DNA of 64,000 bases from Candidatus Latescibacterota bacterium (GTDB lineage Bacteria; Latescibacterota; UBA2968; GCA-2709665), in contig OZ220733.1 in NCBI GenBank assembly GCA_965116875.1, positions 1,248,001 to 1,312,000 on the forward strand. The letters run 5' to 3'. Both the position numbers and the translations under genes were made by a program. Under the pieces are notes generated by a model. It had not been told where the DNA came from. It did not search any database and worked only from the letters and a program-made list of their open reading frames with translations. Shown here piece after piece: positions 1 to 64,000 of this stretch. The number at the start of each line of letters is the position of its first letter. Position 1 is the first letter of the stretch.

Positions 1-497
1 ACGACGTCTGGTTCCAGGAAAACGCGCCAAAGTCCTTCCACTATTCGCCGGAGATGTACGGCGCGCTGGTGGACCGCATCCTCGATGACAGCGCCGCACG
101 GTTCCACGTGCCCTACGGCGTGATCCTTCACCCCGGCAATTGGGTGAGATATTCGAGGGCGCACGGGCTTGTTCTGCTTGAAAAGGCCGCGGAACGGAAT
201 GTACCTGTCTGGTCCTACGATCAGTGGTGCGATTTCTGGCTCCTGCGGGACCGGTGGCGCGTGAAGCACCTGTCCTGGAAGGACCATACGCTCCAATTCA
301 CGGCTGCGGGCGCGCCTGATGACGGAAACCTGCGCTGGTTGATTCCGGCGGAATACGGCGGACGGACGCTGAAGGAAGTTCGGGTGGACGGGCGACCGGC
401 GACGATCGGGACTGTGACCCGATACCGCCGGGACTTCGCCAAGGTGGCATTGGGCGCCGGAATCGACAGTTGCGATATATCGGCCGTCTACAGCTGA
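1..497 (+). CDS. C-terminal part of a hypothetical protein, possibly polysaccharide deacetylase-like (5' end outside window)
   Basis: Frame is open from position 3 (DVWFQENAPKSFHYSPEM...) to TGA 495-497; ILHPGNW and VPVWSYDQWCDFW resemble NodB-like C-termini. Confidence 0.55.
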   Translation, partial: DVWFQENAPKSFHYSPEMYGALVDRILDDSAARFHVPYGVILHPGNWVRYSRAHGLVLLEKAAERNVPVWSYDQWCDFWLLRDRWRVKHLSWKDHTLQFTAAGAPDDGNLRWLIPAEYGGRTLKEVRVDGRPATIGTVTRYRRDFAKVALGAGIDSCDISAVYS

Positions 498-581
498 AGG
501 AAGCCGTGCCGCCGGGTCAGGTCCGCCAGGGAACGGGTTTCGGACGAAAAACCGCCGGACAGAACACGAGGAGGTCGCGCA

Positions 582-1223
582 ATGCAAAAGCTCGTCTTTC
601 TGGGCATTGGATCCAATAACTCCGACATTCTGGACGCCGTGCGGGAAATCAATGCCCGGAAGCCGACCTATGAGGTGCTGGGATACGTGACGCGCAACGG
701 CAAACCCGTCAACAAGGGCGGCCTCAAACACCTGGGGGACTTCGACGCCGTTCGCGCCTTGCCGGACGACGTTCAGTTCACCGGATTTACTTTCGGTCCG
801 GGGAGTTATCAGACCTGGCCTGGAACGGTGGCCGGTCTGGGCCTGCCACGGGAACGATTCGCCACAATTGTCCATCCCCACGCGTTCGTTTCCCCGCATA
901 GCGCGGTGGGACGGGGATCGGTTGTTCTCGCGGGAACCACGGTGGGCGCATTCGTAACCATCGGCGACCACGTGATCATCCTCCAGAACGTGGGACTGTC
1001 CCACGACGACGTGATCGAGGATTACTCCTGCCTGGCGGTTGGGGTGAGCTTTTCGGGAAGCGTACGGGTGGAACGAAACTGTTTCCTGGGAACGAACTCG
1101 ACGATTATCGGGGCGACAATCGGCGAGGGAAGCATGGTGGGCGCGGGGACCCTTATCCGGCACGACGTGCCCGCGGGGGAGGTCTGGGTGGGCAATCCCG
1201 GCAGGTATCTCAGGAAGGTCTGA
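582..1223 (+). CDS. NeuD/PglD-family sugar O/N-acetyltransferase (left-handed beta-helix)
   Basis: RBS GAGGAGG; FATIVHPHAFVS, hexapeptide repeats, C-terminal VWVGNPGR. Confidence 0.85.
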   Translation: MQKLVFLGIGSNNSDILDAVREINARKPTYEVLGYVTRNGKPVNKGGLKHLGDFDAVRALPDDVQFTGFTFGPGSYQTWPGTVAGLGLPRERFATIVHPHAFVSPHSAVGRGSVVLAGTTVGAFVTIGDHVIILQNVGLSHDDVIEDYSCLAVGVSFSGSVRVERNCFLGTNSTIIGATIGEGSMVGAGTLIRHDVPAGEVWVGNPGRYLRKV

Positions 1224-1265
1224 ACTGCGCGAACGCAACCGGAGACCGGACCCCGCGTTGAACCC

Positions 1266-1949
1266 TTACCATATCCAGCCGCGGCGTCCCCCCTCAGGGT
1301 CTTCCGGCGTTTTGCCGACGACGATATCAAAATTCGCCGTTAATTCACCAATTTTCGATCCGGGCAGCGGCTTGAACGGCACTGCCAACAGATCCCGCGA
1401 TGCGCGTCCGGGCCTCCGGAATATGGAGTCCCGCTCGTTGTCCGGATTGCCCTTGACGTACATCTGGGTGGTCAGGGCCCGGCGTCCGTTCCTGTCGATC
1501 GCAAAGTGAATATGTGCCGCGCGGGCGCCGGAATATCTCACGGGCTTGATCGTACGGAAACGGTATTCCCCCGTGGAACCGGTTTCGAATCGTCCGAATC
1601 CCTGAAAGTTCCGGTCCCGCCGGTCTTTCCGCGGGGCATCGGTATGGATGTAGACGCCGTTGCTGTCGACCTGCCAGATCTCCACAACGGCATTTTTCAC
1701 GGGTTGGCCGTTCGCATCGGTGACGCGCCCGGTCAGATGCGTGATTTCTCCCACCGCCGGCGTGATCGCGTCGTTGATGATCAGGAGGTCGTTATCGACG
1801 TCCAGCGGCATCCTGTCCGGATAAAAGGGACCTTCCGTCTGCCAGGGCGTTCGAATCAGTTCCTCGGCAAATACCCCCGGCGTCACAAACGCCGCGGCGC
1901 CCAGAGTCCCTGCATGACAAAGAAAACGCCGTCGATCGATGGACATCAT
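1266..1949 (-). CDS. Intradiol ring-cleavage dioxygenase-like protein (protocatechuate 3,4-dioxygenase beta family) with Tat signal
   Basis: DRRRFL twin-arginine motif; TEGPFY, VEIWQVDSNGVY, KPVRY, RAAHIHF iron-ligand motifs. Confidence 0.85.
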   Translation of the reverse strand: MMSIDRRRFLCHAGTLGAAAFVTPGVFAEELIRTPWQTEGPFYPDRMPLDVDNDLLIINDAITPAVGEITHLTGRVTDANGQPVKNAVVEIWQVDSNGVYIHTDAPRKDRRDRNFQGFGRFETGSTGEYRFRTIKPVRYSGARAAHIHFAIDRNGRRALTTQMYVKGNPDNERDSIFRRPGRASRDLLAVPFKPLPGSKIGELTANFDIVVGKTPEDPEGGRRGWIW

Positions 1950-2062
1950 GGCCTCCCCGGAAGATAAACGATCAGTTGAACGCCGTCATTTAGACCGCTC
2001 TCCAGTCGGGATAGTTCCAATGCGGGGGTTTAATGTGAGTCCTGTTACCGGTCCTACACCGG

Positions 2063-3316
2063 CTAATGGTTATAAGTCAGGTGCAATTCGAGGAAACTGT
2101 CTCTACGGCTGGCGTAGGACAGGTCGCCGGCGTCGACGTCGAGAAGGGCAATCGCCTCCAGATGCAGGGAGAACCTGCCGGAGATTCGCCGGTTCAATTC
2201 GAACGTCAGCACACGTGTGGTCGTGTCGAAATCGTTCATCATGCTGCCGAGTATTTCGGTACTCCGGATGTCATTGAACGCGAGTCGAGCCGCCAGGAAG
2301 AGGTCGTTCTGAAAGATATTCGTGGCGTTCCGGCCGCGGCCGTCGTAGTTCCATTCCCCGATCAGGCTCAGATCGGCTGCGGAGCCGATCACGGAAAAAA
2401 CCGTATACTCGCCGCCCAGTGTGGCGGCAACGTAGTCTTCCTCCACACCGCGTCGGTCCCGCGCGCCGGCCCTTCCGAGCCCTTCGAGCTTGAACAGCCA
2501 CGGTCCGGCCGTCAACTGAGCGTCCAGCCCGAACTGCCGGATCCGTTCATAGCCGGGTACCAGTACCGGACGGCCGTTTGGGTCGATGCCTGGTGACAGC
2601 AGGGGTTCTCTGCTATTGCCGTCGAATACGCTGACGCCAACGTCCATCTCGCCGGAACTTCTGCTGTATCGGGCGGCGAACTCCGGGCGCCACCGTCCGG
2701 CGCCACTCTCATACGAAACCCGCTCATTGTCTACAACAAGCGGGAATCGCAGGCGGCCGGACATTCCCGGAAAGGTGCGGACGCGGTGTCCGGTCATTCC
2801 GAATACTTCCACCGCGCCCCAGTCTCCGGACATTGTGAGATGGGCCATCGCCTGGCCCATTGAAGGCTCCCTGTACGGGTGTTCAACCAGGTCGACCTGA
2901 TTGACGATATTCACCAGGCGGCGGGATTCGGTCACACCCCAGAAAACCCTGTCGACGCCCAGACGCACTTCCCATTCCTGATTGCGGAACTCGCCGAAGG
3001 CAAGAAAATAGGCTTCCCGCAGATCGACGTGGGTGCGCCGTTCGTCCCCGGCGTCGAAGCGCAGGAACGGAGCCAGGGTGAAGCTTCTGCCCCGCGCATC
3101 CTCGACGTAGAGCCTGGGCTCGGCGACAATGCCGCTGCCGTGGGAGCGCTGGCCGGGATAGGCGCCGGTCCGGGGAAACCAGCGGCTCTCCACACTCAGG
3201 CGTCCGGACAATTCCCGCGTTTCGATCCGGGCAACTGCATCGCCGGAAAATACGGTCACAAGCATACAGATTGCGACGAGCAGAACGATCTGTTTGACTA
3301 CACGATTCGGCATCAA
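2063..3316 (-). CDS. Putative outer-membrane beta-barrel protein
   Basis: Signal peptide, DLREAY and VFWGVTESRRLVNIVNQVD motifs, amphipathic strands, ends LHLTYNH; ATGA overlap with upstream gene. Confidence 0.7.
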   Translation of the reverse strand: MMPNRVVKQIVLLVAICMLVTVFSGDAVARIETRELSGRLSVESRWFPRTGAYPGQRSHGSGIVAEPRLYVEDARGRSFTLAPFLRFDAGDERRTHVDLREAYFLAFGEFRNQEWEVRLGVDRVFWGVTESRRLVNIVNQVDLVEHPYREPSMGQAMAHLTMSGDWGAVEVFGMTGHRVRTFPGMSGRLRFPLVVDNERVSYESGAGRWRPEFAARYSRSSGEMDVGVSVFDGNSREPLLSPGIDPNGRPVLVPGYERIRQFGLDAQLTAGPWLFKLEGLGRAGARDRRGVEEDYVAATLGGEYTVFSVIGSAADLSLIGEWNYDGRGRNATNIFQNDLFLAARLAFNDIRSTEILGSMMNDFDTTTRVLTFELNRRISGRFSLHLEAIALLDVDAGDLSYASRRDSFLELHLTYNH

Positions 3317-4128
3317 CGCGTCCGTTTCAGTCCGGTGCGTGAAAAGTCCCGGTCGCCGAGATCAGTCCCGAACTTGTAGTCCGTCCAGGACAGCACCGTA
3401 CTTTTTCCGGTGAGGTGATTGACCATGGTCATCACCCCCGCGCGCCAGTAACGACCCGCGTAAAGTGCGTAATTATCCAGCGTGAGCGTCTTCAGATGCG
3501 CGTCCTTGCGGTCGTAGTACTGCACTTTCCGGACGCGAAGCTCGCCCCTGTCGCGCCACACCACCTGGCGGCTGTAGCCAGATTTCTTGTCCGTGGGGAA
3601 GCGTTCCGTTACCGTACACGTCAAATCGCCGCAGGGCTCGTCACGCAGATAGCGGTAAGTGAATTTTTCCACGGCCTGGGCGGTCATGTCTTCATAGGCG
3701 AACTCACTGCCCATGAAAGAACCGGACCGGTTCGACGAACTGATCCGTTTGACGCGTTTCAATGCGGGCAGATAAAGCCATTGATCGTCCGCCCGGTCAC
3801 GGTGCGCGTGGACGAGAAGCGCCGTTCCCTTGACGTCGCGAGGCTCGTCGAATACAAACAGGCTCTTGTCGCCGGCGCCAGGTACTTCCAGTACCTTTAC
3901 GCGGAGCTGGCGCTGGCTTTCCTGCCCGTGCTTGTTGCGAAGCACCATGACCTGCTGCGCCGTGAAGTTGCCGAAGCCTTCCTCACGCGCACGGGATTCC
4001 CGGGCGATGCTCAGCCCTGTCGCATCGGACACGGTGTTCTGCGAGTGAACGGATGCCGGCGCGCCGACGCCCGCCGCGACAATCAGCCATGGCGTCGAAA
4101 ACGCGAGCAGTCTTCGTGAATAACTCAT
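3313..4128 (-). CDS. LolA-like outer-membrane lipoprotein-sorting protein
   Basis: ATG at 4128 overlaps MMPL stop (ATGA); signal peptide; FDEPRDVKGTALL, DDQWLYLPALKRVKRIS, SFMGSEFAYED motifs. Confidence 0.85.
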   Translation of the reverse strand: MSYSRRLLAFSTPWLIVAAGVGAPASVHSQNTVSDATGLSIARESRAREEGFGNFTAQQVMVLRNKHGQESQRQLRVKVLEVPGAGDKSLFVFDEPRDVKGTALLVHAHRDRADDQWLYLPALKRVKRISSSNRSGSFMGSEFAYEDMTAQAVEKFTYRYLRDEPCGDLTCTVTERFPTDKKSGYSRQVVWRDRGELRVRKVQYYDRKDAHLKTLTLDNYALYAGRYWRAGVMTMVNHLTGKSTVLSWTDYKFGTDLGDRDFSRTGLKRTR

Positions 4129-6416
4129 AATTTCCTCCGGTCGATGGTCATCAGCAGCGTGGGCAGGAGCAGGAAGTCGGCGAGCAGCGCGAAGATGATC
4201 GTGATCGTGACCAGAAGGCCGAGCGCCCAACTCACCTGGAACCCCGACGTTGCGAATACCAGAAAGCCTGCCGACAGAACCGTAGTGGTTGTCCACAAAG
4301 CATGCCCCACCGTGCGGAAGGCATAGCGCACCGCCTCCGGTGCGGCGAGGTCCTCGCGCCTGGCCTTGAGATACTTGCTTAGAAAGTGAATCGTATCGTC
4401 CACGACAATCCCGAAGACCACGGCGATGACGACCGATGACGCGATGCCCACGTTGCCCACGAGGTAGCCCCACAGCCCGAAGCTCATGATCGCCGGGATG
4501 AAATTCGGCAGAAGACTGAGGAGCCCGATCCGTACGCTCTTGAAGATCCATATCAGAATAAACGAAATGAGCGCCATGGCCAGGATCGTCCCCCGCAGCA
4601 TGCTCTTGATGTTCCGCAGCGACAGGTGTGCGAAGACAATGCTCAGTCCGGATGCCTCCTGCGCGAAATCGGGCGCGTTTGCGCGAAGCCAGACCTGTGC
4701 GCGTGCATCGAGTTCGCGCAGATCGCGAGACCACGCGTTTCTGGTGGTGACGACCATGCGAGTCGCGGATTTGGCGACATCTATGCGATCGTTGAGATCG
4801 CTTCCAAAGGGCAGCGACAATTCGTAGAGCAGCAGGTACTGCGCGGCGAGCTCCGGGTCATCGGGCAGACGATGTAACGCCGGATCATCCCCGTGCATGT
4901 TTCTGTTCAGCCGTTTCATGATGTCCGAAAACACCTGGACGTGAGTCACCTCGGGCTGCTGCCGGTACCACCCGGCGAAAGCATCGATCCGGCGCAGATA
5001 TTCCGGGTCGGTGATGCCGCCGTCGCGTCCCGAGTTCAATGAATACTCCAGCTTGTCCAGCCCGGTCAGATTCTCGATGATAAAGTCGGTATCGCGACGG
5101 AACTCGTAACGGTCGTCGAAATACTGAGCCATGTTGTCGCTCAGTTCAATGCGGGAAACCCCCAGGACCAGCCCGGCGACCACAAGTACCATTGCGACCA
5201 GCAGGAATCTGCTCCGTGCGATGACGAAGTCGGCGAAACGGTCGAGGAAATGGGTATCTCGAGGACCTCGGGCGGCCACACGCAGCGGCAGGATGGATAA
5301 CAGGGCGGGCAGGAGCGTGACTGAAAACACGAAAGCACACAGGACGCCGAATGCAACGCAGTTGCCCAATGTATGAAAGGGCGGTGAATCCGAGGCATTC
5401 AGGCTGAGGAACCCGACCGCGGTCGTGACGGAGGTAATGAATACCGGATTGACATTGATCCGGAACGACTCGACGATTGCCTCGTTCTTTTCCAGGCCCC
5501 GTCTCATGCCAAGCAGGACACTCGTCACGATATGTATGGCGTCGGCCATGGCGATCACCATGACGATTATCGGCACCCCGGCGTTCGTGGGGCTGAACAC
5601 AACGCGGCTCCAGCCAGCAAACCCGACGGTCGTATTGACAACGAACACGATCACGGCAACGATGGCCAACGTGCCTGAAACCGATCGCAGAAGCAGGATC
5701 GTGGCGCCGATGATGATGACGAACACGATCGGCGTCAGCGTCTGGAGGTCGTCCTGGGTGGCATCGGAAAACGTGCGGTTCATCACAACGTCGCCTGTAA
5801 GATGGTAGGCGATGTCCGGATGCCTTGCGCGGGCGTCGCTCAGGATCGAACGGAGATAGTCGGTGATTTCAACGACGGCCAGGTCCGGGTTCTCCGGCAG
5901 GACGAAGTTGACAGCCACACCGGCCGTGCGTCCATCGTGGGAAACCAGGCGTCCGGCGATTTCGGCGGCCTCCAGCGCGATCCCTTCAACGCGGGCCGCC
6001 CCGGCGTCGCTCAGCGCCTGCGCGTCATCCACGAGCGGCGCGACAATCAGCTCATCCCCCGACGCCTCGCTGTGCGTATAGTTGGTGAGGGAGTTGACGC
6101 GGCTGGAGTAGGGCGCACGCCACGCGGCACCGGTCATTTCTTCAACCGCGACCAGCGCTTCGCGGGTGAACACGGAGCCCTGCCCGGGCGTAATGGCGAT
6201 CAATGCCGCGTTGGACGTGGCGTAGGTGTTCTCGAGCGCGTCGAATGCGAGAAGCTGAGGGTTGTCTTCACTGAACAGAACGCGGTAGTCGTTCGTTACC
6301 GTGATCAACCGGACTCCGCCCGTCATGGCCGCCATCAGCAGCGTCGCCGCCGCGACGACAATCCACCGATATCGCAGAATGGCGTCTATATATCGATCCT
6401 GGAGCATAAGCGTCAT
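4125..6416 (-). CDS. MMPL/RND-family membrane transporter
   Basis: 763 aa, two repeats of TM + periplasmic domain + 5 TM; ADAIHI and GIVVDDTIHFLSKY motifs. Confidence 0.9.
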   Translation of the reverse strand: MTLMLQDRYIDAILRYRWIVVAAATLLMAAMTGGVRLITVTNDYRVLFSEDNPQLLAFDALENTYATSNAALIAITPGQGSVFTREALVAVEEMTGAAWRAPYSSRVNSLTNYTHSEASGDELIVAPLVDDAQALSDAGAARVEGIALEAAEIAGRLVSHDGRTAGVAVNFVLPENPDLAVVEITDYLRSILSDARARHPDIAYHLTGDVVMNRTFSDATQDDLQTLTPIVFVIIIGATILLLRSVSGTLAIVAVIVFVVNTTVGFAGWSRVVFSPTNAGVPIIVMVIAMADAIHIVTSVLLGMRRGLEKNEAIVESFRINVNPVFITSVTTAVGFLSLNASDSPPFHTLGNCVAFGVLCAFVFSVTLLPALLSILPLRVAARGPRDTHFLDRFADFVIARSRFLLVAMVLVVAGLVLGVSRIELSDNMAQYFDDRYEFRRDTDFIIENLTGLDKLEYSLNSGRDGGITDPEYLRRIDAFAGWYRQQPEVTHVQVFSDIMKRLNRNMHGDDPALHRLPDDPELAAQYLLLYELSLPFGSDLNDRIDVAKSATRMVVTTRNAWSRDLRELDARAQVWLRANAPDFAQEASGLSIVFAHLSLRNIKSMLRGTILAMALISFILIWIFKSVRIGLLSLLPNFIPAIMSFGLWGYLVGNVGIASSVVIAVVFGIVVDDTIHFLSKYLKARREDLAAPEAVRYAFRTVGHALWTTTTVLSAGFLVFATSGFQVSWALGLLVTITIIFALLADFLLLPTLLMTIDRRKL

Positions 6417-6538
6417 CGCCGCTCCCGTCCATGGCCGGGAGCGGCGACGATCTCACCCTGGTTGACGGTCGACAGTGTCAACACCGGTACCCTCAGAGGA
6501 ATTCGTCCCATCAAGTCTATGAGTCTCCTGTTTTCCAT
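6413..6538 (-). CDS. Putative 41-aa leader/coupling peptide (MENRRLIDLMGRIPLRVPVLTLSTVNQGEIVAAPGHGRERR)
   Basis: ATG 6538, stop TGA overlaps the MMPL ATG (ATGA); reads through a 12-bp hairpin covering the MMPL RBS. Confidence 0.3.
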   Translation of the reverse strand: MENRRLIDLMGRIPLRVPVLTLSTVNQGEIVAAPGHGRERR

Positions 6539-6570
6539 CTGACGGGGGAGGTCGTTTCCGCGCACATCGA

Positions 6571-7743
6571 TCAGTAAGGGTTCGACTTTGAGGATTGTAC
6601 GTGATCCGGCATTCTGTAGCTCATTCCGCCAAGTCCCACCTCGTCGTACACCGAGATCTCCAGCATCTGGGTGAAGTTTTCCGACCGGATCGACTGTTTG
6701 CTCTTCAGCAGGTGCTGCAAGCGTTGCTTCAGCCGATACAACAGAAGTACCCCGAATGTGTTGGTTTTGGGAAATCGCAGCTTGTCCGCCAGACTGTTTC
6801 CGATCAGGGATCTTGAAAGGCGGTAGGCCAGCGCTTTCACGTCCCGCTGTTCATCGGGATCCTCGATACCCGCCGTCAGCGGGATGGCCTCGACCAGCGC
6901 GTTGGCCATCGTGGCTGAGTCGTGGTCCGGCTCCGGCTCGCACATCAGGGCGATCTTGAAAATCTCACGGGCGTGCGCTTCATCTGTGAACAGAATGGAC
7001 TCGGGCACACCCATCACGTGACCCGCGTACCGCCAGATCCGGATGATGCTGTCTCTTTCTTCCTGATTGAGCGTGGCCCCCACGGCGATCGAGTGCTGCA
7101 TCAGCCGCATGGAGAAGACGGTGATGGCGAATCCCAGATGCGCCGCGCTCAACGGGATGCCCCAGGCTTCGGTATTCCACTCGTTGGAATTCGCCAGCAG
7201 GTGCCTGACTTTTGCGTGGACGAAACGAAGGCGCATGGACAGTTTCCATCCGTCGCCGTCTCTCCGCAAACCTCCCGGAAAGAACAACTCCAGGAGATGC
7301 CGGTTATTCTGCATGAGGCGCCTTCTTGCCGTCGACCGGTTCAACACGCGTCCGGTGGTGGCGAATGACTTGGCGATCATGGTCGCGAACCCCTCGATCA
7401 GCACGCCCGTAACGAATGCGACCAGGATGTTCGTCGTGTTCATATGAAAGGCGCGCATGCCGGCCCTGAAGGATTCGTACTCGAACCAGGGCGGATCTTC
7501 AAGATTGTCGAAAAAATCGCGCAGCGCCGAGGGAGCGCTGCGCATGACGTCTTCCTCCTCGTCGATGCCGGCCTTGATGAACCGATGCAGGTCCTGGGGT
7601 GGAAGGCCGGCTAATTCCTCCATGACCGGATCGAGAGAGGGGTCGCCGACCGTCGTGTGTCTGATATAGTTGTCGGCGAGCTCACGGTTGTAACGCCGTC
7701 CCACCGGATAGCCGTCGATATATGCGGAAGGTACCGTTATGAT
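6571..7743 (-). CDS. MpaB/Lcp-like (DUF2236) heme oxygenase family protein; start ATC at 7743 or GTG at 7704
   Basis: GDPSLDPV, DPPWF, RRRLMQN, RLRFVHAKVRH (heme His), WGIPLS, WRYAGHVMGVPE motifs; no signal peptide. Confidence 0.8.
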   Translation of the reverse strand: MITVPSAYIDGYPVGRRYNRELADNYIRHTTVGDPSLDPVMEELAGLPPQDLHRFIKAGIDEEEDVMRSAPSALRDFFDNLEDPPWFEYESFRAGMRAFHMNTTNILVAFVTGVLIEGFATMIAKSFATTGRVLNRSTARRRLMQNNRHLLELFFPGGLRRDGDGWKLSMRLRFVHAKVRHLLANSNEWNTEAWGIPLSAAHLGFAITVFSMRLMQHSIAVGATLNQEERDSIIRIWRYAGHVMGVPESILFTDEAHAREIFKIALMCEPEPDHDSATMANALVEAIPLTAGIEDPDEQRDVKALAYRLSRSLIGNSLADKLRFPKTNTFGVLLLYRLKQRLQHLLKSKQSIRSENFTQMLEISVYDEVGLGGMSYRMPDHVQSSKSNPY

Positions 7744-7861
7744 GCCGCTGTCTCCTCAGGTGCTGCCTTCGAACCCCGGCGGTCTGCGCATAACTCCGAC
7801 AGTAGCAGTCCGCGCGGGTGGAATCTCCGTCCGCTGGCTCACGTCGCAGGCGCGATTTTCC

Positions 7862-7874
7862 GTGATTCAATCAC
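7862..7874. promoter_or_regulatory. Palindromic operator-like site GTGATT-C-AATCAC
   Basis: Perfect 6-bp inverted repeat just downstream of the predicted start of the oxygenase-MMPL transcript. Confidence 0.4.
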
Positions 7875-7897
7875 TTAATCTAATACTTTTGCACGAA

Positions 7898-7926
7898 AAT
7901 ATAGCGGCCATTCTCGCGAAAGTCAA
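7898..7926 (-). promoter_or_regulatory. Sigma70-type promoter of the oxygenase-MMPL operon
   Basis: TTGACT-17 nt-TATATT on the minus strand. Confidence 0.6.
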
Positions 7927-8177
7927 TAGTCTTCACGCGATAACTTCACGCCGTCCGGACCACGCATCGATCGCTCTTCCCGTAGCGCCAAACGCGGCAG
8001 CCCTCAAGATTCTGCTTTGCCATGGTGGAGAAAATGCACATATCATACGACTGTCTGATGCCGGAGATGAAAACCATTCCCGCACACGGACAGCTTGGCG
8101 GACTTTCACCGCGCGGTCCGATCCCTGCCGTATATGTCCCGGCCATCGCGAACTACCCGATCACATTGGCTCGCAAT

Positions 8178-9281
8178 ATGACACGCGCCAGTTCCCCATC
8201 AGCCGTCATCCGGCGAACGCGCTATATCGTTGAGGTGATTTCCCGACGCTTCGACCTCGGTACCTGGCGCCGGACGTCCCGCCTCACGGGCGGCGTGCTC
8301 AATGAAGTGTATCTGGCCGAAACGTCGCGAGGCGGATTTCTCATTCGCGTGAATCGCGTCCGAAGGTCGATGGCCGAGATTGAACGCCTGTCGACATTCC
8401 TGTCGCACCTGCGCTGTCGCGGTTTACCGGTGGACGAGTTGATTCGGTCGACCGACGGAGGGGTTGCCGCAAAGATCGACGGCGAACTGTTTTCAGTACA
8501 CCGATATATCCCGGGGACGGTATACCCCTCTGCGGCAGAGCTGAACGGATCTCAGACCGAGAATATGATGACGTTTCTGGCGCAATACCATTCCGCGTCT
8601 GGGGCTTATCGCGACGACGGGACACTTACTGTCCGGGATGATACGATGCCGGTCATGTACACCGACGATCCGGGCCGCCTCCGGGAGCGGCTGAAGGACC
8701 TCACGAAAACTGACCGGGACGTAGAGTCCACCGTAGACCGTGCGATCGACCGGGTGGCCTCGTTCTTTTCCTCAGTTGCATTCCGGGATCTCAAACGGAC
8801 GTGGATCCACGGCGACTTCAGGTCGTGCAACCTGGCGTTCGATGCAGACAGAGTGAGCGGGCTCTTCGACTGGGACCTGCTTTGCAGCGGACCGCGGCTG
8901 TTCGACGTTGTGGTTGCGTCCAGCGACCTGGCCAGGACGTTCATCGGCCCCCTGTCCAGCAATTCCGCGGCGTGGCTGGGTGAATTCGTGCGTCATCCTG
9001 GCGCCTACCGGAAGGAAGCGCGACGACTCGGGGCGGATTTGAACGAGTCCGAGGTCGCGTCCATCCCGTACCTGCTGCTGGCCGACACCATTCTCAGCGG
9101 TGTACTCTTCGCGTTGCACCTGAGACGACTGCCGCTGAAGCCGGGTGAATCGGCGAACCAACGCTGTCAACGGTCCGACAGGCTCCTCTCGGAGTCCGTT
9201 GACGACCTCGTTGCGATCGACAGCCTGATCGGCAGCGGGGATACGAGCAACTCCCTGACGCGGGAAATTGCCGACCTTTGA
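8178..9281 (+). CDS. APH / homoserine kinase type II family phosphotransferase (start uncertain; frame open from 8022)
   Basis: LTGGVLNEVY, WIHGDFRSCNL, LFDWD motifs. Confidence 0.8.
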   Translation: MTRASSPSAVIRRTRYIVEVISRRFDLGTWRRTSRLTGGVLNEVYLAETSRGGFLIRVNRVRRSMAEIERLSTFLSHLRCRGLPVDELIRSTDGGVAAKIDGELFSVHRYIPGTVYPSAAELNGSQTENMMTFLAQYHSASGAYRDDGTLTVRDDTMPVMYTDDPGRLRERLKDLTKTDRDVESTVDRAIDRVASFFSSVAFRDLKRTWIHGDFRSCNLAFDADRVSGLFDWDLLCSGPRLFDVVVASSDLARTFIGPLSSNSAAWLGEFVRHPGAYRKEARRLGADLNESEVASIPYLLLADTILSGVLFALHLRRLPLKPGESANQRCQRSDRLLSESVDDLVAIDSLIGSGDTSNSLTREIADL

Positions 9282-9343
9282 GGGGCGTCATGGCACGAAC
9301 GGGCCCCGCCACGTTCTTCTGTTCTCAATCTATGGTCTTGGAT

Positions 9344-9395
9344 TTAGGCTATTTCAAAGTTAAAGATTGACATAGCATATAAATTTCGTTACTTT
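9344..9395 (+). promoter_or_regulatory. Promoter with overlapping palindromic operator; probably gives a leaderless mRNA
   Basis: TTGACA (9367-9372)-17 nt-TACTTT (9390-9395), ATG only 6 nt later, no SD; TTAGGCTATTTCAA-N9-TTGACATAGC overlaps the -35. Confidence 0.6.
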
Positions 9396-9401
9396 CCCCG
9401 T

Positions 9402-10616
9402 ATGATCCCACGTGACCTGGCCCCCAGACTCAAAAAGGCCGCGGGAGCTTTTCCTGCCATTACGCTTACCGGTCCCCGGCAAAGCGGCAAGACGACGCTT
9501 TGCCGGACGATATTTCCCGAGCACAGGTATACAACACTCGAGTCTCCGGACGTTCGCGCCTTTGCGGTAGAAGATCCACGAGGCTTTCTGGCTCAATTTC
9601 CGTCTGGCGTCATCATCGACGAGGTACAGCGGGCCCCGGACCTGCTTTCCTACCTGCAGGGCATTATCGACGATGACCCGGCGCCCGGACGCTGGATCCT
9701 GACCGGCTCGCAGAACCTCGCACTGCTCGATTCGGTAAGCCAGTCGCTGGCAGGAAGGACCGCGGTATACTACCTGTTGACGCTTACCCGCGGGGAAGTC
9801 CAACGGTTCCCCCGGTTCCCCGACGGTCTGGAAGAATCCCTCTTTGCGGGATCATATCCCCGAATATTCAACGATGGTCTGGATCCGTCCGACTGGATCC
9901 GTTCCTATGTCGCCACCTATATCGAACGCGACGTACGGACGATCAGAAACGTGGGCGATCTTGGAACATTCCAGCGATTCGTGGAACTGTGCGCCGGCCG
10001 CACGGCTCAGTTACTCAATCTCTCCTCCCTGGCCGACGACTGCGGAATTTCCCAGCCAGGTGCAAGAGCCTGGCTCAGCATCCTGGAGACCAGCTTTATC
10101 ACCTTCAGACTACCGGCATTTCATGCCAACCTTCGCAAACGTCTCGTAAAAATGCCCAAGCTTCATTTTTTCGACACCGGGCTCGTCTGCTGGCTGCTCG
10201 GTATCCGCGACCCTGACCAGTTACGCAATCACCCGCTTCGCGGACCGATTTTCGAGACCTGGGTTGTATCGGAGATCGCAAAAAGCAGAACCAACCAGGG
10301 CGAAGTGGGCGGTATGTCGTTTTACCGGGACCGAAACGGCGCCGAGGCGGACCTCATCATCGAGTACCCGCGCAACATCGCGCTTGTCGAGGCCAAGTCG
10401 GCCACCACGGCGTCGTCCAGCCTGTTTGACAGCATCGGTCGTGTACAGAAACACCTCACCCGTTTACCCTTGCCAGGCTCCGTCTTCGTTGCATACGGCG
10501 GTCACGAACACCAGCGCCGGGCGCGGGGCAGCCTGATTCCGTGGCGGGACCTCCACGAAACGGCGTTTCAGATGAACCGATCAGAAGACGAGCCTGCGAA
10601 GACACGGATATATTAG
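9402..10616 (+). CDS. AAA_14 ATPase with DUF4143 domain
   Basis: GPRQSGKTT Walker A, IIDEVQ Walker B, LTGSQ, KRLVKMPKLHFFDTGL, FYRDRNGAEADL..VEAKS. Confidence 0.9.
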   Translation: MIPRDLAPRLKKAAGAFPAITLTGPRQSGKTTLCRTIFPEHRYTTLESPDVRAFAVEDPRGFLAQFPSGVIIDEVQRAPDLLSYLQGIIDDDPAPGRWILTGSQNLALLDSVSQSLAGRTAVYYLLTLTRGEVQRFPRFPDGLEESLFAGSYPRIFNDGLDPSDWIRSYVATYIERDVRTIRNVGDLGTFQRFVELCAGRTAQLLNLSSLADDCGISQPGARAWLSILETSFITFRLPAFHANLRKRLVKMPKLHFFDTGLVCWLLGIRDPDQLRNHPLRGPIFETWVVSEIAKSRTNQGEVGGMSFYRDRNGAEADLIIEYPRNIALVEAKSATTASSSLFDSIGRVQKHLTRLPLPGSVFVAYGGHEHQRRARGSLIPWRDLHETAFQMNRSEDEPAKTRIY

Positions 10617-10657
10617 GCTATTTCAATATGCAAATTTGAATTAGCCTAATATATCCG
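10605..10657. repeat. Long inverted repeat homologous to the site upstream of the DUF4143 gene
   Basis: CGGATATATTAGGCTA-TTTCAA-N9-TTGAAT-TAGCCTAATATATCCG (16-bp perfect arms); shares TTAGGCTATTTCAA and the spacing with 9344-9380. Confidence 0.8.
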
Positions 10658-10736
10658 GTTTGCAGCGCCTCAGAGCAGAGAATTTCAGATTCCGTCGCAG
10701 ACGCCCCTTGATTGGATTGAGAACAGGAAAGGCGCT

Positions 10737-12005
10737 ATGGATCTGAACCGGGTGGTATCGGATCTGGAGATCGAAGAAAGCCGCAAGATCCTCGAGCCTT
10801 CGTGGGAGATCTCCCGGCGCGCCGTGCCGGACGGGGAGGTCCCCTTTCTGTCACCGGACTTCGTGAGAGAGGCCTGCCGGGGGATTTACCTCCCGGAAGA
10901 CATCGTGCAGGCCTCGGTTGTGGCGGCAGACCTGGTGGCGAAGAACTGCGCACTGCGGGCTCTGGCGTGGCACTGCCACTGGTGTCTTTACGGCGTGGAA
11001 GGATATCCGAGCCGCCTGGCGGACGACTGGCCCTGCATGAAGGTCCCGATGGGAGAACTGGCCGGACTCTTCTACCTGCTGGTACTCCTGTCGCGGTTTC
11101 CTGAAATGCGATCGGTACACCGGGCGCACGGGATTCCCGAACGGGTCGTACGGGACAGCATGGAACAGATTTACCTCAGAGGCGAAACCTGCAGCGAAAT
11201 CTACGGCAGGTGGGGCCTGGACGGACACGCGGCCCGTTGGCTGGCCAACTTCCTCCGCGGCGAGATCTACGCCCTGGGCCGCCTTGAACACCAGTTCAAT
11301 GTGATGAACGACCCGTTTCGCGTCTATCGTCACAGGGAGTCGTCCATGGTCGTCGCTCTGAGCGAAGCCGGCGTTACCTATCGCCCTGACGGCCAGCGGC
11401 ACAGAGGCGGAGATGCGCTGCCGGTCTGGACCTCCCGGCTCCTGGTGACAGGGGAAAGGATTGCCGGGCATCCCATCCTTCCCACGGGCCGGGCCTGCGA
11501 AGAAATGGTGACGCTTGCCGCGGCCGATTGGGTTTGTGTGCTGGGACCGGGAGATCCTGTTCTGTATTTTCATATTCCCGGCGGCATACCGCTTGATCAC
11601 GCCGCTTGCGGGGACTCCTTCCGCGCCGCGATGGAATTTTTCCCCCGCCATTTTCCCGAACGTCCGTACCGCGCGTTCTTCTGCGGTTCCTGGCTGCTGG
11701 ATACGCAACTGGAAGACTGGCTTCCGTCCGGATCGAATCTGGTTCGTTTCCTGCGGGAGTTCTACATGGTTCCCGGCGGCATCTCGGCACGGTCGATCCT
11801 GCAGACGGTGTTCGGGAACGCGGCGGATGACCTGAGCAAGGCCCCCGGCGACACGTCGCTCCAGCGCGCAATTCTGGAACATGCGTCCGCGGGCAGGCCG
11901 ATCGATCCCCGCGCGGGCAAATGCTTTCTGTTCCCCGAAGACCTGGATTGGGGACGACAGGTCTACCGGACGTCGAAGTTTCCATGGTATCTGGTCGGTT
12001 GTTGA
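10737..12005 (+). CDS. N-acyltransferase (DUF5596 / NAT_N + GNAT_C type, teicoplanin Orf11*-like)
   Basis: YALGRLEHQ, LYFHIPGGIPLD, AMEFFPRHFPE, FFCGSWLLD, SNLVRF, TSLQRAI motifs. Confidence 0.75.
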   Translation: MDLNRVVSDLEIEESRKILEPSWEISRRAVPDGEVPFLSPDFVREACRGIYLPEDIVQASVVAADLVAKNCALRALAWHCHWCLYGVEGYPSRLADDWPCMKVPMGELAGLFYLLVLLSRFPEMRSVHRAHGIPERVVRDSMEQIYLRGETCSEIYGRWGLDGHAARWLANFLRGEIYALGRLEHQFNVMNDPFRVYRHRESSMVVALSEAGVTYRPDGQRHRGGDALPVWTSRLLVTGERIAGHPILPTGRACEEMVTLAAADWVCVLGPGDPVLYFHIPGGIPLDHAACGDSFRAAMEFFPRHFPERPYRAFFCGSWLLDTQLEDWLPSGSNLVRFLREFYMVPGGISARSILQTVFGNAADDLSKAPGDTSLQRAILEHASAGRPIDPRAGKCFLFPEDLDWGRQVYRTSKFPWYLVGC

Positions 12006-12027
12006 TTGGAAACACAAGGAGGTCGAC

Positions 12028-13158
12028 ATGGAGCGGTTCGGAAAGCTGGAGCTGGACTACCTGGCGGAAGTGATCGCCAGCGGGTCGCTGAACAGCAAGA
12101 CCGGGAAATTCACGACCCGGCTGGAGGAGCGATTCGCTGCGTGGGTGGGGGCGGAATACGCTTTGGCAATGAACAGTGCGATGAGTGTGCTGCACACGGC
12201 CGTGGCCGCGGCCGGCGTTGGACCGGGCGTGGAAGTCGTCTGCGATCCCGTGGTCCACTTCGGCGGCGCAGCGGTGATGTATCACAACGGGGTGCCTGTA
12301 TTCTGCGACATCGATGAGGACAGCTGGAATATGGATCCCGATTCGCTCGAGGCGTGCATCACGGAACACACGGGCGCCGTCATCTGCACGCCGATGTGGG
12401 GAAACCCGCCGGATTACGAGGGGATTCTCCGGGTGGCGAACAGATATGGACTCCCTGTGATCGAAGACGTGGCGCACGGCGTCGGGGGTTCGTACAGAGG
12501 CAGGCCCCTGGGAACGCTGGGGTCGATCGGTTCATTCAGTTTTCAGGAGGCCAAGCACCTCACCAGCGGAGACGGCGGCATGGCGGTAACCGACCGGGCC
12601 GACCTGGTCGAAAAAATGTTGGAAATGAGGATCATCAAAACGACCCTGGGTTGGAATTACCGAATGACGGAACTGCAGGCCGGGGTGATGCTGGCGCAGA
12701 TGGACAGGGCCGACGGGATCATTTCGGCGCACCACAAGGCGGGGGCGCTCTACTGCGAAGCCGCAAGGGAGGCGCCATGGCTGGTGCCGCAGCGTGTGCC
12801 GGACGGGTGCGTCAACGCCTGCCACGCGGTCGCGTTCCGGTTCGAAGGCGACCGCGAGGGGATATCGGTGGAGCGTTTTCAAAAGACCATGGTCGAACAC
12901 GGATGTCCGGTCTCGATCGGATACAAGAGACGCTCCGCCGCCGAAGATCCGATCTTCACGGAGGTCCTGGCGTACGGCAAAGGGTGCCCCATCCGTTGCC
13001 CCCATTACGCGGGCAGCGCACGCTACGGAAAGGGAGTGACCCCGGTGGCCGATCGCGCGGTGCCCCGCATGGTCGTGATGCCAATGGACGTGTATACACC
13101 CGGAAAGACCGAGGAGTACGCGGAACGGATCCAGGCGGGGTTGCGCGCACTTGCGTGA
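12028..13158 (+). CDS. DegT/DnrJ/EryC1/StrS family PLP-dependent aminotransferase
   Basis: RBS AAGGAGG; PVFCDID, VIEDVAH, FSFQEAKHLTSGDGG (PLP Lys), GWNYRMTELQAG. Confidence 0.9.
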   Translation: MERFGKLELDYLAEVIASGSLNSKTGKFTTRLEERFAAWVGAEYALAMNSAMSVLHTAVAAAGVGPGVEVVCDPVVHFGGAAVMYHNGVPVFCDIDEDSWNMDPDSLEACITEHTGAVICTPMWGNPPDYEGILRVANRYGLPVIEDVAHGVGGSYRGRPLGTLGSIGSFSFQEAKHLTSGDGGMAVTDRADLVEKMLEMRIIKTTLGWNYRMTELQAGVMLAQMDRADGIISAHHKAGALYCEAAREAPWLVPQRVPDGCVNACHAVAFRFEGDREGISVERFQKTMVEHGCPVSIGYKRRSAAEDPIFTEVLAYGKGCPIRCPHYAGSARYGKGVTPVADRAVPRMVVMPMDVYTPGKTEEYAERIQAGLRALA

Positions 13159-13190
13159 TCGATGGGCGAGGAGGGATAGAACGGCGGGGT

Positions 13191-14051
13191 TCAGTGCCCG
13201 TGCTGCGCTTCCGTACCATGAACGGCGCTGGATTCAACGAAGTAAAGGGCGTAGGCGAGACCGATTCCCACGAGAAGGGATGCGATGAGTTTGCCGCGAT
13301 CATGGCTGTGGAAGTGGATCTCGGGAAGCAGATCGCTCAGCGCGATGCACAGAAACGCGCCCGCGGCAAACGCAAGCACGTAGCCGATAACCGAGCCGTC
13401 GTCCAGGCCGAGCAGCCCCAGGCCCCAGAAACTGGCGAGAGCCACCAGCGGGCACAGCATGGCGAACGCGAAATTGGCCGCCGCACGCGCGCGCGCGCTG
13501 AATCCCCCGAACTTCATCATGCCGATGATGGAGTACGCATCGAGCGGCTTGTGAAGGAGGATTGCGAGGAAGACGCCGAGGGCGGGCAGCGCGCCACCGT
13601 CTTCATGCGGCGAACTGATCCGCATGCTGGTGCCCAGTGCGACGCCTTCGGTGATGGTATGCACGCCCAGGCCCATGGCAACCCCTACCAGGCTGCCCGA
13701 ATGTCCGATGGAGCCACCGTGGTCGTGATGTTCGTGCAGTTCGCCGGCTTCATCGCTGAAGTCGTGCTGATGGAAGTGGAACACGCGTAGCAGGAAGATC
13801 ATCAGGACCATGCCGAAAACCACCCACGCGACGGCTTTCTCCACGTTTCCCGGTCCGGTAATCCGTTCGAGACTGTGCGGCAAGAGGTGGTACATGGCGA
13901 TGCCGAGGATAAAACCCGCCACGAGGCTCATCAGTATCTGGATTTTCGTGTGGGTCATGGATCCCAGGACGGCCAGTTTCCCGCCGGCAAAGGAAACGGC
14001 AAAGATTCCCAGTGAATATCCCGATATGATGAGCAAACTGTCTGAATCCAC
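13191..14051 (-). CDS. ZIP (ZupT-like) divalent metal transporter
   Basis: Multi-TM; His-rich loop HFHQHD...HEHHDH; HTITEGVALG, AILLHKPLD, DLLPEIHFHSHD; probable GTG start at 14051. Confidence 0.88.
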   Translation of the reverse strand: MDSDSLLIISGYSLGIFAVSFAGGKLAVLGSMTHTKIQILMSLVAGFILGIAMYHLLPHSLERITGPGNVEKAVAWVVFGMVLMIFLLRVFHFHQHDFSDEAGELHEHHDHGGSIGHSGSLVGVAMGLGVHTITEGVALGTSMRISSPHEDGGALPALGVFLAILLHKPLDAYSIIGMMKFGGFSARARAAANFAFAMLCPLVALASFWGLGLLGLDDGSVIGYVLAFAAGAFLCIALSDLLPEIHFHSHDRGKLIASLLVGIGLAYALYFVESSAVHGTEAQHGH

Positions 14052-14089
14052 GATGACCTGACCTTGCGTTGACTTCGATTGATTTCCAG

Positions 14090-14206
14090 TTCGGCGCCCG
14101 CGGACGAAGGTACCCAACGGGTCCGCCGGTCGTGACGATTTCCATGCGAGACACAGCTTCCGAAGCGTCCGTGTGAATCCTCGCAGTGGTCGACCAAGGC
14201 GCCGAA
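14090..14206 (-). other. Candidate structured RNA element upstream of the ZIP gene
   Basis: 9-bp closing stem (14090-14098/14198-14206) enclosing a GCGGAC/GTCCGC hairpin and a long interrupted hairpin. Confidence 0.35.
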
Positions 14207-14222
14207 TCACCGGAATTTTTCA

Positions 14223-14261
14223 GGGGCAACCCTCACTTCCGGCGCCGGGTTGCCCCCTTTT
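14223..14261. terminator. Stem-loop between the membrane-protein gene and the ZIP leader
   Basis: GGGGCAACCC/GGGTTGCCCC 10-bp stem; the T-run is on the + strand side, so it is weak as a terminator for the minus-strand operon. Confidence 0.35.
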
Positions 14262-14290
14262 GTCATTTGCCCGTATCGAACCGTTGCGAC

Positions 14291-14779
14291 TCAGAAGAAC
14301 AGCATCAGGAGCAGGATACTGCTCATCCCGCCCAGCATAAACCCGCCTATGCTGACCGCGCCGGAAACCAATGAATAGTCGGCGATACGAAACGTCTGTT
14401 CGCCCAACGTAAAGAGCACCTGGGTCCGATTGATTTCCCTATCCGCGAAATGTTTCAATGCCTCTTCGGCGCTGTGCGCCTCCTTGACAGAGACCATCGC
14501 GACAAGAATCATCGTGATCGCGGACGCCAGGGTCCCGGTTGCAAATACGAGCAACGTCGCCAGCGCAAGCCAGTGATAGGCCGCGTCTTCGACTCCGGAG
14601 GGCGAACTCATGAATCCGATGATCAATGCCGCGCCGCCCGCATTGCCCAAAAGCAGCAGGCGGGCAGACTCCGTAATCAGCCTGAACATCGTGCCGCGCC
14701 GCATATGGACGACCTTGTAGAGTTCCCGCAGCCACTCTTCGCCGATTTCTTCGGCCGAAAATTCATCCACCTTTTTCAA
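14291..14779 (-). CDS. Hypothetical membrane protein (about 3 TM)
   Basis: TTG start 3 nt after SBP stop with GGAGGAG RBS; hydrophobic LLLLGNAGGAALIIGF and two more TM segments. Confidence 0.7.
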   Translation of the reverse strand: MKKVDEFSAEEIGEEWLRELYKVVHMRRGTMFRLITESARLLLLGNAGGAALIIGFMSSPSGVEDAAYHWLALATLLVFATGTLASAITMILVAMVSVKEAHSAEEALKHFADREINRTQVLFTLGEQTFRIADYSLVSGAVSIGGFMLGGMSSILLLMLFF

Positions 14780-14782
14780 CGG

Positions 14783-15937
14783 TCATTCTCCTCCGAGATC
14801 GATCAATCTGACGTATCGGGAACCGGTGTTGGTTCCAGGTCCGAAGGCGAGGGTCCAATCGTCAATCGCTATCGGTCCGGACGTCAATGCCTGTTGCAGG
14901 AAATGCTCCCGCGTCAACGTCTCGCCCATGCGGTTCAGCACCTCGATGACGAAACGGCCCAGAATGTATCCCTCGAGGGACACCTCGTTGACGCCATACT
15001 CCCCGTCGTCCGCGCGGCTTGCAGAGTCCGTGGCCGCCATGGCCCGGTGAAAGCTCCTGACCACCCGCATGCCAGTGTCGTCCGCATCCGGCATCACCTC
15101 GGAAACCAGAATTCTGTTGCTCGGCGCTTCGATCCTCTTCTTCAACTCGTAGGACAGAACGAACGACAGATTGGCCATAATGTATCTGTGGCCGAGAGAG
15201 TGCGCCAGGTTGATTATTTCAGAATTGGACGCATACGCGCCGACGATCATGATGGCCTCAAGGTCGGCCTTGGCCAGGCCGAACAGGCTGGCCTGGACGG
15301 CGTGTGTGTTTCGAGAGAATGCGGTCTTCGCCAGAATGGGGATTCCTTTTCCGTCGAGAACCGACTTGTAGTTCTTCAGGACGGAACGACCGAACGCGTC
15401 GTCCTGATAGATGATGCCGAACCGCTTCTTGCCGCGCTTCCTCAGAATGTGATTTACCAGTACGCGGGTCTCGTCCAGATAGCCCGCTCTGAGGTTGATG
15501 ACGTTTGGAAACCGTCTGGCATTGCGCAGGAAGGCGGCGCCGGTAAAGGGGCCCACGAAGGGTATTTTTGCAGATTTCAATACCGGCGCGATGCGTTTCG
15601 CCGTGGGCGTACCCACGCCGCCGATAACGGCAAAAACGTCGTCCCCGGAAGCGAATCGCTCCGCGTTGGCGGCCGCCAGTTCAGGCTCGTAGGCATCGTC
15701 CAGAGAAATAAGCCTGAGCGCCCTGCCGTTGACGCCGCCCCCGCGGTTCACTTCGAAAAAGGCCGCACGAATACCGGCCCGGTAGTTGAATCCCAACTGT
15801 CTGTTCGGCCCGGAGAAACACGCGCTCTGGCCGAAGACAATCGTCGTATCGATGACACCTTGCGCCGCCTGGGACGTCGCGACCGGCAGCAGGGCGAGCC
15901 AGAATACCCATAGCCCACTGACGATGTGTGCCGCCAT
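14783..15937 (-). CDS. Type I periplasmic solute-binding protein (LivJ/Peripla_BP_6 family)
   Basis: Signal peptide; FGQSACFSGP, NRGGGVNGR, LDDAYEP, GGVGTPTA, PFTGA, IYQDDAFG. Confidence 0.85.
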   Translation of the reverse strand: MAAHIVSGLWVFWLALLPVATSQAAQGVIDTTIVFGQSACFSGPNRQLGFNYRAGIRAAFFEVNRGGGVNGRALRLISLDDAYEPELAAANAERFASGDDVFAVIGGVGTPTAKRIAPVLKSAKIPFVGPFTGAAFLRNARRFPNVINLRAGYLDETRVLVNHILRKRGKKRFGIIYQDDAFGRSVLKNYKSVLDGKGIPILAKTAFSRNTHAVQASLFGLAKADLEAIMIVGAYASNSEIINLAHSLGHRYIMANLSFVLSYELKKRIEAPSNRILVSEVMPDADDTGMRVVRSFHRAMAATDSASRADDGEYGVNEVSLEGYILGRFVIEVLNRMGETLTREHFLQQALTSGPIAIDDWTLAFGPGTNTGSRYVRLIDLGGE

Positions 15938-15967
15938 TCGCTACCCTCTTCCCGAGGCGTGCCACAT

Positions 15968-17398
15968 TTACTTCGACGTGGCGCCACCCTCCCCCTTCTT
16001 TGCCGGCTTGCCGGCAGCTACGTCCTGCTTCTCCTGATTGGCGGCGGCCGTCGCTTTCTTGCCCTTCCTGGGGCCGACCTTCGTTTTCTTCACGGATTTG
16101 ACGCCGGGCGTTGCCTGCGTCGTCGACCTGGCATCCTCCTCTGGGAGTACCTCCACCATCGGCTTTTCCTGCTCCTGCCGGCTGAACCGTTTGCCGCGCA
16201 CAACGTGGCTGTGGGAGAATATCGAAGGTGTGTCGAAGATGAGCGACCGGGGGTTGGCCACGTCCAGGTGATCGCGTTCCGCGCGCACTCTGTGGAATTG
16301 GCCGTCGAACGTGAGTCTGTCCTCATCGACGTTTTCAATCCTATGTATATCGGGCATTTGCGTTGAAGATAACGCCATCCTGCCGTCCGCACGGCCGGTC
16401 CCGGAAGGTTGCTTCCCCAGGGCCAGATCGGCCGGCGTGAAACCCTCGCCCGCGCCGTCAATCATGTTAATGTCGATGGACGACTGATTGGCCGGGTTGA
16501 CCGCCGCCAGGCTCGCCTCGGAGAAGATCTTCCGCATTCGGTCCCAATAGCGCGTGATACGTACGTGCGAAGGCATTTTCCTGTATTCGCCCAGCAGTGC
16601 GGTGAACGCCCCCGCGCTGCTCTTCGCCTGCACGACCCGTTCAGACGCCCTGGCCTTTGCTTCCAATACCAGCGCCTCCGCCTGTCCACGGCTGCGCGCG
16701 ATCAGCTGCTCCTTCTGTCGATTTGCGTCGCTTACCGCCTTCGCGCGCTCCGCGAACGCATCGCTGACGTCCCGGAACGCGGCGATGGTTTCTTCGATGG
16801 GTCGCACGTCGACGATGTCGAGCGATATGAGCTCTATCCCGATGTCGCGGTTCTCAAGCCATGCGGTAATCCTGTCGAACAGCCTGCTCTGGATTATGTT
16901 TCGATTGGAGGTGAGAATCAGATCGATGAAGTTCTCACCCAGGACGTCGATAAGCTCTTCCCTGGTGTAAACGGTCAGCATCGCGATGGGATCGCTGGAG
17001 ACAAACAGGAAATTTCCGAGATTATCGATCCGGTACTGAAGCGCGACGTCCACCTCAAGCAGATTCACGTCCCCGGACAATAGGGTAAAATTAACTTTGC
17101 TGCCTTCCCTGCTGGATACCTGGTATCGAATAACCCGCTTGACCTTGCGGATGTGTACCTTGTCGATGATCGGAATGCAATAGCGAATTCCCGGGCGGAC
17201 GTTGGCTTTCACGACTCTGCCGAACCGCAGGACGACGCCGAGTTCTTCCTTCTTCACAATGTACAGTCCGCTGGCCAGAATGCAGACGACAACCGCGGCA
17301 GCGGTCCAGACGATGATTCGCCGCCGGTGTTTCGAGCAATAATCGAATATGGTGTAGATGATCCGCGTACTCCGCGGCAATGACGACTGTTCGCTCAT
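15968..17398 (-). CDS. HflK-like SPFH/Band-7 protein with long C-terminal extension
   Basis: N-terminal TM, GVVLRFGRV, LLSGDVNLLEV, AFRDVSDA, ARSRGQAE coiled coil; Lys-rich tail. Confidence 0.85.
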   Translation of the reverse strand: MSEQSSLPRSTRIIYTIFDYCSKHRRRIIVWTAAAVVVCILASGLYIVKKEELGVVLRFGRVVKANVRPGIRYCIPIIDKVHIRKVKRVIRYQVSSREGSKVNFTLLSGDVNLLEVDVALQYRIDNLGNFLFVSSDPIAMLTVYTREELIDVLGENFIDLILTSNRNIIQSRLFDRITAWLENRDIGIELISLDIVDVRPIEETIAAFRDVSDAFAERAKAVSDANRQKEQLIARSRGQAEALVLEAKARASERVVQAKSSAGAFTALLGEYRKMPSHVRITRYWDRMRKIFSEASLAAVNPANQSSIDINMIDGAGEGFTPADLALGKQPSGTGRADGRMALSSTQMPDIHRIENVDEDRLTFDGQFHRVRAERDHLDVANPRSLIFDTPSIFSHSHVVRGKRFSRQEQEKPMVEVLPEEDARSTTQATPGVKSVKKTKVGPRKGKKATAAANQEKQDVAAGKPAKKGEGGATSK

Positions 17399-17416
17399 TT
17401 CGACCGGTCTCTGGAT

Positions 17417-18307
17417 TTATCGTGGAGTGGTTCTGCTGTTGAGGTACTTGAACAACTCATTGTCGGCCGGCAGCATCAACGTGGTGTTCCGGTCGATAAT
17501 CAGGTCATAGCTGTCCAGGGCGCGGATGAAGCTGTAGAATCCCGGGTCCTGCCGGTATGCCTTGCCCAGCACCGCCATCGCCTCCGCCTCGGCCTTGCCG
17601 AGGATGGCGGTGGCCTCCGCATGCGCGTCGGCCAGCAGCTTTTCGTGTTCGTTAATGGCCAGGGCCTCGATTCGAAGGGCCATTTCCTCTCCCTCGCTGC
17701 GGTATCGGGCGGCAATGCGGGCGCGTTCCGCGATCATGCGCTGAATGACGCTGGGACGGTTCTCACTCGGCAGGGTGTATTCGACGATTCCCGCCTCGAT
17801 GACCTCGATGCCGTAGCTTTCTCTGGCAATTGGCGCGATTCTGGCGTGTATTTCACGCGAAGCCTCGTTCAGGTCTTCGTGTTCCAGGCCCAGCCCGATA
17901 AAGGCGTCCAGGGCCTTGTTGCTGATGATGATCCCGCTGCTGGACAGATAGAGGTCCTGCAAGCGCTCAACGGCGTTCTTCCCGGTGCGTATCGCCTCGA
18001 CGAACAGAATGGGGTCCACCGTCCGCCACAGCAGGTACCCGTCGACGCGCACGCTTTTCTGATCGTCGGTAATCAACTCGTGAGGCATGTCGGTCAGCGT
18101 ATGAATACGCCGGTCCACCTTGTAAATCCTGGAGATGGGACGGGGCCACTTCAGATGCAATCCCGGTTGTCTGACCGGCGGCGAAATCCTGCCGAAGTGC
18201 GTCAGTACGCCCTGCTGGGTCTCGTGGATAATGTAGATGCTGTCGTAGACGATTGCGCCGGCAAGCACGGCGATGGCCGCCGTAATCGTGGCTTTCTTGA
18301 GCGTCAT
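17417..18307 (-). CDS. HflC-like SPFH/Band-7 protein
   Basis: N-terminal TM, PGLHLKWP, ITDDQK, RMIAERARIAARYRSEGEE, DPGFYSFIRALDSY. Confidence 0.88.
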   Translation of the reverse strand: MTLKKATITAAIAVLAGAIVYDSIYIIHETQQGVLTHFGRISPPVRQPGLHLKWPRPISRIYKVDRRIHTLTDMPHELITDDQKSVRVDGYLLWRTVDPILFVEAIRTGKNAVERLQDLYLSSSGIIISNKALDAFIGLGLEHEDLNEASREIHARIAPIARESYGIEVIEAGIVEYTLPSENRPSVIQRMIAERARIAARYRSEGEEMALRIEALAINEHEKLLADAHAEATAILGKAEAEAMAVLGKAYRQDPGFYSFIRALDSYDLIIDRNTTLMLPADNELFKYLNSRTTPR

Positions 18308-18448
18308 TGCCTTTCCCCGTAAGTGAGGGCGTGCAGGTTGCGCGTGTGAGATCGACCCGCCGACCCGGTGCGGTTCTGGTTTACCGGTCGCCAACCGAAT
18401 GGCGTGGAATCCGGGGCTCCATCCCGTAGTTGGATTGCATACATGAAA

Positions 18449-20770
18449 TTACCGCGTTCGCTTTTTGGCGGCCTTTTTTCCGTGGCCGGACGGCGGGCCG
18501 TGGTTGGCTCCGGAGGTCTTCTTCTTCCACAGGGCGACCTTTTCGAGGCTCTTCTTGTTGGGAACGATGATCTTGGGGTTTCCGGCCAACGCCGTTTCCA
18601 GCTTCTCCCGCCAGAGCATGTTCCGCAGGACGCCCGGCGCGGTTCTGACGGCCCTGGAGACCGTGGATATGGCATCCGCCTCAGCGGCAGCTGTCTTGAC
18701 TTTCCGATAGGCTTCGCCGTCGGCCTGCTGTACCTCCCACGCCGCGTTTCCATGCGCCTGGGGCACCAGCGATACAAGGAAGCGCTGCGCATTGACAATA
18801 ATCCGCTCCCGGTCTTCCTGAGCGCTGGAAACGTCCCTGAAAGCGCTCATGGTCTCCGCCACCGGACTCACGTCCAGCAGATTGACCTTGACGATTTCAA
18901 CGGTTTTCAGTACCGAATTCGCAAAGTGCACGTCCACGTCGAAGGAACGGGTGAGATGATCTTCGAGCGTTGCGCGGTGCACGTTCAGCATTCTTTCGAG
19001 GTCCCGGGCGGAGATAAACGAACGCACGTGGGCTTTGACGACGTCGGCGATGACTTTCTGCGGGTCTTCCGTCCGATAATGATAGACGTAGGGATCCTTG
19101 ACCCTGTATTGCACGTTGACGGTAAGAGAGATCAGGTTGAGGTCGCCGGACACGTATTCTTCAGGCGTCTCACAAAGGATGGACTTCACTTCCCGCACAG
19201 GCCATTTGTCGACTTTGACGAACGGCCATGGGGCGAGATAGCTCAGCCCCGGCTGGACGTCGCGCCAGTAGACCTCGCCGAGAAGCCGGCCGTAACCCAC
19301 AGAATTGGGAGGTATGATTGTGAATCCGCTGGCCAGGAACAGGACGAGAAGGAATCCCCAGATCAACTTGCCCAACGGCGTGGCGGGAGAGATGATTCCC
19401 CTGAAGCTTCGCCTGCGGGTGAGGCGCTCCCAGGCCTGACCCCACGATTTCGCCAGAGGCCGTACGTTGAGCAGCAGGTCCTCCCAGCCGCTGCGGAGCG
19501 CGCCGGCCCGAAAACGCCAGACGATGAGAGCGACGAGAACCAGCGCCGAGCCCCACTGCAAAAATTGTATCGTCGGCGATTCGGAGGGGCCGAGGTATAG
19601 CGGGATCGTCAGGCCGGTGGCCAGAAGCAGCGCGTCGATCACGATACCGAGTGCAACTGTGACCGCGATCACCGCCGCTACGTATATGGTAGCGAAACGT
19701 GCCCCGAACTGGCTGACGATAATCGCGATCGTACCGGTATTGGTGGCGGGCCCGGTCATCAGAAAGATCAGCGCCGCACCGGGGCTGAATCCCTTTGCGA
19801 CGAGGGCCGCGGCGATCGGCGTGCTTGCCGATGCGCAGATATAGAGAGGAACGCCGACCAGCACCATGACGGGATAGGAGACCCAGCGCGCATACTCGTT
19901 TGTCATCAGGTCGCCCGGTATGACCAGAAAGAGCACTCCGCCCAGGGCCACGCCAACCAGCAGCGCAAAGAGGATGTCGTCCGCAATCTCCACGAAACCG
20001 TAGTGGAAGACGTGCTTCACCAGCTTCTTGAAGTCGAGTGCGTGATCCTCCGTGGACGTGTCTCCCGTGGAAGCCTTTCCGGCCTCCTCAGCCTCCAGCG
20101 CGTCACGGTAGAAGGTCGGTTTCACCCAGGAAAGGGACTTCCAGCGGCCGGCCACCGTGACGACGCCCTTCAGCCACTGTACGAAAAGGCCCTTCAATCT
20201 AGAAAAGCTTACGTAGCAGTCGTCGGTCTCGGGAATGAGGGGCTCGTGCGAACCGTGATCGTGGTCATGATCGTGCCCGTGGTCATGGTCATGATCGTGA
20301 TCATGGTCGTGTTCTTCGTGGCTATGGTCCGATCCGGCTACGCCATGGTCGTTACGTATAAGGCCGATGCAAAAGATGCCGGCGACGACGGCCGTGATGA
20401 AGCTGATCACCGGACGCACGACCGCGGCGACAAATCCGAAGAAGGCGTTCGTGACAAGAATCGAGTCCGCCCCCGTCTCCGGCGCGGTTATCAGGAACGA
20501 CATGCAGGACGAACGGGATGCGCCTTTCCTGCGCATCTCGGCAACCACGGGTACAACGGAACAACTGCACAACGGCACGGGGACGCCCACGGCCGAACTC
20601 ACGGCAACGGATTTCAGGCTGTCGTCCTTGAGCCACCTGAGGATGGCCTCACGGGAGATAAACACATGGATCAGGCCCGAGAGGAACAACCCCAGCAACA
20701 GCATGGGCGCCAGGAGCAAACCGGACATCCAGAGAAAGTCGAAGAAACTGACCAGCGTCTGCTGTACCAC
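18449..20770 (-). CDS. DUF318/ArsP (SO_0444-like) permease with His-rich loop fused to a C-terminal SPFH (HflK-like) domain
   Basis: GVPVPLCSCSVVP, FLITAPETGADS, GVPLYICASASTPIAAALVAKGFSPGAALIFLMTGPATN; then PGLSYLAPWP, SGDLNL, AFRDVSSAQEDR, PQAHGNA; continuous ORF; RBS GGAGG before GTG. Confidence 0.88.
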   Translation of the reverse strand: MVQQTLVSFFDFLWMSGLLLAPMLLLGLFLSGLIHVFISREAILRWLKDDSLKSVAVSSAVGVPVPLCSCSVVPVVAEMRRKGASRSSCMSFLITAPETGADSILVTNAFFGFVAAVVRPVISFITAVVAGIFCIGLIRNDHGVAGSDHSHEEHDHDHDHDHDHGHDHDHDHGSHEPLIPETDDCYVSFSRLKGLFVQWLKGVVTVAGRWKSLSWVKPTFYRDALEAEEAGKASTGDTSTEDHALDFKKLVKHVFHYGFVEIADDILFALLVGVALGGVLFLVIPGDLMTNEYARWVSYPVMVLVGVPLYICASASTPIAAALVAKGFSPGAALIFLMTGPATNTGTIAIIVSQFGARFATIYVAAVIAVTVALGIVIDALLLATGLTIPLYLGPSESPTIQFLQWGSALVLVALIVWRFRAGALRSGWEDLLLNVRPLAKSWGQAWERLTRRRSFRGIISPATPLGKLIWGFLLVLFLASGFTIIPPNSVGYGRLLGEVYWRDVQPGLSYLAPWPFVKVDKWPVREVKSILCETPEEYVSGDLNLISLTVNVQYRVKDPYVYHYRTEDPQKVIADVVKAHVRSFISARDLERMLNVHRATLEDHLTRSFDVDVHFANSVLKTVEIVKVNLLDVSPVAETMSAFRDVSSAQEDRERIIVNAQRFLVSLVPQAHGNAAWEVQQADGEAYRKVKTAAAEADAISTVSRAVRTAPGVLRNMLWREKLETALAGNPKIIVPNKKSLEKVALWKKKTSGANHGPPSGHGKKAAKKRTR
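20256..20315 (-). repeat. Hexanucleotide tandem repeat encoding the (HD)n tract
   Basis: About 10 RTGRTC-like units encoding EHDHDHDHDHGHDHDHDH. Confidence 0.8.
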
Positions 20771-20913
20771 GCAATTGCCTCCAGTGCATTGACTGATGCA
20801 AAGGGCAGTCTGGTAGGCGATTCAGAAACCGGGAACGAACGGCGTCGCACACAGTGTTGTATCGACCGTCATGCTTGCCGACAGAAACGGACGCACCGAT
20901 TTCCGGAGCGGCA

Positions 20914-20964
20914 ATAATAACGGTACGTATATTTCAAGTCAAGGACTTTATATTAAATAATATA
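20914..20964 (-). promoter_or_regulatory. Promoter of the permease-SPFH operon with upstream AT-rich palindrome
   Basis: TTGACT (20937-20942)-17 nt-TATTAT (20914-20919); TATATTA-N2-TAATATA at 20949-20964. Confidence 0.6.
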
Positions 20965-21139
20965 GTGGATTCTATGTCCGCTGCAAGAGGACGAATTCAA
21001 ACTGGAAGTGTTTTCTTTCGGCCGTTCCGACAGGACAGCGGCGGCAGGCCGATTTCGGATTCGAAACACGTCCCGGGCGGGCGGTCGCGGCGTTGCAGGG
21101 CGCAGAGGCCCGACGTCGGCTCGGCATTCGTCTCCGGGC

Positions 21140-21922
21140 TCAGGAAGGCCCGCGGTCGCGATCGGTACGGCCGGTACTTATGACATAACGCGGGCGGTTG
21201 TGTACGGGACGAAACCCGATTCTCCTGTAGACCCGTTCGGCGGCGCTGCCGGCCGCCACTTCAAGCCCGGTCCATCGATTGCCCATCGAATGTGAGTCCA
21301 CGACCGCACGGGAGGTCACCGCCGACGCCACGCCCCTGCGGCGGTATTGAGGCAGCGTGCCGATGAAGTCGACACAACCCAGACCGTATCTGGAATAAAT
21401 CAACGCGGTTCCCGCGGGCTCGCCATCCACGGTTGCGAGGTAGAGCCGTATTTCGGGAATGCTCAGAACCTCCTTGCCGAGGGCGCCCACGCTGTCCGGA
21501 AAACCGAAGCTGCGACACATGGTGGTCGCCCAGACTCCGTACCGGCCCGGATCGAGTTCTTCGACCTCGATGGATTCGGAGACAAAGGGCCGGACGTACC
21601 CGTCGCAACGCATCGCCACGGCCTGCAGCTCAAACGTGAATCCCCTGCTTTTCAGCCGTTCAGCCAGATCGGCGGGGCGGTCCAGCGGCGACAGGGTAAA
21701 CGCACAGTCGAAGTCCCGATCCCGGAAGTGGGCGAGGGCGCTGTCGATCAAGGTGTCCACCATCGTGTCGGGCACGTCGATCTGTACGACACGGTGCAGC
21801 ATGGGTACTTTAACGTCCTCGCGGCTGAACGCCGTGGCCCCGCCCAGATCGTGACTGTCGCACCAGCGTGCCCTGAAGCCGATCCAGAGTTTTTCGAAAG
21901 TTGTCGTGAATGAGTCGGACAT
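21140..21922 (-). CDS. GNAT-family N-acetyltransferase
   Basis: IGTLPQYRRRGVAS acetyl-CoA motif, VYRRIGF; RBS GGAGG. Confidence 0.85.
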   Translation of the reverse strand: MSDSFTTTFEKLWIGFRARWCDSHDLGGATAFSREDVKVPMLHRVVQIDVPDTMVDTLIDSALAHFRDRDFDCAFTLSPLDRPADLAERLKSRGFTFELQAVAMRCDGYVRPFVSESIEVEELDPGRYGVWATTMCRSFGFPDSVGALGKEVLSIPEIRLYLATVDGEPAGTALIYSRYGLGCVDFIGTLPQYRRRGVASAVTSRAVVDSHSMGNRWTGLEVAAGSAAERVYRRIGFRPVHNRPRYVISTGRTDRDRGPS

Positions 21923-22139
21923 GGAACTGGAAGTCCTCCGGGATTCTGTTGCGACTGTTGCATCCGTTGCGAAAATCCACCGGATTCGTATATTGTTTCG
22001 CCTCAGAAAACAGGTCTATCGTCGGGGAATTGCAACTTATCCCCCTGTGTTCCGTATAATGATCGTATCTGACGACCGCCCCACCGCGCGGACTGTTTCA
22101 CCAGAGCCTTTTTCAGGTGCGGAATTCGAGGTTTGCACA

Positions 22140-23108
22140 ATGAGGTTTATCGTTACCGGCAGCAACGGCTTTATCGGCCAGAGTACATGCCGTCGTCTCA
22201 CGGAACTCGGACATGACGTTATCGGTGTTGACGATCTGTCTTCCGGAAGCCCTCCCAACGGGGTGCACGGCGTTCAATATCACGTCCACAGCGTCGTGGA
22301 CGCGGACTGGTTCGCGCGACTCCTCAAGAACACGATTCCGGATGCGGTCCTTCATCTGGCGGCAAAGCCGCGGGTTCCGTATTCGGTGCAGAATCCATTT
22401 CGCAGCGCGGAAGCGAATGTAATGGGAACAATGTCCGTGCTCAACGCGATTCTCAAGTCCGGGTTTGTGGAGAGAACGCGCATGGTCTTCGCCAGCAGCA
22501 GCGCGGTATGCGGCGAGGCTTCGGTCCTTCCCACACCGGAAGCCTGCCCCTCGAACCCGCAATCGCCCTACGCGTTGGCGAAGCTGCACGGCGAACATTG
22601 GTGCGGTATGTTTCATCGACTCTACGGGCTGGATGCGGTAAGCCTTCGATATTTCAACGTGTTCGGACCCGGCGCGCTTTTTGGCGGTGCGTATTCCACT
22701 GTATTGTCGGCCTGGCCCTATGCTCTGTACGTGGATCCTTCGTACCAGCCGTTCCTGGAGGGCGACGGCACGCAGACTCGGGATTTCTGCTATATAGATA
22801 ACGTTGTCAACGCGAATATCGCTGCTGCGACTCGCGGGCGCGGGTTTAAAGCGGATGTGCTCAACGTGGGCCAGGGTGAAGCCCACTCCATGCTTGAGGT
22901 TAAAGGCGTCCTCGAACAGGTTGCGGGCAGAGAACTCCGGCTCGAACGCCGGCCGCCACGCGTGGGCGACGTCGCACATACCCTGGCCGACATCTCCCGG
23001 GCCCGGGAGGAACTCGGGTTCGTGCCGTCGACCGACTTCCATGCGCAGGTCGAACGAACGGCGTTATGGCACCGCGACTGTTATCCGAAACTGACGTCTG
23101 AGCGCTGA
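22140..23108 (+). CDS. NAD-dependent epimerase/dehydratase (extended SDR)
   Basis: IVTGSNGFIG, HLAA, ASSSA, SPYALAK (YxxxK), LRYFNVFGP, GDGTQTRDFCY. Confidence 0.9.
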   Translation: MRFIVTGSNGFIGQSTCRRLTELGHDVIGVDDLSSGSPPNGVHGVQYHVHSVVDADWFARLLKNTIPDAVLHLAAKPRVPYSVQNPFRSAEANVMGTMSVLNAILKSGFVERTRMVFASSSAVCGEASVLPTPEACPSNPQSPYALAKLHGEHWCGMFHRLYGLDAVSLRYFNVFGPGALFGGAYSTVLSAWPYALYVDPSYQPFLEGDGTQTRDFCYIDNVVNANIAAATRGRGFKADVLNVGQGEAHSMLEVKGVLEQVAGRELRLERRPPRVGDVAHTLADISRAREELGFVPSTDFHAQVERTALWHRDCYPKLTSER

Positions 23109-23372
23109 CGTGCGAAAATGCGAAACTGAGAGGACCACAAGGAGCGCATCCGTCTGTTGTGCTCCTTCGCCCTCTCCATTATTCGCGAATTCTCAAATGG
23201 TAATTGTCCCGTTAATCTCGGCACAGAGGGTGTTGTTGCGCAAATGGTTTTGTGCGTCCAATAAAGTCCTCATTTTTCGCAGCTCCGAGTTCACCGCGAG
23301 GATTTCACGGGTTGCAGGTAGACGGTTCTTTCGCCCGGGAAGCGAAACCGCAAAGCAAGGAGGAGGTTCAAC

Positions 23373-24743
23373 TTGAAGCTGTGGATGGATGTCATGCGCG
23401 ATCTGGAAAGCGTGATGAATGATCACGAGCGCATACTCGACGCCTGGGCTGAGGGCGGCGTGGACGGCGTCGTGTTCGGTCCGCTCGTTTTCGGCACGGC
23501 AAGGCTCTCGAAACACGCTTTGCCGGCTCCCACTGGCGACATTGTGGCGGAGGCCTACGATCCGAATCCGGCTGTGTACGCGCGACTCGGGGTCGAACCG
23601 CCGTCGCCGCCGGAACAGAAGCTGCCCGAGAAAAGGGCCCTGCTGGAGAGGACGATGAACGCCGCCAGGGACCGCGGCATGCAGGTGTATTGCATGTATG
23701 CCGATGGTGGCGCGGGTCCAGGGGGAAAGGGCCACCAGCTGCACGACGACAGGACGCTGGCATCCCGGGTGGCGCGCATGGTCGATACGCTCGAACACTT
23801 TCCGATGGCGGACGGCGCCGTGATGGACGGGCCGGAGTGGGGGTACGAAATCGCGCCCCATCACATGGCCCACCGCTCCTGCTTCTTTCGCGACCTGCCG
23901 GAATCTGTGGCACCGATGGCCGCGGATCTGGGGTACGACTACGAGGCCATGGTGGCCGCGAAAGACAGGCTGTTGGACCTGTTTCACAATCTCGACCCGA
24001 TGCGCATCCGCGGACACGCCCGGGGCGGACTGGTCGGCGCCCACCGCATGCTGGGTGCCGATTCCGACCTGATGGCCTGGCTGTCGTTCCGCACAGACTC
24101 GTTGACGCGCTATTTTCGCCGCATCCGGGAAGGCGTCGCCGCCGAGCTGGAGCGCCCGGTGCGCCTGGGATGCGGCCCGCGCTCGGCGGCCTTCGCGCCC
24201 TTGTGCGGATACGACTTCGTCGATCTGGCCCGGTTCATGGATTTCCTGCTGCCAAAGCATTACTTCTTTCACCGCGGCTTCGACGGCTTCATCGGCACGG
24301 TCTATCGCTACTCACAGACGCTTTTGGAGTGGAATACGGGGATCAGCGTAGCCGACACCCTCGATGTCGTGCAGGCCCTCTTCGGGATTGTCCTTCCGGG
24401 TGTCGGCGACGATCTACTCGATTTTGAGAGCGCCCTCAATCCGGAGTTTTTCGAGCAGGTGGTCACGCAGGAGACCCGAAGGGCGCTGGCCTCGGTGGAC
24501 GACCCGGAGCGCATCGTGCCCTGGCTTGACACCGGCCGCTTGCCCCACGATGGCGACCCAATGTCGGCGCGCGACCTCAAGATGTTGCTGGACGCCGCGG
24601 AAGCTGCAGGGCTCAGGCGCTTCAACTACCACCACCAGGGCAACCTCAGTGCGGGTGAATGGGTGGTCATCAGCGACAAATGCGGAACCCGCTGGGACCC
24701 GCGCAAAAGCGACTACCAGCCGCCCGACGAGCTGGTGCTGTAG
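23373..24743 (+). CDS. Conserved hypothetical protein, possibly glycoside-hydrolase-like TIM barrel
   Basis: TTG start with AAGGAGGAGG RBS; 456 aa; DGAVMDGPEWGYE and DFLLPKHY motifs. Confidence 0.7.
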   Translation: MKLWMDVMRDLESVMNDHERILDAWAEGGVDGVVFGPLVFGTARLSKHALPAPTGDIVAEAYDPNPAVYARLGVEPPSPPEQKLPEKRALLERTMNAARDRGMQVYCMYADGGAGPGGKGHQLHDDRTLASRVARMVDTLEHFPMADGAVMDGPEWGYEIAPHHMAHRSCFFRDLPESVAPMAADLGYDYEAMVAAKDRLLDLFHNLDPMRIRGHARGGLVGAHRMLGADSDLMAWLSFRTDSLTRYFRRIREGVAAELERPVRLGCGPRSAAFAPLCGYDFVDLARFMDFLLPKHYFFHRGFDGFIGTVYRYSQTLLEWNTGISVADTLDVVQALFGIVLPGVGDDLLDFESALNPEFFEQVVTQETRRALASVDDPERIVPWLDTGRLPHDGDPMSARDLKMLLDAAEAAGLRRFNYHHQGNLSAGEWVVISDKCGTRWDPRKSDYQPPDELVL

Positions 24744-25001
24744 GACGGCACTACGCTTTTCCTGTACCGGTGGCGCGTTGGGGGCATTTCAGTTCGCCGA
24801 CGAGGCCTGCTTCGATCCCGCCGACGTCGCGCATGCGGGGCCCGGAGCGAGGGTCTCGTCCCCTGGATATCTGCTTGAATCAATGGCCTCTGGAGTGACT
24901 CACACCCTCCCAGTCACTTCCCGGCTCAGTTTCCCATGCCGGTTCCAGGCGCCGACTCCTTCTCCCGGTGATTCGCGCCATACCTGGCGCACAACAAGAA
25001 A

Positions 25002-25040
25002 AGGGATTATGTCAAAACGACATAAACCCTTGTTTTTAAA
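25002..25040. mobile_element. Putative attachment-site remnant next to the tRNA 3' end
   Basis: AAGGGATTATGTC-AAAAC-GACATAAACCCTT imperfect inverted repeat directly beside the CCA end. Confidence 0.4.
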
Positions 25041-25117
25041 TGGTGGGCGATACTGGATTCGAACCAGTGACCTCCTGCTTGTAAGGCAGGCGCTCTAACC
25101 AGCTGAGCTAACCGCCC
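25041..25117 (-). tRNA. tRNA-Val (anticodon TAC)
   Basis: GGGCGGTTAGCTCAGCTGGTTAGAGCGCCTGCCTTACAAGCAGGAGGTCACTGGTTCGAATCCAGTATCGCCCACCA, canonical cloverleaf with CCA. Confidence 0.98.
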
Positions 25118-25419
25118 ACGGACTTGCTGGATGCGTCGTCGGTCGGTTTTTTCGATTCGCCCAGCAGCAGGCCGATGGGTATCAGCACGCAGTACCCGAT
25201 TACCAGCAGAACAGGCGCCAGCGTAAGCGACATGAAACCGTCGACCGGCGGTTGGGACAGGCACAGGTAACCGATCAGGATTGTGCCGAGGCCAGCGCCA
25301 AGGAAAGTCCAGTTCCTGCGGGAATAAGGCAGTGGACTGCGGGCCGGTTTCCTCCGTTGTGCCTGACTCCTGCGCCCCGCGCGGCCTCGGGGGCGTCTTC
25401 CTGCATTGCGTGTTGCCAT
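25108..25419 (-). CDS. Small two-TM membrane protein (DUF3098-like)
   Basis: Basic N-terminus, RRNW..LGAGLGTILIGY, SLTLAPVLLVIGYCVLIPIGLL; stop lies inside the tRNA. Confidence 0.75.
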   Translation of the reverse strand: MATRNAGRRPRGRAGRRSQAQRRKPARSPLPYSRRNWTFLGAGLGTILIGYLCLSQPPVDGFMSLTLAPVLLVIGYCVLIPIGLLLGESKKPTDDASSKSVGG

Positions 25420-25440
25420 TGTGTATACCCGTTTCCTCGA

Positions 25441-25794
25441 TTACGCGTCCCTTTTTTCCGCAATCCTCGCGGCTCTGCCCTGCAGCGTGCGCAGATAGGT
25501 AATGCGCGTCCTTCGAACCTTGCCGCTGCGAATCAGTTCGACCTTCGCCACCCGCGGTGAGTGGATCGGAAAAATCCGCTCGACACCCACGCCGCCCACA
25601 ACCATCTTCCGTACCGTGAAGGTCTCGTGGATCCCGTGGCCCCTGCGCTGGATGACCACGCCCTCAAACATCTGCGTTCGCACCTTCTCGCCTTCGACCA
25701 CACGTACGTGCACCCGCACCGTGGCTCCGGCGCCAAATGCCGGCAGGTCGGGTTTGATCTGTTCGTCCGTCAAAGACTTCAACAATGCATCCAT
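25441..25794 (-). CDS. rplS: 50S ribosomal protein L19
   Basis: [39 protein letters not shown]; RBS AGGAG. Confidence 0.97.
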
Positions 25795-25890
25795 GGTAAC
25801 ACTCCTGAAACGATGAAAGTTCACCAGGGCACAAACCGTCGCCCTGATTCATCATCAATGCACGGAAAAATACCCTTCGACCGGTGGCCG

Positions 25891-26646
25891 CTATTTTCCG
25901 TGCCCCTCAACATCCTCGTTTTCGGAGCCGGCCGTGTTACCGGCTTCGATTCTTTCGTAGAGATCCGGACGCCGTTTCCGGGTTCGCTGCACGGCCGCGT
26001 CGCGTCGCCAACGTGCGATCCGCTGATGGTCTCCGCTCAACAGAACGTCGGGTACCCGCAACCCCTCGAACTCTCGGGGCCTTGTATACCACGGACAATC
26101 CAGAAGCCCGTTCTGGAACGAATCCTCCAGGGCGGATTCCGCGTCTCCCACCGCCCCGGGAATCAATCGCACGATGGCATCCATCAACACCAGCGCGGGC
26201 AATTCGCCGCCGCTCAAAACGTAATCGCCAACAGAAATCTCTTCGGTAACGTATAACTCGCGAATGCGTTCGTCGATTCCGCGGTACCGTCCGCACAAAA
26301 ACACGAGACCAGGCGCAACAGAAAGCCGGTTCACCGTCGGCTGATCCAGCCGCTTTCCGTCAGGCGTCAGGAAAATCACGTGCTCCGGCGACCGTCCGGC
26401 GTCCTGAATGGCGGCAAGTACGCGGGCGACCGGTTCCGGTTTAAATACCATCCCCGCTCCGCCGCCGAAAGGTGCATCGTCCACCGTACGGTGAACGTCA
26501 TCCGTAAAATCCCGCAAATCGTGCGCGACGACGTCTACCAGGCCGGCACGGATCGCACGCCCTGAAATGCCGTATGCAACCGCTTCCCGGATCAGATCGG
26601 GGAATATGGTGAGAAAGTCGATATGCACAGCAGCCCGCCGAATCAT
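25891..26646 (-). CDS. trmD: tRNA (guanine-N1)-methyltransferase
   Basis: VDDAPFGGGAGMV, LCGRYRGIDER, SVGDYVLSGGE, VPDVLLSGDH; alternative GTG start at 26628. Confidence 0.97.
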   Translation of the reverse strand: MIRRAAVHIDFLTIFPDLIREAVAYGISGRAIRAGLVDVVAHDLRDFTDDVHRTVDDAPFGGGAGMVFKPEPVARVLAAIQDAGRSPEHVIFLTPDGKRLDQPTVNRLSVAPGLVFLCGRYRGIDERIRELYVTEEISVGDYVLSGGELPALVLMDAIVRLIPGAVGDAESALEDSFQNGLLDCPWYTRPREFEGLRVPDVLLSGDHQRIARWRRDAAVQRTRKRRPDLYERIEAGNTAGSENEDVEGHGK

Positions 26647-26651
26647 TCCGT

Positions 26652-27185
26652 CTACTGATCGAGAAGTCCCTCCACGTTCTTCACAACCAGACGCCCGCCC
26701 GACAGGTCAATCCGTACCAGATCCTTCGCAGCGGGAATCAGCGCCTCGCCGCCATCTTCCCTCTTGACAACGTATAGATCATTTCCGGGATGGGACAACA
26801 CATCGACCACGCGTCCGACTTCCAGGCCTTCTTCGGTCTCGACCTTCAACCCCGCGATCTGGAACACATAGTACGTATCTTCAGGAAGCGGATACACCTC
26901 GTGGGCCGGAACCAGCAACTCGCTCCCGCGAAACGGCGCAACCGCTTCAGGCGTATCGATATCGTGAAATTTAACGGCCATCCGCCGTCCGCAGTTCCGA
27001 ATCCGCTCGATCCCGAGTGTCGTCCGATTCCCGTCGGGCCTTTCCACCAGCACGCTCTTGAGAACCTGAAACCGTTCAGGATAATCCGTAAGCGGATGCA
27101 GAAAAGCCTCGCCACCGAGGCCCCTGGGCTTCAGAACCCTGCCGATAGCGACGTTTTGTTTCCGTTGTACCGGATCCTGGGGCAA
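26652..27185 (-). CDS. rimM: 16S rRNA processing protein RimM
   Basis: IGRVLKPRGLGGE, YYVFQIAGLKV, GNDLYVV, ALIPA; synteny. Confidence 0.93.
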   Translation of the reverse strand: MPQDPVQRKQNVAIGRVLKPRGLGGEAFLHPLTDYPERFQVLKSVLVERPDGNRTTLGIERIRNCGRRMAVKFHDIDTPEAVAPFRGSELLVPAHEVYPLPEDTYYVFQIAGLKVETEEGLEVGRVVDVLSHPGNDLYVVKREDGGEALIPAAKDLVRIDLSGGRLVVKNVEGLLDQ

Positions 27186-27188
27186 GGA

Positions 27189-27494
27189 CTATTCCCCGGC
27201 TTCAGCGTCGGTTTCGTCCGTTTCGCCCGTATCGGCGCCGGGCGCAATGTCCTGGCTCAGAATACCCTGTTGCCGAAGCAGACTCTTCACAGTTCCCGAC
27301 GGCTCCGCGCCCTGATCCAGCCAGTGGCGCGCCCGCTCCTCGTTCAGCCGCACCAGCTGCGGATTCATCGTGGGATCGTAATAACCGAGGCTCTCAATGA
27401 ACCGACCGTCCCGAGGGAACCGGCCATCGGCGACCACAACCCGGTAGAACGGCGCATTCCTGGCGCCCTTTCGGGTCAATCGAATCTTTACCAA
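27189..27494 (-). CDS. rpsP: 30S ribosomal protein S16
   Basis: VKIRLTRKG, PFYRVVVAD, RDGRFIESLGYYDP; TTG start after GGAGG. Confidence 0.97.
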   Translation of the reverse strand: MVKIRLTRKGARNAPFYRVVVADGRFPRDGRFIESLGYYDPTMNPQLVRLNEERARHWLDQGAEPSGTVKSLLRQQGILSQDIAPGADTGETDETDAEAGE

Positions 27495-27601
27495 AGTAAA
27501 TCCTCCCATTAGGAAACCACTACACCCAGTTTTTTTTCAACGTCGTGAAAGTCAACCCCGGTTCCCGCATGCCGCCGATGCCAACCTGGAAAGGCGCCTC
27601 C

Positions 27602-28930
27602 TCAACCCGGGAACGGTACAGGCGCGCCGCGGCCCTGCTTCTCCATTCTCGACATCCGTCTCATCATCTTTCGCATCATTCCGAACTGTTTGATCAGCCT
27701 GTTGACTTCCTGGATACTGCGTCCGCTGCCAACCGCGATTCGCCGGCGCCTGCTGCCATTCAGGATCTGCGGATTGACGCGTTCCTGCCGCGTCATTGAC
27801 AGGATGATCGCTTCGGTATGCACGAACGCATCGTCATCCACGTCCAGTCCCTTCATTGCCTTTCCGGCCCCGGGAATCATGTCCATCAGCTGGCTCAATG
27901 GTCCCATCCTGCGTACCTGGTCCAATTGCTGCAGAAAATCATCGAACGTAAACGCTTCGCTTCGCAGCTTCTTCTCCAGCTTCTTCGCCTGTCTGACGTC
28001 CACCGCATCCTGCGCCCGCTCCACCAGCGTCACCACGTCGCCCATACCCAGAATCCGGGAGGCCATCCGGTCCGGATGAAACGGTTCTATACCGTCCACC
28101 TTCTCGCTGACGCCCGCGTATTTGATGGGCACACCCGTGACGTCGCGGATGGACAGCGCCGCGCCGCCGCGCGTATCGCTATCGAGGCGAGTCAGGACGA
28201 TTCCCGTAAAGTCGAGCTGTTCGTAGAACGCCGTAGCCGCCGAGACCGCATCCTGGCCCGTCATCCCGTCCGCGACGAACAGAATCTCTCCCGGCGAAAC
28301 CGCTTCGCGTATCTTCCTCAGCTCCTCCATCCGCGCATCATCGACGTGCAGCCGGCCGGCCGTATCCAGAATAACGGGGTCCATCCCGTCCGCCCGCGCC
28401 AGATCCACCGCCCCGGCGCAAATCAACGCCGGATCGGTCCCCTCCGCGGCCCGGTGGACCGGGACGTCGATTGACGCGCCAAGAACGCAAAGCTGATCGA
28501 TGGCGGCAGGACGGTAGATATCCGCCGCCACAAGGAGCGGCCTGCGGCCCTTCGCCTTCAGGAGGCGCGCAAGCTTGGCGCAAAGCGTTGTCTTGCCCGA
28601 CCCCTGCAGACCGACTACCATAACGACATTGGGCGCCGGTCCGGTCAGATTCAACTCCTGGTGCTCGTCTCCAAGGAGGTGAATCAATTCGTCGTGCACG
28701 ACCTTGACGACCTGCTGCCCGGGGGTAATGCTCCGCAACACCTCCTGTCCGATCGCCCGCTCCCTGACACGGGCAACGAACGTCCTCGCCACTTTATAGT
28801 TGACATCCGCCTCAAGAAGCGCGCGACGCACGTCTCTGAGCGCTTCATCGATATTGACTTCGGCCAACCTGCCGCGGCCTCGGAGTTTTTTGAAAACCCC
28901 TTCCAGCTTTTCCGTGAGATGATCGAACAT
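27602..28930 (-). CDS. ffh: Signal recognition particle protein
   Basis: ALLEADVN, GLQGSGKTT, DTAGRL, PFHPDRMASRILGMGD, SRRRRIAVGSG. Confidence 0.98.
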   Translation of the reverse strand: MFDHLTEKLEGVFKKLRGRGRLAEVNIDEALRDVRRALLEADVNYKVARTFVARVRERAIGQEVLRSITPGQQVVKVVHDELIHLLGDEHQELNLTGPAPNVVMVVGLQGSGKTTLCAKLARLLKAKGRRPLLVAADIYRPAAIDQLCVLGASIDVPVHRAAEGTDPALICAGAVDLARADGMDPVILDTAGRLHVDDARMEELRKIREAVSPGEILFVADGMTGQDAVSAATAFYEQLDFTGIVLTRLDSDTRGGAALSIRDVTGVPIKYAGVSEKVDGIEPFHPDRMASRILGMGDVVTLVERAQDAVDVRQAKKLEKKLRSEAFTFDDFLQQLDQVRRMGPLSQLMDMIPGAGKAMKGLDVDDDAFVHTEAIILSMTRQERVNPQILNGSRRRRIAVGSGRSIQEVNRLIKQFGMMRKMMRRMSRMEKQGRGAPVPFPG

Positions 28931-29032
28931 GGGGCGGGCCCGGGGGTTTATCCTAAAATGAGAAACAGACCTGTAAAAATACGGGACGACAGGAATTTAC
29001 GCAACAAAAAAAGCTCCAGAACAAGGGCCTCG

Positions 29033-29698
29033 CTACGCCAGACCCGCCATTCCCGCGCGCCGCAACGCAGCCACGTTTTCACCCACCTTGCCGTCGCGAA
29101 ACGCGGACGATCCGGCCACCAGCACTTCCGCTCCCGCCGCGACCGCCAGCCCCGCGTTTTCCAACCCGATACCCCCGTCGATTTCTATTTCGGCATTCAC
29201 ACCCTGACGCACGACCTCCGCACGCAATCTCCGCACCTTTTCCAGTGACTCCGGCATAAACGCCTGGCCGCCGAATCCAGGCTCCACCGACATCACAAGC
29301 GCAAGATCCAGAGACGGCAATAGAGGATACAACGCCTCCACCGGTGTTGCGGGCTTTACCGTGGCGCCTGCCCGCATTCCCCTCCTATGGATTTCACCCA
29401 GCAGTGCGGGCACATCCGCGCCGGCCTCCACGTGGACAGTGCAGATGTCGGTCCCGCTGTCCGCGAACGCCCTCAGGTATCTGCCCGGATCCGAAATCAT
29501 AAGGTGCACGTCCAGGGTCAGCGCCGTCGTTTTCCGTATGGCTTCCACAACCATGGGACCAAAGGTGATATTGGGTACGAAATGCCCGTCCATCACATCC
29601 AGGTGAATATAGTCCGCGCCGGCCGCTTCCACCGCCCGAATCTCGCGTTCGAGCGCGATAAAATCCGCTGCCAGGAAGGACGGGGCGATTTTGACCAT
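29033..29698 (-). CDS. rpe: Ribulose-phosphate 3-epimerase
   Basis: IAPSFLAADF, IHLDVMDGHFVPNITFG, MSVEPGFGGQ, IEIDGGI. Confidence 0.97.
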   Translation of the reverse strand: MVKIAPSFLAADFIALEREIRAVEAAGADYIHLDVMDGHFVPNITFGPMVVEAIRKTTALTLDVHLMISDPGRYLRAFADSGTDICTVHVEAGADVPALLGEIHRRGMRAGATVKPATPVEALYPLLPSLDLALVMSVEPGFGGQAFMPESLEKVRRLRAEVVRQGVNAEIEIDGGIGLENAGLAVAAGAEVLVAGSSAFRDGKVGENVAALRRAGMAGLA

Positions 29699-29782
29699 AA
29701 GAAGAACCTCCAATTTTCCGGCAGGGAAGTATGGAAGTGCGGCGGCTTGAATGGATCACCGGTGCGCGGCGGCAGCCAACGG

Positions 29783-30517
29783 CTACAATGTACTCACCAC
29801 CAGCCGCACCCGAGTGCCCTGCTTTACTTCTTCCCCTGACCCGGGCACGTGCCGGATCACCACGTTCAACAGATGCTGGGTGCTGAACTCATATCGGATG
29901 TCCCGTACCTGCAGTCCGGCTTCCGCCAATTCGGCGCGGGCGGTTTCAAGCGGTTTCCCAACCAGATCCGGCATTGGGACCATCTCTCCGGGAGGGCCGT
30001 TGCTGATCGTAACCGAGATTGGTGTTCCGCTCTGTACCTGTTGTCCGGGTGGCGGGTCCTGGCTGATGATCAATCCCTCCCTGACGATTTCAGACGCATC
30101 TTCAAGCGTGTCTCCCATGGCCAGGCCCGCCTGTGCGATCCACAACTGGGCCTGGCGCAGGGATTTCTCGCTGAGATCGGGCACTTCGTAGAGCCTGACC
30201 CCGCGACTCGGCACCGCATAGACCGTCCGGTTCATCTTCACGTGCGAATTCGCAAGCGGATTCTGTTGTACCAGCCTGCCCTCGGCAATGGAGGTGTCCC
30301 ATCGCGAAGGCTGCAGCTTCAACCTCAGCCCCCGTTGGGACAACGCACGGTCGGCGTCTTCGGGTGTCAGATTGACGATATCGGGGACCTCAACACGCTG
30401 GCCGGCCCGGACCAACCACGGCATGAAGAATCGATCGAGCAGGATCAGCCCCACGATTCCGGTGAAAACCGCGCAGCCCGCGAACAACGCCGCCTCACGG
30501 AGGAGCTTCTTGAACAT
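29783..30517 (-). CDS. PASTA-domain protein (three PASTA repeats, N-terminal TM)
   Basis: VEVPDIVNL, EVPDLSEKS, PMPDLVGK repeats with Q-x-P motifs. Confidence 0.88.
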   Translation of the reverse strand: MFKKLLREAALFAGCAVFTGIVGLILLDRFFMPWLVRAGQRVEVPDIVNLTPEDADRALSQRGLRLKLQPSRWDTSIAEGRLVQQNPLANSHVKMNRTVYAVPSRGVRLYEVPDLSEKSLRQAQLWIAQAGLAMGDTLEDASEIVREGLIISQDPPPGQQVQSGTPISVTISNGPPGEMVPMPDLVGKPLETARAELAEAGLQVRDIRYEFSTQHLLNVVIRHVPGSGEEVKQGTRVRLVVSTL

Positions 30518-30641
30518 CCGTCTTGTTTCCCGCCTGATAAAGTAACGAAATAACGCACCCTGTGCGGAGGAATGAGACCTCCGGGCAGTGCCAGATCCAA
30601 AAATAGGACATCGTCCTTCCGGTGTCAAGATCGTGCACCCT

Positions 30642-31631
30642 TCAACGTCCAAACGTCACGGAGACCCGGTGCGTGAGCCCCAACACTGTATGGTGCAGCG
30701 TCGCGTAATCGATCCGCAGGCCCCGATGAAGCACACCCGCCCCCACAGACAAACGCTCGGCCCTGCCCCCGGCGCCCATACGAAGCATAACCCGGCGGGC
30801 GGGTCTGTATTCCACGCCCGCACTCACCCCCGTGGGCCGGCCGGCCTCCTTGCGAACGTCCACGAGCAGCGACACGTTGCGTGCCGCCTCGAACCCCACG
30901 CCTGCCATTCCACCCTGACCCAATACGTCCACCGACTGCCCGCCTGCATTCCACGCCGCGAGTCCGAGTGTGATTCTCGGGCCGAGTATGATCCTGGCGC
31001 CCGGATCGAACGCGGTCCACGCGCGGCCCTCGGCGCCGGCAACGGACAGTTGCATGCGCCGGATCCTGACCCCGAGACCCAGCCGGGACACCACCCGCAT
31101 GCCGAATGTCATCCCGGCTGTCCTTTCCCGATACAGGCTGAATCCGTACTCCAGATAACCCAGGCCCACGGCCATGCGGCCGGTAGACGCGACTGCCCCG
31201 ATCGCGTGGGCATCCAGCACCGCCATGCCAAACGGCCGCTCGTACCCACCCGTGATACAGACGCCCTTCCCCCAGGCTACCGCGCCCGCATTCCAGAAGA
31301 CACCGTCGACGCCTTCCGCAAAACCAGCGAACGTGTCTCCCATCCCTCCGGACCGGGCGCCCACCGCCCGAAACTCGAATGCGGCGTCAGCCTGAAACGC
31401 GATCGTGAAAACACACAGGAGCCCGCGGCAAGCCGCGAGCCCGATCCGTAGTTTGAGTACACTGCACCTCGCCGCGCGGCCGGCCCATCCGCCCTGGCCT
31501 GCCGCAATGCGCGGCCTTCGCTCCTCGCGGGCATTGCCGGTCCGGCGCGCCGCGTTTTCCGGATAAGATCCCATTCCATGGAGAACTGTTCCGCAATTTC
31601 CGTGCCTTTCTTCGTCTGCGTACGGTGACAA
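30642..31631 (-). CDS. PorV/PorQ-like outer-membrane beta-barrel protein (start uncertain)
   Basis: Signal ending ADA, GARSGGMGDTF, VFWNAGA, terminal HRVSVTFG. Confidence 0.65.
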   Translation of the reverse strand: MSPYADEERHGNCGTVLHGMGSYPENAARRTGNAREERRPRIAAGQGGWAGRAARCSVLKLRIGLAACRGLLCVFTIAFQADAAFEFRAVGARSGGMGDTFAGFAEGVDGVFWNAGAVAWGKGVCITGGYERPFGMAVLDAHAIGAVASTGRMAVGLGYLEYGFSLYRERTAGMTFGMRVVSRLGLGVRIRRMQLSVAGAEGRAWTAFDPGARIILGPRITLGLAAWNAGGQSVDVLGQGGMAGVGFEAARNVSLLVDVRKEAGRPTGVSAGVEYRPARRVMLRMGAGGRAERLSVGAGVLHRGLRIDYATLHHTVLGLTHRVSVTFGR

Positions 31632-31833
31632 TCGACTATCTATTTAAGTACCATAAACTTGAGGCGAATGTGTCGAGATTTCACCCGGTCCGTGGACCCG
31701 CCGTCGCCGTGTTGTATGCTACAGTACGCCATGGAGCTGTCGTCCGGAGGAGGACAGAAAGAGCCCGCGGGTTAACACCCGCGGGCCGAAATGAAATGGC
31801 CCGGACTCTTCATGGGCGTTATATTTCGCACAT

Positions 31834-32781
31834 ATGTGCGAAAACACACCGACAAACCAGGGTTGGACCTACAGGAACCGCATCGGGAAGGACGCAGCGG
31901 GGGAAACCGTTCTTCTGTTCTATTTCCGGCGCTATCCGCACTCTTCCCGGGAAGCGTGGCGCAAACGTATCGTGTCCGGTGACGTACGGCTGGATGACAG
32001 GCCGACTACGCCCGAAACCCGGCTTTTCGCGGGACAGCGGCTCACCTATTACCGGAAGCCGTGGCGGGAACCGGACGCGCCCTGTTCGTTTGCGCTGCTC
32101 TACGAGGACGATCACCTTATTGCCGCCGACAAGCCGGCCGGCCTTCCCGTGCTGCCGGGCGGCCATCACCTTCGGAATACCCTGCTTTCCCGCATCCGCG
32201 AACAATTCCCTGAAATCCCGGGCCCCGCGCCCCTCCATCGCCTGGGACGGGGAACTTCGGGCCTGGTTCTGTTCGCCCGTTCCGGGTTGGCAAGACGAGC
32301 CCTTTCGGAAGACTTCCGAAACCGGCGTGTATGCAAATTCTACCGCGCACTCGTCGCCGGTACGGACATGCCCGATCGGTTTGCGGTTGATGTACCCATC
32401 GGGCGGATTCCCTTTGCCCCGACCCGGTACCTTTACGCGGCAACAAGCGGGGGAAAGCCGGCCAGGACCGAATGCCGGGTCCTCAACCGCGACCGGGACG
32501 GCAATCGGAGCCTGATCCGCGTCAATCTCGTCACCGGCCGCGCCCACCAGATCCGTATTCACCTTGCCGCCGCGGGACATCCTTTGATTGACGACCCGCT
32601 CTATCGCGCCGGCGGCCGCCCCGCCGTATCAGCCGCCGGAGACCGCGCCCCGCTGCCGGGAGACATTGGATACCACCTTCACGCGCACGAACTCCATTTC
32701 ATTCACCCGGCCACCAGACGCAAAGTTCACCTCACGTGCCCGCCGCCGTTGATCCTTCGCACACCCGCGGAAGAGGCCTGA
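31834..32781 (+). CDS. RluA-family pseudouridine synthase
   Basis: LYEDDHLIAADKPAGL, LHRLGRGTSGL, LVTGRAHQIRIHL, GHPLIDDPLY, LHAHEL. Confidence 0.9.
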   Translation: MCENTPTNQGWTYRNRIGKDAAGETVLLFYFRRYPHSSREAWRKRIVSGDVRLDDRPTTPETRLFAGQRLTYYRKPWREPDAPCSFALLYEDDHLIAADKPAGLPVLPGGHHLRNTLLSRIREQFPEIPGPAPLHRLGRGTSGLVLFARSGLARRALSEDFRNRRVCKFYRALVAGTDMPDRFAVDVPIGRIPFAPTRYLYAATSGGKPARTECRVLNRDRDGNRSLIRVNLVTGRAHQIRIHLAAAGHPLIDDPLYRAGGRPAVSAAGDRAPLPGDIGYHLHAHELHFIHPATRRKVHLTCPPPLILRTPAEEA

Positions 32782-32831
32782 GAATCAAGCCTGTAGCAGT
32801 TCCTGAATATCGGGCCCGCACAATGATGACG

Positions 32832-33614
32832 TCAATCACGGATCCGGGTCGTCTCGTCCGTACGCGCCTGCTTGATGTGTCTGCCGGTGAAACCCACCGC
32901 ATTCCTCAGGTCGGCTCCTCGCAGGTCTGAATTCTCAATATTGGCCTTATAGAGGTCCGCGTTCTGCATCCGGGCCTTGATGAAACTGGCGCACCGGAGG
33001 TCTGCCTGAACAAGGTCCGCGTTCTGCAGCCTCGCGCTCCGCAGATCGGCATTCCTGAGGTCGGCCCCCTGAAGATTCGCACCCTGGAGTCTCGCGCCTC
33101 TCAGATTGGCTCCCTGCAGGTCCGCATTCAGAAGGTTGGCGTCCTGGAGATCCGCGTTCCGCAGATCGGTCCCGCAAAGCCTGGCATCTCTCAGGTTTGC
33201 TCCCCGCAGCGTAGCCCTGTGCAACCGGGCGCCGGAAAGATCTGCATTCGTCAGATCGGCGAGTTCCAGGTCCGCCGGCGCCAGATTGGCATTCTTGAGA
33301 TTCGCGCCCCGGAACCGGGCGCGCTGGAGGGGAGCGCCGGAGAGATCGGCGTCCTGAAGGTCCGCATCACGGAAGTTGGCTTCGTAGAGTCTTGCACGCT
33401 GGAGATTGGCGCCGCGCAGGTTGGCGTCCTGGAACCGCACACCGCTCAGGATGGCTTCGCTCAAATCCGCGCACTGGAGCCGGGCATTCTGAAGTTCCGC
33501 CCGGCTCAGGTTTTCACCGGACACGTCGGCCCGTTCTCCCGTCGTTCCTTCAGAATCGATCCACGCACGGTGCCGGTTCATGACAAGGCGCAGTTCGGAG
33601 GGTGACATCGGCAT
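32832..33614 (-). CDS. Pentapeptide-repeat protein
   Basis: Long A(D/N)Lxx repeat array after N-terminal HRAWIDSEG..GERAD. Confidence 0.92.
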   Translation of the reverse strand: MPMSPSELRLVMNRHRAWIDSEGTTGERADVSGENLSRAELQNARLQCADLSEAILSGVRFQDANLRGANLQRARLYEANFRDADLQDADLSGAPLQRARFRGANLKNANLAPADLELADLTNADLSGARLHRATLRGANLRDARLCGTDLRNADLQDANLLNADLQGANLRGARLQGANLQGADLRNADLRSARLQNADLVQADLRCASFIKARMQNADLYKANIENSDLRGADLRNAVGFTGRHIKQARTDETTRIRD

Positions 33615-33658
33615 TCGGGACTCCTGTGTCGCGTCTACACATTACCGCCTTCAGGATC

Positions 33659-34228
33659 TCATCCCTGATCCGTCGGGTACACTTCGGATTCGGTGATCAC
33701 CAGGTCCATCGGGATATCGCGAGGACCGGCCGGCAGTCGATCGAAGAGCTGGAAATCGTATGCGAGGCCGATTTTGACAGCATTCGCCATGGAAAGGAAA
33801 CGGTCGTAGTACCCGCCCCCGGAGCCCACCCGATTTCCGGCTCGGTCGAAGGCCAGACCGGGCACGAGAACGATATCGAAGGCATCTGGCGGCACCACGG
33901 CGCCGTCCTCGCCCGAAGGCTCCAGAAGGCCGATACCCGAAGGTTTCAATTCAGCCAGGCCGCGGATTTCCCGGTGGATCAGCGTTCGGTTCGGCTCCAC
34001 GACAGGCACCGCAACCCGTTTTCCGCGATCCAGGGCAAGATCGATGAGGGTATGGGTGTCGACTTCGTTCGAGATTGAGACATAGCTGGCCAGGCATTTG
34101 GCGCAGAGGTAGACCTCCCGGCCGATCAGGCGCGCGATCACGTGATCGCTCCGTGCGCGAACCTCCCCCATTGACAGTTCGGACCGTCTTTTCTTAATGG
34201 CATTTCGGATTTGCTTTTTGGATGGCAT
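33659..34228 (-). CDS. 5-formyltetrahydrofolate cyclo-ligase
   Basis: NEVDT, VAVPVV, VLVPGLAFDRAGNRVGSGGGYYDRFL. Confidence 0.93.
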   Translation of the reverse strand: MPSKKQIRNAIKKRRSELSMGEVRARSDHVIARLIGREVYLCAKCLASYVSISNEVDTHTLIDLALDRGKRVAVPVVEPNRTLIHREIRGLAELKPSGIGLLEPSGEDGAVVPPDAFDIVLVPGLAFDRAGNRVGSGGGYYDRFLSMANAVKIGLAYDFQLFDRLPAGPRDIPMDLVITESEVYPTDQG

Positions 34229-34278
34229 AGCAGTCCGTTGATTCGACCTGAAACTTTTCTGCGGCGTCGGGGTTAATA

Positions 34279-34307
34279 ACTATACTTCGAGGGCGGCGGG
34301 TTGTCAA
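34279..34307 (-). promoter_or_regulatory. Sigma70 promoter of the cyclo-ligase gene
   Basis: TTGACA-17 nt-TATAGT. Confidence 0.65.
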
Positions 34308-34363
34308 GACAGGAGGGGGCATGGAATACAGACGGACCGGCGCGGTCAGACGGAAAAGTTCGC

Positions 34364-34392
34364 TTGACTTTGACTGTAGGGGCTTTTAAATT
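34364..34392 (+). promoter_or_regulatory. Sigma70 promoter of the uppS operon
   Basis: TTGACT-17 nt-TAAATT. Confidence 0.5.
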
Positions 34393-34440
34393 ACAAATGC
34401 TGAATTTTGAAGTACTAACGGCAATTCCTGTGAGGAAATC

Positions 34441-35268
34441 TTGGATCGCCACGACGTGGAAATTCAAAATGAGTTGAAGGCGGACGGCAATCTTCCGGGG
34501 CATGTCGCAATCATCATGGACGGGAATGGCCGCTGGGCGCAAAGACATGGACTTGTCAGAACTCAGGGACACCGTTCCGCCCGCAAGGTTGTGCGTGACA
34601 TTGTGCGGGCCTGTGGGGAACTCGGGATAGATATCCTCACGCTTTTTGCATTTGGAACGGACAACTGGCGGCGCCCCTGGGCGGAAGTCCTTTCGTTAAT
34701 GCAGTTGTTGCGAGACGTTGCCGTTGACGAACTGAAGGAACTCCTCGAGAATAACGTCCGCCTGGTTGCAACCGGAGATACGGACCGTCTGGCAAGGCAG
34801 GCGCGGCAGGCAATGAAATACGCCATGTTCAGGACGTCCGAAAACACCGGGCTGACGCTGAATCTGGCGATGAGTTACGATGGCCGCAACGATATTCTCC
34901 AGGCCGTCAGACGAATCGCCTCCGCGGTGGAACAGGGAAGAGTCAACAGTGATGGTATCGACGAGAAGCTGTTTTCCGGGATGCTTTACACGACCGATCT
35001 GCCCGACCCCGACTTACTGATCCGAACCAGCGGAGAGTTTCGTCTGAGTAATTTCATGCTCTGGCAGTGTGCGTACACGGAATTCTGGTTCACGCCGGTC
35101 CTGTGGCCCGATTTCAGGCGTGAACACCTGTACGAAGCCGTTCGGGCGTATCAGTCCCGTGAGCGCCGTTTCGGAAAGACCAGCGCGCAGGTCCGTTCTT
35201 CGGCGAATGGCGCCGGGAACGGGGTTGCAGAGCGGATGGGGGCGGCGGCGGGAGTGAAGCCCGCGTAA
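34441..35268 (+). CDS. uppS: Undecaprenyl diphosphate synthase (cis-prenyltransferase)
   Basis: HVAIIMDGNGRWA, PDPDLLIRTSGEFRLSNFMLWQ, RERRFG. Confidence 0.96.
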   Translation: MDRHDVEIQNELKADGNLPGHVAIIMDGNGRWAQRHGLVRTQGHRSARKVVRDIVRACGELGIDILTLFAFGTDNWRRPWAEVLSLMQLLRDVAVDELKELLENNVRLVATGDTDRLARQARQAMKYAMFRTSENTGLTLNLAMSYDGRNDILQAVRRIASAVEQGRVNSDGIDEKLFSGMLYTTDLPDPDLLIRTSGEFRLSNFMLWQCAYTEFWFTPVLWPDFRREHLYEAVRAYQSRERRFGKTSAQVRSSANGAGNGVAERMGAAAGVKPA

Positions 35269-35305
35269 CGGGGCTCACTCGAACGCTCGCTTCCGTCAGG
35301 CAGGG

Positions 35306-36136
35306 GTGGTTTTGGCGGTACAGTCGAATCTGTTTCACCGGATCTCAGCGGCGGCGGTCTTCGGGCCGCTTTTTCTGGTTCTGTTCTGGGTTGGTGGAAT
35401 ACCACTCCTGATCGGCGTATGCGCGGTGGCTGCTGGCGGAACGTGGGAATACTGCCAGATGCAGAAAAAGCGGGGGCTGCATCCCTGGACTGGCGTCGGG
35501 GTTGCGGCCTCTTTGGTTTGGTGTCTCTGGTTGAACTGGTTTGGAGATCGACTCTGGCTGGTCCCGGTCGTAGTGATCCTCCTTGTCCTGCTCACCCTGG
35601 CAACGGGAAGCAGGGACGGCCAGTTTCGACTGGCGGACGCCGAAACGACCTTCGTCGGTACGTGCTACGTCGGGTTACTGCCCGCCTTTGCCCTGCTGGT
35701 TCGGAACGATTCCGGTCTCGAACCCGCCGAATCCGGCGCAAGGTGGTTTGCTGTTCTCGTACTCCTGGGAATCTGGAGTACGGATATTTTCGCCTATTTT
35801 GCCGGCCGCCTCTGGGGGAAACGACGTCCTTTTCCACGGATCAGCCCCGGTAAGACCGGGGCAGGCTTCGCAGGCGGAATCGTCGGGTCCGTAGCGGTAA
35901 TGCTTGCCGGTGGAAACGTCTTGAAATTGTACTCCGTTCCAGCCGGTATCTCTCTGGGAATCGTGGTGGGGCTGGGCGCCCTGTGGGGAGACCTGGTCGA
36001 GTCGATGATCAAAAGGAACGCGGGAGTCAAAGATGCTTCCGCCCTGATTCCCGGACACGGCGGCGTGTTGGACCGGTTCGACAGTTTTCTGTTTGTCTAC
36101 CCCGTGGTCTATCTCTACCTGCGCGTGTTTCATTGA
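35306..36136 (+). CDS. cdsA: Phosphatidate cytidylyltransferase
   Basis: WSTDIFAYFAG, ISPGKT, GDLVESMIKR..GVKD..IPGHGGVLDRFDS. Confidence 0.95.
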   Translation: MVLAVQSNLFHRISAAAVFGPLFLVLFWVGGIPLLIGVCAVAAGGTWEYCQMQKKRGLHPWTGVGVAASLVWCLWLNWFGDRLWLVPVVVILLVLLTLATGSRDGQFRLADAETTFVGTCYVGLLPAFALLVRNDSGLEPAESGARWFAVLVLLGIWSTDIFAYFAGRLWGKRRPFPRISPGKTGAGFAGGIVGSVAVMLAGGNVLKLYSVPAGISLGIVVGLGALWGDLVESMIKRNAGVKDASALIPGHGGVLDRFDSFLFVYPVVYLYLRVFH

Positions 36137-36199
36137 GACGATCGTGCATTCCACGAACCTTCAAAACCGTTTGCCCGTTGACATGAACGGGGTCTGTGT

Positions 36200-37357
36200 A
36201 TGACGCGGGTTTCGCTGCTTGGGTCTACGGGATCGATCGGCACCAGTACGCTGGACGTACTCGCCGGTCTGCCTGAACGATTCGAAGTGGAATGCCTCAG
36301 CGCGGGAAGCAACGTCGATCTGCTCTGCGATCAGGTGACGCGTTTCCGGCCGAAACGGGTTTGCGTGGGAGAGGAGCACGCAAAGGAGGCGGGCGGAAGA
36401 AGAGAGTTGAAGGGTGTGGAGCTGTTGCATGGTTCTGACGGACTTATCGCGTTGGCGACCGACTCCGGGGTGGATCTGGTAATCAACGGGCTGGTTGCCG
36501 GGGTAGGACTGCGGCCAACCCTGGCGGCGGTAGAGGCAGGCAAGGACGTCGCTATTGCGAATAAGGAGACGCTGGTGGTAGCGGGCCACCTGGTCACGGA
36601 ACTCGCGGCACGCAACGACGTGCGGTTGATCCCGCTGGACAGCGAACTCACACCCCTGTGGCAGAGCCTGCAGGAAGTTTCGACCGAGCAGGTGACCCGC
36701 ATCGTGCTTTCCGCCTCAGGAGGTCCGTTTTTCGATATGCCCCTGGACGAGATGGCCCGCGCTACGCCCGAAGCGGCCCTCCGTCATCCAACCTGGCGGA
36801 TGGGACCGAAGATCACCATCGATTCCGCTACACTGATGAACAAGGGTTTCGAGGTGATCGAATCCCGCTGGTTTCTCGGGCTCGACGTCGAACAGATCGA
36901 CGTCGTGATTCACCGGCAGTCAATCGTTCATTGTCTGGTGGAGTTCCTGGACGGAAGCCTCACCGCGCACCTGAGCCGCCCCGATATGCGACTGCCCATT
37001 CAACAGGCATTGACCCACCCCGACCGGCTGCCGACTTCCGTCCCGTCGCTGGACCTCGTGTCCACGGGTTCTTTAAGCTTTCACGCGCCGGACATGGAGC
37101 GATTTCCCTGTCTTGCGCTTGCTTATGAAGTGTGTCGCGCGGGAGGTACGGCGGCGGCGGTACTCAATGCAGCCAACGAAATCGGCGTCGATTCCTTTCT
37201 GACCGGACGCATCGGGTTTCTGGATGTACCGGACGTCGTGCGAGGGACCCTCGATGCGCATGTCAACGCGTCCGGTTCGAATCTCGACGCGGTGTTCGAA
37301 GCGGACCGCTGGGGGCGGGAGAAGGCGAGGGAAATCGTGGCGCGCATTGTACGTTGA
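36200..37357 (+). CDS. dxr: 1-deoxy-D-xylulose 5-phosphate reductoisomerase
   Basis: LLGSTGSIG, ANKETLV, ASGGPF, HPTWRMGPKITIDSATLMNKGFEVIE. Confidence 0.96.
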   Translation: MTRVSLLGSTGSIGTSTLDVLAGLPERFEVECLSAGSNVDLLCDQVTRFRPKRVCVGEEHAKEAGGRRELKGVELLHGSDGLIALATDSGVDLVINGLVAGVGLRPTLAAVEAGKDVAIANKETLVVAGHLVTELAARNDVRLIPLDSELTPLWQSLQEVSTEQVTRIVLSASGGPFFDMPLDEMARATPEAALRHPTWRMGPKITIDSATLMNKGFEVIESRWFLGLDVEQIDVVIHRQSIVHCLVEFLDGSLTAHLSRPDMRLPIQQALTHPDRLPTSVPSLDLVSTGSLSFHAPDMERFPCLALAYEVCRAGGTAAAVLNAANEIGVDSFLTGRIGFLDVPDVVRGTLDAHVNASGSNLDAVFEADRWGREKAREIVARIVR

Positions 37358-37377
37358 CGTCTTTCTCTAAGGCCTGA

Positions 37378-37409
37378 CAGCCCGTTGAAAAAGTCAATCC
37401 GGGCTGCTA
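37378..37409. repeat. Collapsed remnant of a second MITE family
   Basis: CAGCCCGTTGAAAAAGTC-AATC-CGGGCTGCTA; matches the ends of the element at 60469-60567. Confidence 0.5.
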
Positions 37410-37424
37410 AAGGAGTCTAGTGTT

Positions 37425-38732
37425 TTGGAATTTCTGGAAACCATCTTCTATTTTATCCTGGTGTTGGGCGTACTGGTCTTCGTTCACGAATTCGGTCATT
37501 TCATCGTGGCCAAGAGGTCGGGAATTCGCGTGGAGCAGTTTTCGCTGGGATTCCCGCCAAAGGCGTTCGGCATAACGGTTGGCGAGACCGAATATTGTAT
37601 TTCCTGGCTGCCGATCGGAGGATACGTAAAGGTTGCGGGAATGTCGGATTTCGGCAGCGCGGACGTAAAGCGGGAGCCGTGGGAATTCCAGTCGAAGCCG
37701 AGGGGAATTCAGATGGCGGTCATGGTCGCTGGTCCCATCATGAATTTTCTGCTCGGATTCATGCTGATATTGGGACTGCGCCTTGCACTTGGTGACTTTG
37801 TCTTACAGACGACGAAGGTAGGCAGGATCGAGGCGACGTCTCCGTTCTACGCGGCCGGATTGCGCGTGGAGGACCGGATTCTGGCGGTAAACGGAACCCC
37901 GGTGGACAACTGGGTCGGGCTGATCGATGCATTCAGCGCGGGGGACGTCGGTGACGTTGCCCTTGAAGTGGCCCGGGGCGACGAATTGGTGTTTCTCGTC
38001 GCCACACCCGATCCCGGGCAGGAGTTGGGTTTCGATCCTTTTCTCCCCTCCACTGCCGGATCGGTGATGCCGGGTTACCCGGCTGCGAGAGGGGGGATGG
38101 AGCCTGGAGACCGCGTGTTGTCGATCGACGGCGAATTCGTGAGCGGATGGGACGAGATGAGGAAGAAGATTTCCGCCAGGCCGGGACTGGAAACCGAGAT
38201 TCGGTGGTTACGTGGCAAGGAGGAGATGGCGGCGCGAATCGTGCCTCAACCCCAGAAGGGCGGGGGGCGAACCATTGGTGTGATCGGCATCGGTCCGTCT
38301 TACGAGCCCAGCGCCCGGGTGCCGGTGAAGATCGCTACCGCAATTGAACGCAGCGGACGGGACCTGGTGGGGTATACCACGCTGATTTTTACGTTGATCA
38401 AGCGCATCGTGATGGGCGAAGTGTCCGGAGGAATGATCGCCGGCCCGGTGGGAATCGCGCAAATGGCCGGGAGCAAGGCGAGAGAGGGTTGGGAAGCGCT
38501 GCTCGATTTCATGGCGATGTTGAGTATCAATCTCGCCGTCCTGAACCTGTTGCCGATTCCGGCGCTGGACGGCGGCCATCTGATGATCCTGAGCGTGGAA
38601 GCCATATCGCGGCGGTCGCTTTCCGCACGCCAGAAAGAGCGAATCCAGCAGGTCGGCTTCGTATTCCTGCTTGGACTCATGGTGTACGTGACTTTCGGTG
38701 ACATCGGCCGGATCTGGGGGATGTTCTACTGA
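37425..38732 (+). CDS. rseP: RIP metalloprotease RseP (two PDZ domains)
   Basis: HEFGH, PIGGYV, AGPIMN, NLLPIPALDGGH. Confidence 0.96.
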   Translation: MEFLETIFYFILVLGVLVFVHEFGHFIVAKRSGIRVEQFSLGFPPKAFGITVGETEYCISWLPIGGYVKVAGMSDFGSADVKREPWEFQSKPRGIQMAVMVAGPIMNFLLGFMLILGLRLALGDFVLQTTKVGRIEATSPFYAAGLRVEDRILAVNGTPVDNWVGLIDAFSAGDVGDVALEVARGDELVFLVATPDPGQELGFDPFLPSTAGSVMPGYPAARGGMEPGDRVLSIDGEFVSGWDEMRKKISARPGLETEIRWLRGKEEMAARIVPQPQKGGGRTIGVIGIGPSYEPSARVPVKIATAIERSGRDLVGYTTLIFTLIKRIVMGEVSGGMIAGPVGIAQMAGSKAREGWEALLDFMAMLSINLAVLNLLPIPALDGGHLMILSVEAISRRSLSARQKERIQQVGFVFLLGLMVYVTFGDIGRIWGMFY

Positions 38733-38761
38733 GCCGGACCGCGTCGGTTTCGTGTTGTCGC

Positions 38762-38802
38762 AAAATGAAGGCGGGTTTTCGAACCCGCCTTCATTTTTTT
38801 TT
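38762..38802. terminator. Bidirectional intrinsic terminator
   Basis: AAAATGAAGGCGGGTT-TTCG-AACCCGCCTTCATTTT plus T-run, between convergent genes. Confidence 0.9.
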
Positions 38803-39156
38803 GTGCGCCCCGCGCCTGCTTCCAGTGTTTCTCCTCTTCGCGGTCTTCTTCCATTGAACGAAAACGCTGTCGGCTTCAAGCGTTTCCATAATGCTGCCGG
38901 TCAGCGCTTTCAGGGCCTCGGGGTTCGTCTTCCAGGTTTCGGTCAGGCGTTCGAGGTCTTGCTCGGTGAACCCGATTCCTGCAAGTACGGCTTTTCGTTT
39001 GATAACGAGGCTGTCGGGATGCTCCGCATACCGATGGTGCAGGTGGATGATTTCGATAATGCCGTGTGCAAGTTGGCGTTCGTCGGGCGCGGATCCATTC
39101 CTTGCCGTGCAGGCCAGAATTCCGATGAAGAGGAGCATGAGTTTCGTCCGTTTCAT
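38791..39156 (-). CDS. Putative lipoprotein (DUF4296-like)
   Basis: MKRTKLMLLFIGILAC lipobox-like signal, helical body. Confidence 0.55.
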   Translation of the reverse strand: MKRTKLMLLFIGILACTARNGSAPDERQLAHGIIEIIHLHHRYAEHPDSLVIKRKAVLAGIGFTEQDLERLTETWKTNPEALKALTGSIMETLEADSVFVQWKKTAKRRNTGSRRGAHKKK

Positions 39157-39385
39157 TTCGAGAAAGATATCCGGAAGGGAACGGAAGGTCAAGGCACATC
39201 AGCCGGTGATGCGGATTGCGGCCGGGAAGAGCCTGCGCCATTGCACAACATCTGGTATTCACTTCGCGCCTTCCGCTTCGAACCCACTACATTTTCCCTG
39301 GACCGCTGGTTCTGCCATACATGTGCACACATGGTCACGGGGTTGTTTTTTTTGAAGATAAGGCGAAAAATCGTCTAGAAATCCC

Positions 39386-39450
39386 TTGACTTTTGTATGT
39401 CCTGGCCCTAATTTGGTGGTGAAAAGTGGTGGAAAGTGGTGTGTTGGGGA
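39386..39450 (+). promoter_or_regulatory. dcw promoter with MraZ-binding direct repeats
   Basis: TTGACT-17 nt-TAATTT followed by GTGGT at 39416, 39426, 39436 (10-nt period). Confidence 0.8.
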
Positions 39451-39615
39451 GGACAAGGAAGCTTCCGAAGACATCGCTCGAGCAGGACGAGCCCCGGCAA
39501 GTCAGTCGGGGCTTTTCTCCCGATTCGGCTCCTCGCGGGAGCGGCTTTGAAACTCCTTTATTGTCAATCGTGGATCTTGCCGGTGTAGAAGCTGTGTAAT
39601 CTCCGAGCGACACCC

Positions 39616-40071
39616 ATGCCCGACGAAACGCCATTGTTCATTGGAGAATATGAGGATATTCCCGTCGACAACAAGGGTCGGCTGATTGTCCCTGCCGCCA
39701 TTCGCCGGGTATTGCCTACTCATGTCAATTCGCTCGTGATCGCCAGATGGTTCGACGGGTGCCTGGCCGGATTCGATCCGGTAGGCTGGCAGCAGGTTCT
39801 GCAGCAGATAAGAGAGGGGAGCCATAAGGGAAGGGTAAAACGGCAAATCGCCCGTTGGGTGATGGGGGGCGCCGCCGAGACAAGGATCGACCGTCAGGGG
39901 CGTCTGCTGGTTCCCCGAAAACTGCTCGATGTATCTGAAATTTCGGATCGTGCAACGCTCAGCGGAGTAGGCAACAGGATAGAAATCTGGAATCCGGAGC
40001 GATACACCGCGGATATGAGCGACGTCGGCAAGAATCTGGAAGAATTCGCTGAGGACCTCGACATTCTCTAG
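39616..40071 (+). CDS. mraZ: Transcriptional regulator MraZ
   Basis: FIGEY..VDNKGRLIVP, IDRQGRLLVP, GVGNRIEIW. Confidence 0.95.
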   Translation: MPDETPLFIGEYEDIPVDNKGRLIVPAAIRRVLPTHVNSLVIARWFDGCLAGFDPVGWQQVLQQIREGSHKGRVKRQIARWVMGGAAETRIDRQGRLLVPRKLLDVSEISDRATLSGVGNRIEIWNPERYTADMSDVGKNLEEFAEDLDIL

Positions 40072-40081
40072 TGTTCCGTCA

Positions 40082-41029
40082 ATGTGCGGGGCCACGGATT
40101 TTCATACGCCGGTTCTGGGGCGGGAAGCGGCCCTTCGGGTGGTGAACGACCCGAACGGTGTGTACATCGACGGCACGGTGGGAGGCGGGGGTCACGCCGA
40201 ACACATGCTGCGGCAGATGGGCCGGCGCGGAAGACTGATTGGAATCGATCGGGACCCGGATGCGGTTCAGGCCGCCGCCAGTCGGCTGCGCGGATTCTCT
40301 CATCAACTGGAGATCGTCGAGTCGTCTTTCAGGGAACTGCCGGAAATCCTGGAAAAACTGAATGTAAAACGGATTTCGGGGGCGCTTTTCGACCTCGGCG
40401 TTTCTTCCCATCAGATCGATGAGGCCTCCCGCGGTTTCAGCTATCTCCGAACCGGACCCCTGGATATGCGTATGGGACCCGATGCCCCCCGGTCGGCGAA
40501 GGAGGTCGTGAATACATACTCTCTGAAGAAACTGACCCGGATTTTCAGGAAATTCGGAGAAGAGCGCGCCGCCGGACGTATCGCCCGGGCCATTTGCCGC
40601 CGGCGGATCCGGGAACCGATGAAAGACACATTCCAACTGGCTTCGCTGATTTCGGAGATCACACCGGGAACTCAGACAACGAAGACTCTGGCCAGGATCT
40701 TCCAGGCGATCCGCATTGAGGTAAACGGGGAACTGGACCAGCTTCCGAAGACTCTCGAGTATACGATCGCAAAGTTGACAACGGGCGGACGAATCGGTGT
40801 TCTGTCCTATCACTCTCTTGAGGATCGAACGGTAAAGAATGTGTTTCGGGTGGCTTCCCGGGGTTGCGTCTGCCCGCCGGACATGCCGGTTTGCGGATGC
40901 GGGCGGGTCCCGCAGATACGCGTGCTGACTCCCCAGGGTATACGCCCCGATGCGGCGGAGCGCGAGCGAAACCCGAGGTCCAGAAGCGCGACATTGCGGG
41001 TCGCGGAGAGAATTGAGGATCGCGTATGA
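40082..41029 (+). CDS. rsmH: 16S rRNA m4C1402 methyltransferase
   Basis: HTPVL, DGTVGGGGH, DLGVSSHQID, GPLDMRM, SYHSLEDR, NPRSRSA. Confidence 0.97.
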   Translation: MCGATDFHTPVLGREAALRVVNDPNGVYIDGTVGGGGHAEHMLRQMGRRGRLIGIDRDPDAVQAAASRLRGFSHQLEIVESSFRELPEILEKLNVKRISGALFDLGVSSHQIDEASRGFSYLRTGPLDMRMGPDAPRSAKEVVNTYSLKKLTRIFRKFGEERAAGRIARAICRRRIREPMKDTFQLASLISEITPGTQTTKTLARIFQAIRIEVNGELDQLPKTLEYTIAKLTTGGRIGVLSYHSLEDRTVKNVFRVASRGCVCPPDMPVCGCGRVPQIRVLTPQGIRPDAAERERNPRSRSATLRVAERIEDRV

Positions 41030-41358
41030 ATACCGGTTCCGAAATGAAGACATCGGGTGGTTACAGGTACGCACTCCTGACCATGGCGCTGGTGGTTCTG
41101 GGTCTTCTGGGTTATCTCTGGGTGCAGGCGCAGACCGTACGGCAGGGTGACGAGATCTCGCGACTTCGAACCGAGCGCCAGCAGCTTCTCCGCCAGCAGG
41201 AACGTCTTCGGGCGGAGATTTCGGGTCTCCGAAGAACCAGTCGAATCCGGGAGATCGCCACAGACAGGCTTGGGATGGTGTTTCCCCAGGGGCCGCCGCG
41301 AAATCTCTACATGGACCGGCGTCCGGACCGCCACGCTCCTTCCCGTCACAGAAACTGA
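41026..41358 (+). CDS. ftsL: Cell division protein FtsL
   Basis: TM + coiled coil + RIREIATDRLGM; position between rsmH and ftsI. Confidence 0.88.
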   Translation: MNTGSEMKTSGGYRYALLTMALVVLGLLGYLWVQAQTVRQGDEISRLRTERQQLLRQQERLRAEISGLRRTSRIREIATDRLGMVFPQGPPRNLYMDRRPDRHAPSRHRN

Positions 41359-41361
41359 ACC

Positions 41362-43458
41362 ATGCGGATTGAAGTGCGCCACATCCGCAGGCAGAAAGCC
41401 ATCTGCCTGCTGGGCGGTATCTTCGTTCTGGTCCTGACCTGCAGACTGGCTGCGCTTCAGGTCTGGACGGGTGACGTTTACAGCGCCCGTGCGAAGAAGC
41501 AGCACGAGACGCGGACAGTGTTGCAGGCGAACCGCGGTCGTATTCTGGACCGCAGGGGCCGGGTACTCGCAACGAACCTGGAAGCCCAATCGTTCTTTGT
41601 CAACAAGGTTGCCGAGTTGGACAGTCTCCGTTCCATCGCCGTCCGGTTTTCCCGAGACGATGGCGAGGAAAACGCCGCGCTCCTGCGTCGGCTTCAAAAT
41701 AAGCGATTCGTCTGGCTGGCTCGGAAGGTATTCAGCGACCCGCAGCAGGATCCGCTGCCGAAGGGTGTGGGTCGCATTGTCGAGATGAGGCGAAGCTATC
41801 CGATGGGAGAGCTTGCCGGACAGGTTCTGGGGTACACGGACATCGACAATCTGGGCATCGAGGGCGTGGAACTCGCCCGCAATTCGCTGTTGGAGGGCGA
41901 ACCCGGAGACATGACGTCCAGGCGTGACGCGCGAGGCGAGGCGCTGGGCGCTCTGGGCGTTGTGCGGAAAATGCCCGAGGATGGCCAGGATGTGATGTTG
42001 ACTCTCGACGTCGATTACCAGTCGATCGTGGAAGAGGAGTTGGCTGCCGCCGTGTCAGAGTTCAGGGCCGTGAACGGTATCGCCATCGTCACCTCGCCCC
42101 GGTCAGGTGAAATCCTGGCGATGGCCAACGTGCCACTGTACGATCCCAATCATTTCGGCAAATACGATGCCGCGGTCCGTCGCAATCGGGCGGTGACCGA
42201 TCTCTTTGAGCCGGGATCCACGTTCAAGGTGGTCGCTGTGGCGGGAGGGCTGCAGGAAGGCCTGTGGCGACGGGAAGATCGGATCTTTTGCGAGTTCGGC
42301 CGGATGCAGGTTCCCGGCGGCGTGATTCGGGACACGCATCCCTGCGGATGGCTCACGGTCCAGCAGGTTGTCGAAGAATCCAGCAATATCGGCACCGCGA
42401 AAATCGCACGAAAACTGGAGCCGGCGGGGCTGTATGAATACGTCCGGCTGTTCGGATTCGGAATCAAGACCGGCGTAGAACTGCCGGGTGAAGTCCCCGG
42501 GAACGTGAAGAAACCGACACGATGGTCCGGAAGAACGTTGCCATCGATGTCGATCGGGCAGGAGATTGGGGTAACGGCATTGCAGATGGCGATGGCCTTC
42601 GGCGCAATCGCCAACGGCGGTCGACTGATGGCCCCACGCTTCTATCGCCGCCTGTCACCAGACGGTTCCTGGGTGTCCGAACGCCCCCGTATCCTGCGCG
42701 AGGTCGTTTCCAGGGAAACGGCTGGAATCGTCGCTGAAATCCTCGAAGGGGTCGTAGAGCGCGGCACGGGCGCAAACGCGCGGGTACCCGGTTATCGCGT
42801 AGCCGGAAAGACGGGCACCGCACAACGGGCAAGGGAAGGGGGAAGGGGCTATGATCCGGACCGGTACGTTTCTTCCTTCATCGGCTTCTTACCGGTAGAG
42901 CGCGCCGAATTCGTATGTATTGTGGTCGTAGACGGCCCGAAGGGTATTCGCTGGGGCAGCAAGGTAGCGGCGCCCGTATTCAGCCGCATTATGAAACGCA
43001 TCGTGAGTATGCGCGACACGGAAGTGCGACATCGGGCAGTCGCTGAAGCCCGCGGGGAAGACGCCGCTATGGCATCCGCGCCGGTATTTGCGGGATTGTC
43101 CCGCACCGCAGCGAAGCGGGTCATGGATCGACACGGGATCAAGCCGGTGCAGCCGGGCAAAGACGCCGGGTTGCCGGTCGGTGCGCAACCCCCGCCAACA
43201 GGGAGCGGAGAATCGCGGCGCGCGGCCGTTGCAGCAGACACCGGGAAGACCGGTGACTACATCGCCACGCCCGATGTACTGGGGATTCCATTGCGCCAGG
43301 CTGTGGTTCAGTTGACGTCGTCAGGTTTGGCGGTGAGCGCCTCGGGGAGCGGGCGAGTCGTATCCCAGACTCCCGGCGCCGGGACCCTGGTTGCCCCCGG
43401 CACGACCTGCAACGTCGTGTGCAAACCGCAATACACCCCGATCCCTGAGGGCATGTGA
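41362..43458 (+). CDS. ftsI: Class B penicillin-binding protein FtsI with PASTA domains
   Basis: RGRILDR, EPGSTFK, SSN, AGKTGTAQ. Confidence 0.95.
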   Translation: MRIEVRHIRRQKAICLLGGIFVLVLTCRLAALQVWTGDVYSARAKKQHETRTVLQANRGRILDRRGRVLATNLEAQSFFVNKVAELDSLRSIAVRFSRDDGEENAALLRRLQNKRFVWLARKVFSDPQQDPLPKGVGRIVEMRRSYPMGELAGQVLGYTDIDNLGIEGVELARNSLLEGEPGDMTSRRDARGEALGALGVVRKMPEDGQDVMLTLDVDYQSIVEEELAAAVSEFRAVNGIAIVTSPRSGEILAMANVPLYDPNHFGKYDAAVRRNRAVTDLFEPGSTFKVVAVAGGLQEGLWRREDRIFCEFGRMQVPGGVIRDTHPCGWLTVQQVVEESSNIGTAKIARKLEPAGLYEYVRLFGFGIKTGVELPGEVPGNVKKPTRWSGRTLPSMSIGQEIGVTALQMAMAFGAIANGGRLMAPRFYRRLSPDGSWVSERPRILREVVSRETAGIVAEILEGVVERGTGANARVPGYRVAGKTGTAQRAREGGRGYDPDRYVSSFIGFLPVERAEFVCIVVVDGPKGIRWGSKVAAPVFSRIMKRIVSMRDTEVRHRAVAEARGEDAAMASAPVFAGLSRTAAKRVMDRHGIKPVQPGKDAGLPVGAQPPPTGSGESRRAAVAADTGKTGDYIATPDVLGIPLRQAVVQLTSSGLAVSASGSGRVVSQTPGAGTLVAPGTTCNVVCKPQYTPIPEGM

Positions 43459-43471
43459 CAAAAACCAGGTT

Positions 43472-44917
43472 ATGCGGCTGGACGAACTCATTTGCAGGAT
43501 TCCGGAAGCGCAATGGTTACACAGGGGCAATCCCCGGGTTACAGGTCTGGCCACGGATTCGCGCAAGGTTCAACCTGGCGACCTGTTCGTCGCCATCCGG
43601 GGCGGACAGCTTGCGGACCGGCATCGCTTCGTGCCGCAGGCGATCGCGGCTGGAACCGCGGCGGTGGTGGTGGAAGAGCCGGTCCAAGCGGACGTTCCCG
43701 CTGTCCGGGTGCCGTCCACGCGGAAGGCGCTGGGCGTATTCGCGGAATTCTTCTACGGGTCGCCGTCGCGAAGATTGCGAATGGTCGGGGTAACCGGGAC
43801 GAACGGGAAAACCACGACGGCAATGCTGATACATGCTGCGCTTGGGGCAGCCGTTGGAGACTGTGGATTGCTCGGGACGGTTGAATACCGGCTGGGCGGT
43901 CGCCGGATGCCCTCGTTCATCGGAACGCCTGAAGCTCACGACCTGCAGCGGCTATTGAAGGAAATGGCAGACAACGGCTGCGTCGCGGCGGTGATGGAAG
44001 TTACGTCGCACGGGCTGGCGCTGGACAGGGTACAGGGCATCGCGTTCGATGCGGCGGTTTTTACGAATTTTTCCCGCGATCATCTGGACTTTCACGGTTC
44101 GCTGGAATCTTATCTGGCCGCCAAGAAGCTGCTCTTTGACAACCTGAATCCGGATGCGTTTGCGGTGGTCAACGCGGACGACGAAGCGACCGGCCGCCTG
44201 TTGAGCAACTGCGTTGCCAGGGTCGTGTCCTACGGTCGATCCCCGACGGCGGATGTACGAATCGTGAACGCGGAAACCGACGGTTGCGGGACCCGCCTGA
44301 ACCTTGAAACGCACCGGGGAACCCTGCAACTCGCCCTTGCGCTGCGGGGGCGGTTCCATCAGATGAACGCCGCCGCCGCGGTTGCCGCCGCGCTGGCCAT
44401 GGAAGCAGACGCCGGGTCGATAGCCGCTGCCATCAGGGACGTACAGGTGCCCGGACGTTTTGAGAGCATTCAGGCAGGACAGGATTTCAATGTGATTGTG
44501 GACTATGCGCACACTCCCGACGCTCTTGGAAACGTCCTTCGGGCGGCCCGCGAGTTTACGGAAGGTCGATTGATCTGCGTGTTTGGATGCGGCGGCGACC
44601 GTGATCGCGGAAAGCGGCCACAGATGGGGCGGATTTCGGCACGGATGTCCGATCTGACCGTTGTGACTTCAGACAATCCCAGGACCGAAGACCCGGACTC
44701 GATTCTCAGAGATATCGTGTCGGGTGTCGGCGGTGCGGACCACCTCGTTGAAGTCGACCGGCGGAAAGCGATTTCACTGGCCTTCGATCATGCATCGGGG
44801 GGAGACCTCGTCGTCATTGCGGGCAAGGGACATGAAGATTACCAGGATATCGGTGGAAAAAAGATCCACTTTGACGATCGGCAGGTTGCAAGGGACGTCC
44901 TGATCGGCCGGTCATAG
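43472..44917 (+). CDS. murE: UDP-MurNAc-dipeptide meso-DAP ligase
   Basis: GVTGTNGKTT, MEVTSHGL, TNFSRDHLDFH, VDYAHTPD, TSDNPR, AGKGHE. Confidence 0.97.
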   Translation: MRLDELICRIPEAQWLHRGNPRVTGLATDSRKVQPGDLFVAIRGGQLADRHRFVPQAIAAGTAAVVVEEPVQADVPAVRVPSTRKALGVFAEFFYGSPSRRLRMVGVTGTNGKTTTAMLIHAALGAAVGDCGLLGTVEYRLGGRRMPSFIGTPEAHDLQRLLKEMADNGCVAAVMEVTSHGLALDRVQGIAFDAAVFTNFSRDHLDFHGSLESYLAAKKLLFDNLNPDAFAVVNADDEATGRLLSNCVARVVSYGRSPTADVRIVNAETDGCGTRLNLETHRGTLQLALALRGRFHQMNAAAAVAAALAMEADAGSIAAAIRDVQVPGRFESIQAGQDFNVIVDYAHTPDALGNVLRAAREFTEGRLICVFGCGGDRDRGKRPQMGRISARMSDLTVVTSDNPRTEDPDSILRDIVSGVGGADHLVEVDRRKAISLAFDHASGGDLVVIAGKGHEDYQDIGGKKIHFDDRQVARDVLIGRS

Positions 44918-44961
44918 CCGGCAATCAGGCGCCAATGGACCAGAGACGTCCGGTGACCTTA

Positions 44962-45123
44962 GAAGCTGTTTTAAAATTGCCGGTGAGTTCCCGAGCGCGA
45001 GCGAAAAAGCGGCGGTCAAGGCGGGAAAATCCGCCCATATTTGTCTATACGGGTGGATTTGACCAACGCCGACCGGCGCTTTTGCAGCCGTGCGAAGACC
45101 GCTGGGAATTTTAAAACAGCTTC
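44962..45123 (+). mobile_element. 162-bp MITE, copy 1
   Basis: 17-bp perfect TIRs GAAGCTGTTTTAAAATT, TTA duplicated on both sides, second copy at 50291-50452. Confidence 0.88.
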
Positions 45124-45142
45124 TTAACCCGGAACGACGGAT

Positions 45143-46552
45143 ATGGAAGGGATGACACTCGCTGAAGCAGCGGATGCAATGGACGGAGAGCTCGTTGGCG
45201 CCATGGATCCGGCAATCTGTCCTGTCGGAGGGTGCATCGATTCACGGGTGCTGAACGCGGGGGAGTTGTTCTTCGCACTCGAGGGAGAGCGCGTCGGAGG
45301 AAATCGGGATGGACATCGTTTCGTCGGCGATGCCCTCAGGAAAGGCGCATCGGCGGCTGTCGTTTCAAGGCGCTGGGCGGAAGACCGAAACCGCCAAGGC
45401 CTGTCCGGAGCGCTGATCGTCGTCGAGACGCCGGGCATGGCGCTGGGTGCTCTCGGAAGAACGTACCGCCGGCGCTTCCGGATTCCGGTGGTGGGCATTA
45501 CGGGAAGCAGCGGAAAGACGACAACCAAGGATATGACTGCCGCCGTGCTGAGTACCCGGTACCGTGTGCTGGCGACGGAAGGCAATCTGAATAACTGGCT
45601 CGGAGTTCCGCTGACCCTGCTGCGGCTTTCAATCACCCACGAGGCCGTGGTGATTGAAATGGGCATCAGCGAACACGGCGGTTTGAAATACCTGTGTGAA
45701 ATCGCCGATCCCACGATCGGCGTCATTACCAATATCGGACCTGCACATCTGGAGTTTTTAGGCTCTGTAGAGGGGGTGGCCAAAGCCAAAGGGGAACTCC
45801 TGGATCATCTTGAAGAGTCTTCAATGGCTATCTTGAATCTCGATGACCTGTACGTGTCCAAGGAGCGAGCAAGAGTAAAGGGGAGACTCCTGGGCTTTGG
45901 TATCGAGAAGATATGTCAGTTTCGTGGGGAGGGACTTGTCATAGACCAGGAGGGCTGCGGTCATTTCTCTCTGCAGGGCCGTTTTTTTCATCTGGCCGTA
46001 CCCGGCCGGCACCAGGTGTACAACGCACTTGCCGCAGCGGCGGTCGGCGCGGCGCTGGATGTGCCGGTTGAGCAGGCCGCTGAAGCGATTGGCGCGTTTC
46101 GACCGTCGAAGTTGCGCGGCCAGGTTGTCGAACGGAACGGAATTCGTCTATTGAACGATTCGTACAATGCCAATCCGGCCTCGATGCGGGCGGCCCTGGA
46201 GACATTGGCGAGGATGTCTATCGCGGAAGGCGGTCGCCGGGTGGCCGTACTGGGCGATATGCTGGAACTGGGACCATCGGCCGTTCAGAGCCACCGGCGC
46301 CTCGGGGAACTTGCTGCCAGAATCGGGATGGACGCCATTTTTGCGTTCGGTGACATGTCTGGTCAGGTGTCACAAGGGGGTGTTTCCGGAGGTCTGCCCA
46401 CCGACCGGTCGCGGGCATTTGTTGACCGCGAGTCCCTTGTCAGGAATCTCAAGACGTTTCTCAAGCCGGGCGACCTCGTACTGATGAAGGGCTCTCGCGG
46501 CGTTGCGATGGAAACAGCCGCTGAATCACTGGGATTTGAACTGAAACCATGA
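45143..46552 (+). CDS. murF: UDP-MurNAc-tripeptide D-Ala-D-Ala ligase
   Basis: GITGSSGKTTTK, GNLNNWLGVP, IEMG, NDSYNANP, LGDMLELG, KGSRG. Confidence 0.97.
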   Translation: MEGMTLAEAADAMDGELVGAMDPAICPVGGCIDSRVLNAGELFFALEGERVGGNRDGHRFVGDALRKGASAAVVSRRWAEDRNRQGLSGALIVVETPGMALGALGRTYRRRFRIPVVGITGSSGKTTTKDMTAAVLSTRYRVLATEGNLNNWLGVPLTLLRLSITHEAVVIEMGISEHGGLKYLCEIADPTIGVITNIGPAHLEFLGSVEGVAKAKGELLDHLEESSMAILNLDDLYVSKERARVKGRLLGFGIEKICQFRGEGLVIDQEGCGHFSLQGRFFHLAVPGRHQVYNALAAAAVGAALDVPVEQAAEAIGAFRPSKLRGQVVERNGIRLLNDSYNANPASMRAALETLARMSIAEGGRRVAVLGDMLELGPSAVQSHRRLGELAARIGMDAIFAFGDMSGQVSQGGVSGGLPTDRSRAFVDRESLVRNLKTFLKPGDLVLMKGSRGVAMETAAESLGFELKP

Positions 46553-46603
46553 ACGAAGGCTACGCAGCGGGACGGTTCGGCGGGAGAATGTTGAGATATC
46601 TTC

Positions 46604-47806
46604 GTGACAGAACTTAACAGCCAGGATCATATGTCGACCTCGGGAGCAGAACGGCAGCCCTATTTGCTGATGTTGCTGGTCGTCGGGCTGGTGGGTTTCG
46701 GCCTGGTAATGGTTTATAGCGCCAGCACGGCGTTGGGTCAGGTGCGTTTCGAGAGCGACCACTTCTTCCTGAAGCGGTCAGCGTTGCGTACGGTGATCGG
46801 ACTCCTTGCGATGCTTTTGATTATGCGGGTTGACTACCGCTTCTGGGCACGCTTCGCGCGGGTCTTTCTGGCCATCGGTTTTCTGGGACTGGCGGTTGTC
46901 CTGGTTTTCAAAATCGCAGAATTCGGTAAAGTGCGCGGCGCATATCGATGGATTCCGTTGCCGGGTGGCGCTTTTCAACCTTCCGATCTGATGCGGCTCG
47001 CGCTCGTGGTCTATCTGGCGGAATCCCTGAGCAGACGCCAGGGACTGGTAAAGGACCTGGTTCAGGGTTACCTCCCGCATATTGCCATAGTCGGCGTGGC
47101 GATGGGAATGGTCATGGTACAACCCGACCTCGGAACGGCGCTGGCGATCGGGTTGACCTGCACGCTGATGTTGTATCTGGCCGGTGTACGAGTCAAACAC
47201 CTGGCCGGCACGGGGCTGGTCCTTCTGCCCGTGTTATTTATCGTTGTATTCGTTCTTGGATACCGTAGAGAACGGATGATGACGTTCTTCAGTCCCACGG
47301 ACGACGTCCAGGGCGCGGGATATCATGTGATGCAGTCATTGCTGGCGCTGGGCAGCGGAGGATGGTCCGGGGTCGGCCTGGGTCAGAGCCTTCAGAAATA
47401 TTTCTTTCTGCCGGAACCGCATACGGACTTTGTGTTCAGCATCGTAGGCGAGGAGTTGGGATTGGTCGGCACGGCCGGCGTGGTACTCAGTTTCATTATC
47501 TTCGGGCGATGTGGTTTTCAGATCGCCCGTCGCGCGCCGGACCTGCACGGGTTCTTCCTGGCGTCCGGCATTACATTCATGATTCTGGTCTACGCGTTTG
47601 TGAACATGGGGGTCTGCACAGGATTGATACCGGCCACCGGTCTTCCCCTGCCGTTTATCAGTTATGGTGGAACTTCGCTGCTGTTTACACTGGTTGCCGT
47701 TGGCATTCTGATCAACATCGGGAGGTGCGGATCGGCCGACCCGGGAGCGCTTCCTCATCGGACCGGTGCGGTCAGAATGTACCGGACGGGAAATCGCAGG
47801 TCCTGA
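46604..47806 (+). CDS. ftsW: SEDS peptidoglycan polymerase FtsW
   Basis: GLVMVYSAS, FQPSD, QPDLGT, LPEPHTDFVFSIVGEELG, PFISYGG. Confidence 0.96.
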   Translation: MTELNSQDHMSTSGAERQPYLLMLLVVGLVGFGLVMVYSASTALGQVRFESDHFFLKRSALRTVIGLLAMLLIMRVDYRFWARFARVFLAIGFLGLAVVLVFKIAEFGKVRGAYRWIPLPGGAFQPSDLMRLALVVYLAESLSRRQGLVKDLVQGYLPHIAIVGVAMGMVMVQPDLGTALAIGLTCTLMLYLAGVRVKHLAGTGLVLLPVLFIVVFVLGYRRERMMTFFSPTDDVQGAGYHVMQSLLALGSGGWSGVGLGQSLQKYFFLPEPHTDFVFSIVGEELGLVGTAGVVLSFIIFGRCGFQIARRAPDLHGFFLASGITFMILVYAFVNMGVCTGLIPATGLPLPFISYGGTSLLFTLVAVGILINIGRCGSADPGALPHRTGAVRMYRTGNRRS

Positions 47807-48912
47807 TGCCATTACGCCTGTTGTTTGCCGTCACCCTGACCGGCGGCCACACGGTGCCCGCGCTGGGCGTCGCGGCCGCGATCCGCAAGAGTCACCCGGA
47901 TGCGATAATCAGGTTCGTCGGTGTTGCGCGCGGTGTTGAGGCCAGGCTGGTTCCGCATGCCGGATACGTCCTGGAGACAGTGCCGGTTATTGGCCTTAAA
48001 CGTCGCTTGCATCTGGATCTGTTGCAGTTTCCGTGGTCGCTTCTCAAGGGCATCTGTTCCGCGTTCCGTATTCTTGTTGCGTATGGCCCCCATGCGGTAA
48101 TCTGCACCGGCGGCCACGTCAGCGGCCCGGTGGGGGTTGCCGCCCGGGTGCTTGGTATTCCGCTGGTGCTGCACGAGCAGAACAACTACCCCGGGCTCAC
48201 CGTCCGCCTGTTGTCCCGCGCGGCCCGGCAGGTATACCTGGCATTTGATGGGGCGAGGCGCCGCGTGGGCGGGCGTGAGAAGCGTGTCGTAGGCAACCCG
48301 ATCCGGGATGGTTGGCGGCGTGTGGACAGGAAAGAGGCTCGCCGGCGTCTGGGTCTGGACGAGGATCGGGTCACCCTGTTTGTCACAGGAGCCAGCCAGG
48401 GTTCAATGGGAATCAACCGCGCCGTGGCGGAGGCGCTGACCCTGCTCACGGATCGCGGATATCAGATTCTGTGGCAGACCGGCAGGGTGGGATATCACGC
48501 TGCCGCTTCTGCCGCCCGCCCTTGCGGCAGCCGCGTGGTTGTCAGGGAATTCATCGACGATATGGCGTTGGCTTACAGCGCGGCAGACCTCGCGTTGACC
48601 CGGGCAGGCGCGATAACGATAACGGAGATGACGCACCTGGGTGTGCCCGCATTGATGGTGCCATTGCCGCTGGCGGCAGAGAACCATCAGGTACACAATG
48701 CAAAGGCGATGGTTCGAGCCGGAGCCGCGCGTATGGTGCATGAATCAGAACTCAGTGCGGAAAGACTCGTACAGGAAGTGTCCGGGATGATCGATACGAC
48801 CGGGTTTCTTTCGGATATGTCCCGCCGCAGCCGCGCACTGGCGGTTCCCGACGCGGCCGCACGGATGGTGGAGGGCATGGCGCATTGTGGACTGCTGCGC
48901 GGTGAGCGATAG
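47806..48912 (+). CDS. murG: Lipid II GlcNAc transferase
   Basis: TGGH, LHEQN, GNPIR, GASQG, FIDDM, RAGAIT, HQVHNA. Confidence 0.95.
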   Translation: MPLRLLFAVTLTGGHTVPALGVAAAIRKSHPDAIIRFVGVARGVEARLVPHAGYVLETVPVIGLKRRLHLDLLQFPWSLLKGICSAFRILVAYGPHAVICTGGHVSGPVGVAARVLGIPLVLHEQNNYPGLTVRLLSRAARQVYLAFDGARRRVGGREKRVVGNPIRDGWRRVDRKEARRRLGLDEDRVTLFVTGASQGSMGINRAVAEALTLLTDRGYQILWQTGRVGYHAAASAARPCGSRVVVREFIDDMALAYSAADLALTRAGAITITEMTHLGVPALMVPLPLAAENHQVHNAKAMVRAGAARMVHESELSAERLVQEVSGMIDTTGFLSDMSRRSRALAVPDAAARMVEGMAHCGLLRGER

Positions 48913-50290
48913 TGTTCTGTCCCGCATTCTGAAACGGAAACCGGGCTGCAGGGTTCATTTTGTGGGCATCGGGGGCGTGGGCATGAGCGCGGTCGCGGAA
49001 CTGCTGTTTCAGCAGGAATGCATTGTCACCGGATCCGATCGCGAGGCCTCCGCGCTGACGGACCGGTTGGGGATGTTGGGAATTCCCGTTCAGATAGGAC
49101 ATACGCCGGAGGCCGTCGAAAATGCGGACGTGGTCGTATACACGCCCGCCGCGGGTCCGGAAAACAGAGAGTTGCAAGAGGCCCGGTCGAAGGGGATTCC
49201 GACAGTCAAGAGGGCAACTCTCCTCGGGCAATTGACGGCAGGACGTCGGGTTGTGGGCGTGACCGGAACTCACGGAAAAACGACTGCAACGGCGATGACG
49301 GGCGCGGTTCTCGAGGCGGCTGGTCTGGACCCCACGGTGCTGGTGGGAGGGATCGTGCGCGGCCCTGAAAGAAACCTGCGTCCCGGCTCACCCGCGTTGT
49401 GGGCTGTCGAAGCCGATGAATTCGACCGTTCCTTTCTGACGTTGCGTCCGGAGGTAGCGGTCGTGACGTCGCTCGAGGAAGATCACCTCGATACGTACGG
49501 GAGCATGGACGGCCTGCTTCAAGCGTTTCAGCAATTCCTGGAACAGACTGGCCGAAGCGCGGTGATGGCCTGGGATGGTCCGCTCGTGCGGCGACTGAAC
49601 GCCGGGCACCTCGAGGTCTTCACGTATGGACTGGAGGACAAAACGGGGATTTCCGCGCAATCCGTGACTCGGGTCGGCCTGGAGAGCCGGTTTCGAGCCC
49701 TCCACCGTGGAAAACCACTCGGAGAACTTGTCCTCCGGGTTCCCGGCCGTCACAATGTGAGCAATGCGCTGGCCGCCATTGGCGTGGGCCTGGCCCTTCA
49801 ACTGCCCTGGAAGGCAATACGAACAGGGCTGGAGAACTTCCAGGGGGTGAGGCGGCGTCTGGAAGTGCTTGGCGCTCCGGGTGGCGTGTGTGTCGTCAAC
49901 GACTACGCCCACCATCCAACTGAAGTTCGCGCCGCTCTTGAGACGATCAGGCCGGCGTGCGCGGGCAGCCTGAAAGCTGTTTTCCAGCCGCACCTGTACT
50001 CACGAACCAGAGATTTCGCGGCTGAATTCGGACGGGCTCTGAGTAAAGCCGACGAGGTATGGGTAGCCGACGTCTATGCCGCACGCGAGGACCCGATTCC
50101 GGGCGTCTCCGGCGAGACGGTGGCGCGTCAGGTGCGGACTGCCGGCTGTTCCGAAGTAATCTATATTCCGGGCCTGCATGATCTCGAACATCGCCTGTCG
50201 AAATCGCTTGCGCCCGGCGACTTCGTATTGGTAATGGGCGCCGGTGACGTGGAGCAGGTTGCATACGGGCTCATGGACCGGTTGTCCTAA
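48902..50290 (+). CDS. murC: UDP-MurNAc L-alanine ligase
   Basis: HFVGIGGVGMS, GTHGKTT, EADEFD, DYAHHPTEV, FQPHLYSRT. Confidence 0.97.
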   Translation: MSDSVLSRILKRKPGCRVHFVGIGGVGMSAVAELLFQQECIVTGSDREASALTDRLGMLGIPVQIGHTPEAVENADVVVYTPAAGPENRELQEARSKGIPTVKRATLLGQLTAGRRVVGVTGTHGKTTATAMTGAVLEAAGLDPTVLVGGIVRGPERNLRPGSPALWAVEADEFDRSFLTLRPEVAVVTSLEEDHLDTYGSMDGLLQAFQQFLEQTGRSAVMAWDGPLVRRLNAGHLEVFTYGLEDKTGISAQSVTRVGLESRFRALHRGKPLGELVLRVPGRHNVSNALAAIGVGLALQLPWKAIRTGLENFQGVRRRLEVLGAPGGVCVVNDYAHHPTEVRAALETIRPACAGSLKAVFQPHLYSRTRDFAAEFGRALSKADEVWVADVYAAREDPIPGVSGETVARQVRTAGCSEVIYIPGLHDLEHRLSKSLAPGDFVLVMGAGDVEQVAYGLMDRLS

Positions 50291-50452
50291 GAAGCTGTCT
50301 TAAAATTCCCAGCGGTCTTCGCGCGGCTGCAAAAGCGCCGGTCGGCGTTGGTCAAATCCACCCGTATAGACAAATATGGGCGGATTTTCCCGCCTTGACC
50401 GCCACTTTTTCGCTCGCGCTCGGGAACTCACCGGTAATTTTAAAACAACTTC
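50291..50452 (-). mobile_element. 162-bp MITE, copy 2 (inverted)
   Basis: Reverse complement of 44962-45123 with about 5 substitutions; inserted immediately after the murC TAA. Confidence 0.88.
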
Positions 50453-50471
50453 CAAGGAGCGCCGCGGGACG

Positions 50472-51410
50472 ATGCATGATGCTTCAAAGCGGAATTCGCT
50501 CGCCCGTGAAATCCGGGCACGCTGCCGGGGCGAACTTCTGGTTGATGAACCCTTGAAGAAGTATACCCATTTTGGCATGGGTGGCGCCGCAGACCTGTTT
50601 TTCCGGCCCGTCGACGTGGATGATCTGATGACCGCGGTGCCACTCGTTCTGGACTCCGAACTGCAGGTATTGCCTCTGGGCGGCGGAACGAACATGCTGG
50701 TGAACGACGCCGGTTTCAGAGGGCTGGTCATCTGTCTGACCGGTGGACTTTCGGGAATGTCGGTTGAATCGGATCAGGGCATTGCGCAGGCGGGCGCGAG
50801 CCTTCAGGTATTTTCAAGACGCTGTCAGCGCTCCGGACGAACCGGAATGGAGTTCGGATGCGGAATTCCCGGTACCGTGGGGGGCGCGATATGGGGCAAC
50901 GCCGGGGCGTGGGGGGGGCAGACCCTGGAGCAGACGGCGTGGCTGAGAGGTCTGGACCTTCGCTCCGGAGATGCATTGGAACTGCAGGGAGAGTCTATAT
51001 CGTTCTCGTACCGTCGAACGGACCTCCCCCCCGGATTTCTGATCATGGAGGCGGGTTTTTTCCTGGAGGAGGACGATCCCACAGTGGTCCAGGCACGCAT
51101 GGACGAAATGCTGGCCCGGCGCAGAAGCTCGCAACCTCTTTGGGAGCGTAACGCCGGCTGCATATTCAAAAACCCTCCCGGCACTTCGGCGGGGCTGCTC
51201 ATTGACAGAGCCGGATGCAAGGGACTATCCGTGGGCGACGTCGAAGTATCGGATGTCCATGCGAATTTCATCGTAAATCGGGGTGGCGGCACCGCGGCGG
51301 ATGTGCTCTCGCTGGCGGAAATGGTCCGGGAGAGAGTGCACAAGGCTTTTGGAATTGAAATGAACATGGAAGTTCGCATTGTCGGCGAGGGGGGAATCGA
51401 GAACCCGTGA
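50472..51410 (+). CDS. murB: UDP-N-acetylenolpyruvoylglucosamine reductase
   Basis: GGAAD, LGGGTNML, GIPGTVGGA..NAGA, AGCIFKNP, HANFIVN. Confidence 0.96.
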   Translation: MHDASKRNSLAREIRARCRGELLVDEPLKKYTHFGMGGAADLFFRPVDVDDLMTAVPLVLDSELQVLPLGGGTNMLVNDAGFRGLVICLTGGLSGMSVESDQGIAQAGASLQVFSRRCQRSGRTGMEFGCGIPGTVGGAIWGNAGAWGGQTLEQTAWLRGLDLRSGDALELQGESISFSYRRTDLPPGFLIMEAGFFLEEDDPTVVQARMDEMLARRRSSQPLWERNAGCIFKNPPGTSAGLLIDRAGCKGLSVGDVEVSDVHANFIVNRGGGTAADVLSLAEMVRERVHKAFGIEMNMEVRIVGEGGIENP

Positions 51411-51506
51411 AACAGGGCGCCGCAACGGGTCGCTGCCGTGGACCCGAGTGTGTGTCATCGATTGCGGATACGGATTGCCCAGACCCACTGAAACGACGGA
51501 GGTCAC

Positions 51507-52301
51507 ATGTCAAGTCACAGACCGATCTATTCCCGGACGCAGGAACGTGAGCGGATTCCTCACGAGGCGCCGGAACCCGGATCGCCGGTCCGCATATTGC
51601 GTTGGATTGTCGTTCTGGCGCTTGTCGGGTTGCTGTTCTTCGGGATTCAGAACGCATACTCGGCGCTCACCGGGTCCGATCTGTTTCGTTTGGACCACAT
51701 TGCCGTGACGGGCAACACGCTTCTGAAGGAAAGCGACGTCGTGGTCCGTTCCGGACTGAAAATCGGCGTGAACCTGTTTGCGGCCGACCTGAATGCGGCA
51801 ACGCAACGGCTGGTGGCCGATCCTGCGATCAAGGATGCGCTGTTGTTGCGCCAGCCTCCGGGCGGACTGCTCATCGAACTGCGCGAAAGGCGTCCTCTTG
51901 CGCTGGCCGCAATGCCGGAAGGTTTGTACGGTCTGGATGGCGATGGAGTTCTCTTTCCGCTGCGCCAGGCGTCGTTTGATCTGCCGGTCGTGACCGGTAT
52001 TGATGCGGTTGCCGACAAACCGGGGGTTTACGGGTTTTCCAACCTTGTTGCATTCCTGGACCAGCTTCGATCAAACACACCGGCGTTTCTGGAAGAGGTC
52101 TCCGAGGTACACCTGGTTTCCGCTACTGAGGCTCGGGTCTTTCTGGTGGGCGACGGTCTGACGCTTCGGATGCGACTTGAGGATGCGGTTGATCAGGTCC
52201 GTCGTTTTCATGCGTTTGTGAAGGCGGGGGCGCACAGAAACCAAACGCCGGCCTACGTCGATCTCCGGTTTTCGAATCAGGTCATTGTGGGAACAGGGTA
52301 A
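51507..52301 (+). CDS. ftsQ: Cell division protein FtsQ
   Basis: TM + POTRA (VTGN), ERRP, LPVVTG, YVDLRF. Confidence 0.9.
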   Translation: MSSHRPIYSRTQERERIPHEAPEPGSPVRILRWIVVLALVGLLFFGIQNAYSALTGSDLFRLDHIAVTGNTLLKESDVVVRSGLKIGVNLFAADLNAATQRLVADPAIKDALLLRQPPGGLLIELRERRPLALAAMPEGLYGLDGDGVLFPLRQASFDLPVVTGIDAVADKPGVYGFSNLVAFLDQLRSNTPAFLEEVSEVHLVSATEARVFLVGDGLTLRMRLEDAVDQVRRFHAFVKAGAHRNQTPAYVDLRFSNQVIVGTG

Positions 52302-52356
52302 GCGGTAAGCAGCCGTATCGGGCGCCGGTCATGCAGTAGCGGGAAAGGAAGAGCGG

Positions 52357-53592
52357 ATGGCCAAAGGGGATCAGATCGTTGGAATGGATATTGGTACGAC
52401 CAAGATCTGTGTGGTCGTGGCCGAGATTGAAGACGACGATCAGCTCAGGATTACGGGCATTGGCACGAGCCCGTCCAACGGGCTGAAACGCGGTGTCGTG
52501 GTAAATGTCGCCCAGACGGTCCAATCCATCCAGCACGCTGTCGAAGAAGCGGAAGAAGCCTCGGATGTACGCATTGGCGCGGTCTACGCAGGCATCGCCG
52601 GCGATCACATTCGCAGCCTGAATTGCCGGGGCGTGATCGCCGTTTCCGGAAATGACAACGAGATTACCGCTCAGGATGAGGCGCGTGTCATTGAAACCGC
52701 CAAGGCGGTTTCGATCCCCATGGACCGTGAGATTATCCACGTTCTGCCCCAGTCTTTCGTGGTGGACGACCAGCCCGGCGTCAAGAATCCGATTGGAATG
52801 TCGGGCGTGCGCCTCGAGGCCGACGTGCATATGGTAACAGGCGCCGTGACGTCGGCGCAGAATATCTGCAAGAGCATCCGACGGGCGGGGGTCGAGGTCG
52901 TGGATCTCGTACTGGAGCCGTTGGCATCCAGTTACGCCGTATTGTCGCCCGAGGAAGAGGAAATGGGCGTTACGCTGGTCGACATCGGCGGCGGCACAAC
53001 CGATGTCGCCGTATTCTACGACGGGAGCATCAGGCATACGGCCGTCGTCGGGCTGGGCGGCGAGAATGTAACCAGCGACATTTCTATCGGATTGAGGACC
53101 CCGCTGGTGCAGGCGGAAAACATCAAGCGTTCCCGCGGCTGTTCGTCACGTTCGCTGGTCGAAAAGGACGAGACCATACATGTGCCGGGAATCGGCGGAC
53201 GGCCCTCTTTTGAAGTGCCGCGAGAGGAACTGACGGCGATCATCGAAGCGCGCATGGAGGAAATTTTCACCCTGGTCCATCGGGAAATCCGCAGGACCGA
53301 ATATGCCGATCTGCTGGCGGCGGGCGTCGTCATCACCGGCGGCGGATCGATGCTCGAGGGAACGTCTGAACTGGCCGAAACAGTATTTGGAATGCCGGTG
53401 AGCGTCGGCACGCCGAACGGCGTTACCGGCCTTTCCGAAGACGCCACAGAGCCGATTTACGCCACCGGTGTCGGCCTGGTGAAATTCGGGCTGCAGCATC
53501 AGGAGTTCGGCGGCGCGCTGAACGGCGGCGGCAACGGTTCTTTCGGATCGGTCATCGGCAGGATGAAGGCGTGGGTCAAGGACTTTTTCTAG
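52357..53592 (+). CDS. ftsA: Cell division protein FtsA
   Basis: GMDIGTTKI, PIGMSGVRL, VDIGGGTTD, TGGGS, C-terminal amphipathic helix. Confidence 0.98.
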   Translation: MAKGDQIVGMDIGTTKICVVVAEIEDDDQLRITGIGTSPSNGLKRGVVVNVAQTVQSIQHAVEEAEEASDVRIGAVYAGIAGDHIRSLNCRGVIAVSGNDNEITAQDEARVIETAKAVSIPMDREIIHVLPQSFVVDDQPGVKNPIGMSGVRLEADVHMVTGAVTSAQNICKSIRRAGVEVVDLVLEPLASSYAVLSPEEEEMGVTLVDIGGGTTDVAVFYDGSIRHTAVVGLGGENVTSDISIGLRTPLVQAENIKRSRGCSSRSLVEKDETIHVPGIGGRPSFEVPREELTAIIEARMEEIFTLVHREIRRTEYADLLAAGVVITGGGSMLEGTSELAETVFGMPVSVGTPNGVTGLSEDATEPIYATGVGLVKFGLQHQEFGGALNGGGNGSFGSVIGRMKAWVKDFF

Positions 53593-53691
53593 GCCGCGAC
53601 CTGTTGGCCGGGCAGCATTCATGAATGACAACGGATGGGTCGGACCAACGGGGTTCGCCCACGTTATAACGGCAACGATAGGAGAAGCCAA

Positions 53692-54855
53692 ATGGTCACG
53701 TTTTCAATCGTTGACAATGACAACCAGGCAAAGATGCGGGTTGTGGGCGTCGGCGGCGCGGGGGGCAACGCGGTAAACCGGATGATTGCCGCAGACCTCA
53801 AGGGTGTGGAATTCATCGCTGCAAATTCCGACCTGCAGGATCTTGACAAATCCGAAGCGTCAAAACGGGTGCAAATCGGCGAAACGATAACCAAAGGGCT
53901 TGGCGCGGGCGCCAATCCGGATATCGGACGGCAGGCCATGGAGGAAAATCGGGGCCACGTCACGGAGCTTCTTACCGGTTCGGACATGGTATTCGTGACC
54001 GCCGGCATGGGTGGCGGTACCGGCACCGGCGCCGCGCCGGTGGTGGCAGAGATCGCCAAGGAAGCCGGCGCATTGACGGTGGGCATCGTGACCAAGCCGT
54101 TCAAGATGGAGGGCGTGCCCCGGATGCGAAACGCGGAGACGGGAATCGCTCAGCTGAAGGACTCCGTGGACACGCTGATTGTCATTCCAAACCAGCGTCT
54201 CCTGGATGTCTGCTCCGAAGACACCACGCTGCGCGAGGCCTTCAGATTGGCGGACGACGTTCTTCTTCAGGCCACACGCGGGATCTCGGACCTGATCGCC
54301 ATACCCGGCGAAGTCAATCTGGATTTCAACGATGTGCGCACGGTAATGCAGCAGGGAGGCGACGCGTTGATGGGAACCGGCACGGCCGAGGGTGAAGGCC
54401 GGGCAATCCATGCGGCGGAGGCAGCCATCAGCAGTCCATTGCTGGAAGACCTCTCCATCGACGGCGCAAGGTACGTCCTGGTGAATATCGCGGCGGGCAG
54501 CGACCTGAAGCTGTTTGAAGTGGACGATTCGGTATCTACCGTAACCAAGGCGGTCGGCTCCGAGGCGAACATTATCTGGGGCACGGTGCTGGACGATGCG
54601 CTCAGCGATGAGCTGCGGGTAACGGTAATTGCTACCGGTTTCGCCGAAAGAGAGAATGATGCCGGGACGAAAGCGACGCGAGTCCCGATGGACAACCCGC
54701 TCGGTCTGGATGTTCCTGCGTACCTGCGCAAGGCCGACGCCGCCGAGGTTACGGAACCACAGGCTGCGCCGGGGGAAAACGCCGAAGGAGACATCTCACT
54801 CGACGACCTGGAAATTCCGTCGTTTCTGAGGCGGCGCCTGAAGGATACCGCCTGA
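53692..54855 (+). CDS. ftsZ: Cell division protein FtsZ
   Basis: [36 protein letters not shown]. Confidence 0.98.
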
Positions 54856-55016
54856 CACGCTGCTTTGCTTCGCCCCGACGATCGACGAAAGCAGCCCGCT
54901 GAGAAAGCCAATCCATACTGCGGCCCGCCCTTGCGGTCGAAAGCCTGCGTTTCGCGGTCTCGCGGGCAGGGTGACTTTATCAACGGACGACCGGGGGACG
55001 ATCGAGGAAAAAGAAC

Positions 55017-56006
55017 ATGGAGTGCGTGCGATGGGGTATCCTCGGATGCGGTGACGTCACGGAGGTGAAGAGCGGACCCGGATTTCAGAATGCGGACGCG
55101 TCGAAGTTGGTCGCGGTGATGCGGCGGGACGTGCAAAAGGCGGCCGACTACGCGAACCGGCACGGCGTGCCGCGATACTACGGGCATGCGGAGGCATTGA
55201 TTGAAGATGACGGTGTCGATGCCGTGTACGTGGCGACCCCGCCGTCTTCGCATCTCGAGCTGGCATTGAAGGTGGCGCAGGCCGGAAAACCGTGCCTCGT
55301 TGAAAAGCCTATGGCGATGGATCACAGCGAGTGCCGGCAGATGGTGGCGGCCTTCCGGAACACAGGACGGCCGCTTTTCGTGGCATACTACAGGCGCGCC
55401 CTGCCTCGATTCCTTCGCGTCCGGAGGTTGCTCCACGAAGGCGCGGTCGGGCAGTTGAGTTCGGTACACATTACGCATTACGAGCGCCTGGCCCGAGGCG
55501 AGGCCGCGAATGCCTGGCGATTCAGGCCGGAGGTGTCGGGAGGGGGGCTGTTTATGGACCTGGGCTCCCACGGACTGGATTTGCTGGATTTCCTCGTGAG
55601 TCCGATCAAACGGGTTTGGGGATGCGCGGCGAACACGGGCGGTACCTACGAGGCGGAGGACGCGGTCGCGGCCGGCTTTGAGTTTGAATCCGGGATCGTG
55701 GGAACAGGCATATGGAATTTCAACGCGGATTATTCCGACGATCGAATGACGTTTACCGGCTCCGACGGCGAGTTGCAATGCCCTGTTTTTTCGGATACCG
55801 GCATTCTGGTCAGGAAGGGCGGGGCATCAACCACGGTGGAATTCAGGAACCCGACCCACGTTCATCAACCGCTGATCCAGACGGTCGTGGATGAACTCCT
55901 GGACAGGGGAACGTGCGAGTCGACCGGCGAGAGCGCGGCGCGGACGGGATGGGTAATGGATCGATGTCTGCAATCGTACTACGAAGAACGCATCCGGGCG
56001 TCTTAG
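55017..56006 (+). CDS. Gfo/Idh/MocA-family oxidoreductase
   Basis: WGILGCGDV, VYVATPP, EKPMA, AYYRR, GGGLFMDLGSH. Confidence 0.9.
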   Translation: MECVRWGILGCGDVTEVKSGPGFQNADASKLVAVMRRDVQKAADYANRHGVPRYYGHAEALIEDDGVDAVYVATPPSSHLELALKVAQAGKPCLVEKPMAMDHSECRQMVAAFRNTGRPLFVAYYRRALPRFLRVRRLLHEGAVGQLSSVHITHYERLARGEAANAWRFRPEVSGGGLFMDLGSHGLDLLDFLVSPIKRVWGCAANTGGTYEAEDAVAAGFEFESGIVGTGIWNFNADYSDDRMTFTGSDGELQCPVFSDTGILVRKGGASTTVEFRNPTHVHQPLIQTVVDELLDRGTCESTGESAARTGWVMDRCLQSYYEERIRAS

Positions 56007-56058
56007 CAGCCCGGGGAGAGGTACGGATTCGACAACGCACCGGTCACCCGCGGCGAGG

Positions 56059-57156
56059 TCAGGAGGTTTTGCCCGTCTGAAGATACGCCTTCAGCGTTCG
56101 CGGGTCCATCCCTGCGATACCCAGATCACAGACGTCTCTGCCTGAACCCCACCCGTCCTCTCCGATAACGATCGATCCGACGTCGACCAGCGCGCGTATG
56201 GTGGGAGCGGGTACATTGTACTGCGCACCGACCGAGTGCCATGCCGCAAGTCCGTAGGGAATGTCTTCCGTGAGCCAACGGCTGTCCATGGATCCGGGCG
56301 CCTTGAGACGGGTGAGCATGTAGCTGCCGTTAATGGTCGCCCAGAGATCTCCTTCCGGTCCGAAGCCGGCGCGGTGAAAGGCGACGTTCGCCGGGCACAG
56401 TTTGTAACCGAGCCGGCTCGCTATCGAGCGGCGTTCGGAGTCAACCTGCATGATCACTCTGGCCACGGATGGTGTGACGCCCTCTTCGTAAAAGTAGAAC
56501 TCGCCGTGTGAATACTCCACACGGCCGGCGTTGAGAAGGACACCCGCGGGATGGACCACCGGGTTCATTGCGGCCAGGCCGCAGGCCAACACGTCGGGAT
56601 AGCCCGTTATGCCCGGGAAAAGGGCATCCAACCGTCCGCGTACGTGATCGAATTCGCCGGCCGGAAAGACGCCGAGTCCCAGGCCGGTGACGGTTCCCCA
56701 GATGGTTGCGGTATCCGGCGCCGTCTTCCGGCAGACGAACGGCGCGGTGTCCACTTCGCCCAGGACGACGCCTTCGGCGCCGGCTTCCCGGAGGAGACGC
56801 GCCCACTCGAGAGCGCCGAGGGTACCGGGCATGATGACGACGGTCTGACCCGGGCGCAGGTGCGGCGCACAGACTTCCGCAAAGGGCTTGTGCGCGTACG
56901 CCGGCACGATGAGCAGGATGAGTTCCGGCGACTCCAGGGCCTCCTCGATATCGGCGGTGATACAGTGGATCCTGGCTGCGCCCTGTCCTGCCGCCCCGAG
57001 CAGATGGATGATGCCGTCGTCGATAACAGGATCCAGGGATTCCCTGAAACCGGGAATCTCATAGAGCGTGATCTCAAAACCCTTCAGGCTGAGGTTGGCA
57101 GCCACGGCAAACGCCGTGTTTCCGCCGCCGAGAATGGTCACGGTCTTCAGGGACAT
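56059..57156 (-). CDS. NAD/NADP octopine/nopaline (opine) dehydrogenase family protein
   Basis: ILGGGNTAFA, VPAYAH, NPVVHP, FYFYEEGVTP, RWLTEDIPYGL. Confidence 0.88.
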   Translation of the reverse strand: MSLKTVTILGGGNTAFAVAANLSLKGFEITLYEIPGFRESLDPVIDDGIIHLLGAAGQGAARIHCITADIEEALESPELILLIVPAYAHKPFAEVCAPHLRPGQTVVIMPGTLGALEWARLLREAGAEGVVLGEVDTAPFVCRKTAPDTATIWGTVTGLGLGVFPAGEFDHVRGRLDALFPGITGYPDVLACGLAAMNPVVHPAGVLLNAGRVEYSHGEFYFYEEGVTPSVARVIMQVDSERRSIASRLGYKLCPANVAFHRAGFGPEGDLWATINGSYMLTRLKAPGSMDSRWLTEDIPYGLAAWHSVGAQYNVPAPTIRALVDVGSIVIGEDGWGSGRDVCDLGIAGMDPRTLKAYLQTGKTS

Positions 57157-57400
57157 TTTGAACGCCTCTCAGGTGAACGAACGCGTCGCGTAAATGGTTT
57201 TTCCTTGATTCGGATTCGGACCCGCGAACCGGCTTCGGTTCATTTCAGGCACAAATATAAACCCGCCGCAGTACAGGGACAAGACCGGATTCGCCGATAA
57301 GCGACGTCCGCGGACCCGCGGCAAGACATCCTGCCGGGGTTCGCCTGAACCATCGCGACGGCGAACTTCCTGCTGACAGTTCAACGCGAGGAGGGACCCA

Positions 57401-57910
57401 TTGCCCTATGAAGATCACAAGAAGCAGGCGCAGGGCGCCGTATGCTGTGCCGTACTCACCATCAGCGACACGCGGACGGAAGCCGACGACAAAAGCGGCA
57501 GGATAATCAGGGATCTGCTCGCTGCCGGAGGTCACTCGACGGGTTTCTACCAGGTCGTCCCGGACGATCCCGCCCGAATCCGTGACCACGTAATCCGGAT
57601 TGCGGACAAAGGCGACTGCCAGGCCATTCTGACAAGCGGCGGCACGGGTATCGCGGCCCGCGATACGACCTACGAAGCCGTGGTCGGTCTGCTGGACAAG
57701 CGGCTCGACGGATTCGGCGAACTCTTCCGCACCCTGAGCTGGGACGACATCGGCTCCGGCGCCATGCTCTCCCGCGCCGTGGCCGGCGTCTACCGCGACA
57801 CGATGATATTCTGCATGCCCGGCTCTTCCGGGGCCGTACGCCTTGCAATGGAGAAGCTGATCGTTCCCGAACTGTCTCACCTCGTCTGGGAAATCTGGCG
57901 ACAGAAGTAG
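57401..57910 (+). CDS. moaB: Molybdenum cofactor biosynthesis protein MoaB/MogA family
   Basis: LTISDTR, DDKSG, VPDD, SGGTGIAARDTT, GFGELFR, PGS. Confidence 0.9.
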   Translation: MPYEDHKKQAQGAVCCAVLTISDTRTEADDKSGRIIRDLLAAGGHSTGFYQVVPDDPARIRDHVIRIADKGDCQAILTSGGTGIAARDTTYEAVVGLLDKRLDGFGELFRTLSWDDIGSGAMLSRAVAGVYRDTMIFCMPGSSGAVRLAMEKLIVPELSHLVWEIWRQK

Positions 57911-58091
57911 CCTTCGATCCGAAGTGTTGCCGGCCACCCCGGCGGAAACCCGTTGAACCCCACGCGTTCCCGGGGGAACCAGGGAACACGGTACATCCGA
58001 GTTGGTCCGGCCGAAGGGGAGACCACGATCTCAGGAACCGCGTCTGAATCCGTTCGCGGTGTGCCTTTCTTCATTCAGCCCAAGGGATTTT

Positions 58092-59435
58092 ATGCCAACA
58101 CGCACGATCTATCTCCTGGCGCTGCCTCTCTTCCTGAGCTGCGCCGGCATCGAACCGGCCCGGGAGACAGGGCATGTCCACCATCACAATGCCTCCTACG
58201 ACACCGCCGCCCACGACGCCCGTCCGTCGCCCGTACCCGACCGCATCGTACTCACCTGGAACGGCGATCCATCCAGCTCCCAGGCAGTCACGTGGCGGAC
58301 CGACGCGTCCGTTGTCGACGCCCTGGTCGAAATAGCCCCGGCTACGGCATCTCCCAGGTTTATGGTCGACGTTCGAAAAGTTCCGGCCCGAACCCATGCC
58401 GTCGTCACGGAAAACGGCGCTTCACATTATCATTCCGCGACCATTGGCGATCTCCGACCCGGGACCCTCTACGCGTACCGGGTGGGCAGCGACGACCTGT
58501 GGAGCGAGTGGTTTCATTTCCGGACGGCGCTGGACAAACCGGCGCCATTTTCCTTCATCTATCTGGGTGACGCGCAAAACAACATCCTGTCGCTCTGGTC
58601 CCGCACCATCCGCGCCGCCTATGCGACGGCGCCGGAGGCGAGTTTCGTCCTTCACGCCGGAGACCTCGTCAACCGCGCGAACCGGGACGGCGAATGGGGT
58701 GAATGGTTTCGCGCAGGCGCTTATATCCATGCAACCGTCAATGCGGTCCCCACTCCCGGAAATCATGAATATGCCAAAAACGAGACGGGCAAGCGTCGTC
58801 TTTCCCGACTCTGGCGCCCCCAGTTCACACTTCCACTGAACGGCCCCGAAGGCCTGGAAGAATCCGTATACTTCCTTGACTATCAGGGCGTCCGCATCAT
58901 CTCTCTCAATTCCAATGAAAAACGTGACGATCAGGTACCCTGGCTGGAAACCGTGCTCAGGGAGAATCCAAACCGCTGGACGCTTGTCACCTTCCACCAT
59001 CCCGTATATTCGACCGGAAAAGGCCGTGACAACAAAACGCTGCGCGAGCAGTGGAAACCGCTGTTCGACAGATACCGGGTGGACCTCGTCCTTCAGGGCC
59101 ACGACCACAGCTACGGACGCGGTTCCAATCTCCCGATGGGCACCATTGCCCGCGACGAAGGAGAAGGCACAGTCTACGTCGTGTCCGTGAGCGGTCCCAA
59201 GCAATACGACCTCTCGTCAGATCGATGGTGGCGGCGGGCCGCCGAAAACACCCAGCTGTACCAGACCATCACCGTAGACGGAGACACGCTGCGGTACGAA
59301 GCCCGTACGGCCACGTCGGAACTCTACGACGCCTTCGACCTTATCAAACGGAAAGACGCTCCCAACGTGCTCGTCGACCGCATTCCCGACACGCCCGCAC
59401 GCACCCATCTGAACACCGTCGGCGGCAAAGATTAG
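58092..59435 (+). CDS. Purple-acid-phosphatase-like metallophosphoesterase, putative lipoprotein
   Basis: LFLSC lipobox; FN3-like domain; GDAQ, AGDLV, PGNHE, FHHP, GHDHSY. Confidence 0.88.
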   Translation: MPTRTIYLLALPLFLSCAGIEPARETGHVHHHNASYDTAAHDARPSPVPDRIVLTWNGDPSSSQAVTWRTDASVVDALVEIAPATASPRFMVDVRKVPARTHAVVTENGASHYHSATIGDLRPGTLYAYRVGSDDLWSEWFHFRTALDKPAPFSFIYLGDAQNNILSLWSRTIRAAYATAPEASFVLHAGDLVNRANRDGEWGEWFRAGAYIHATVNAVPTPGNHEYAKNETGKRRLSRLWRPQFTLPLNGPEGLEESVYFLDYQGVRIISLNSNEKRDDQVPWLETVLRENPNRWTLVTFHHPVYSTGKGRDNKTLREQWKPLFDRYRVDLVLQGHDHSYGRGSNLPMGTIARDEGEGTVYVVSVSGPKQYDLSSDRWWRRAAENTQLYQTITVDGDTLRYEARTATSELYDAFDLIKRKDAPNVLVDRIPDTPARTHLNTVGGKD

Positions 59436-59453
59436 GTACGAACCGGAGGGACG

Positions 59454-60404
59454 ATGCCAAGGGTGGGGCTGATCGCGCATCCTGACTTTTCCCGGCATGA
59501 CACCGGTTTCGGGCATCCGGAACGACCTGCCAGGCTGCACGCCATCCGGAGCCGGTTGGCCGAGACCGGACTCAGAGACCGGCTCCTCGACATTTCACCG
59601 AAAACACTCGAAGTCGACTGGCTGGAGAAAGTCCACACCTCAAAGCATATCTCGGAGGTAAAACGCCGTTGTGAACAGAACGTGCGCCTCATGGACGCGG
59701 GGGACACCTTCATTTCTCCCGCATCCTATCAGGTCGCCCGCCTCGCGGCAGGGGCGGCCTGCGAGGCGGTCGAGGCAGTTATGGACGACCGGGCGGACGC
59801 GGTGTTCTGTGCCACGCGTCCACCGGGCCACCACGCGGAACGGGACAGGGCGATGGGCTTCTGCCTGTTCAACAACGCGGCCGTCGCCGCCCGATACATC
59901 CAGGCAGCCCATCGGCTGGAGCGAATCCTCATCGTCGACTGGGACGTACATCACGGGAACGGTACGCAGCATATCTTCGAGAAAGACCCAACGGTCTTCT
60001 ATTTCAGCGCCCATCAGTACCCGCACTATCCGTGGTTCAGCGGCAGCAGCGGCGAAAGGGGAATTGGCCCGGGCAAGGGCACGAATCTGAACGCACCCTT
60101 GCCCGCCGGCGCGGGGGACGAACAGTTCCTTCGCGCATTCGACGAACTTCTGGCGCCTGAAATGGAGCGTTTTCAGCCTGAATTCGTCATTGTCTCAGCA
60201 GGTTTCGACGCACACGTCGACGACCCGCTTTCGGGCACCCGGGTCACGGCGGACGGTTTCGCCGAAATGACGCGCAGGGTTCGTCAACTCGCAAGGATGT
60301 ACGCCAGCGATCGTCTCATCTCGGTACTGGAAGGCGGTTACGACCTCAACGGCCTCGCCCTGTGCGTCGAATGCCACGTGAGCGCGTTGCTGGATACCGA
60401 TTAG
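59454..60404 (+). CDS. Histone deacetylase family protein
   Basis: HPERPARL, RPPGHHA, GFCLFNN, DWDVHHGNGTQ, SAGFDAH, LEGGY. Confidence 0.95.
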   Translation: MPRVGLIAHPDFSRHDTGFGHPERPARLHAIRSRLAETGLRDRLLDISPKTLEVDWLEKVHTSKHISEVKRRCEQNVRLMDAGDTFISPASYQVARLAAGAACEAVEAVMDDRADAVFCATRPPGHHAERDRAMGFCLFNNAAVAARYIQAAHRLERILIVDWDVHHGNGTQHIFEKDPTVFYFSAHQYPHYPWFSGSSGERGIGPGKGTNLNAPLPAGAGDEQFLRAFDELLAPEMERFQPEFVIVSAGFDAHVDDPLSGTRVTADGFAEMTRRVRQLARMYASDRLISVLEGGYDLNGLALCVECHVSALLDTD

Positions 60405-60468
60405 CCGACTGCTGCCGTTCTTTACCGGCGCCGGCTTTCGGAACTTTTGACTCGATCCCGTCGTCGAC

Positions 60469-60567
60469 CAGTCCGTTGATAAAGTCGCTCTGCAGGCGAG
60501 GCCGGGCAACGCAGGTTTTCGACCGCAAGGGCCGGCCGTAGCCCGGATGGACTTTTCCAACGGGCTG
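60469..60567. mobile_element. About 99-bp MITE-like element (second family)
   Basis: Imperfect 18-bp TIRs CAGTCCGTTGATAAAGTC / GACTTTTCCAACGGGCTG; related ends at 37378-37409. Confidence 0.55.
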
Positions 60568-60634
60568 CTATACACTCGGCTGCCGCACTTCGGTCCGCAC
60601 GGGCCGTGTCGTCGATTCCATTTACGGAGGTAAC

Positions 60635-61504
60635 GTGAACTCAAAGGATCCCGTAGTCGCTTTTCAGGGCGAAATGGGCGCATTCAGCGAAATGGCCGCC
60701 CGGAGTTACTTCTGCGAGAATGTCCGTGTGGTCCCGCAGTCCGACTTCGCGGGCCTCTTCAACGCTGTCGCCGGCGGCGCCTGCACGCACGGGATGGTAC
60801 CCATTGAGAATTCTCTCATGGGGAGCATTCACGAAAACTACGACCTGCTTCTCCGGCAGGACCTCCACATCACGGGCGAAATCAAACTTCGGATCGTGCA
60901 CAACCTCATTGTCAATCCTGGCGTCAGGATGGAAGACGTGAGGCAGATCTACTCACAGGCGCCTGCCCTCGCGCAGTGTACCGAGTTCATCCGATCCACC
61001 TCGGGCGTCGAGGCCGTGGTCGCCCGGGACACGGCCGGCGCCGTCAAACAGATCAAGGAAGAGAACGCGCGAGATGCCGCCGCCATCGCCAGCGCTCAGG
61101 CGGCGATCGACTACGATCTGGAGATTCTCCGGGAAGGCCTGGAAAACGACCACCGGAACTATACCCGGTTTCTGGTCGTGGCCTCCGAGCCGGCTGAACC
61201 CGTCGATCCGGCAAAGACCACCGTCGTCTATAGCCTGGATCACATCCCCGGCGCCCTGTTCAAGAGCCTGGGTGTATTCGCAATGCGGGATATCAATCTC
61301 CTGAAGATCGAGTCCCGACCCTTGAGCGGTCGACCATGGGAATACGTCTTCTACCTGGATTTCGAAGGCCACCTGTCCAGTGAAGCGTGCCGTCAGGCGG
61401 TTGATCACCTTGAAAAAATGTGCAGCTTCCTCAAAATCCTCGGTTCCTACACGATGGGCAGGACCGTCGAGGGCAGGTTGCGGGAAAAAAGGGTGGCCTC
61501 ATGA
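60635..61504 (+). CDS. pheA: Prephenate dehydratase (PDT + ACT)
   Basis: AFQGEMGAFSE, PIENS, NYTRF, NLLKIESRP, EYVFYLDF, ILGSY. Confidence 0.95.
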   Translation: MNSKDPVVAFQGEMGAFSEMAARSYFCENVRVVPQSDFAGLFNAVAGGACTHGMVPIENSLMGSIHENYDLLLRQDLHITGEIKLRIVHNLIVNPGVRMEDVRQIYSQAPALAQCTEFIRSTSGVEAVVARDTAGAVKQIKEENARDAAAIASAQAAIDYDLEILREGLENDHRNYTRFLVVASEPAEPVDPAKTTVVYSLDHIPGALFKSLGVFAMRDINLLKIESRPLSGRPWEYVFYLDFEGHLSSEACRQAVDHLEKMCSFLKILGSYTMGRTVEGRLREKRVAS

Positions 61505-62670
61505 ACCTTGCGCGCCGCATGGACCAGCTCGGTACCGAATCCGCGTTCGAAGTGCTCGTCAAGGCGAGAGAACTGGAATCACGGGGCAAAGACGTGGTCC
61601 ACCTGGAAATCGGCGAGCCTGATTTCGATACCCCGTCCCACATCGTCGATGCCGGCAGGCAGGCGCTTTCTTCGGGGTATACGCACTACGGTCCCCCGGT
61701 GGGACTGCCGGAACTCCGCGAGGCCATTGCACAGGACGTATCCAGGTTCCGTGGAATCCAGGTCATGCCGGATCAGGTTGTGGTCACGCCCGGCGCCAAA
61801 CCGATCATGTTCTACGCGATTCTCGCCCTTGCGCAGCCGGGAGACGAGGTCATCTATCCCGACCCCGGATTTCCAATCTACGAGTCCGTCATCAGATTTG
61901 CGGGCGCCCGCCCGGTTCCCATTTCGCTTACGGAAGAACGCGACTTCAGTCTCGACGTGAATGAACTGGCGGACCTGATCACGGACCGCACGCGGCTTCT
62001 CATCATCAATTCTCCGCAAAACCCCACGAGTGGAATCATCCCTCCGGCAGACCTGAAGGCGATCGCGAAACTTGCCGTCGACAGGGGGATCCCGGTACTT
62101 GCCGACGAGATCTACTCGCGCATCCGGTACGACGACGCATTCCACAGCATTTCCGTGTACGAGGGTATGCAGGACCTGACCATCATTCTGGACGGCTTTT
62201 CCAAGACGTACGCAATGACGGGATGGCGTATCGGGTACGGTGTGATGCCGCAGAAACTGGCGGAACAGTTCGGACTCCTGATGGTCAACAGCAACTCCTG
62301 CACCGCGACGTTCACCCAGAGGGCCGCTCTGGCCGCACTTCAGGGTCCGCAGGATGACGTCCACACAATGGTGGCTGAATTCAAACGCCGCAGGGACATC
62401 TTCGTCGCGGGGCTCCGCGAGATCCCCGGCATCCGCTGCCCGCTCCCGGGGGGCGCATTCTACCTCTTTCCGAATATCGAGGACCTGGGTCTCTCTTCCC
62501 AGGAATTCGCCGACTATCTTCTGTACGAAGGAAACGTCGCTGCGCTGTCCGGCCATGGTTTTGGCGCATCCGGCGAAGGCCACGTCCGCTTTTCCTTTGC
62601 CAATTCGGTCGAAAATATACGGAAAGCACTGGACCGCATTGCCGAATGCGTGCGAAAAATCCAGGGATGA
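61501..62670 (+). CDS. PLP-dependent class I aminotransferase (aspartate aminotransferase family)
   Basis: IGEPDF, NSPQNPT, DEIY, GFSKTYAMTGWRIG, GAFY; ATGA overlap with pheA. Confidence 0.92.
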   Translation: MNLARRMDQLGTESAFEVLVKARELESRGKDVVHLEIGEPDFDTPSHIVDAGRQALSSGYTHYGPPVGLPELREAIAQDVSRFRGIQVMPDQVVVTPGAKPIMFYAILALAQPGDEVIYPDPGFPIYESVIRFAGARPVPISLTEERDFSLDVNELADLITDRTRLLIINSPQNPTSGIIPPADLKAIAKLAVDRGIPVLADEIYSRIRYDDAFHSISVYEGMQDLTIILDGFSKTYAMTGWRIGYGVMPQKLAEQFGLLMVNSNSCTATFTQRAALAALQGPQDDVHTMVAEFKRRRDIFVAGLREIPGIRCPLPGGAFYLFPNIEDLGLSSQEFADYLLYEGNVAALSGHGFGASGEGHVRFSFANSVENIRKALDRIAECVRKIQG

Positions 62671-62689
62671 CACGTCACTTGAGGGCCTT

Positions 62690-62733
62690 ACGAGAAACCC
62701 CGGTGACGGGTCGTCACCGGGGTTTCTCGTTTT
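62690..62733 (+). terminator. Intrinsic terminator / long hairpin between convergent genes
   Basis: 19-bp perfect stem ACGAGAAACCCCGGTGACG / CGTCACCGGGGTTTCTCGT followed by TTT. Confidence 0.85.
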
Positions 62734-62802
62734 GAATGCGGAGATGGTACTCAGCCGCGCGCGGAGCAGGGTATCCCCGCACGTGGCAGACCTTCCCGCT
62801 TC

Positions 62803-64000
62803 CTACCACATCACACGAAAAGACGTCGCCGTGCTTACTTCCTGCCGGCTGTTCAAATCCAGAACTTTTACCCGAAAGTCCCGCGGGCCGGGAAACATCT
62901 CCAGGTTCAGCGCCTGGTATATCGGCTCCCAGGCCTGCGAACCCTTGTGGGTATAGGAGACCGCCGTCGTCCATTCCGGCTCCGCCTCCACATCGTCTTC
63001 CTTCAAGGTCCGGATCTGGTAGGTTACCTGATAGTTGGTGGCGCCGAACCGGTCCTTCCGCAGATTGTAGATTTCATAGTAGAAATACGCCTGCGCACCC
63101 TGCCGATACTGCTTGAGAGGATTGGGCAGAATGAGGTACCGCCCCCGTCCGTAAGGCGCCTGCTCCCGTTCGACGATCCTTCGCGCAAGCAGCATATCGC
63201 TCACGCTGAGCGAATCGTATCCGAATTCACCAACCCGCAACACGCTCCGGAACGTGCCGATCGACTTTGTCTTCCTGTCCTCGGCCTCCGCGGCGATGAA
63301 GTATTCCCCGGGCGACAGCATCAGCTTCTCGCCGGTAAACAGATATCCTTCCCGGGTCGCTTCATACTGTACCCAGGGCATGACGTCGACCCTTCCGATA
63401 TCCTTCCTCAGGGTATCCCAATCCGCGTCGAACAAGAACAGTCCCTGGCGTATTTCCACGGCCTGCGCCCCGGTTTGCGCCTCCTTGTGTTGCACTTCCT
63501 CTCCCGGAAGCGCATAGTAAACCTCCACTCTGGCCTTGTCCCCTTCCCCGCGAAACCGTGCCATCTGGTACGGGGCATCGTAACGTTCCCATCTGTATGG
63601 GTCCTTGTAGTATTCGGGCACCTTTGCCGTCAGCCTCTCGAAATCCACCGGGCGACGCCCCAACCAGCCCACCCGATAACGCCAGGTATCCCGCGTATCC
63701 GTATTGGCAAACAACAGCCGAAACCCGCCGTAATCCCACATCTCAAGACGGGGACGGTGTTTGAACGGCGTCGTCCCCTGCTGAGTCATCCAGTACAGAT
63801 GATCCTGGTACCACGGAGGCTCATCCAGACCGGTATCGATTTCAGGCGGGCGGACACTCCTTGCCTCCGGACGCCCATACCGGATATACGCCTGTCCCTT
63901 GTCCGTCGTCCAGCCTTCTATTCCGCGTTCCGGATCTCCGAAACGCAGGTTGGCGTACGCCACCCTGCCGCAGTGTTCCATCAGGCGCTCGTTAACCGGC
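62803..64000 (-). CDS. GWxTD-domain protein (5' end outside window)
   Basis: EHCGRVAYANLRF, GWTTDKGQAYIRYGRP; C-terminal beta-sandwich with YFYYEIYNL. Confidence 0.88.
   Translation of the reverse strand, partial: PVNERLMEHCGRVAYANLRFGDPERGIEGWTTDKGQAYIRYGRPEARSVRPPEIDTGLDEPPWYQDHLYWMTQQGTTPFKHRPRLEMWDYGGFRLLFANTDTRDTWRYRVGWLGRRPVDFERLTAKVPEYYKDPYRWERYDAPYQMARFRGEGDKARVEVYYALPGEEVQHKEAQTGAQAVEIRQGLFLFDADWDTLRKDIGRVDVMPWVQYEATREGYLFTGEKLMLSPGEYFIAAEAEDRKTKSIGTFRSVLRVGEFGYDSLSVSDMLLARRIVEREQAPYGRGRYLILPNPLKQYRQGAQAYFYYEIYNLRKDRFGATNYQVTYQIRTLKEDDVEAEPEWTTAVSYTHKGSQAWEPIYQALNLEMFPGPRDFRVKVLDLNSRQEVSTATSFRVMW

Follow-up and report, generated by a model that had tools for sequence, protein, structure and literature searches.

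Related systems

The HflK/HflC cage of Escherichia coli is a 12+12 assembly. The locus described here resembles the HflK/HflC-FtsH system (PDB 7vhp, 7wi3, 9cz2) in combining HflK-type and HflC-type N-anchored periplasmic SPFH subunits specified by adjacent genes; alignments of its HflK-type parts with E. coli HflK begin at the anchor and reach the C-terminal region, and their fold is closest to that of HflK. It differs in possessing three subunit types rather than two, in the replacement of the N-terminal tail of HflK by a permease of about 420 residues in one of them, and in that both HflK-type parts score under the curated hflK cut-off. Furthermore, neither ftsH nor hflX belongs to the locus, and the genome has a canonical pair of its own.

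The permease is like the SO_0444 transporters (Shewanella oneidensis) in its NF033936 score and paired Cys motifs. Characterised members of that family are stand-alone permeases, whereas this one has an SPFH domain, two partner genes and accessories. Under stress by ZnSO4 or CuCl2 the cell requires SO_0444 (PMC3219624), and in Nitratiruptor Cd and Cu induce another protein of the family (PMC10092412). Literature searches revealed no transport measurement for any fused member.

By its description, the PA2434-PA2439 cluster of Pseudomonas aeruginosa (hmtA, PA2437, PA2438, PA2439) likewise places three HflC/HflK-family genes beside a metal transporter, which, unlike the permease of this locus, is an unfused P-type ATPase importer. 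Loss of znuA raises PA2437-PA2439 9- to 14-fold, and a weak Zur site belongs to these genes (Table 2 of PMC4542158); the PA2438 and PA2439 proteins are up under Zn depletion (excerpt of PMC11761036). In 251 genomes of the order around G156 only housekeeping hflKC was found at E<=1e-30.

Stomatin, and also prohibitin with the m-AAA protease, offers a further likeness in that a patch of membrane is enclosed by a ring of SPFH subunits, with which carriers or channels associate (PMC13724742). The clients of these eukaryotic cages are non-covalent, the subunit types number one or two and the cage lies on the cytosolic face, whereas in the present locus the client forms part of an SPFH polypeptide and the proposed ring would face the periplasm. 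QmcA of E. coli also faces the cytoplasm, unlike the SPFH parts of this locus, which are predicted to be periplasmic from charge and hydropathy. The SPFH-NfeD pair QmcA-YbbJ (PDB 8z5g) does resemble the locus in that an SPFH protein has an adjacent, dedicated small membrane partner, and in sequence QmcA ranks second among solved relatives. Pfam and NCBIfam scans of the module gave no match to the NfeD family.

Organization of the locus

Six open reading frames on the minus strand span positions 13191-20770 of the window, as we call the whole 64,000-nucleotide stretch that was analyzed. Coordinates and family matches agree with an earlier sequence-only reading of this DNA, which had described six same-strand genes in the order below, with gaps of 18, 30 and 3 nt after the HflC-like gene; the coordinates yield these same gaps. 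In order of transcription they are:

18449-20770, minus strand: permease-SPFH fusion gene, 773 aa
17417-18394, minus strand: HflC-like gene, 325 aa as called; TIGR01932
15968-17398, minus strand: HflK-like gene, 476 aa; N-in anchor, SPFH domain, coiled coil and long C-terminal tail
14783-15937, minus strand: type I periplasmic binding protein gene, 384 aa; Peripla_BP_6, signal peptide
14291-14779, minus strand: three-helix membrane protein gene (TM3), 162 aa; no known family
13191-14210, minus strand: ZIP transporter gene, 339 aa; PF02535, His-rich loop

The true start of the HflC-like gene is probably the ATG at 18310, giving a product of 297 aa, because relatives outside the closest genus all align only from residue 50. 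Similarly, the ZIP start may lie further inside its ORF, since relatives align from residue 39-54. The earlier statement that neither ftsH nor hflX lies nearby holds for ftsH throughout the genome: the sole Peptidase_M41 (FtsH) match in its 5.45 Mb is at 4,147,156, about 2.9 Mb from the module. For hflX it extends to the ten flanking ORFs scanned, among which neither gene was present.

Upstream of the cluster two features could be recognized:

20914..20942, minus strand: predicted sigma-70-like promoter, TTGACT-17-TATTAT, with 10/12 matches
20945..20966, minus strand: AT-rich inverted repeat, core TATATTA-TT-TAATATA, directly upstream of the -35 hexamer; candidate operator

This is the only minus-strand promoter site upstream of the cluster, and it is conserved in an alignment of close relatives. 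The inverted-repeat block is kept in eight close relatives, full-length and truncated alike. A conserved leader of about 140 nt follows the promoter; an Rfam scan of the leader gave no family match.

The permease-SPFH fusion

The product of the first gene has three parts:

19511..20770, minus strand: permease domain of SO_0444/ArsP_1 type, residues 1-420; PF03773, NF033936
19310..19510, minus strand: basic linker (residues 421-468) and HflK-type membrane anchor (469-487), from hydropathy, charge and AlphaFold helices
18449..19309, minus strand: HflK-like SPFH domain, coiled coil and C-terminal assembly region, residues 488-773; PF01145

Residues 17-379 match PF03773 [ArsP_1] with 155 bits, and residues 20-418 score 321.4 bits against NF033936 [SO_0444 family Cu/Zn efflux transporter], for which the cut-off is 300; a Bradyrhizobium fusion scores 373.4. 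The CSC (C68-S69-C70) and CASAS (C312...) motifs and the His-rich loop (approximately residues 144-176) noticed in the sequence-only reading are all present, and C68, C70 and C312 are invariant in alignments of 86 close sequences and 107 divergent fusions. A sequence search of solved structures with the permease domain found none. The linker loop (419-468) contains 11 K/R residues and, in the AlphaFold model, a helix at 424-451; W418, R419, G423, A424 and N435, in and around it, are invariant in the 86-sequence alignment.

PF01145 [Band_7] covers residues 505-661. Against TIGR01933 [hflK] the fusion scores 138.9 bits, under the cut-off of 159.4; residues 473-741 align with E. coli HflK 87-348 (4e-16), and the best Foldseek matches of the fused SPFH part are the HflK chains 7vhq_E and 9cz2_XA. 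The full-length model, which is silent on oligomers, is moderately confident (pLDDT 64.4, pTM 0.43), with pLDDT >80 across approximately residues 480-640. The fused SPFH part is as strongly conserved as the permease, at 57-91% identity. For all three SPFH proteins of the locus a periplasmic location is predicted from charge distribution.

One might suspect that a lost stop codon or a mis-join has simulated a fusion of two genes. Some long-read assemblies have internal stops within the gene, and a few short relatives on long contigs (P0137, P0138, P0140 and P0146) consist of the SPFH part only. Against this, hundreds of full-length fusions are found across phyla. Both PF03773 and PF01145 occur in 116 of the 120 best relatives. 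Among the best 147 representatives at 50% identity, 114 match both domain HMMs, with the permease first in every one (114/114), and 105 are full-length fusions (>=650 aa). Over 16077-20250, a stretch that spans the domain junction, contig X2 of a different study shows full identity, so the in-frame fusion is not confined to one assembly and recurs in an independent run. Because of these widespread fusions, the identical independent contig and the conserved linker with its invariant residues we regard an artefact as ruled out, its residual likelihood being negligible.

The HflC-like and HflK-like partners and the housekeeping pair

The HflC-like protein exceeds the cut-off of TIGR01932 (154.6 bits against 134.4), has its N-terminal anchor at residues 3-21 of the 297-aa form and is 63-88% identical across phyla. 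The free HflK-like protein falls under that of TIGR01933 (152.4 against 159.4); its anchor, N-in, comprises residues 28-46, and residues 27-351 align with E. coli HflK 79-401 (2e-31). Its tail bears a motif recognized in the alignment:

16205..16303, minus strand: HflK-like tail motif DG.FH..R.ERDH...PRSLIFD.PSIFSH.H, residues 366-398

This RSLIFD-type motif is present in all 37 clade members examined (37/37) and absent from the distant homologue L023, whose locus is also without the binding protein and the three-helix protein.

These are not the only hflKC-like genes of the genome. A separate, canonical adjacent hflK-hflC pair is found at about 5.098 Mb, with 270.6 (hflK) and 222.9 bits (hflC). 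In the tree the three SPFH proteins of the module form clades of their own, apart from the housekeeping proteins (support: HflC 100, HflK 99, fused SPFH 100), and identical sister pairs recur in all three. The module HflC clade is sister to housekeeping HflC (support 97), while both HflK-type clades join housekeeping HflK in a three-way fork at SH-aLRT 89 in a quick search with 50 rows.

All three proteins have HflK and HflC, the known partners of FtsH, as their closest relatives, which raises a rather unlikely but possible alternative, that the triad still encloses the FtsH of the cell, the permease being a tethered, built-in substrate or passenger. The protease would then govern permease turnover or the access control of the cage, and the client would still be a protease. 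This genome does have one FtsH. In three of the five genomes with divergent triads (G411, G412 and G414) the HflC of the triad is the only one at E<=1e-10, and there the triad may take the usual place beside FtsH; against this, the three genomes are metagenome bins and may be incomplete. The two downstream proteins of the divergent loci are, moreover, 28-48% identical to the housekeeping pair of this genome. On the other hand, a separate canonical hflKC is kept here, in the other two divergent-triad genomes (G410 and G413) and in G002 and G003; long stems separate the module clades from the housekeeping clades; and there is no ftsH in or beside the module in the window.

Synteny, joint loss and transfer

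The order fusion, HflC-like, HflK-like, binding protein and TM3 on one strand is kept in 59 of the 61 loci with at least 4.3 kb of downstream sequence, from at least eight phyla. In the divergent fused loci an HflC-like and then an HflK-like gene stand behind the fusion in 16 of 17 cases; the seventeenth contig ends within the HflC-like gene.

In the genus of the window the fusion is cut in 5 of 15 genomes, at residue 632, 534 (twice), 493 and 456. The truncated loci examined from this phylum lack the four following genes, and the ZIP gene adjoins the permease. The SPFH part has thus been lost repeatedly from a permease that was kept, which shows that the permease can do without the scaffold. 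That the SPFH genes and the permease work as a unit is shown by their strict synteny, the congruence of the sub-trees and their joint loss.

It is doubtful that the fused SPFH part forms no closed cage and acts locally on its own permease in the manner of stomatin, with the downstream pair making up an ordinary HflK/HflC-like complex apart from it, linked to it by co-regulation alone. In favour of this, no stem in the tree is longer than that of the fused SPFH clade (2.64), and association of SPFH proteins with transporters is found in other systems: the fold matches include PDB 9zd2_E, aquaporin 1 bound to stomatin, and the stomatin proteome includes solute carriers (PMC13724742). The fused part nevertheless retains coiled-coil and C-terminal regions that can be aligned up to residue 348 of E. 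coli HflK, and its conservation equals that of the permease. HflK-type proteins are, to our knowledge, partners of HflC and not solitary units, and the fusion, HflC-like and HflK-like genes were never found apart in loci with sequence.

The module is passed on horizontally: compared among one trio of genomes from different phyla, its proteins share 46-76% identity, against 34-41% for housekeeping HflK/HflC. It is carried in runs labelled sponge and coral-reef metagenome.

Accessory genes and metal context

The binding protein matches Peripla_BP_6 with 153.4 bits, and its nearest solved relative is 4kv7_A (9.5e-43). Neither the six genes nor the ten flanking ORFs include ABC permease or ATPase genes for it, and its alignment has no conserved Cys or His cluster. 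The 162-aa protein (AlphaFold pLDDT 82.3) possesses three long helices; its cytoplasmic N-terminal segment is acidic and highly conserved. It matches no Pfam family and, in the Atlas, only unnamed clusters; a fold search with it gave generic helical bundles alone (best Z 11.4). The ZIP protein scores 67.8 bits against PF02535 (cut-off 35.1). In 33 of 59 loci its gene comes next after the module, and in deletion variants it stays beside the permease.

The flanks of 54 loci contain RND pumps (29), CusB-like adaptors (30), outer-membrane factors (22), ZnuA (16), ZnuB-type ABC-3 proteins (15), ABC ATPases (20) and P1B ATPases with an HMA domain (7), and a TonB-dependent receptor precedes one distant triad. 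The sequence-only reading had asked whether other transporters such as P1B ATPases occupy the slot of the permease; for this clade the idea found no support, its SPFH domain being seen only behind an SO_0444 permease. Export by the fused permease is predicted from one family name and one fitness study, and the neighbouring ZIP and ZnuABC are importers.

A small membrane protein, a binding protein and a large permease together recall the layout of TRAP and TTT systems. By this analogy the module might be a tripartite secondary uptake system, which would take up a metal or metal chelate under scarcity while the SPFH ring holds the parts together. The binding protein without adjoining ABC partner genes would suit such a system, as would the adjoining ZIP genes, the ZnuA genes in 16 of the 54 clustered flanks, the TonB-dependent receptor before the distant triad and the three-SPFH cluster of P. 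aeruginosa beside the importer HmtA, which is up under zinc depletion (excerpts of PMC4542158 and PMC11761036). We think it improbable. The permease exceeds the curated cut-off of an efflux family. The binding protein, with no Cys/His cluster, resembles amino-acid binders, and for the small protein there is no match to a family of either TRAP or TTT systems: DctQ/DctM/DctP and TctB/TctA/TctC were absent from Pfam and NCBIfam scans of the six proteins. Both are lost with the scaffold while the permease remains, and both are late additions, because they are absent from all 17 divergent triads and from L023.

A proposed permease-bearing SPFH assembly

We give a probability of roughly 0.5 to the reading that the locus is a transferable Zn/Cu homeostasis module, the core of which is a dedicated three-subunit HflK/HflC-type SPFH assembly with one permease-bearing subunit. 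This reading builds on domain make-up, paralogy, synteny, joint transfer and loss, and metal context. The SO_0444-type export permease is an N-terminal extension of one HflK-type subunit. Its C-terminus would be cytoplasmic and joined by the conserved basic linker, some 50 residues long, to a membrane anchor like that of HflK. As in E. coli HflK/HflC, the periplasm would contain the SPFH, coiled-coil and C-terminal regions of the three proteins.

By homology to the E. coli proteins, the three may co-assemble into a cage with the permease as client. Around such a ring or vault the HflC-like subunit would alternate with HflK-type subunits, which may be free or bear a permease; closure of the ring would depend on the free HflK-like subunit diluting the bulky fused one. 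The ring would set apart an area of inner membrane to which the permeases are tethered, and would thereby control the surroundings, activity or lifetime of the exporter. Of the caged transporter proposed in the sequence-only reading, the fusion and the dedicated SPFH set are borne out. Its further claim, that the client is a permease rather than a protease, is weakened, because the HflC of the triad is the sole one in three of the five divergent genomes and FtsH is present here.

The binding protein, the three-helix protein and the His-bearing tail of the free HflK-like subunit would have been gained together in the clade of the window, and they behave as accessories of the scaffold and not of the permease. 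A bolder version, which we consider a long shot, is a self-contained periplasmic SPFH vault with a metal exporter as built-in client, in which exported metal enters an enclosed space and is handled or sensed by the binding and three-helix proteins. The His-bearing tail might there recruit the binding protein, like a cargo-loading peptide. Were this true, the module would be a protein-walled periplasmic metal-handling compartment passed horizontally among many phyla that share a habitat. As a widespread, unstudied arrangement, the permease-SPFH fusion with its two further SPFH genes is a natural test case for the effect of bacterial scaffold cages on the membrane proteins they hold.

Gene content and upstream region

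The sequence-only reading had described six same-strand genes separated, after the HflC-like gene, by gaps of 18, 30 and 3 nt, and the ORF coordinates together with the Pfam and NCBIfam names agree with it on both counts. The anatomy of the cluster and of its upstream region is as follows.

18449–20770, minus strand: permease-SPFH fusion, 773 aa; ArsP_1 / NF033936, then Band_7/SPFH in the same chain
17417–18394, minus strand: HflC-like protein, 325 aa; hflC 154.6 bits (cut-off 134.4)
15968–17398, minus strand: free HflK-like protein, 476 aa; hflK 152.4 bits, below the cut-off of 159.4
14783–15937, minus strand: binding protein, 384 aa; Peripla_BP_6
14291–14779, minus strand: 3-helix protein, 162 aa; without a family in Pfam or NCBIfam
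13191–14210, minus strand: ZIP transporter, 339 aa; PF02535
20942–20914, minus strand: sigma-70-like promoter, TTGACT(N17)TATTAT
20945–20966, minus strand: AT-rich inverted repeat preceding the promoter-like site

The permease part of the fusion scores 321.4 bits against NF033936 (cut-off 300), the SO_0444 family of Cu/Zn efflux transporters, and contains the features noticed earlier: the motifs CSC and CASAS, whose Cys residues are invariant, and a loop rich in His. The nearest family to the SPFH part is HflK (138.9 bits, below the cut-off of 159.4). Databases label the fusion plainly as an SO_0444 transporter. Because relatives of the HflC-like protein beyond the closest genus align only from residue 50, its true start is probably the ATG at 18310.

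The promoter-like site is the sole one of its kind upstream of the cluster on this strand, and alignment shows that both it and the inverted repeat are kept in close relatives. The leader (20771–20966, minus strand), which extends from the promoter-like site to the start codon, is also conserved in close relatives and has a GC-rich hairpin-like stretch immediately before the Shine-Dalgarno sequence; a search of Rfam for a riboswitch gave no family match to it. The single Rfam hit, mir-598 (E 0.017, 20251–20311), is spurious and sits on a His-codon repeat. This His-Asp codon repeat of the permease loop (20251–20317) forms a long imperfect hairpin which leads to terminator-like calls on the plus strand, and it was treated as a repeat, and skipped, when sequencing runs were compared. 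A scan for Zur boxes, based on a short motif, found one upstream of the fusion in 8 of 78 loci against a shuffled mean of 4.8 and maximum of 10, which is not significant; perfect palindromes occurred at two loci of other genomes, L072 and L093. In the window the cluster is flanked by unrelated sugar-modification and other genes.

Occurrence of the fusion

That the fusion was made by assembly is excluded by an identical contig from another study and by the wide occurrence of such fusions. Contigs of sequencing run X2 match the window exactly over 13100–16018 and 16077–20250, the latter stretch spanning the junction of the permease and SPFH domains, and fusions occur in more than 100 sequence clusters; the architecture is thus not peculiar to this assembly, as the sequence-only reading had allowed that it might be. 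Over the conserved CSC segment (20417–20687) the summed contig depth in X2 reaches 385, compared with about 8 elsewhere, which means that the segment has close relatives in many other organisms of the sample.

A search of 5.8 billion proteins returned 552 matches; 116 of the best 120 possess both Pfam domains, at 61–93% identity. With the SPFH part alone as query (238 matches) the best 120 show the permease as partner domain, and no other domain accompanies the SPFH part in these 120 chains, apart from an additional ZIP domain in one protein, P0022. Short relatives with the SPFH domain only are few (56), many of them on short contigs. P0022 (796 aa, covering 76% of the query) carries PF02535 [ZIP] besides the permease and SPFH domains and may have arisen when an in-frame deletion joined the fusion and the ZIP gene downstream of it. 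A library of representatives clustered at 50% identity contains 8733 matching proteins. Among the best 147, both domain HMMs are matched by 114, always with the permease first, and 105 of the 114 are at least 650 aa long and 25–62% identical to the window protein. The architecture is therefore old and diverse, extending over more than one clade.

Gene order and joint loss

Scanning species-representative genomes gave 575 relatives, from which the best 80 loci were kept. A full-length fusion is present in 66, and 61 of these have at least 4.3 kb of downstream sequence. The order fusion, HflC-like, HflK-like, binding protein and 3-helix protein, on one strand, holds in 59 of the 61 (Pseudomonadota 22, Latescibacterota 12, Acidobacteriota 8, Gemmatimonadota 5, Verrucomicrobiota 2, Dadabacteria 2, Spirochaetota 1, Binatota 1, unplaced bins 6); the exceptions are L063, without the HflC-like gene and with a split fusion, and L087, without the binding protein and the 3-helix protein. 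Behind the 59 modules a ZIP gene is found in the same orientation 27 times and in the opposite one 6 times; 26 loci have none. Crude ORF calls give a 4-nt overlap between the fusion and HflC-like genes in 19 loci. At L088 (13747–17582), in an alphaproteobacterial bin, an insert of about 2.7 kb splits the binding-protein gene into pieces at 13747–14157 and 16908–17582; an intact 3-helix gene comes next.

In the 15 genomes of the window's genus, within a sample of 151 genomes of the phylum, the fusion gene is full length in 10 and cut in 5, at residue 632, 534 (twice), 493 or 456. At the truncated loci fetched from the phylum (L053, L092, L098, L101 and L110) the four genes behind the fusion are missing, remnants of the 3-helix gene persisting in L101 and L110, and the ZIP gene adjoins the permease in all five. 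In other genera the permease has about 441 residues, with ZIP immediately behind it. Loss of the SPFH part has thus happened repeatedly and together with that of the next four genes, and the permease and ZIP stay.

Divergent triads and accessory genes

When divergent fusions were aligned and used for another scan, 17 fused loci were identified, in Myxococcota, Zixibacteria, Burkholderiales, Tectimicrobiota, Planctomycetota, Holophagales, Acidobacteriota and the cultured strain Bradyrhizobium erythrophlei GAS478. The HflC-like and then the HflK-like gene stand behind the fusion on the same strand in 16; the seventeenth contig ends within the HflC-like gene. The binding protein and 3-helix protein are absent from all 17 and from L023, a distant triad in a Multivoraceae bin. 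Judged by gene content, the core of the module is the triad of fusion, HflC-like and free HflK-like proteins. An importer dependent on the binding protein, a protein missing from the divergent loci, seems to us improbable.

In the window's clade the free HflK-like protein has a conserved His-bearing motif in its C-terminal tail, found in 37 of 37 aligned clade members and not in L023. L023 lacks this motif as well as the two proteins, and the tail, the binding protein and the 3-helix protein therefore seem to have been added later, as one set. Among solved structures the closest to the binding protein is 4kv7_A; it resembles binders of the Leu/Ile/Val type and shows no conserved Cys or His cluster. 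The 3-helix protein possesses a strongly conserved acidic N-terminal segment and a good model (pLDDT 82.3); a wide structure search with it gave generic helical bundles only (best Z 11.4, below the meaningful level for helical proteins), and the Atlas unnamed clusters only. Complex prediction for binding protein residues 28–383 with HflK-like tail residues 345–415 (score 0.00, mark 0.32, partner fold uncertain) speaks neither for nor against binding.

The B. erythrophlei GAS478 fusion reaches 373.4 bits against SO_0444 and 158.9 against hflK, and its partners 177.7 (hflC) and 221 (hflK). Just upstream of that fusion (L186:4776–6903) are a formamidase-like gene and an extra HflC-like gene (TIGR01932, 147.8 bits), which brings the SPFH genes at this locus to four. 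At L023 (6584–9724) the fusion is immediately preceded by a TonB-dependent receptor gene, and behind the triad come genes for an MFS transporter and a MacB/FtsX-type permease.

Paralogy and phylogeny of the SPFH proteins

The window's genome (one contig of 5.45 Mb) has seven Band_7 matches, three of them in the module. It had been considered that these might be the genome's only hflKC; an adjacent hflK (270.6) and hflC (222.9), far over the curated cut-offs, lie outside the module. The other two are a weak match under the family cut-off and a flotillin-like protein (FloT-like, 504 aa, at about 643 kb, 641526–645065). The canonical pair (C1:5096468–5100950) is bordered on one side by a PfkB-family sugar kinase-like gene with recG and on the other by a 313-aa ORF (weak flagellinolysin match) and then a dephospho-CoA kinase gene; no hflX was found among the ORFs scanned around it. 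The fusion itself is the sole ArsP_1 permease. The single FtsH is encoded 2.9 Mb from the module, in keeping with the earlier remark that no ftsH lies nearby.

In a tree of 50 SPFH proteins, taken from six genomes plus six other loci (quick search, SH-aLRT support), the module proteins stand apart from housekeeping hflKC, in clades of their own. The HflC-like clade (100) is sister to housekeeping HflC (97); the clade of free HflK-like proteins (99) and that of the fused SPFH parts (100, stem length 2.64) join housekeeping HflK only in an undivided three-way fork (89). The sister pairs G002/L043, G004/L065 and L055/L072 repeat in all three module clades, and the three SPFH genes therefore share one history. 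When three genomes from different phyla are compared, identity is 46–76% for the module proteins and 34–41% for housekeeping HflK/HflC, a pattern that points to joint inheritance and horizontal spread of the module.

The main rival explanation is that the ring still encloses FtsH, the permease being its passenger or substrate. Of five genomes that have divergent triads, G410 and G413 yielded a second hflC, and in G411, G412 and G414, metagenome bins of unknown completeness, the triad HflC is the sole one found; these three speak for coupling of the ring to FtsH. We give this explanation perhaps one chance in four.

Predicted structure

The AlphaFold model of the fusion is moderate overall (pLDDT 64.4) and good over the SPFH domain; it comprises, in order, the permease helices, a helix at 424–451, a membrane helix at 465–480, and the SPFH sheet with long helices. 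Loop 419–468 holds 11 Lys/Arg and so is predicted to be cytoplasmic, with the SPFH part periplasmic; N-in anchors are predicted for the free HflK-like and HflC-like proteins. No solved structure was matched by the permease sequence. The alignment of the HflK-type parts with E. coli HflK begins at the anchor and reaches the C-terminal region (E 2e-31 free, 4e-16 fused). In the Foldseek ranking HflK chains come first, followed by QmcA, stomatin, erlin, prohibitin, flotillin and vault. Stomatin-like local action of the SPFH part, with no common ring, is unlikely in our view.

Metal context and habitat

SO_0444 is needed under ZnSO4 or CuCl2 stress (PMC3219624), and Cd and Cu induce another member of the family (PMC10092412). 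In other genomes the flanks of the module (54 loci) include RND pumps (29), CusB-like adaptors (30), outer-membrane factors (22), ABC ATPases (20), ZnuA (16), ZnuB-type permeases (15) and P1B ATPases with an HMA domain (7).

Four runs were compared with the window. X3 and the RNA library X11, both with the label sponge metagenome, and X5, with the label coral reef metagenome, contain relatives at 88–99% identity. Short contigs of X11, at 96–98% identity, fall within four genes, those for the fusion, the HflC-like and HflK-like proteins and the binding protein, which is compatible with their expression; DNA may occur in such libraries, and uncovered parts carry no meaning.

Relation to known systems and significance

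SPFH cages with membrane-protein clients are already known: HflK/HflC with FtsH, prohibitin with the m-AAA protease, and stomatin with carriers (PMC13724742); to our knowledge FtsH is the only well-studied bacterial client. We found no description of a permease-SPFH fusion, or of the module, in the literature searched; PMC2636767 and PMC13086221 make no mention of fused transporters. PMC4222105 is irrelevant, the SPFH gene there being in a phage. Pseudomonas aeruginosa has a zinc-responsive three-SPFH cluster adjoining the metal importer HmtA (PMC4542158, PMC11761036), which may or may not be related to the module. HflC paralogues of intermediate type beside other transporters were sought in 251 genomes of the order around genome G156, and the four loci inspected held housekeeping hflK-hflC pairs only.

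We put at about 0.5 the probability that this is a transferable Zn/Cu module with a three-subunit HflK/HflC-type hetero-oligomer at its core, one subunit of which carries the permease, and that the ring tethers and fences the exporter. It would thereby set the exporter's environment, activity or lifetime. The analysis shows the anatomy, paralogy, joint inheritance, joint loss and metal context of the module; we infer the assembly, geometry and effect of the ring.

The module addresses the wider question of how bacterial SPFH cages act on membrane proteins inside them. In this natural fusion a small-solute permease is joined, as client, to one cage subunit, with two dedicated partner subunits adjacent; the arrangement occurs in over 100 sequence clusters and in a cultured strain at least once (B. 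erythrophlei GAS478). In such a defined system one could directly measure the stoichiometry, how the ring affects transport and turnover, and whether the client lies within it or outside. The deletion series within one genus, from the full module to the permease alone, offers a natural comparison. Its interest lies in this combination of a covalently defined client, an easily scored phenotype (Zn/Cu tolerance), natural deletion variants and a cultured carrier; its pattern of spread marks the module as a transferable trait in metal-rich host-associated communities.
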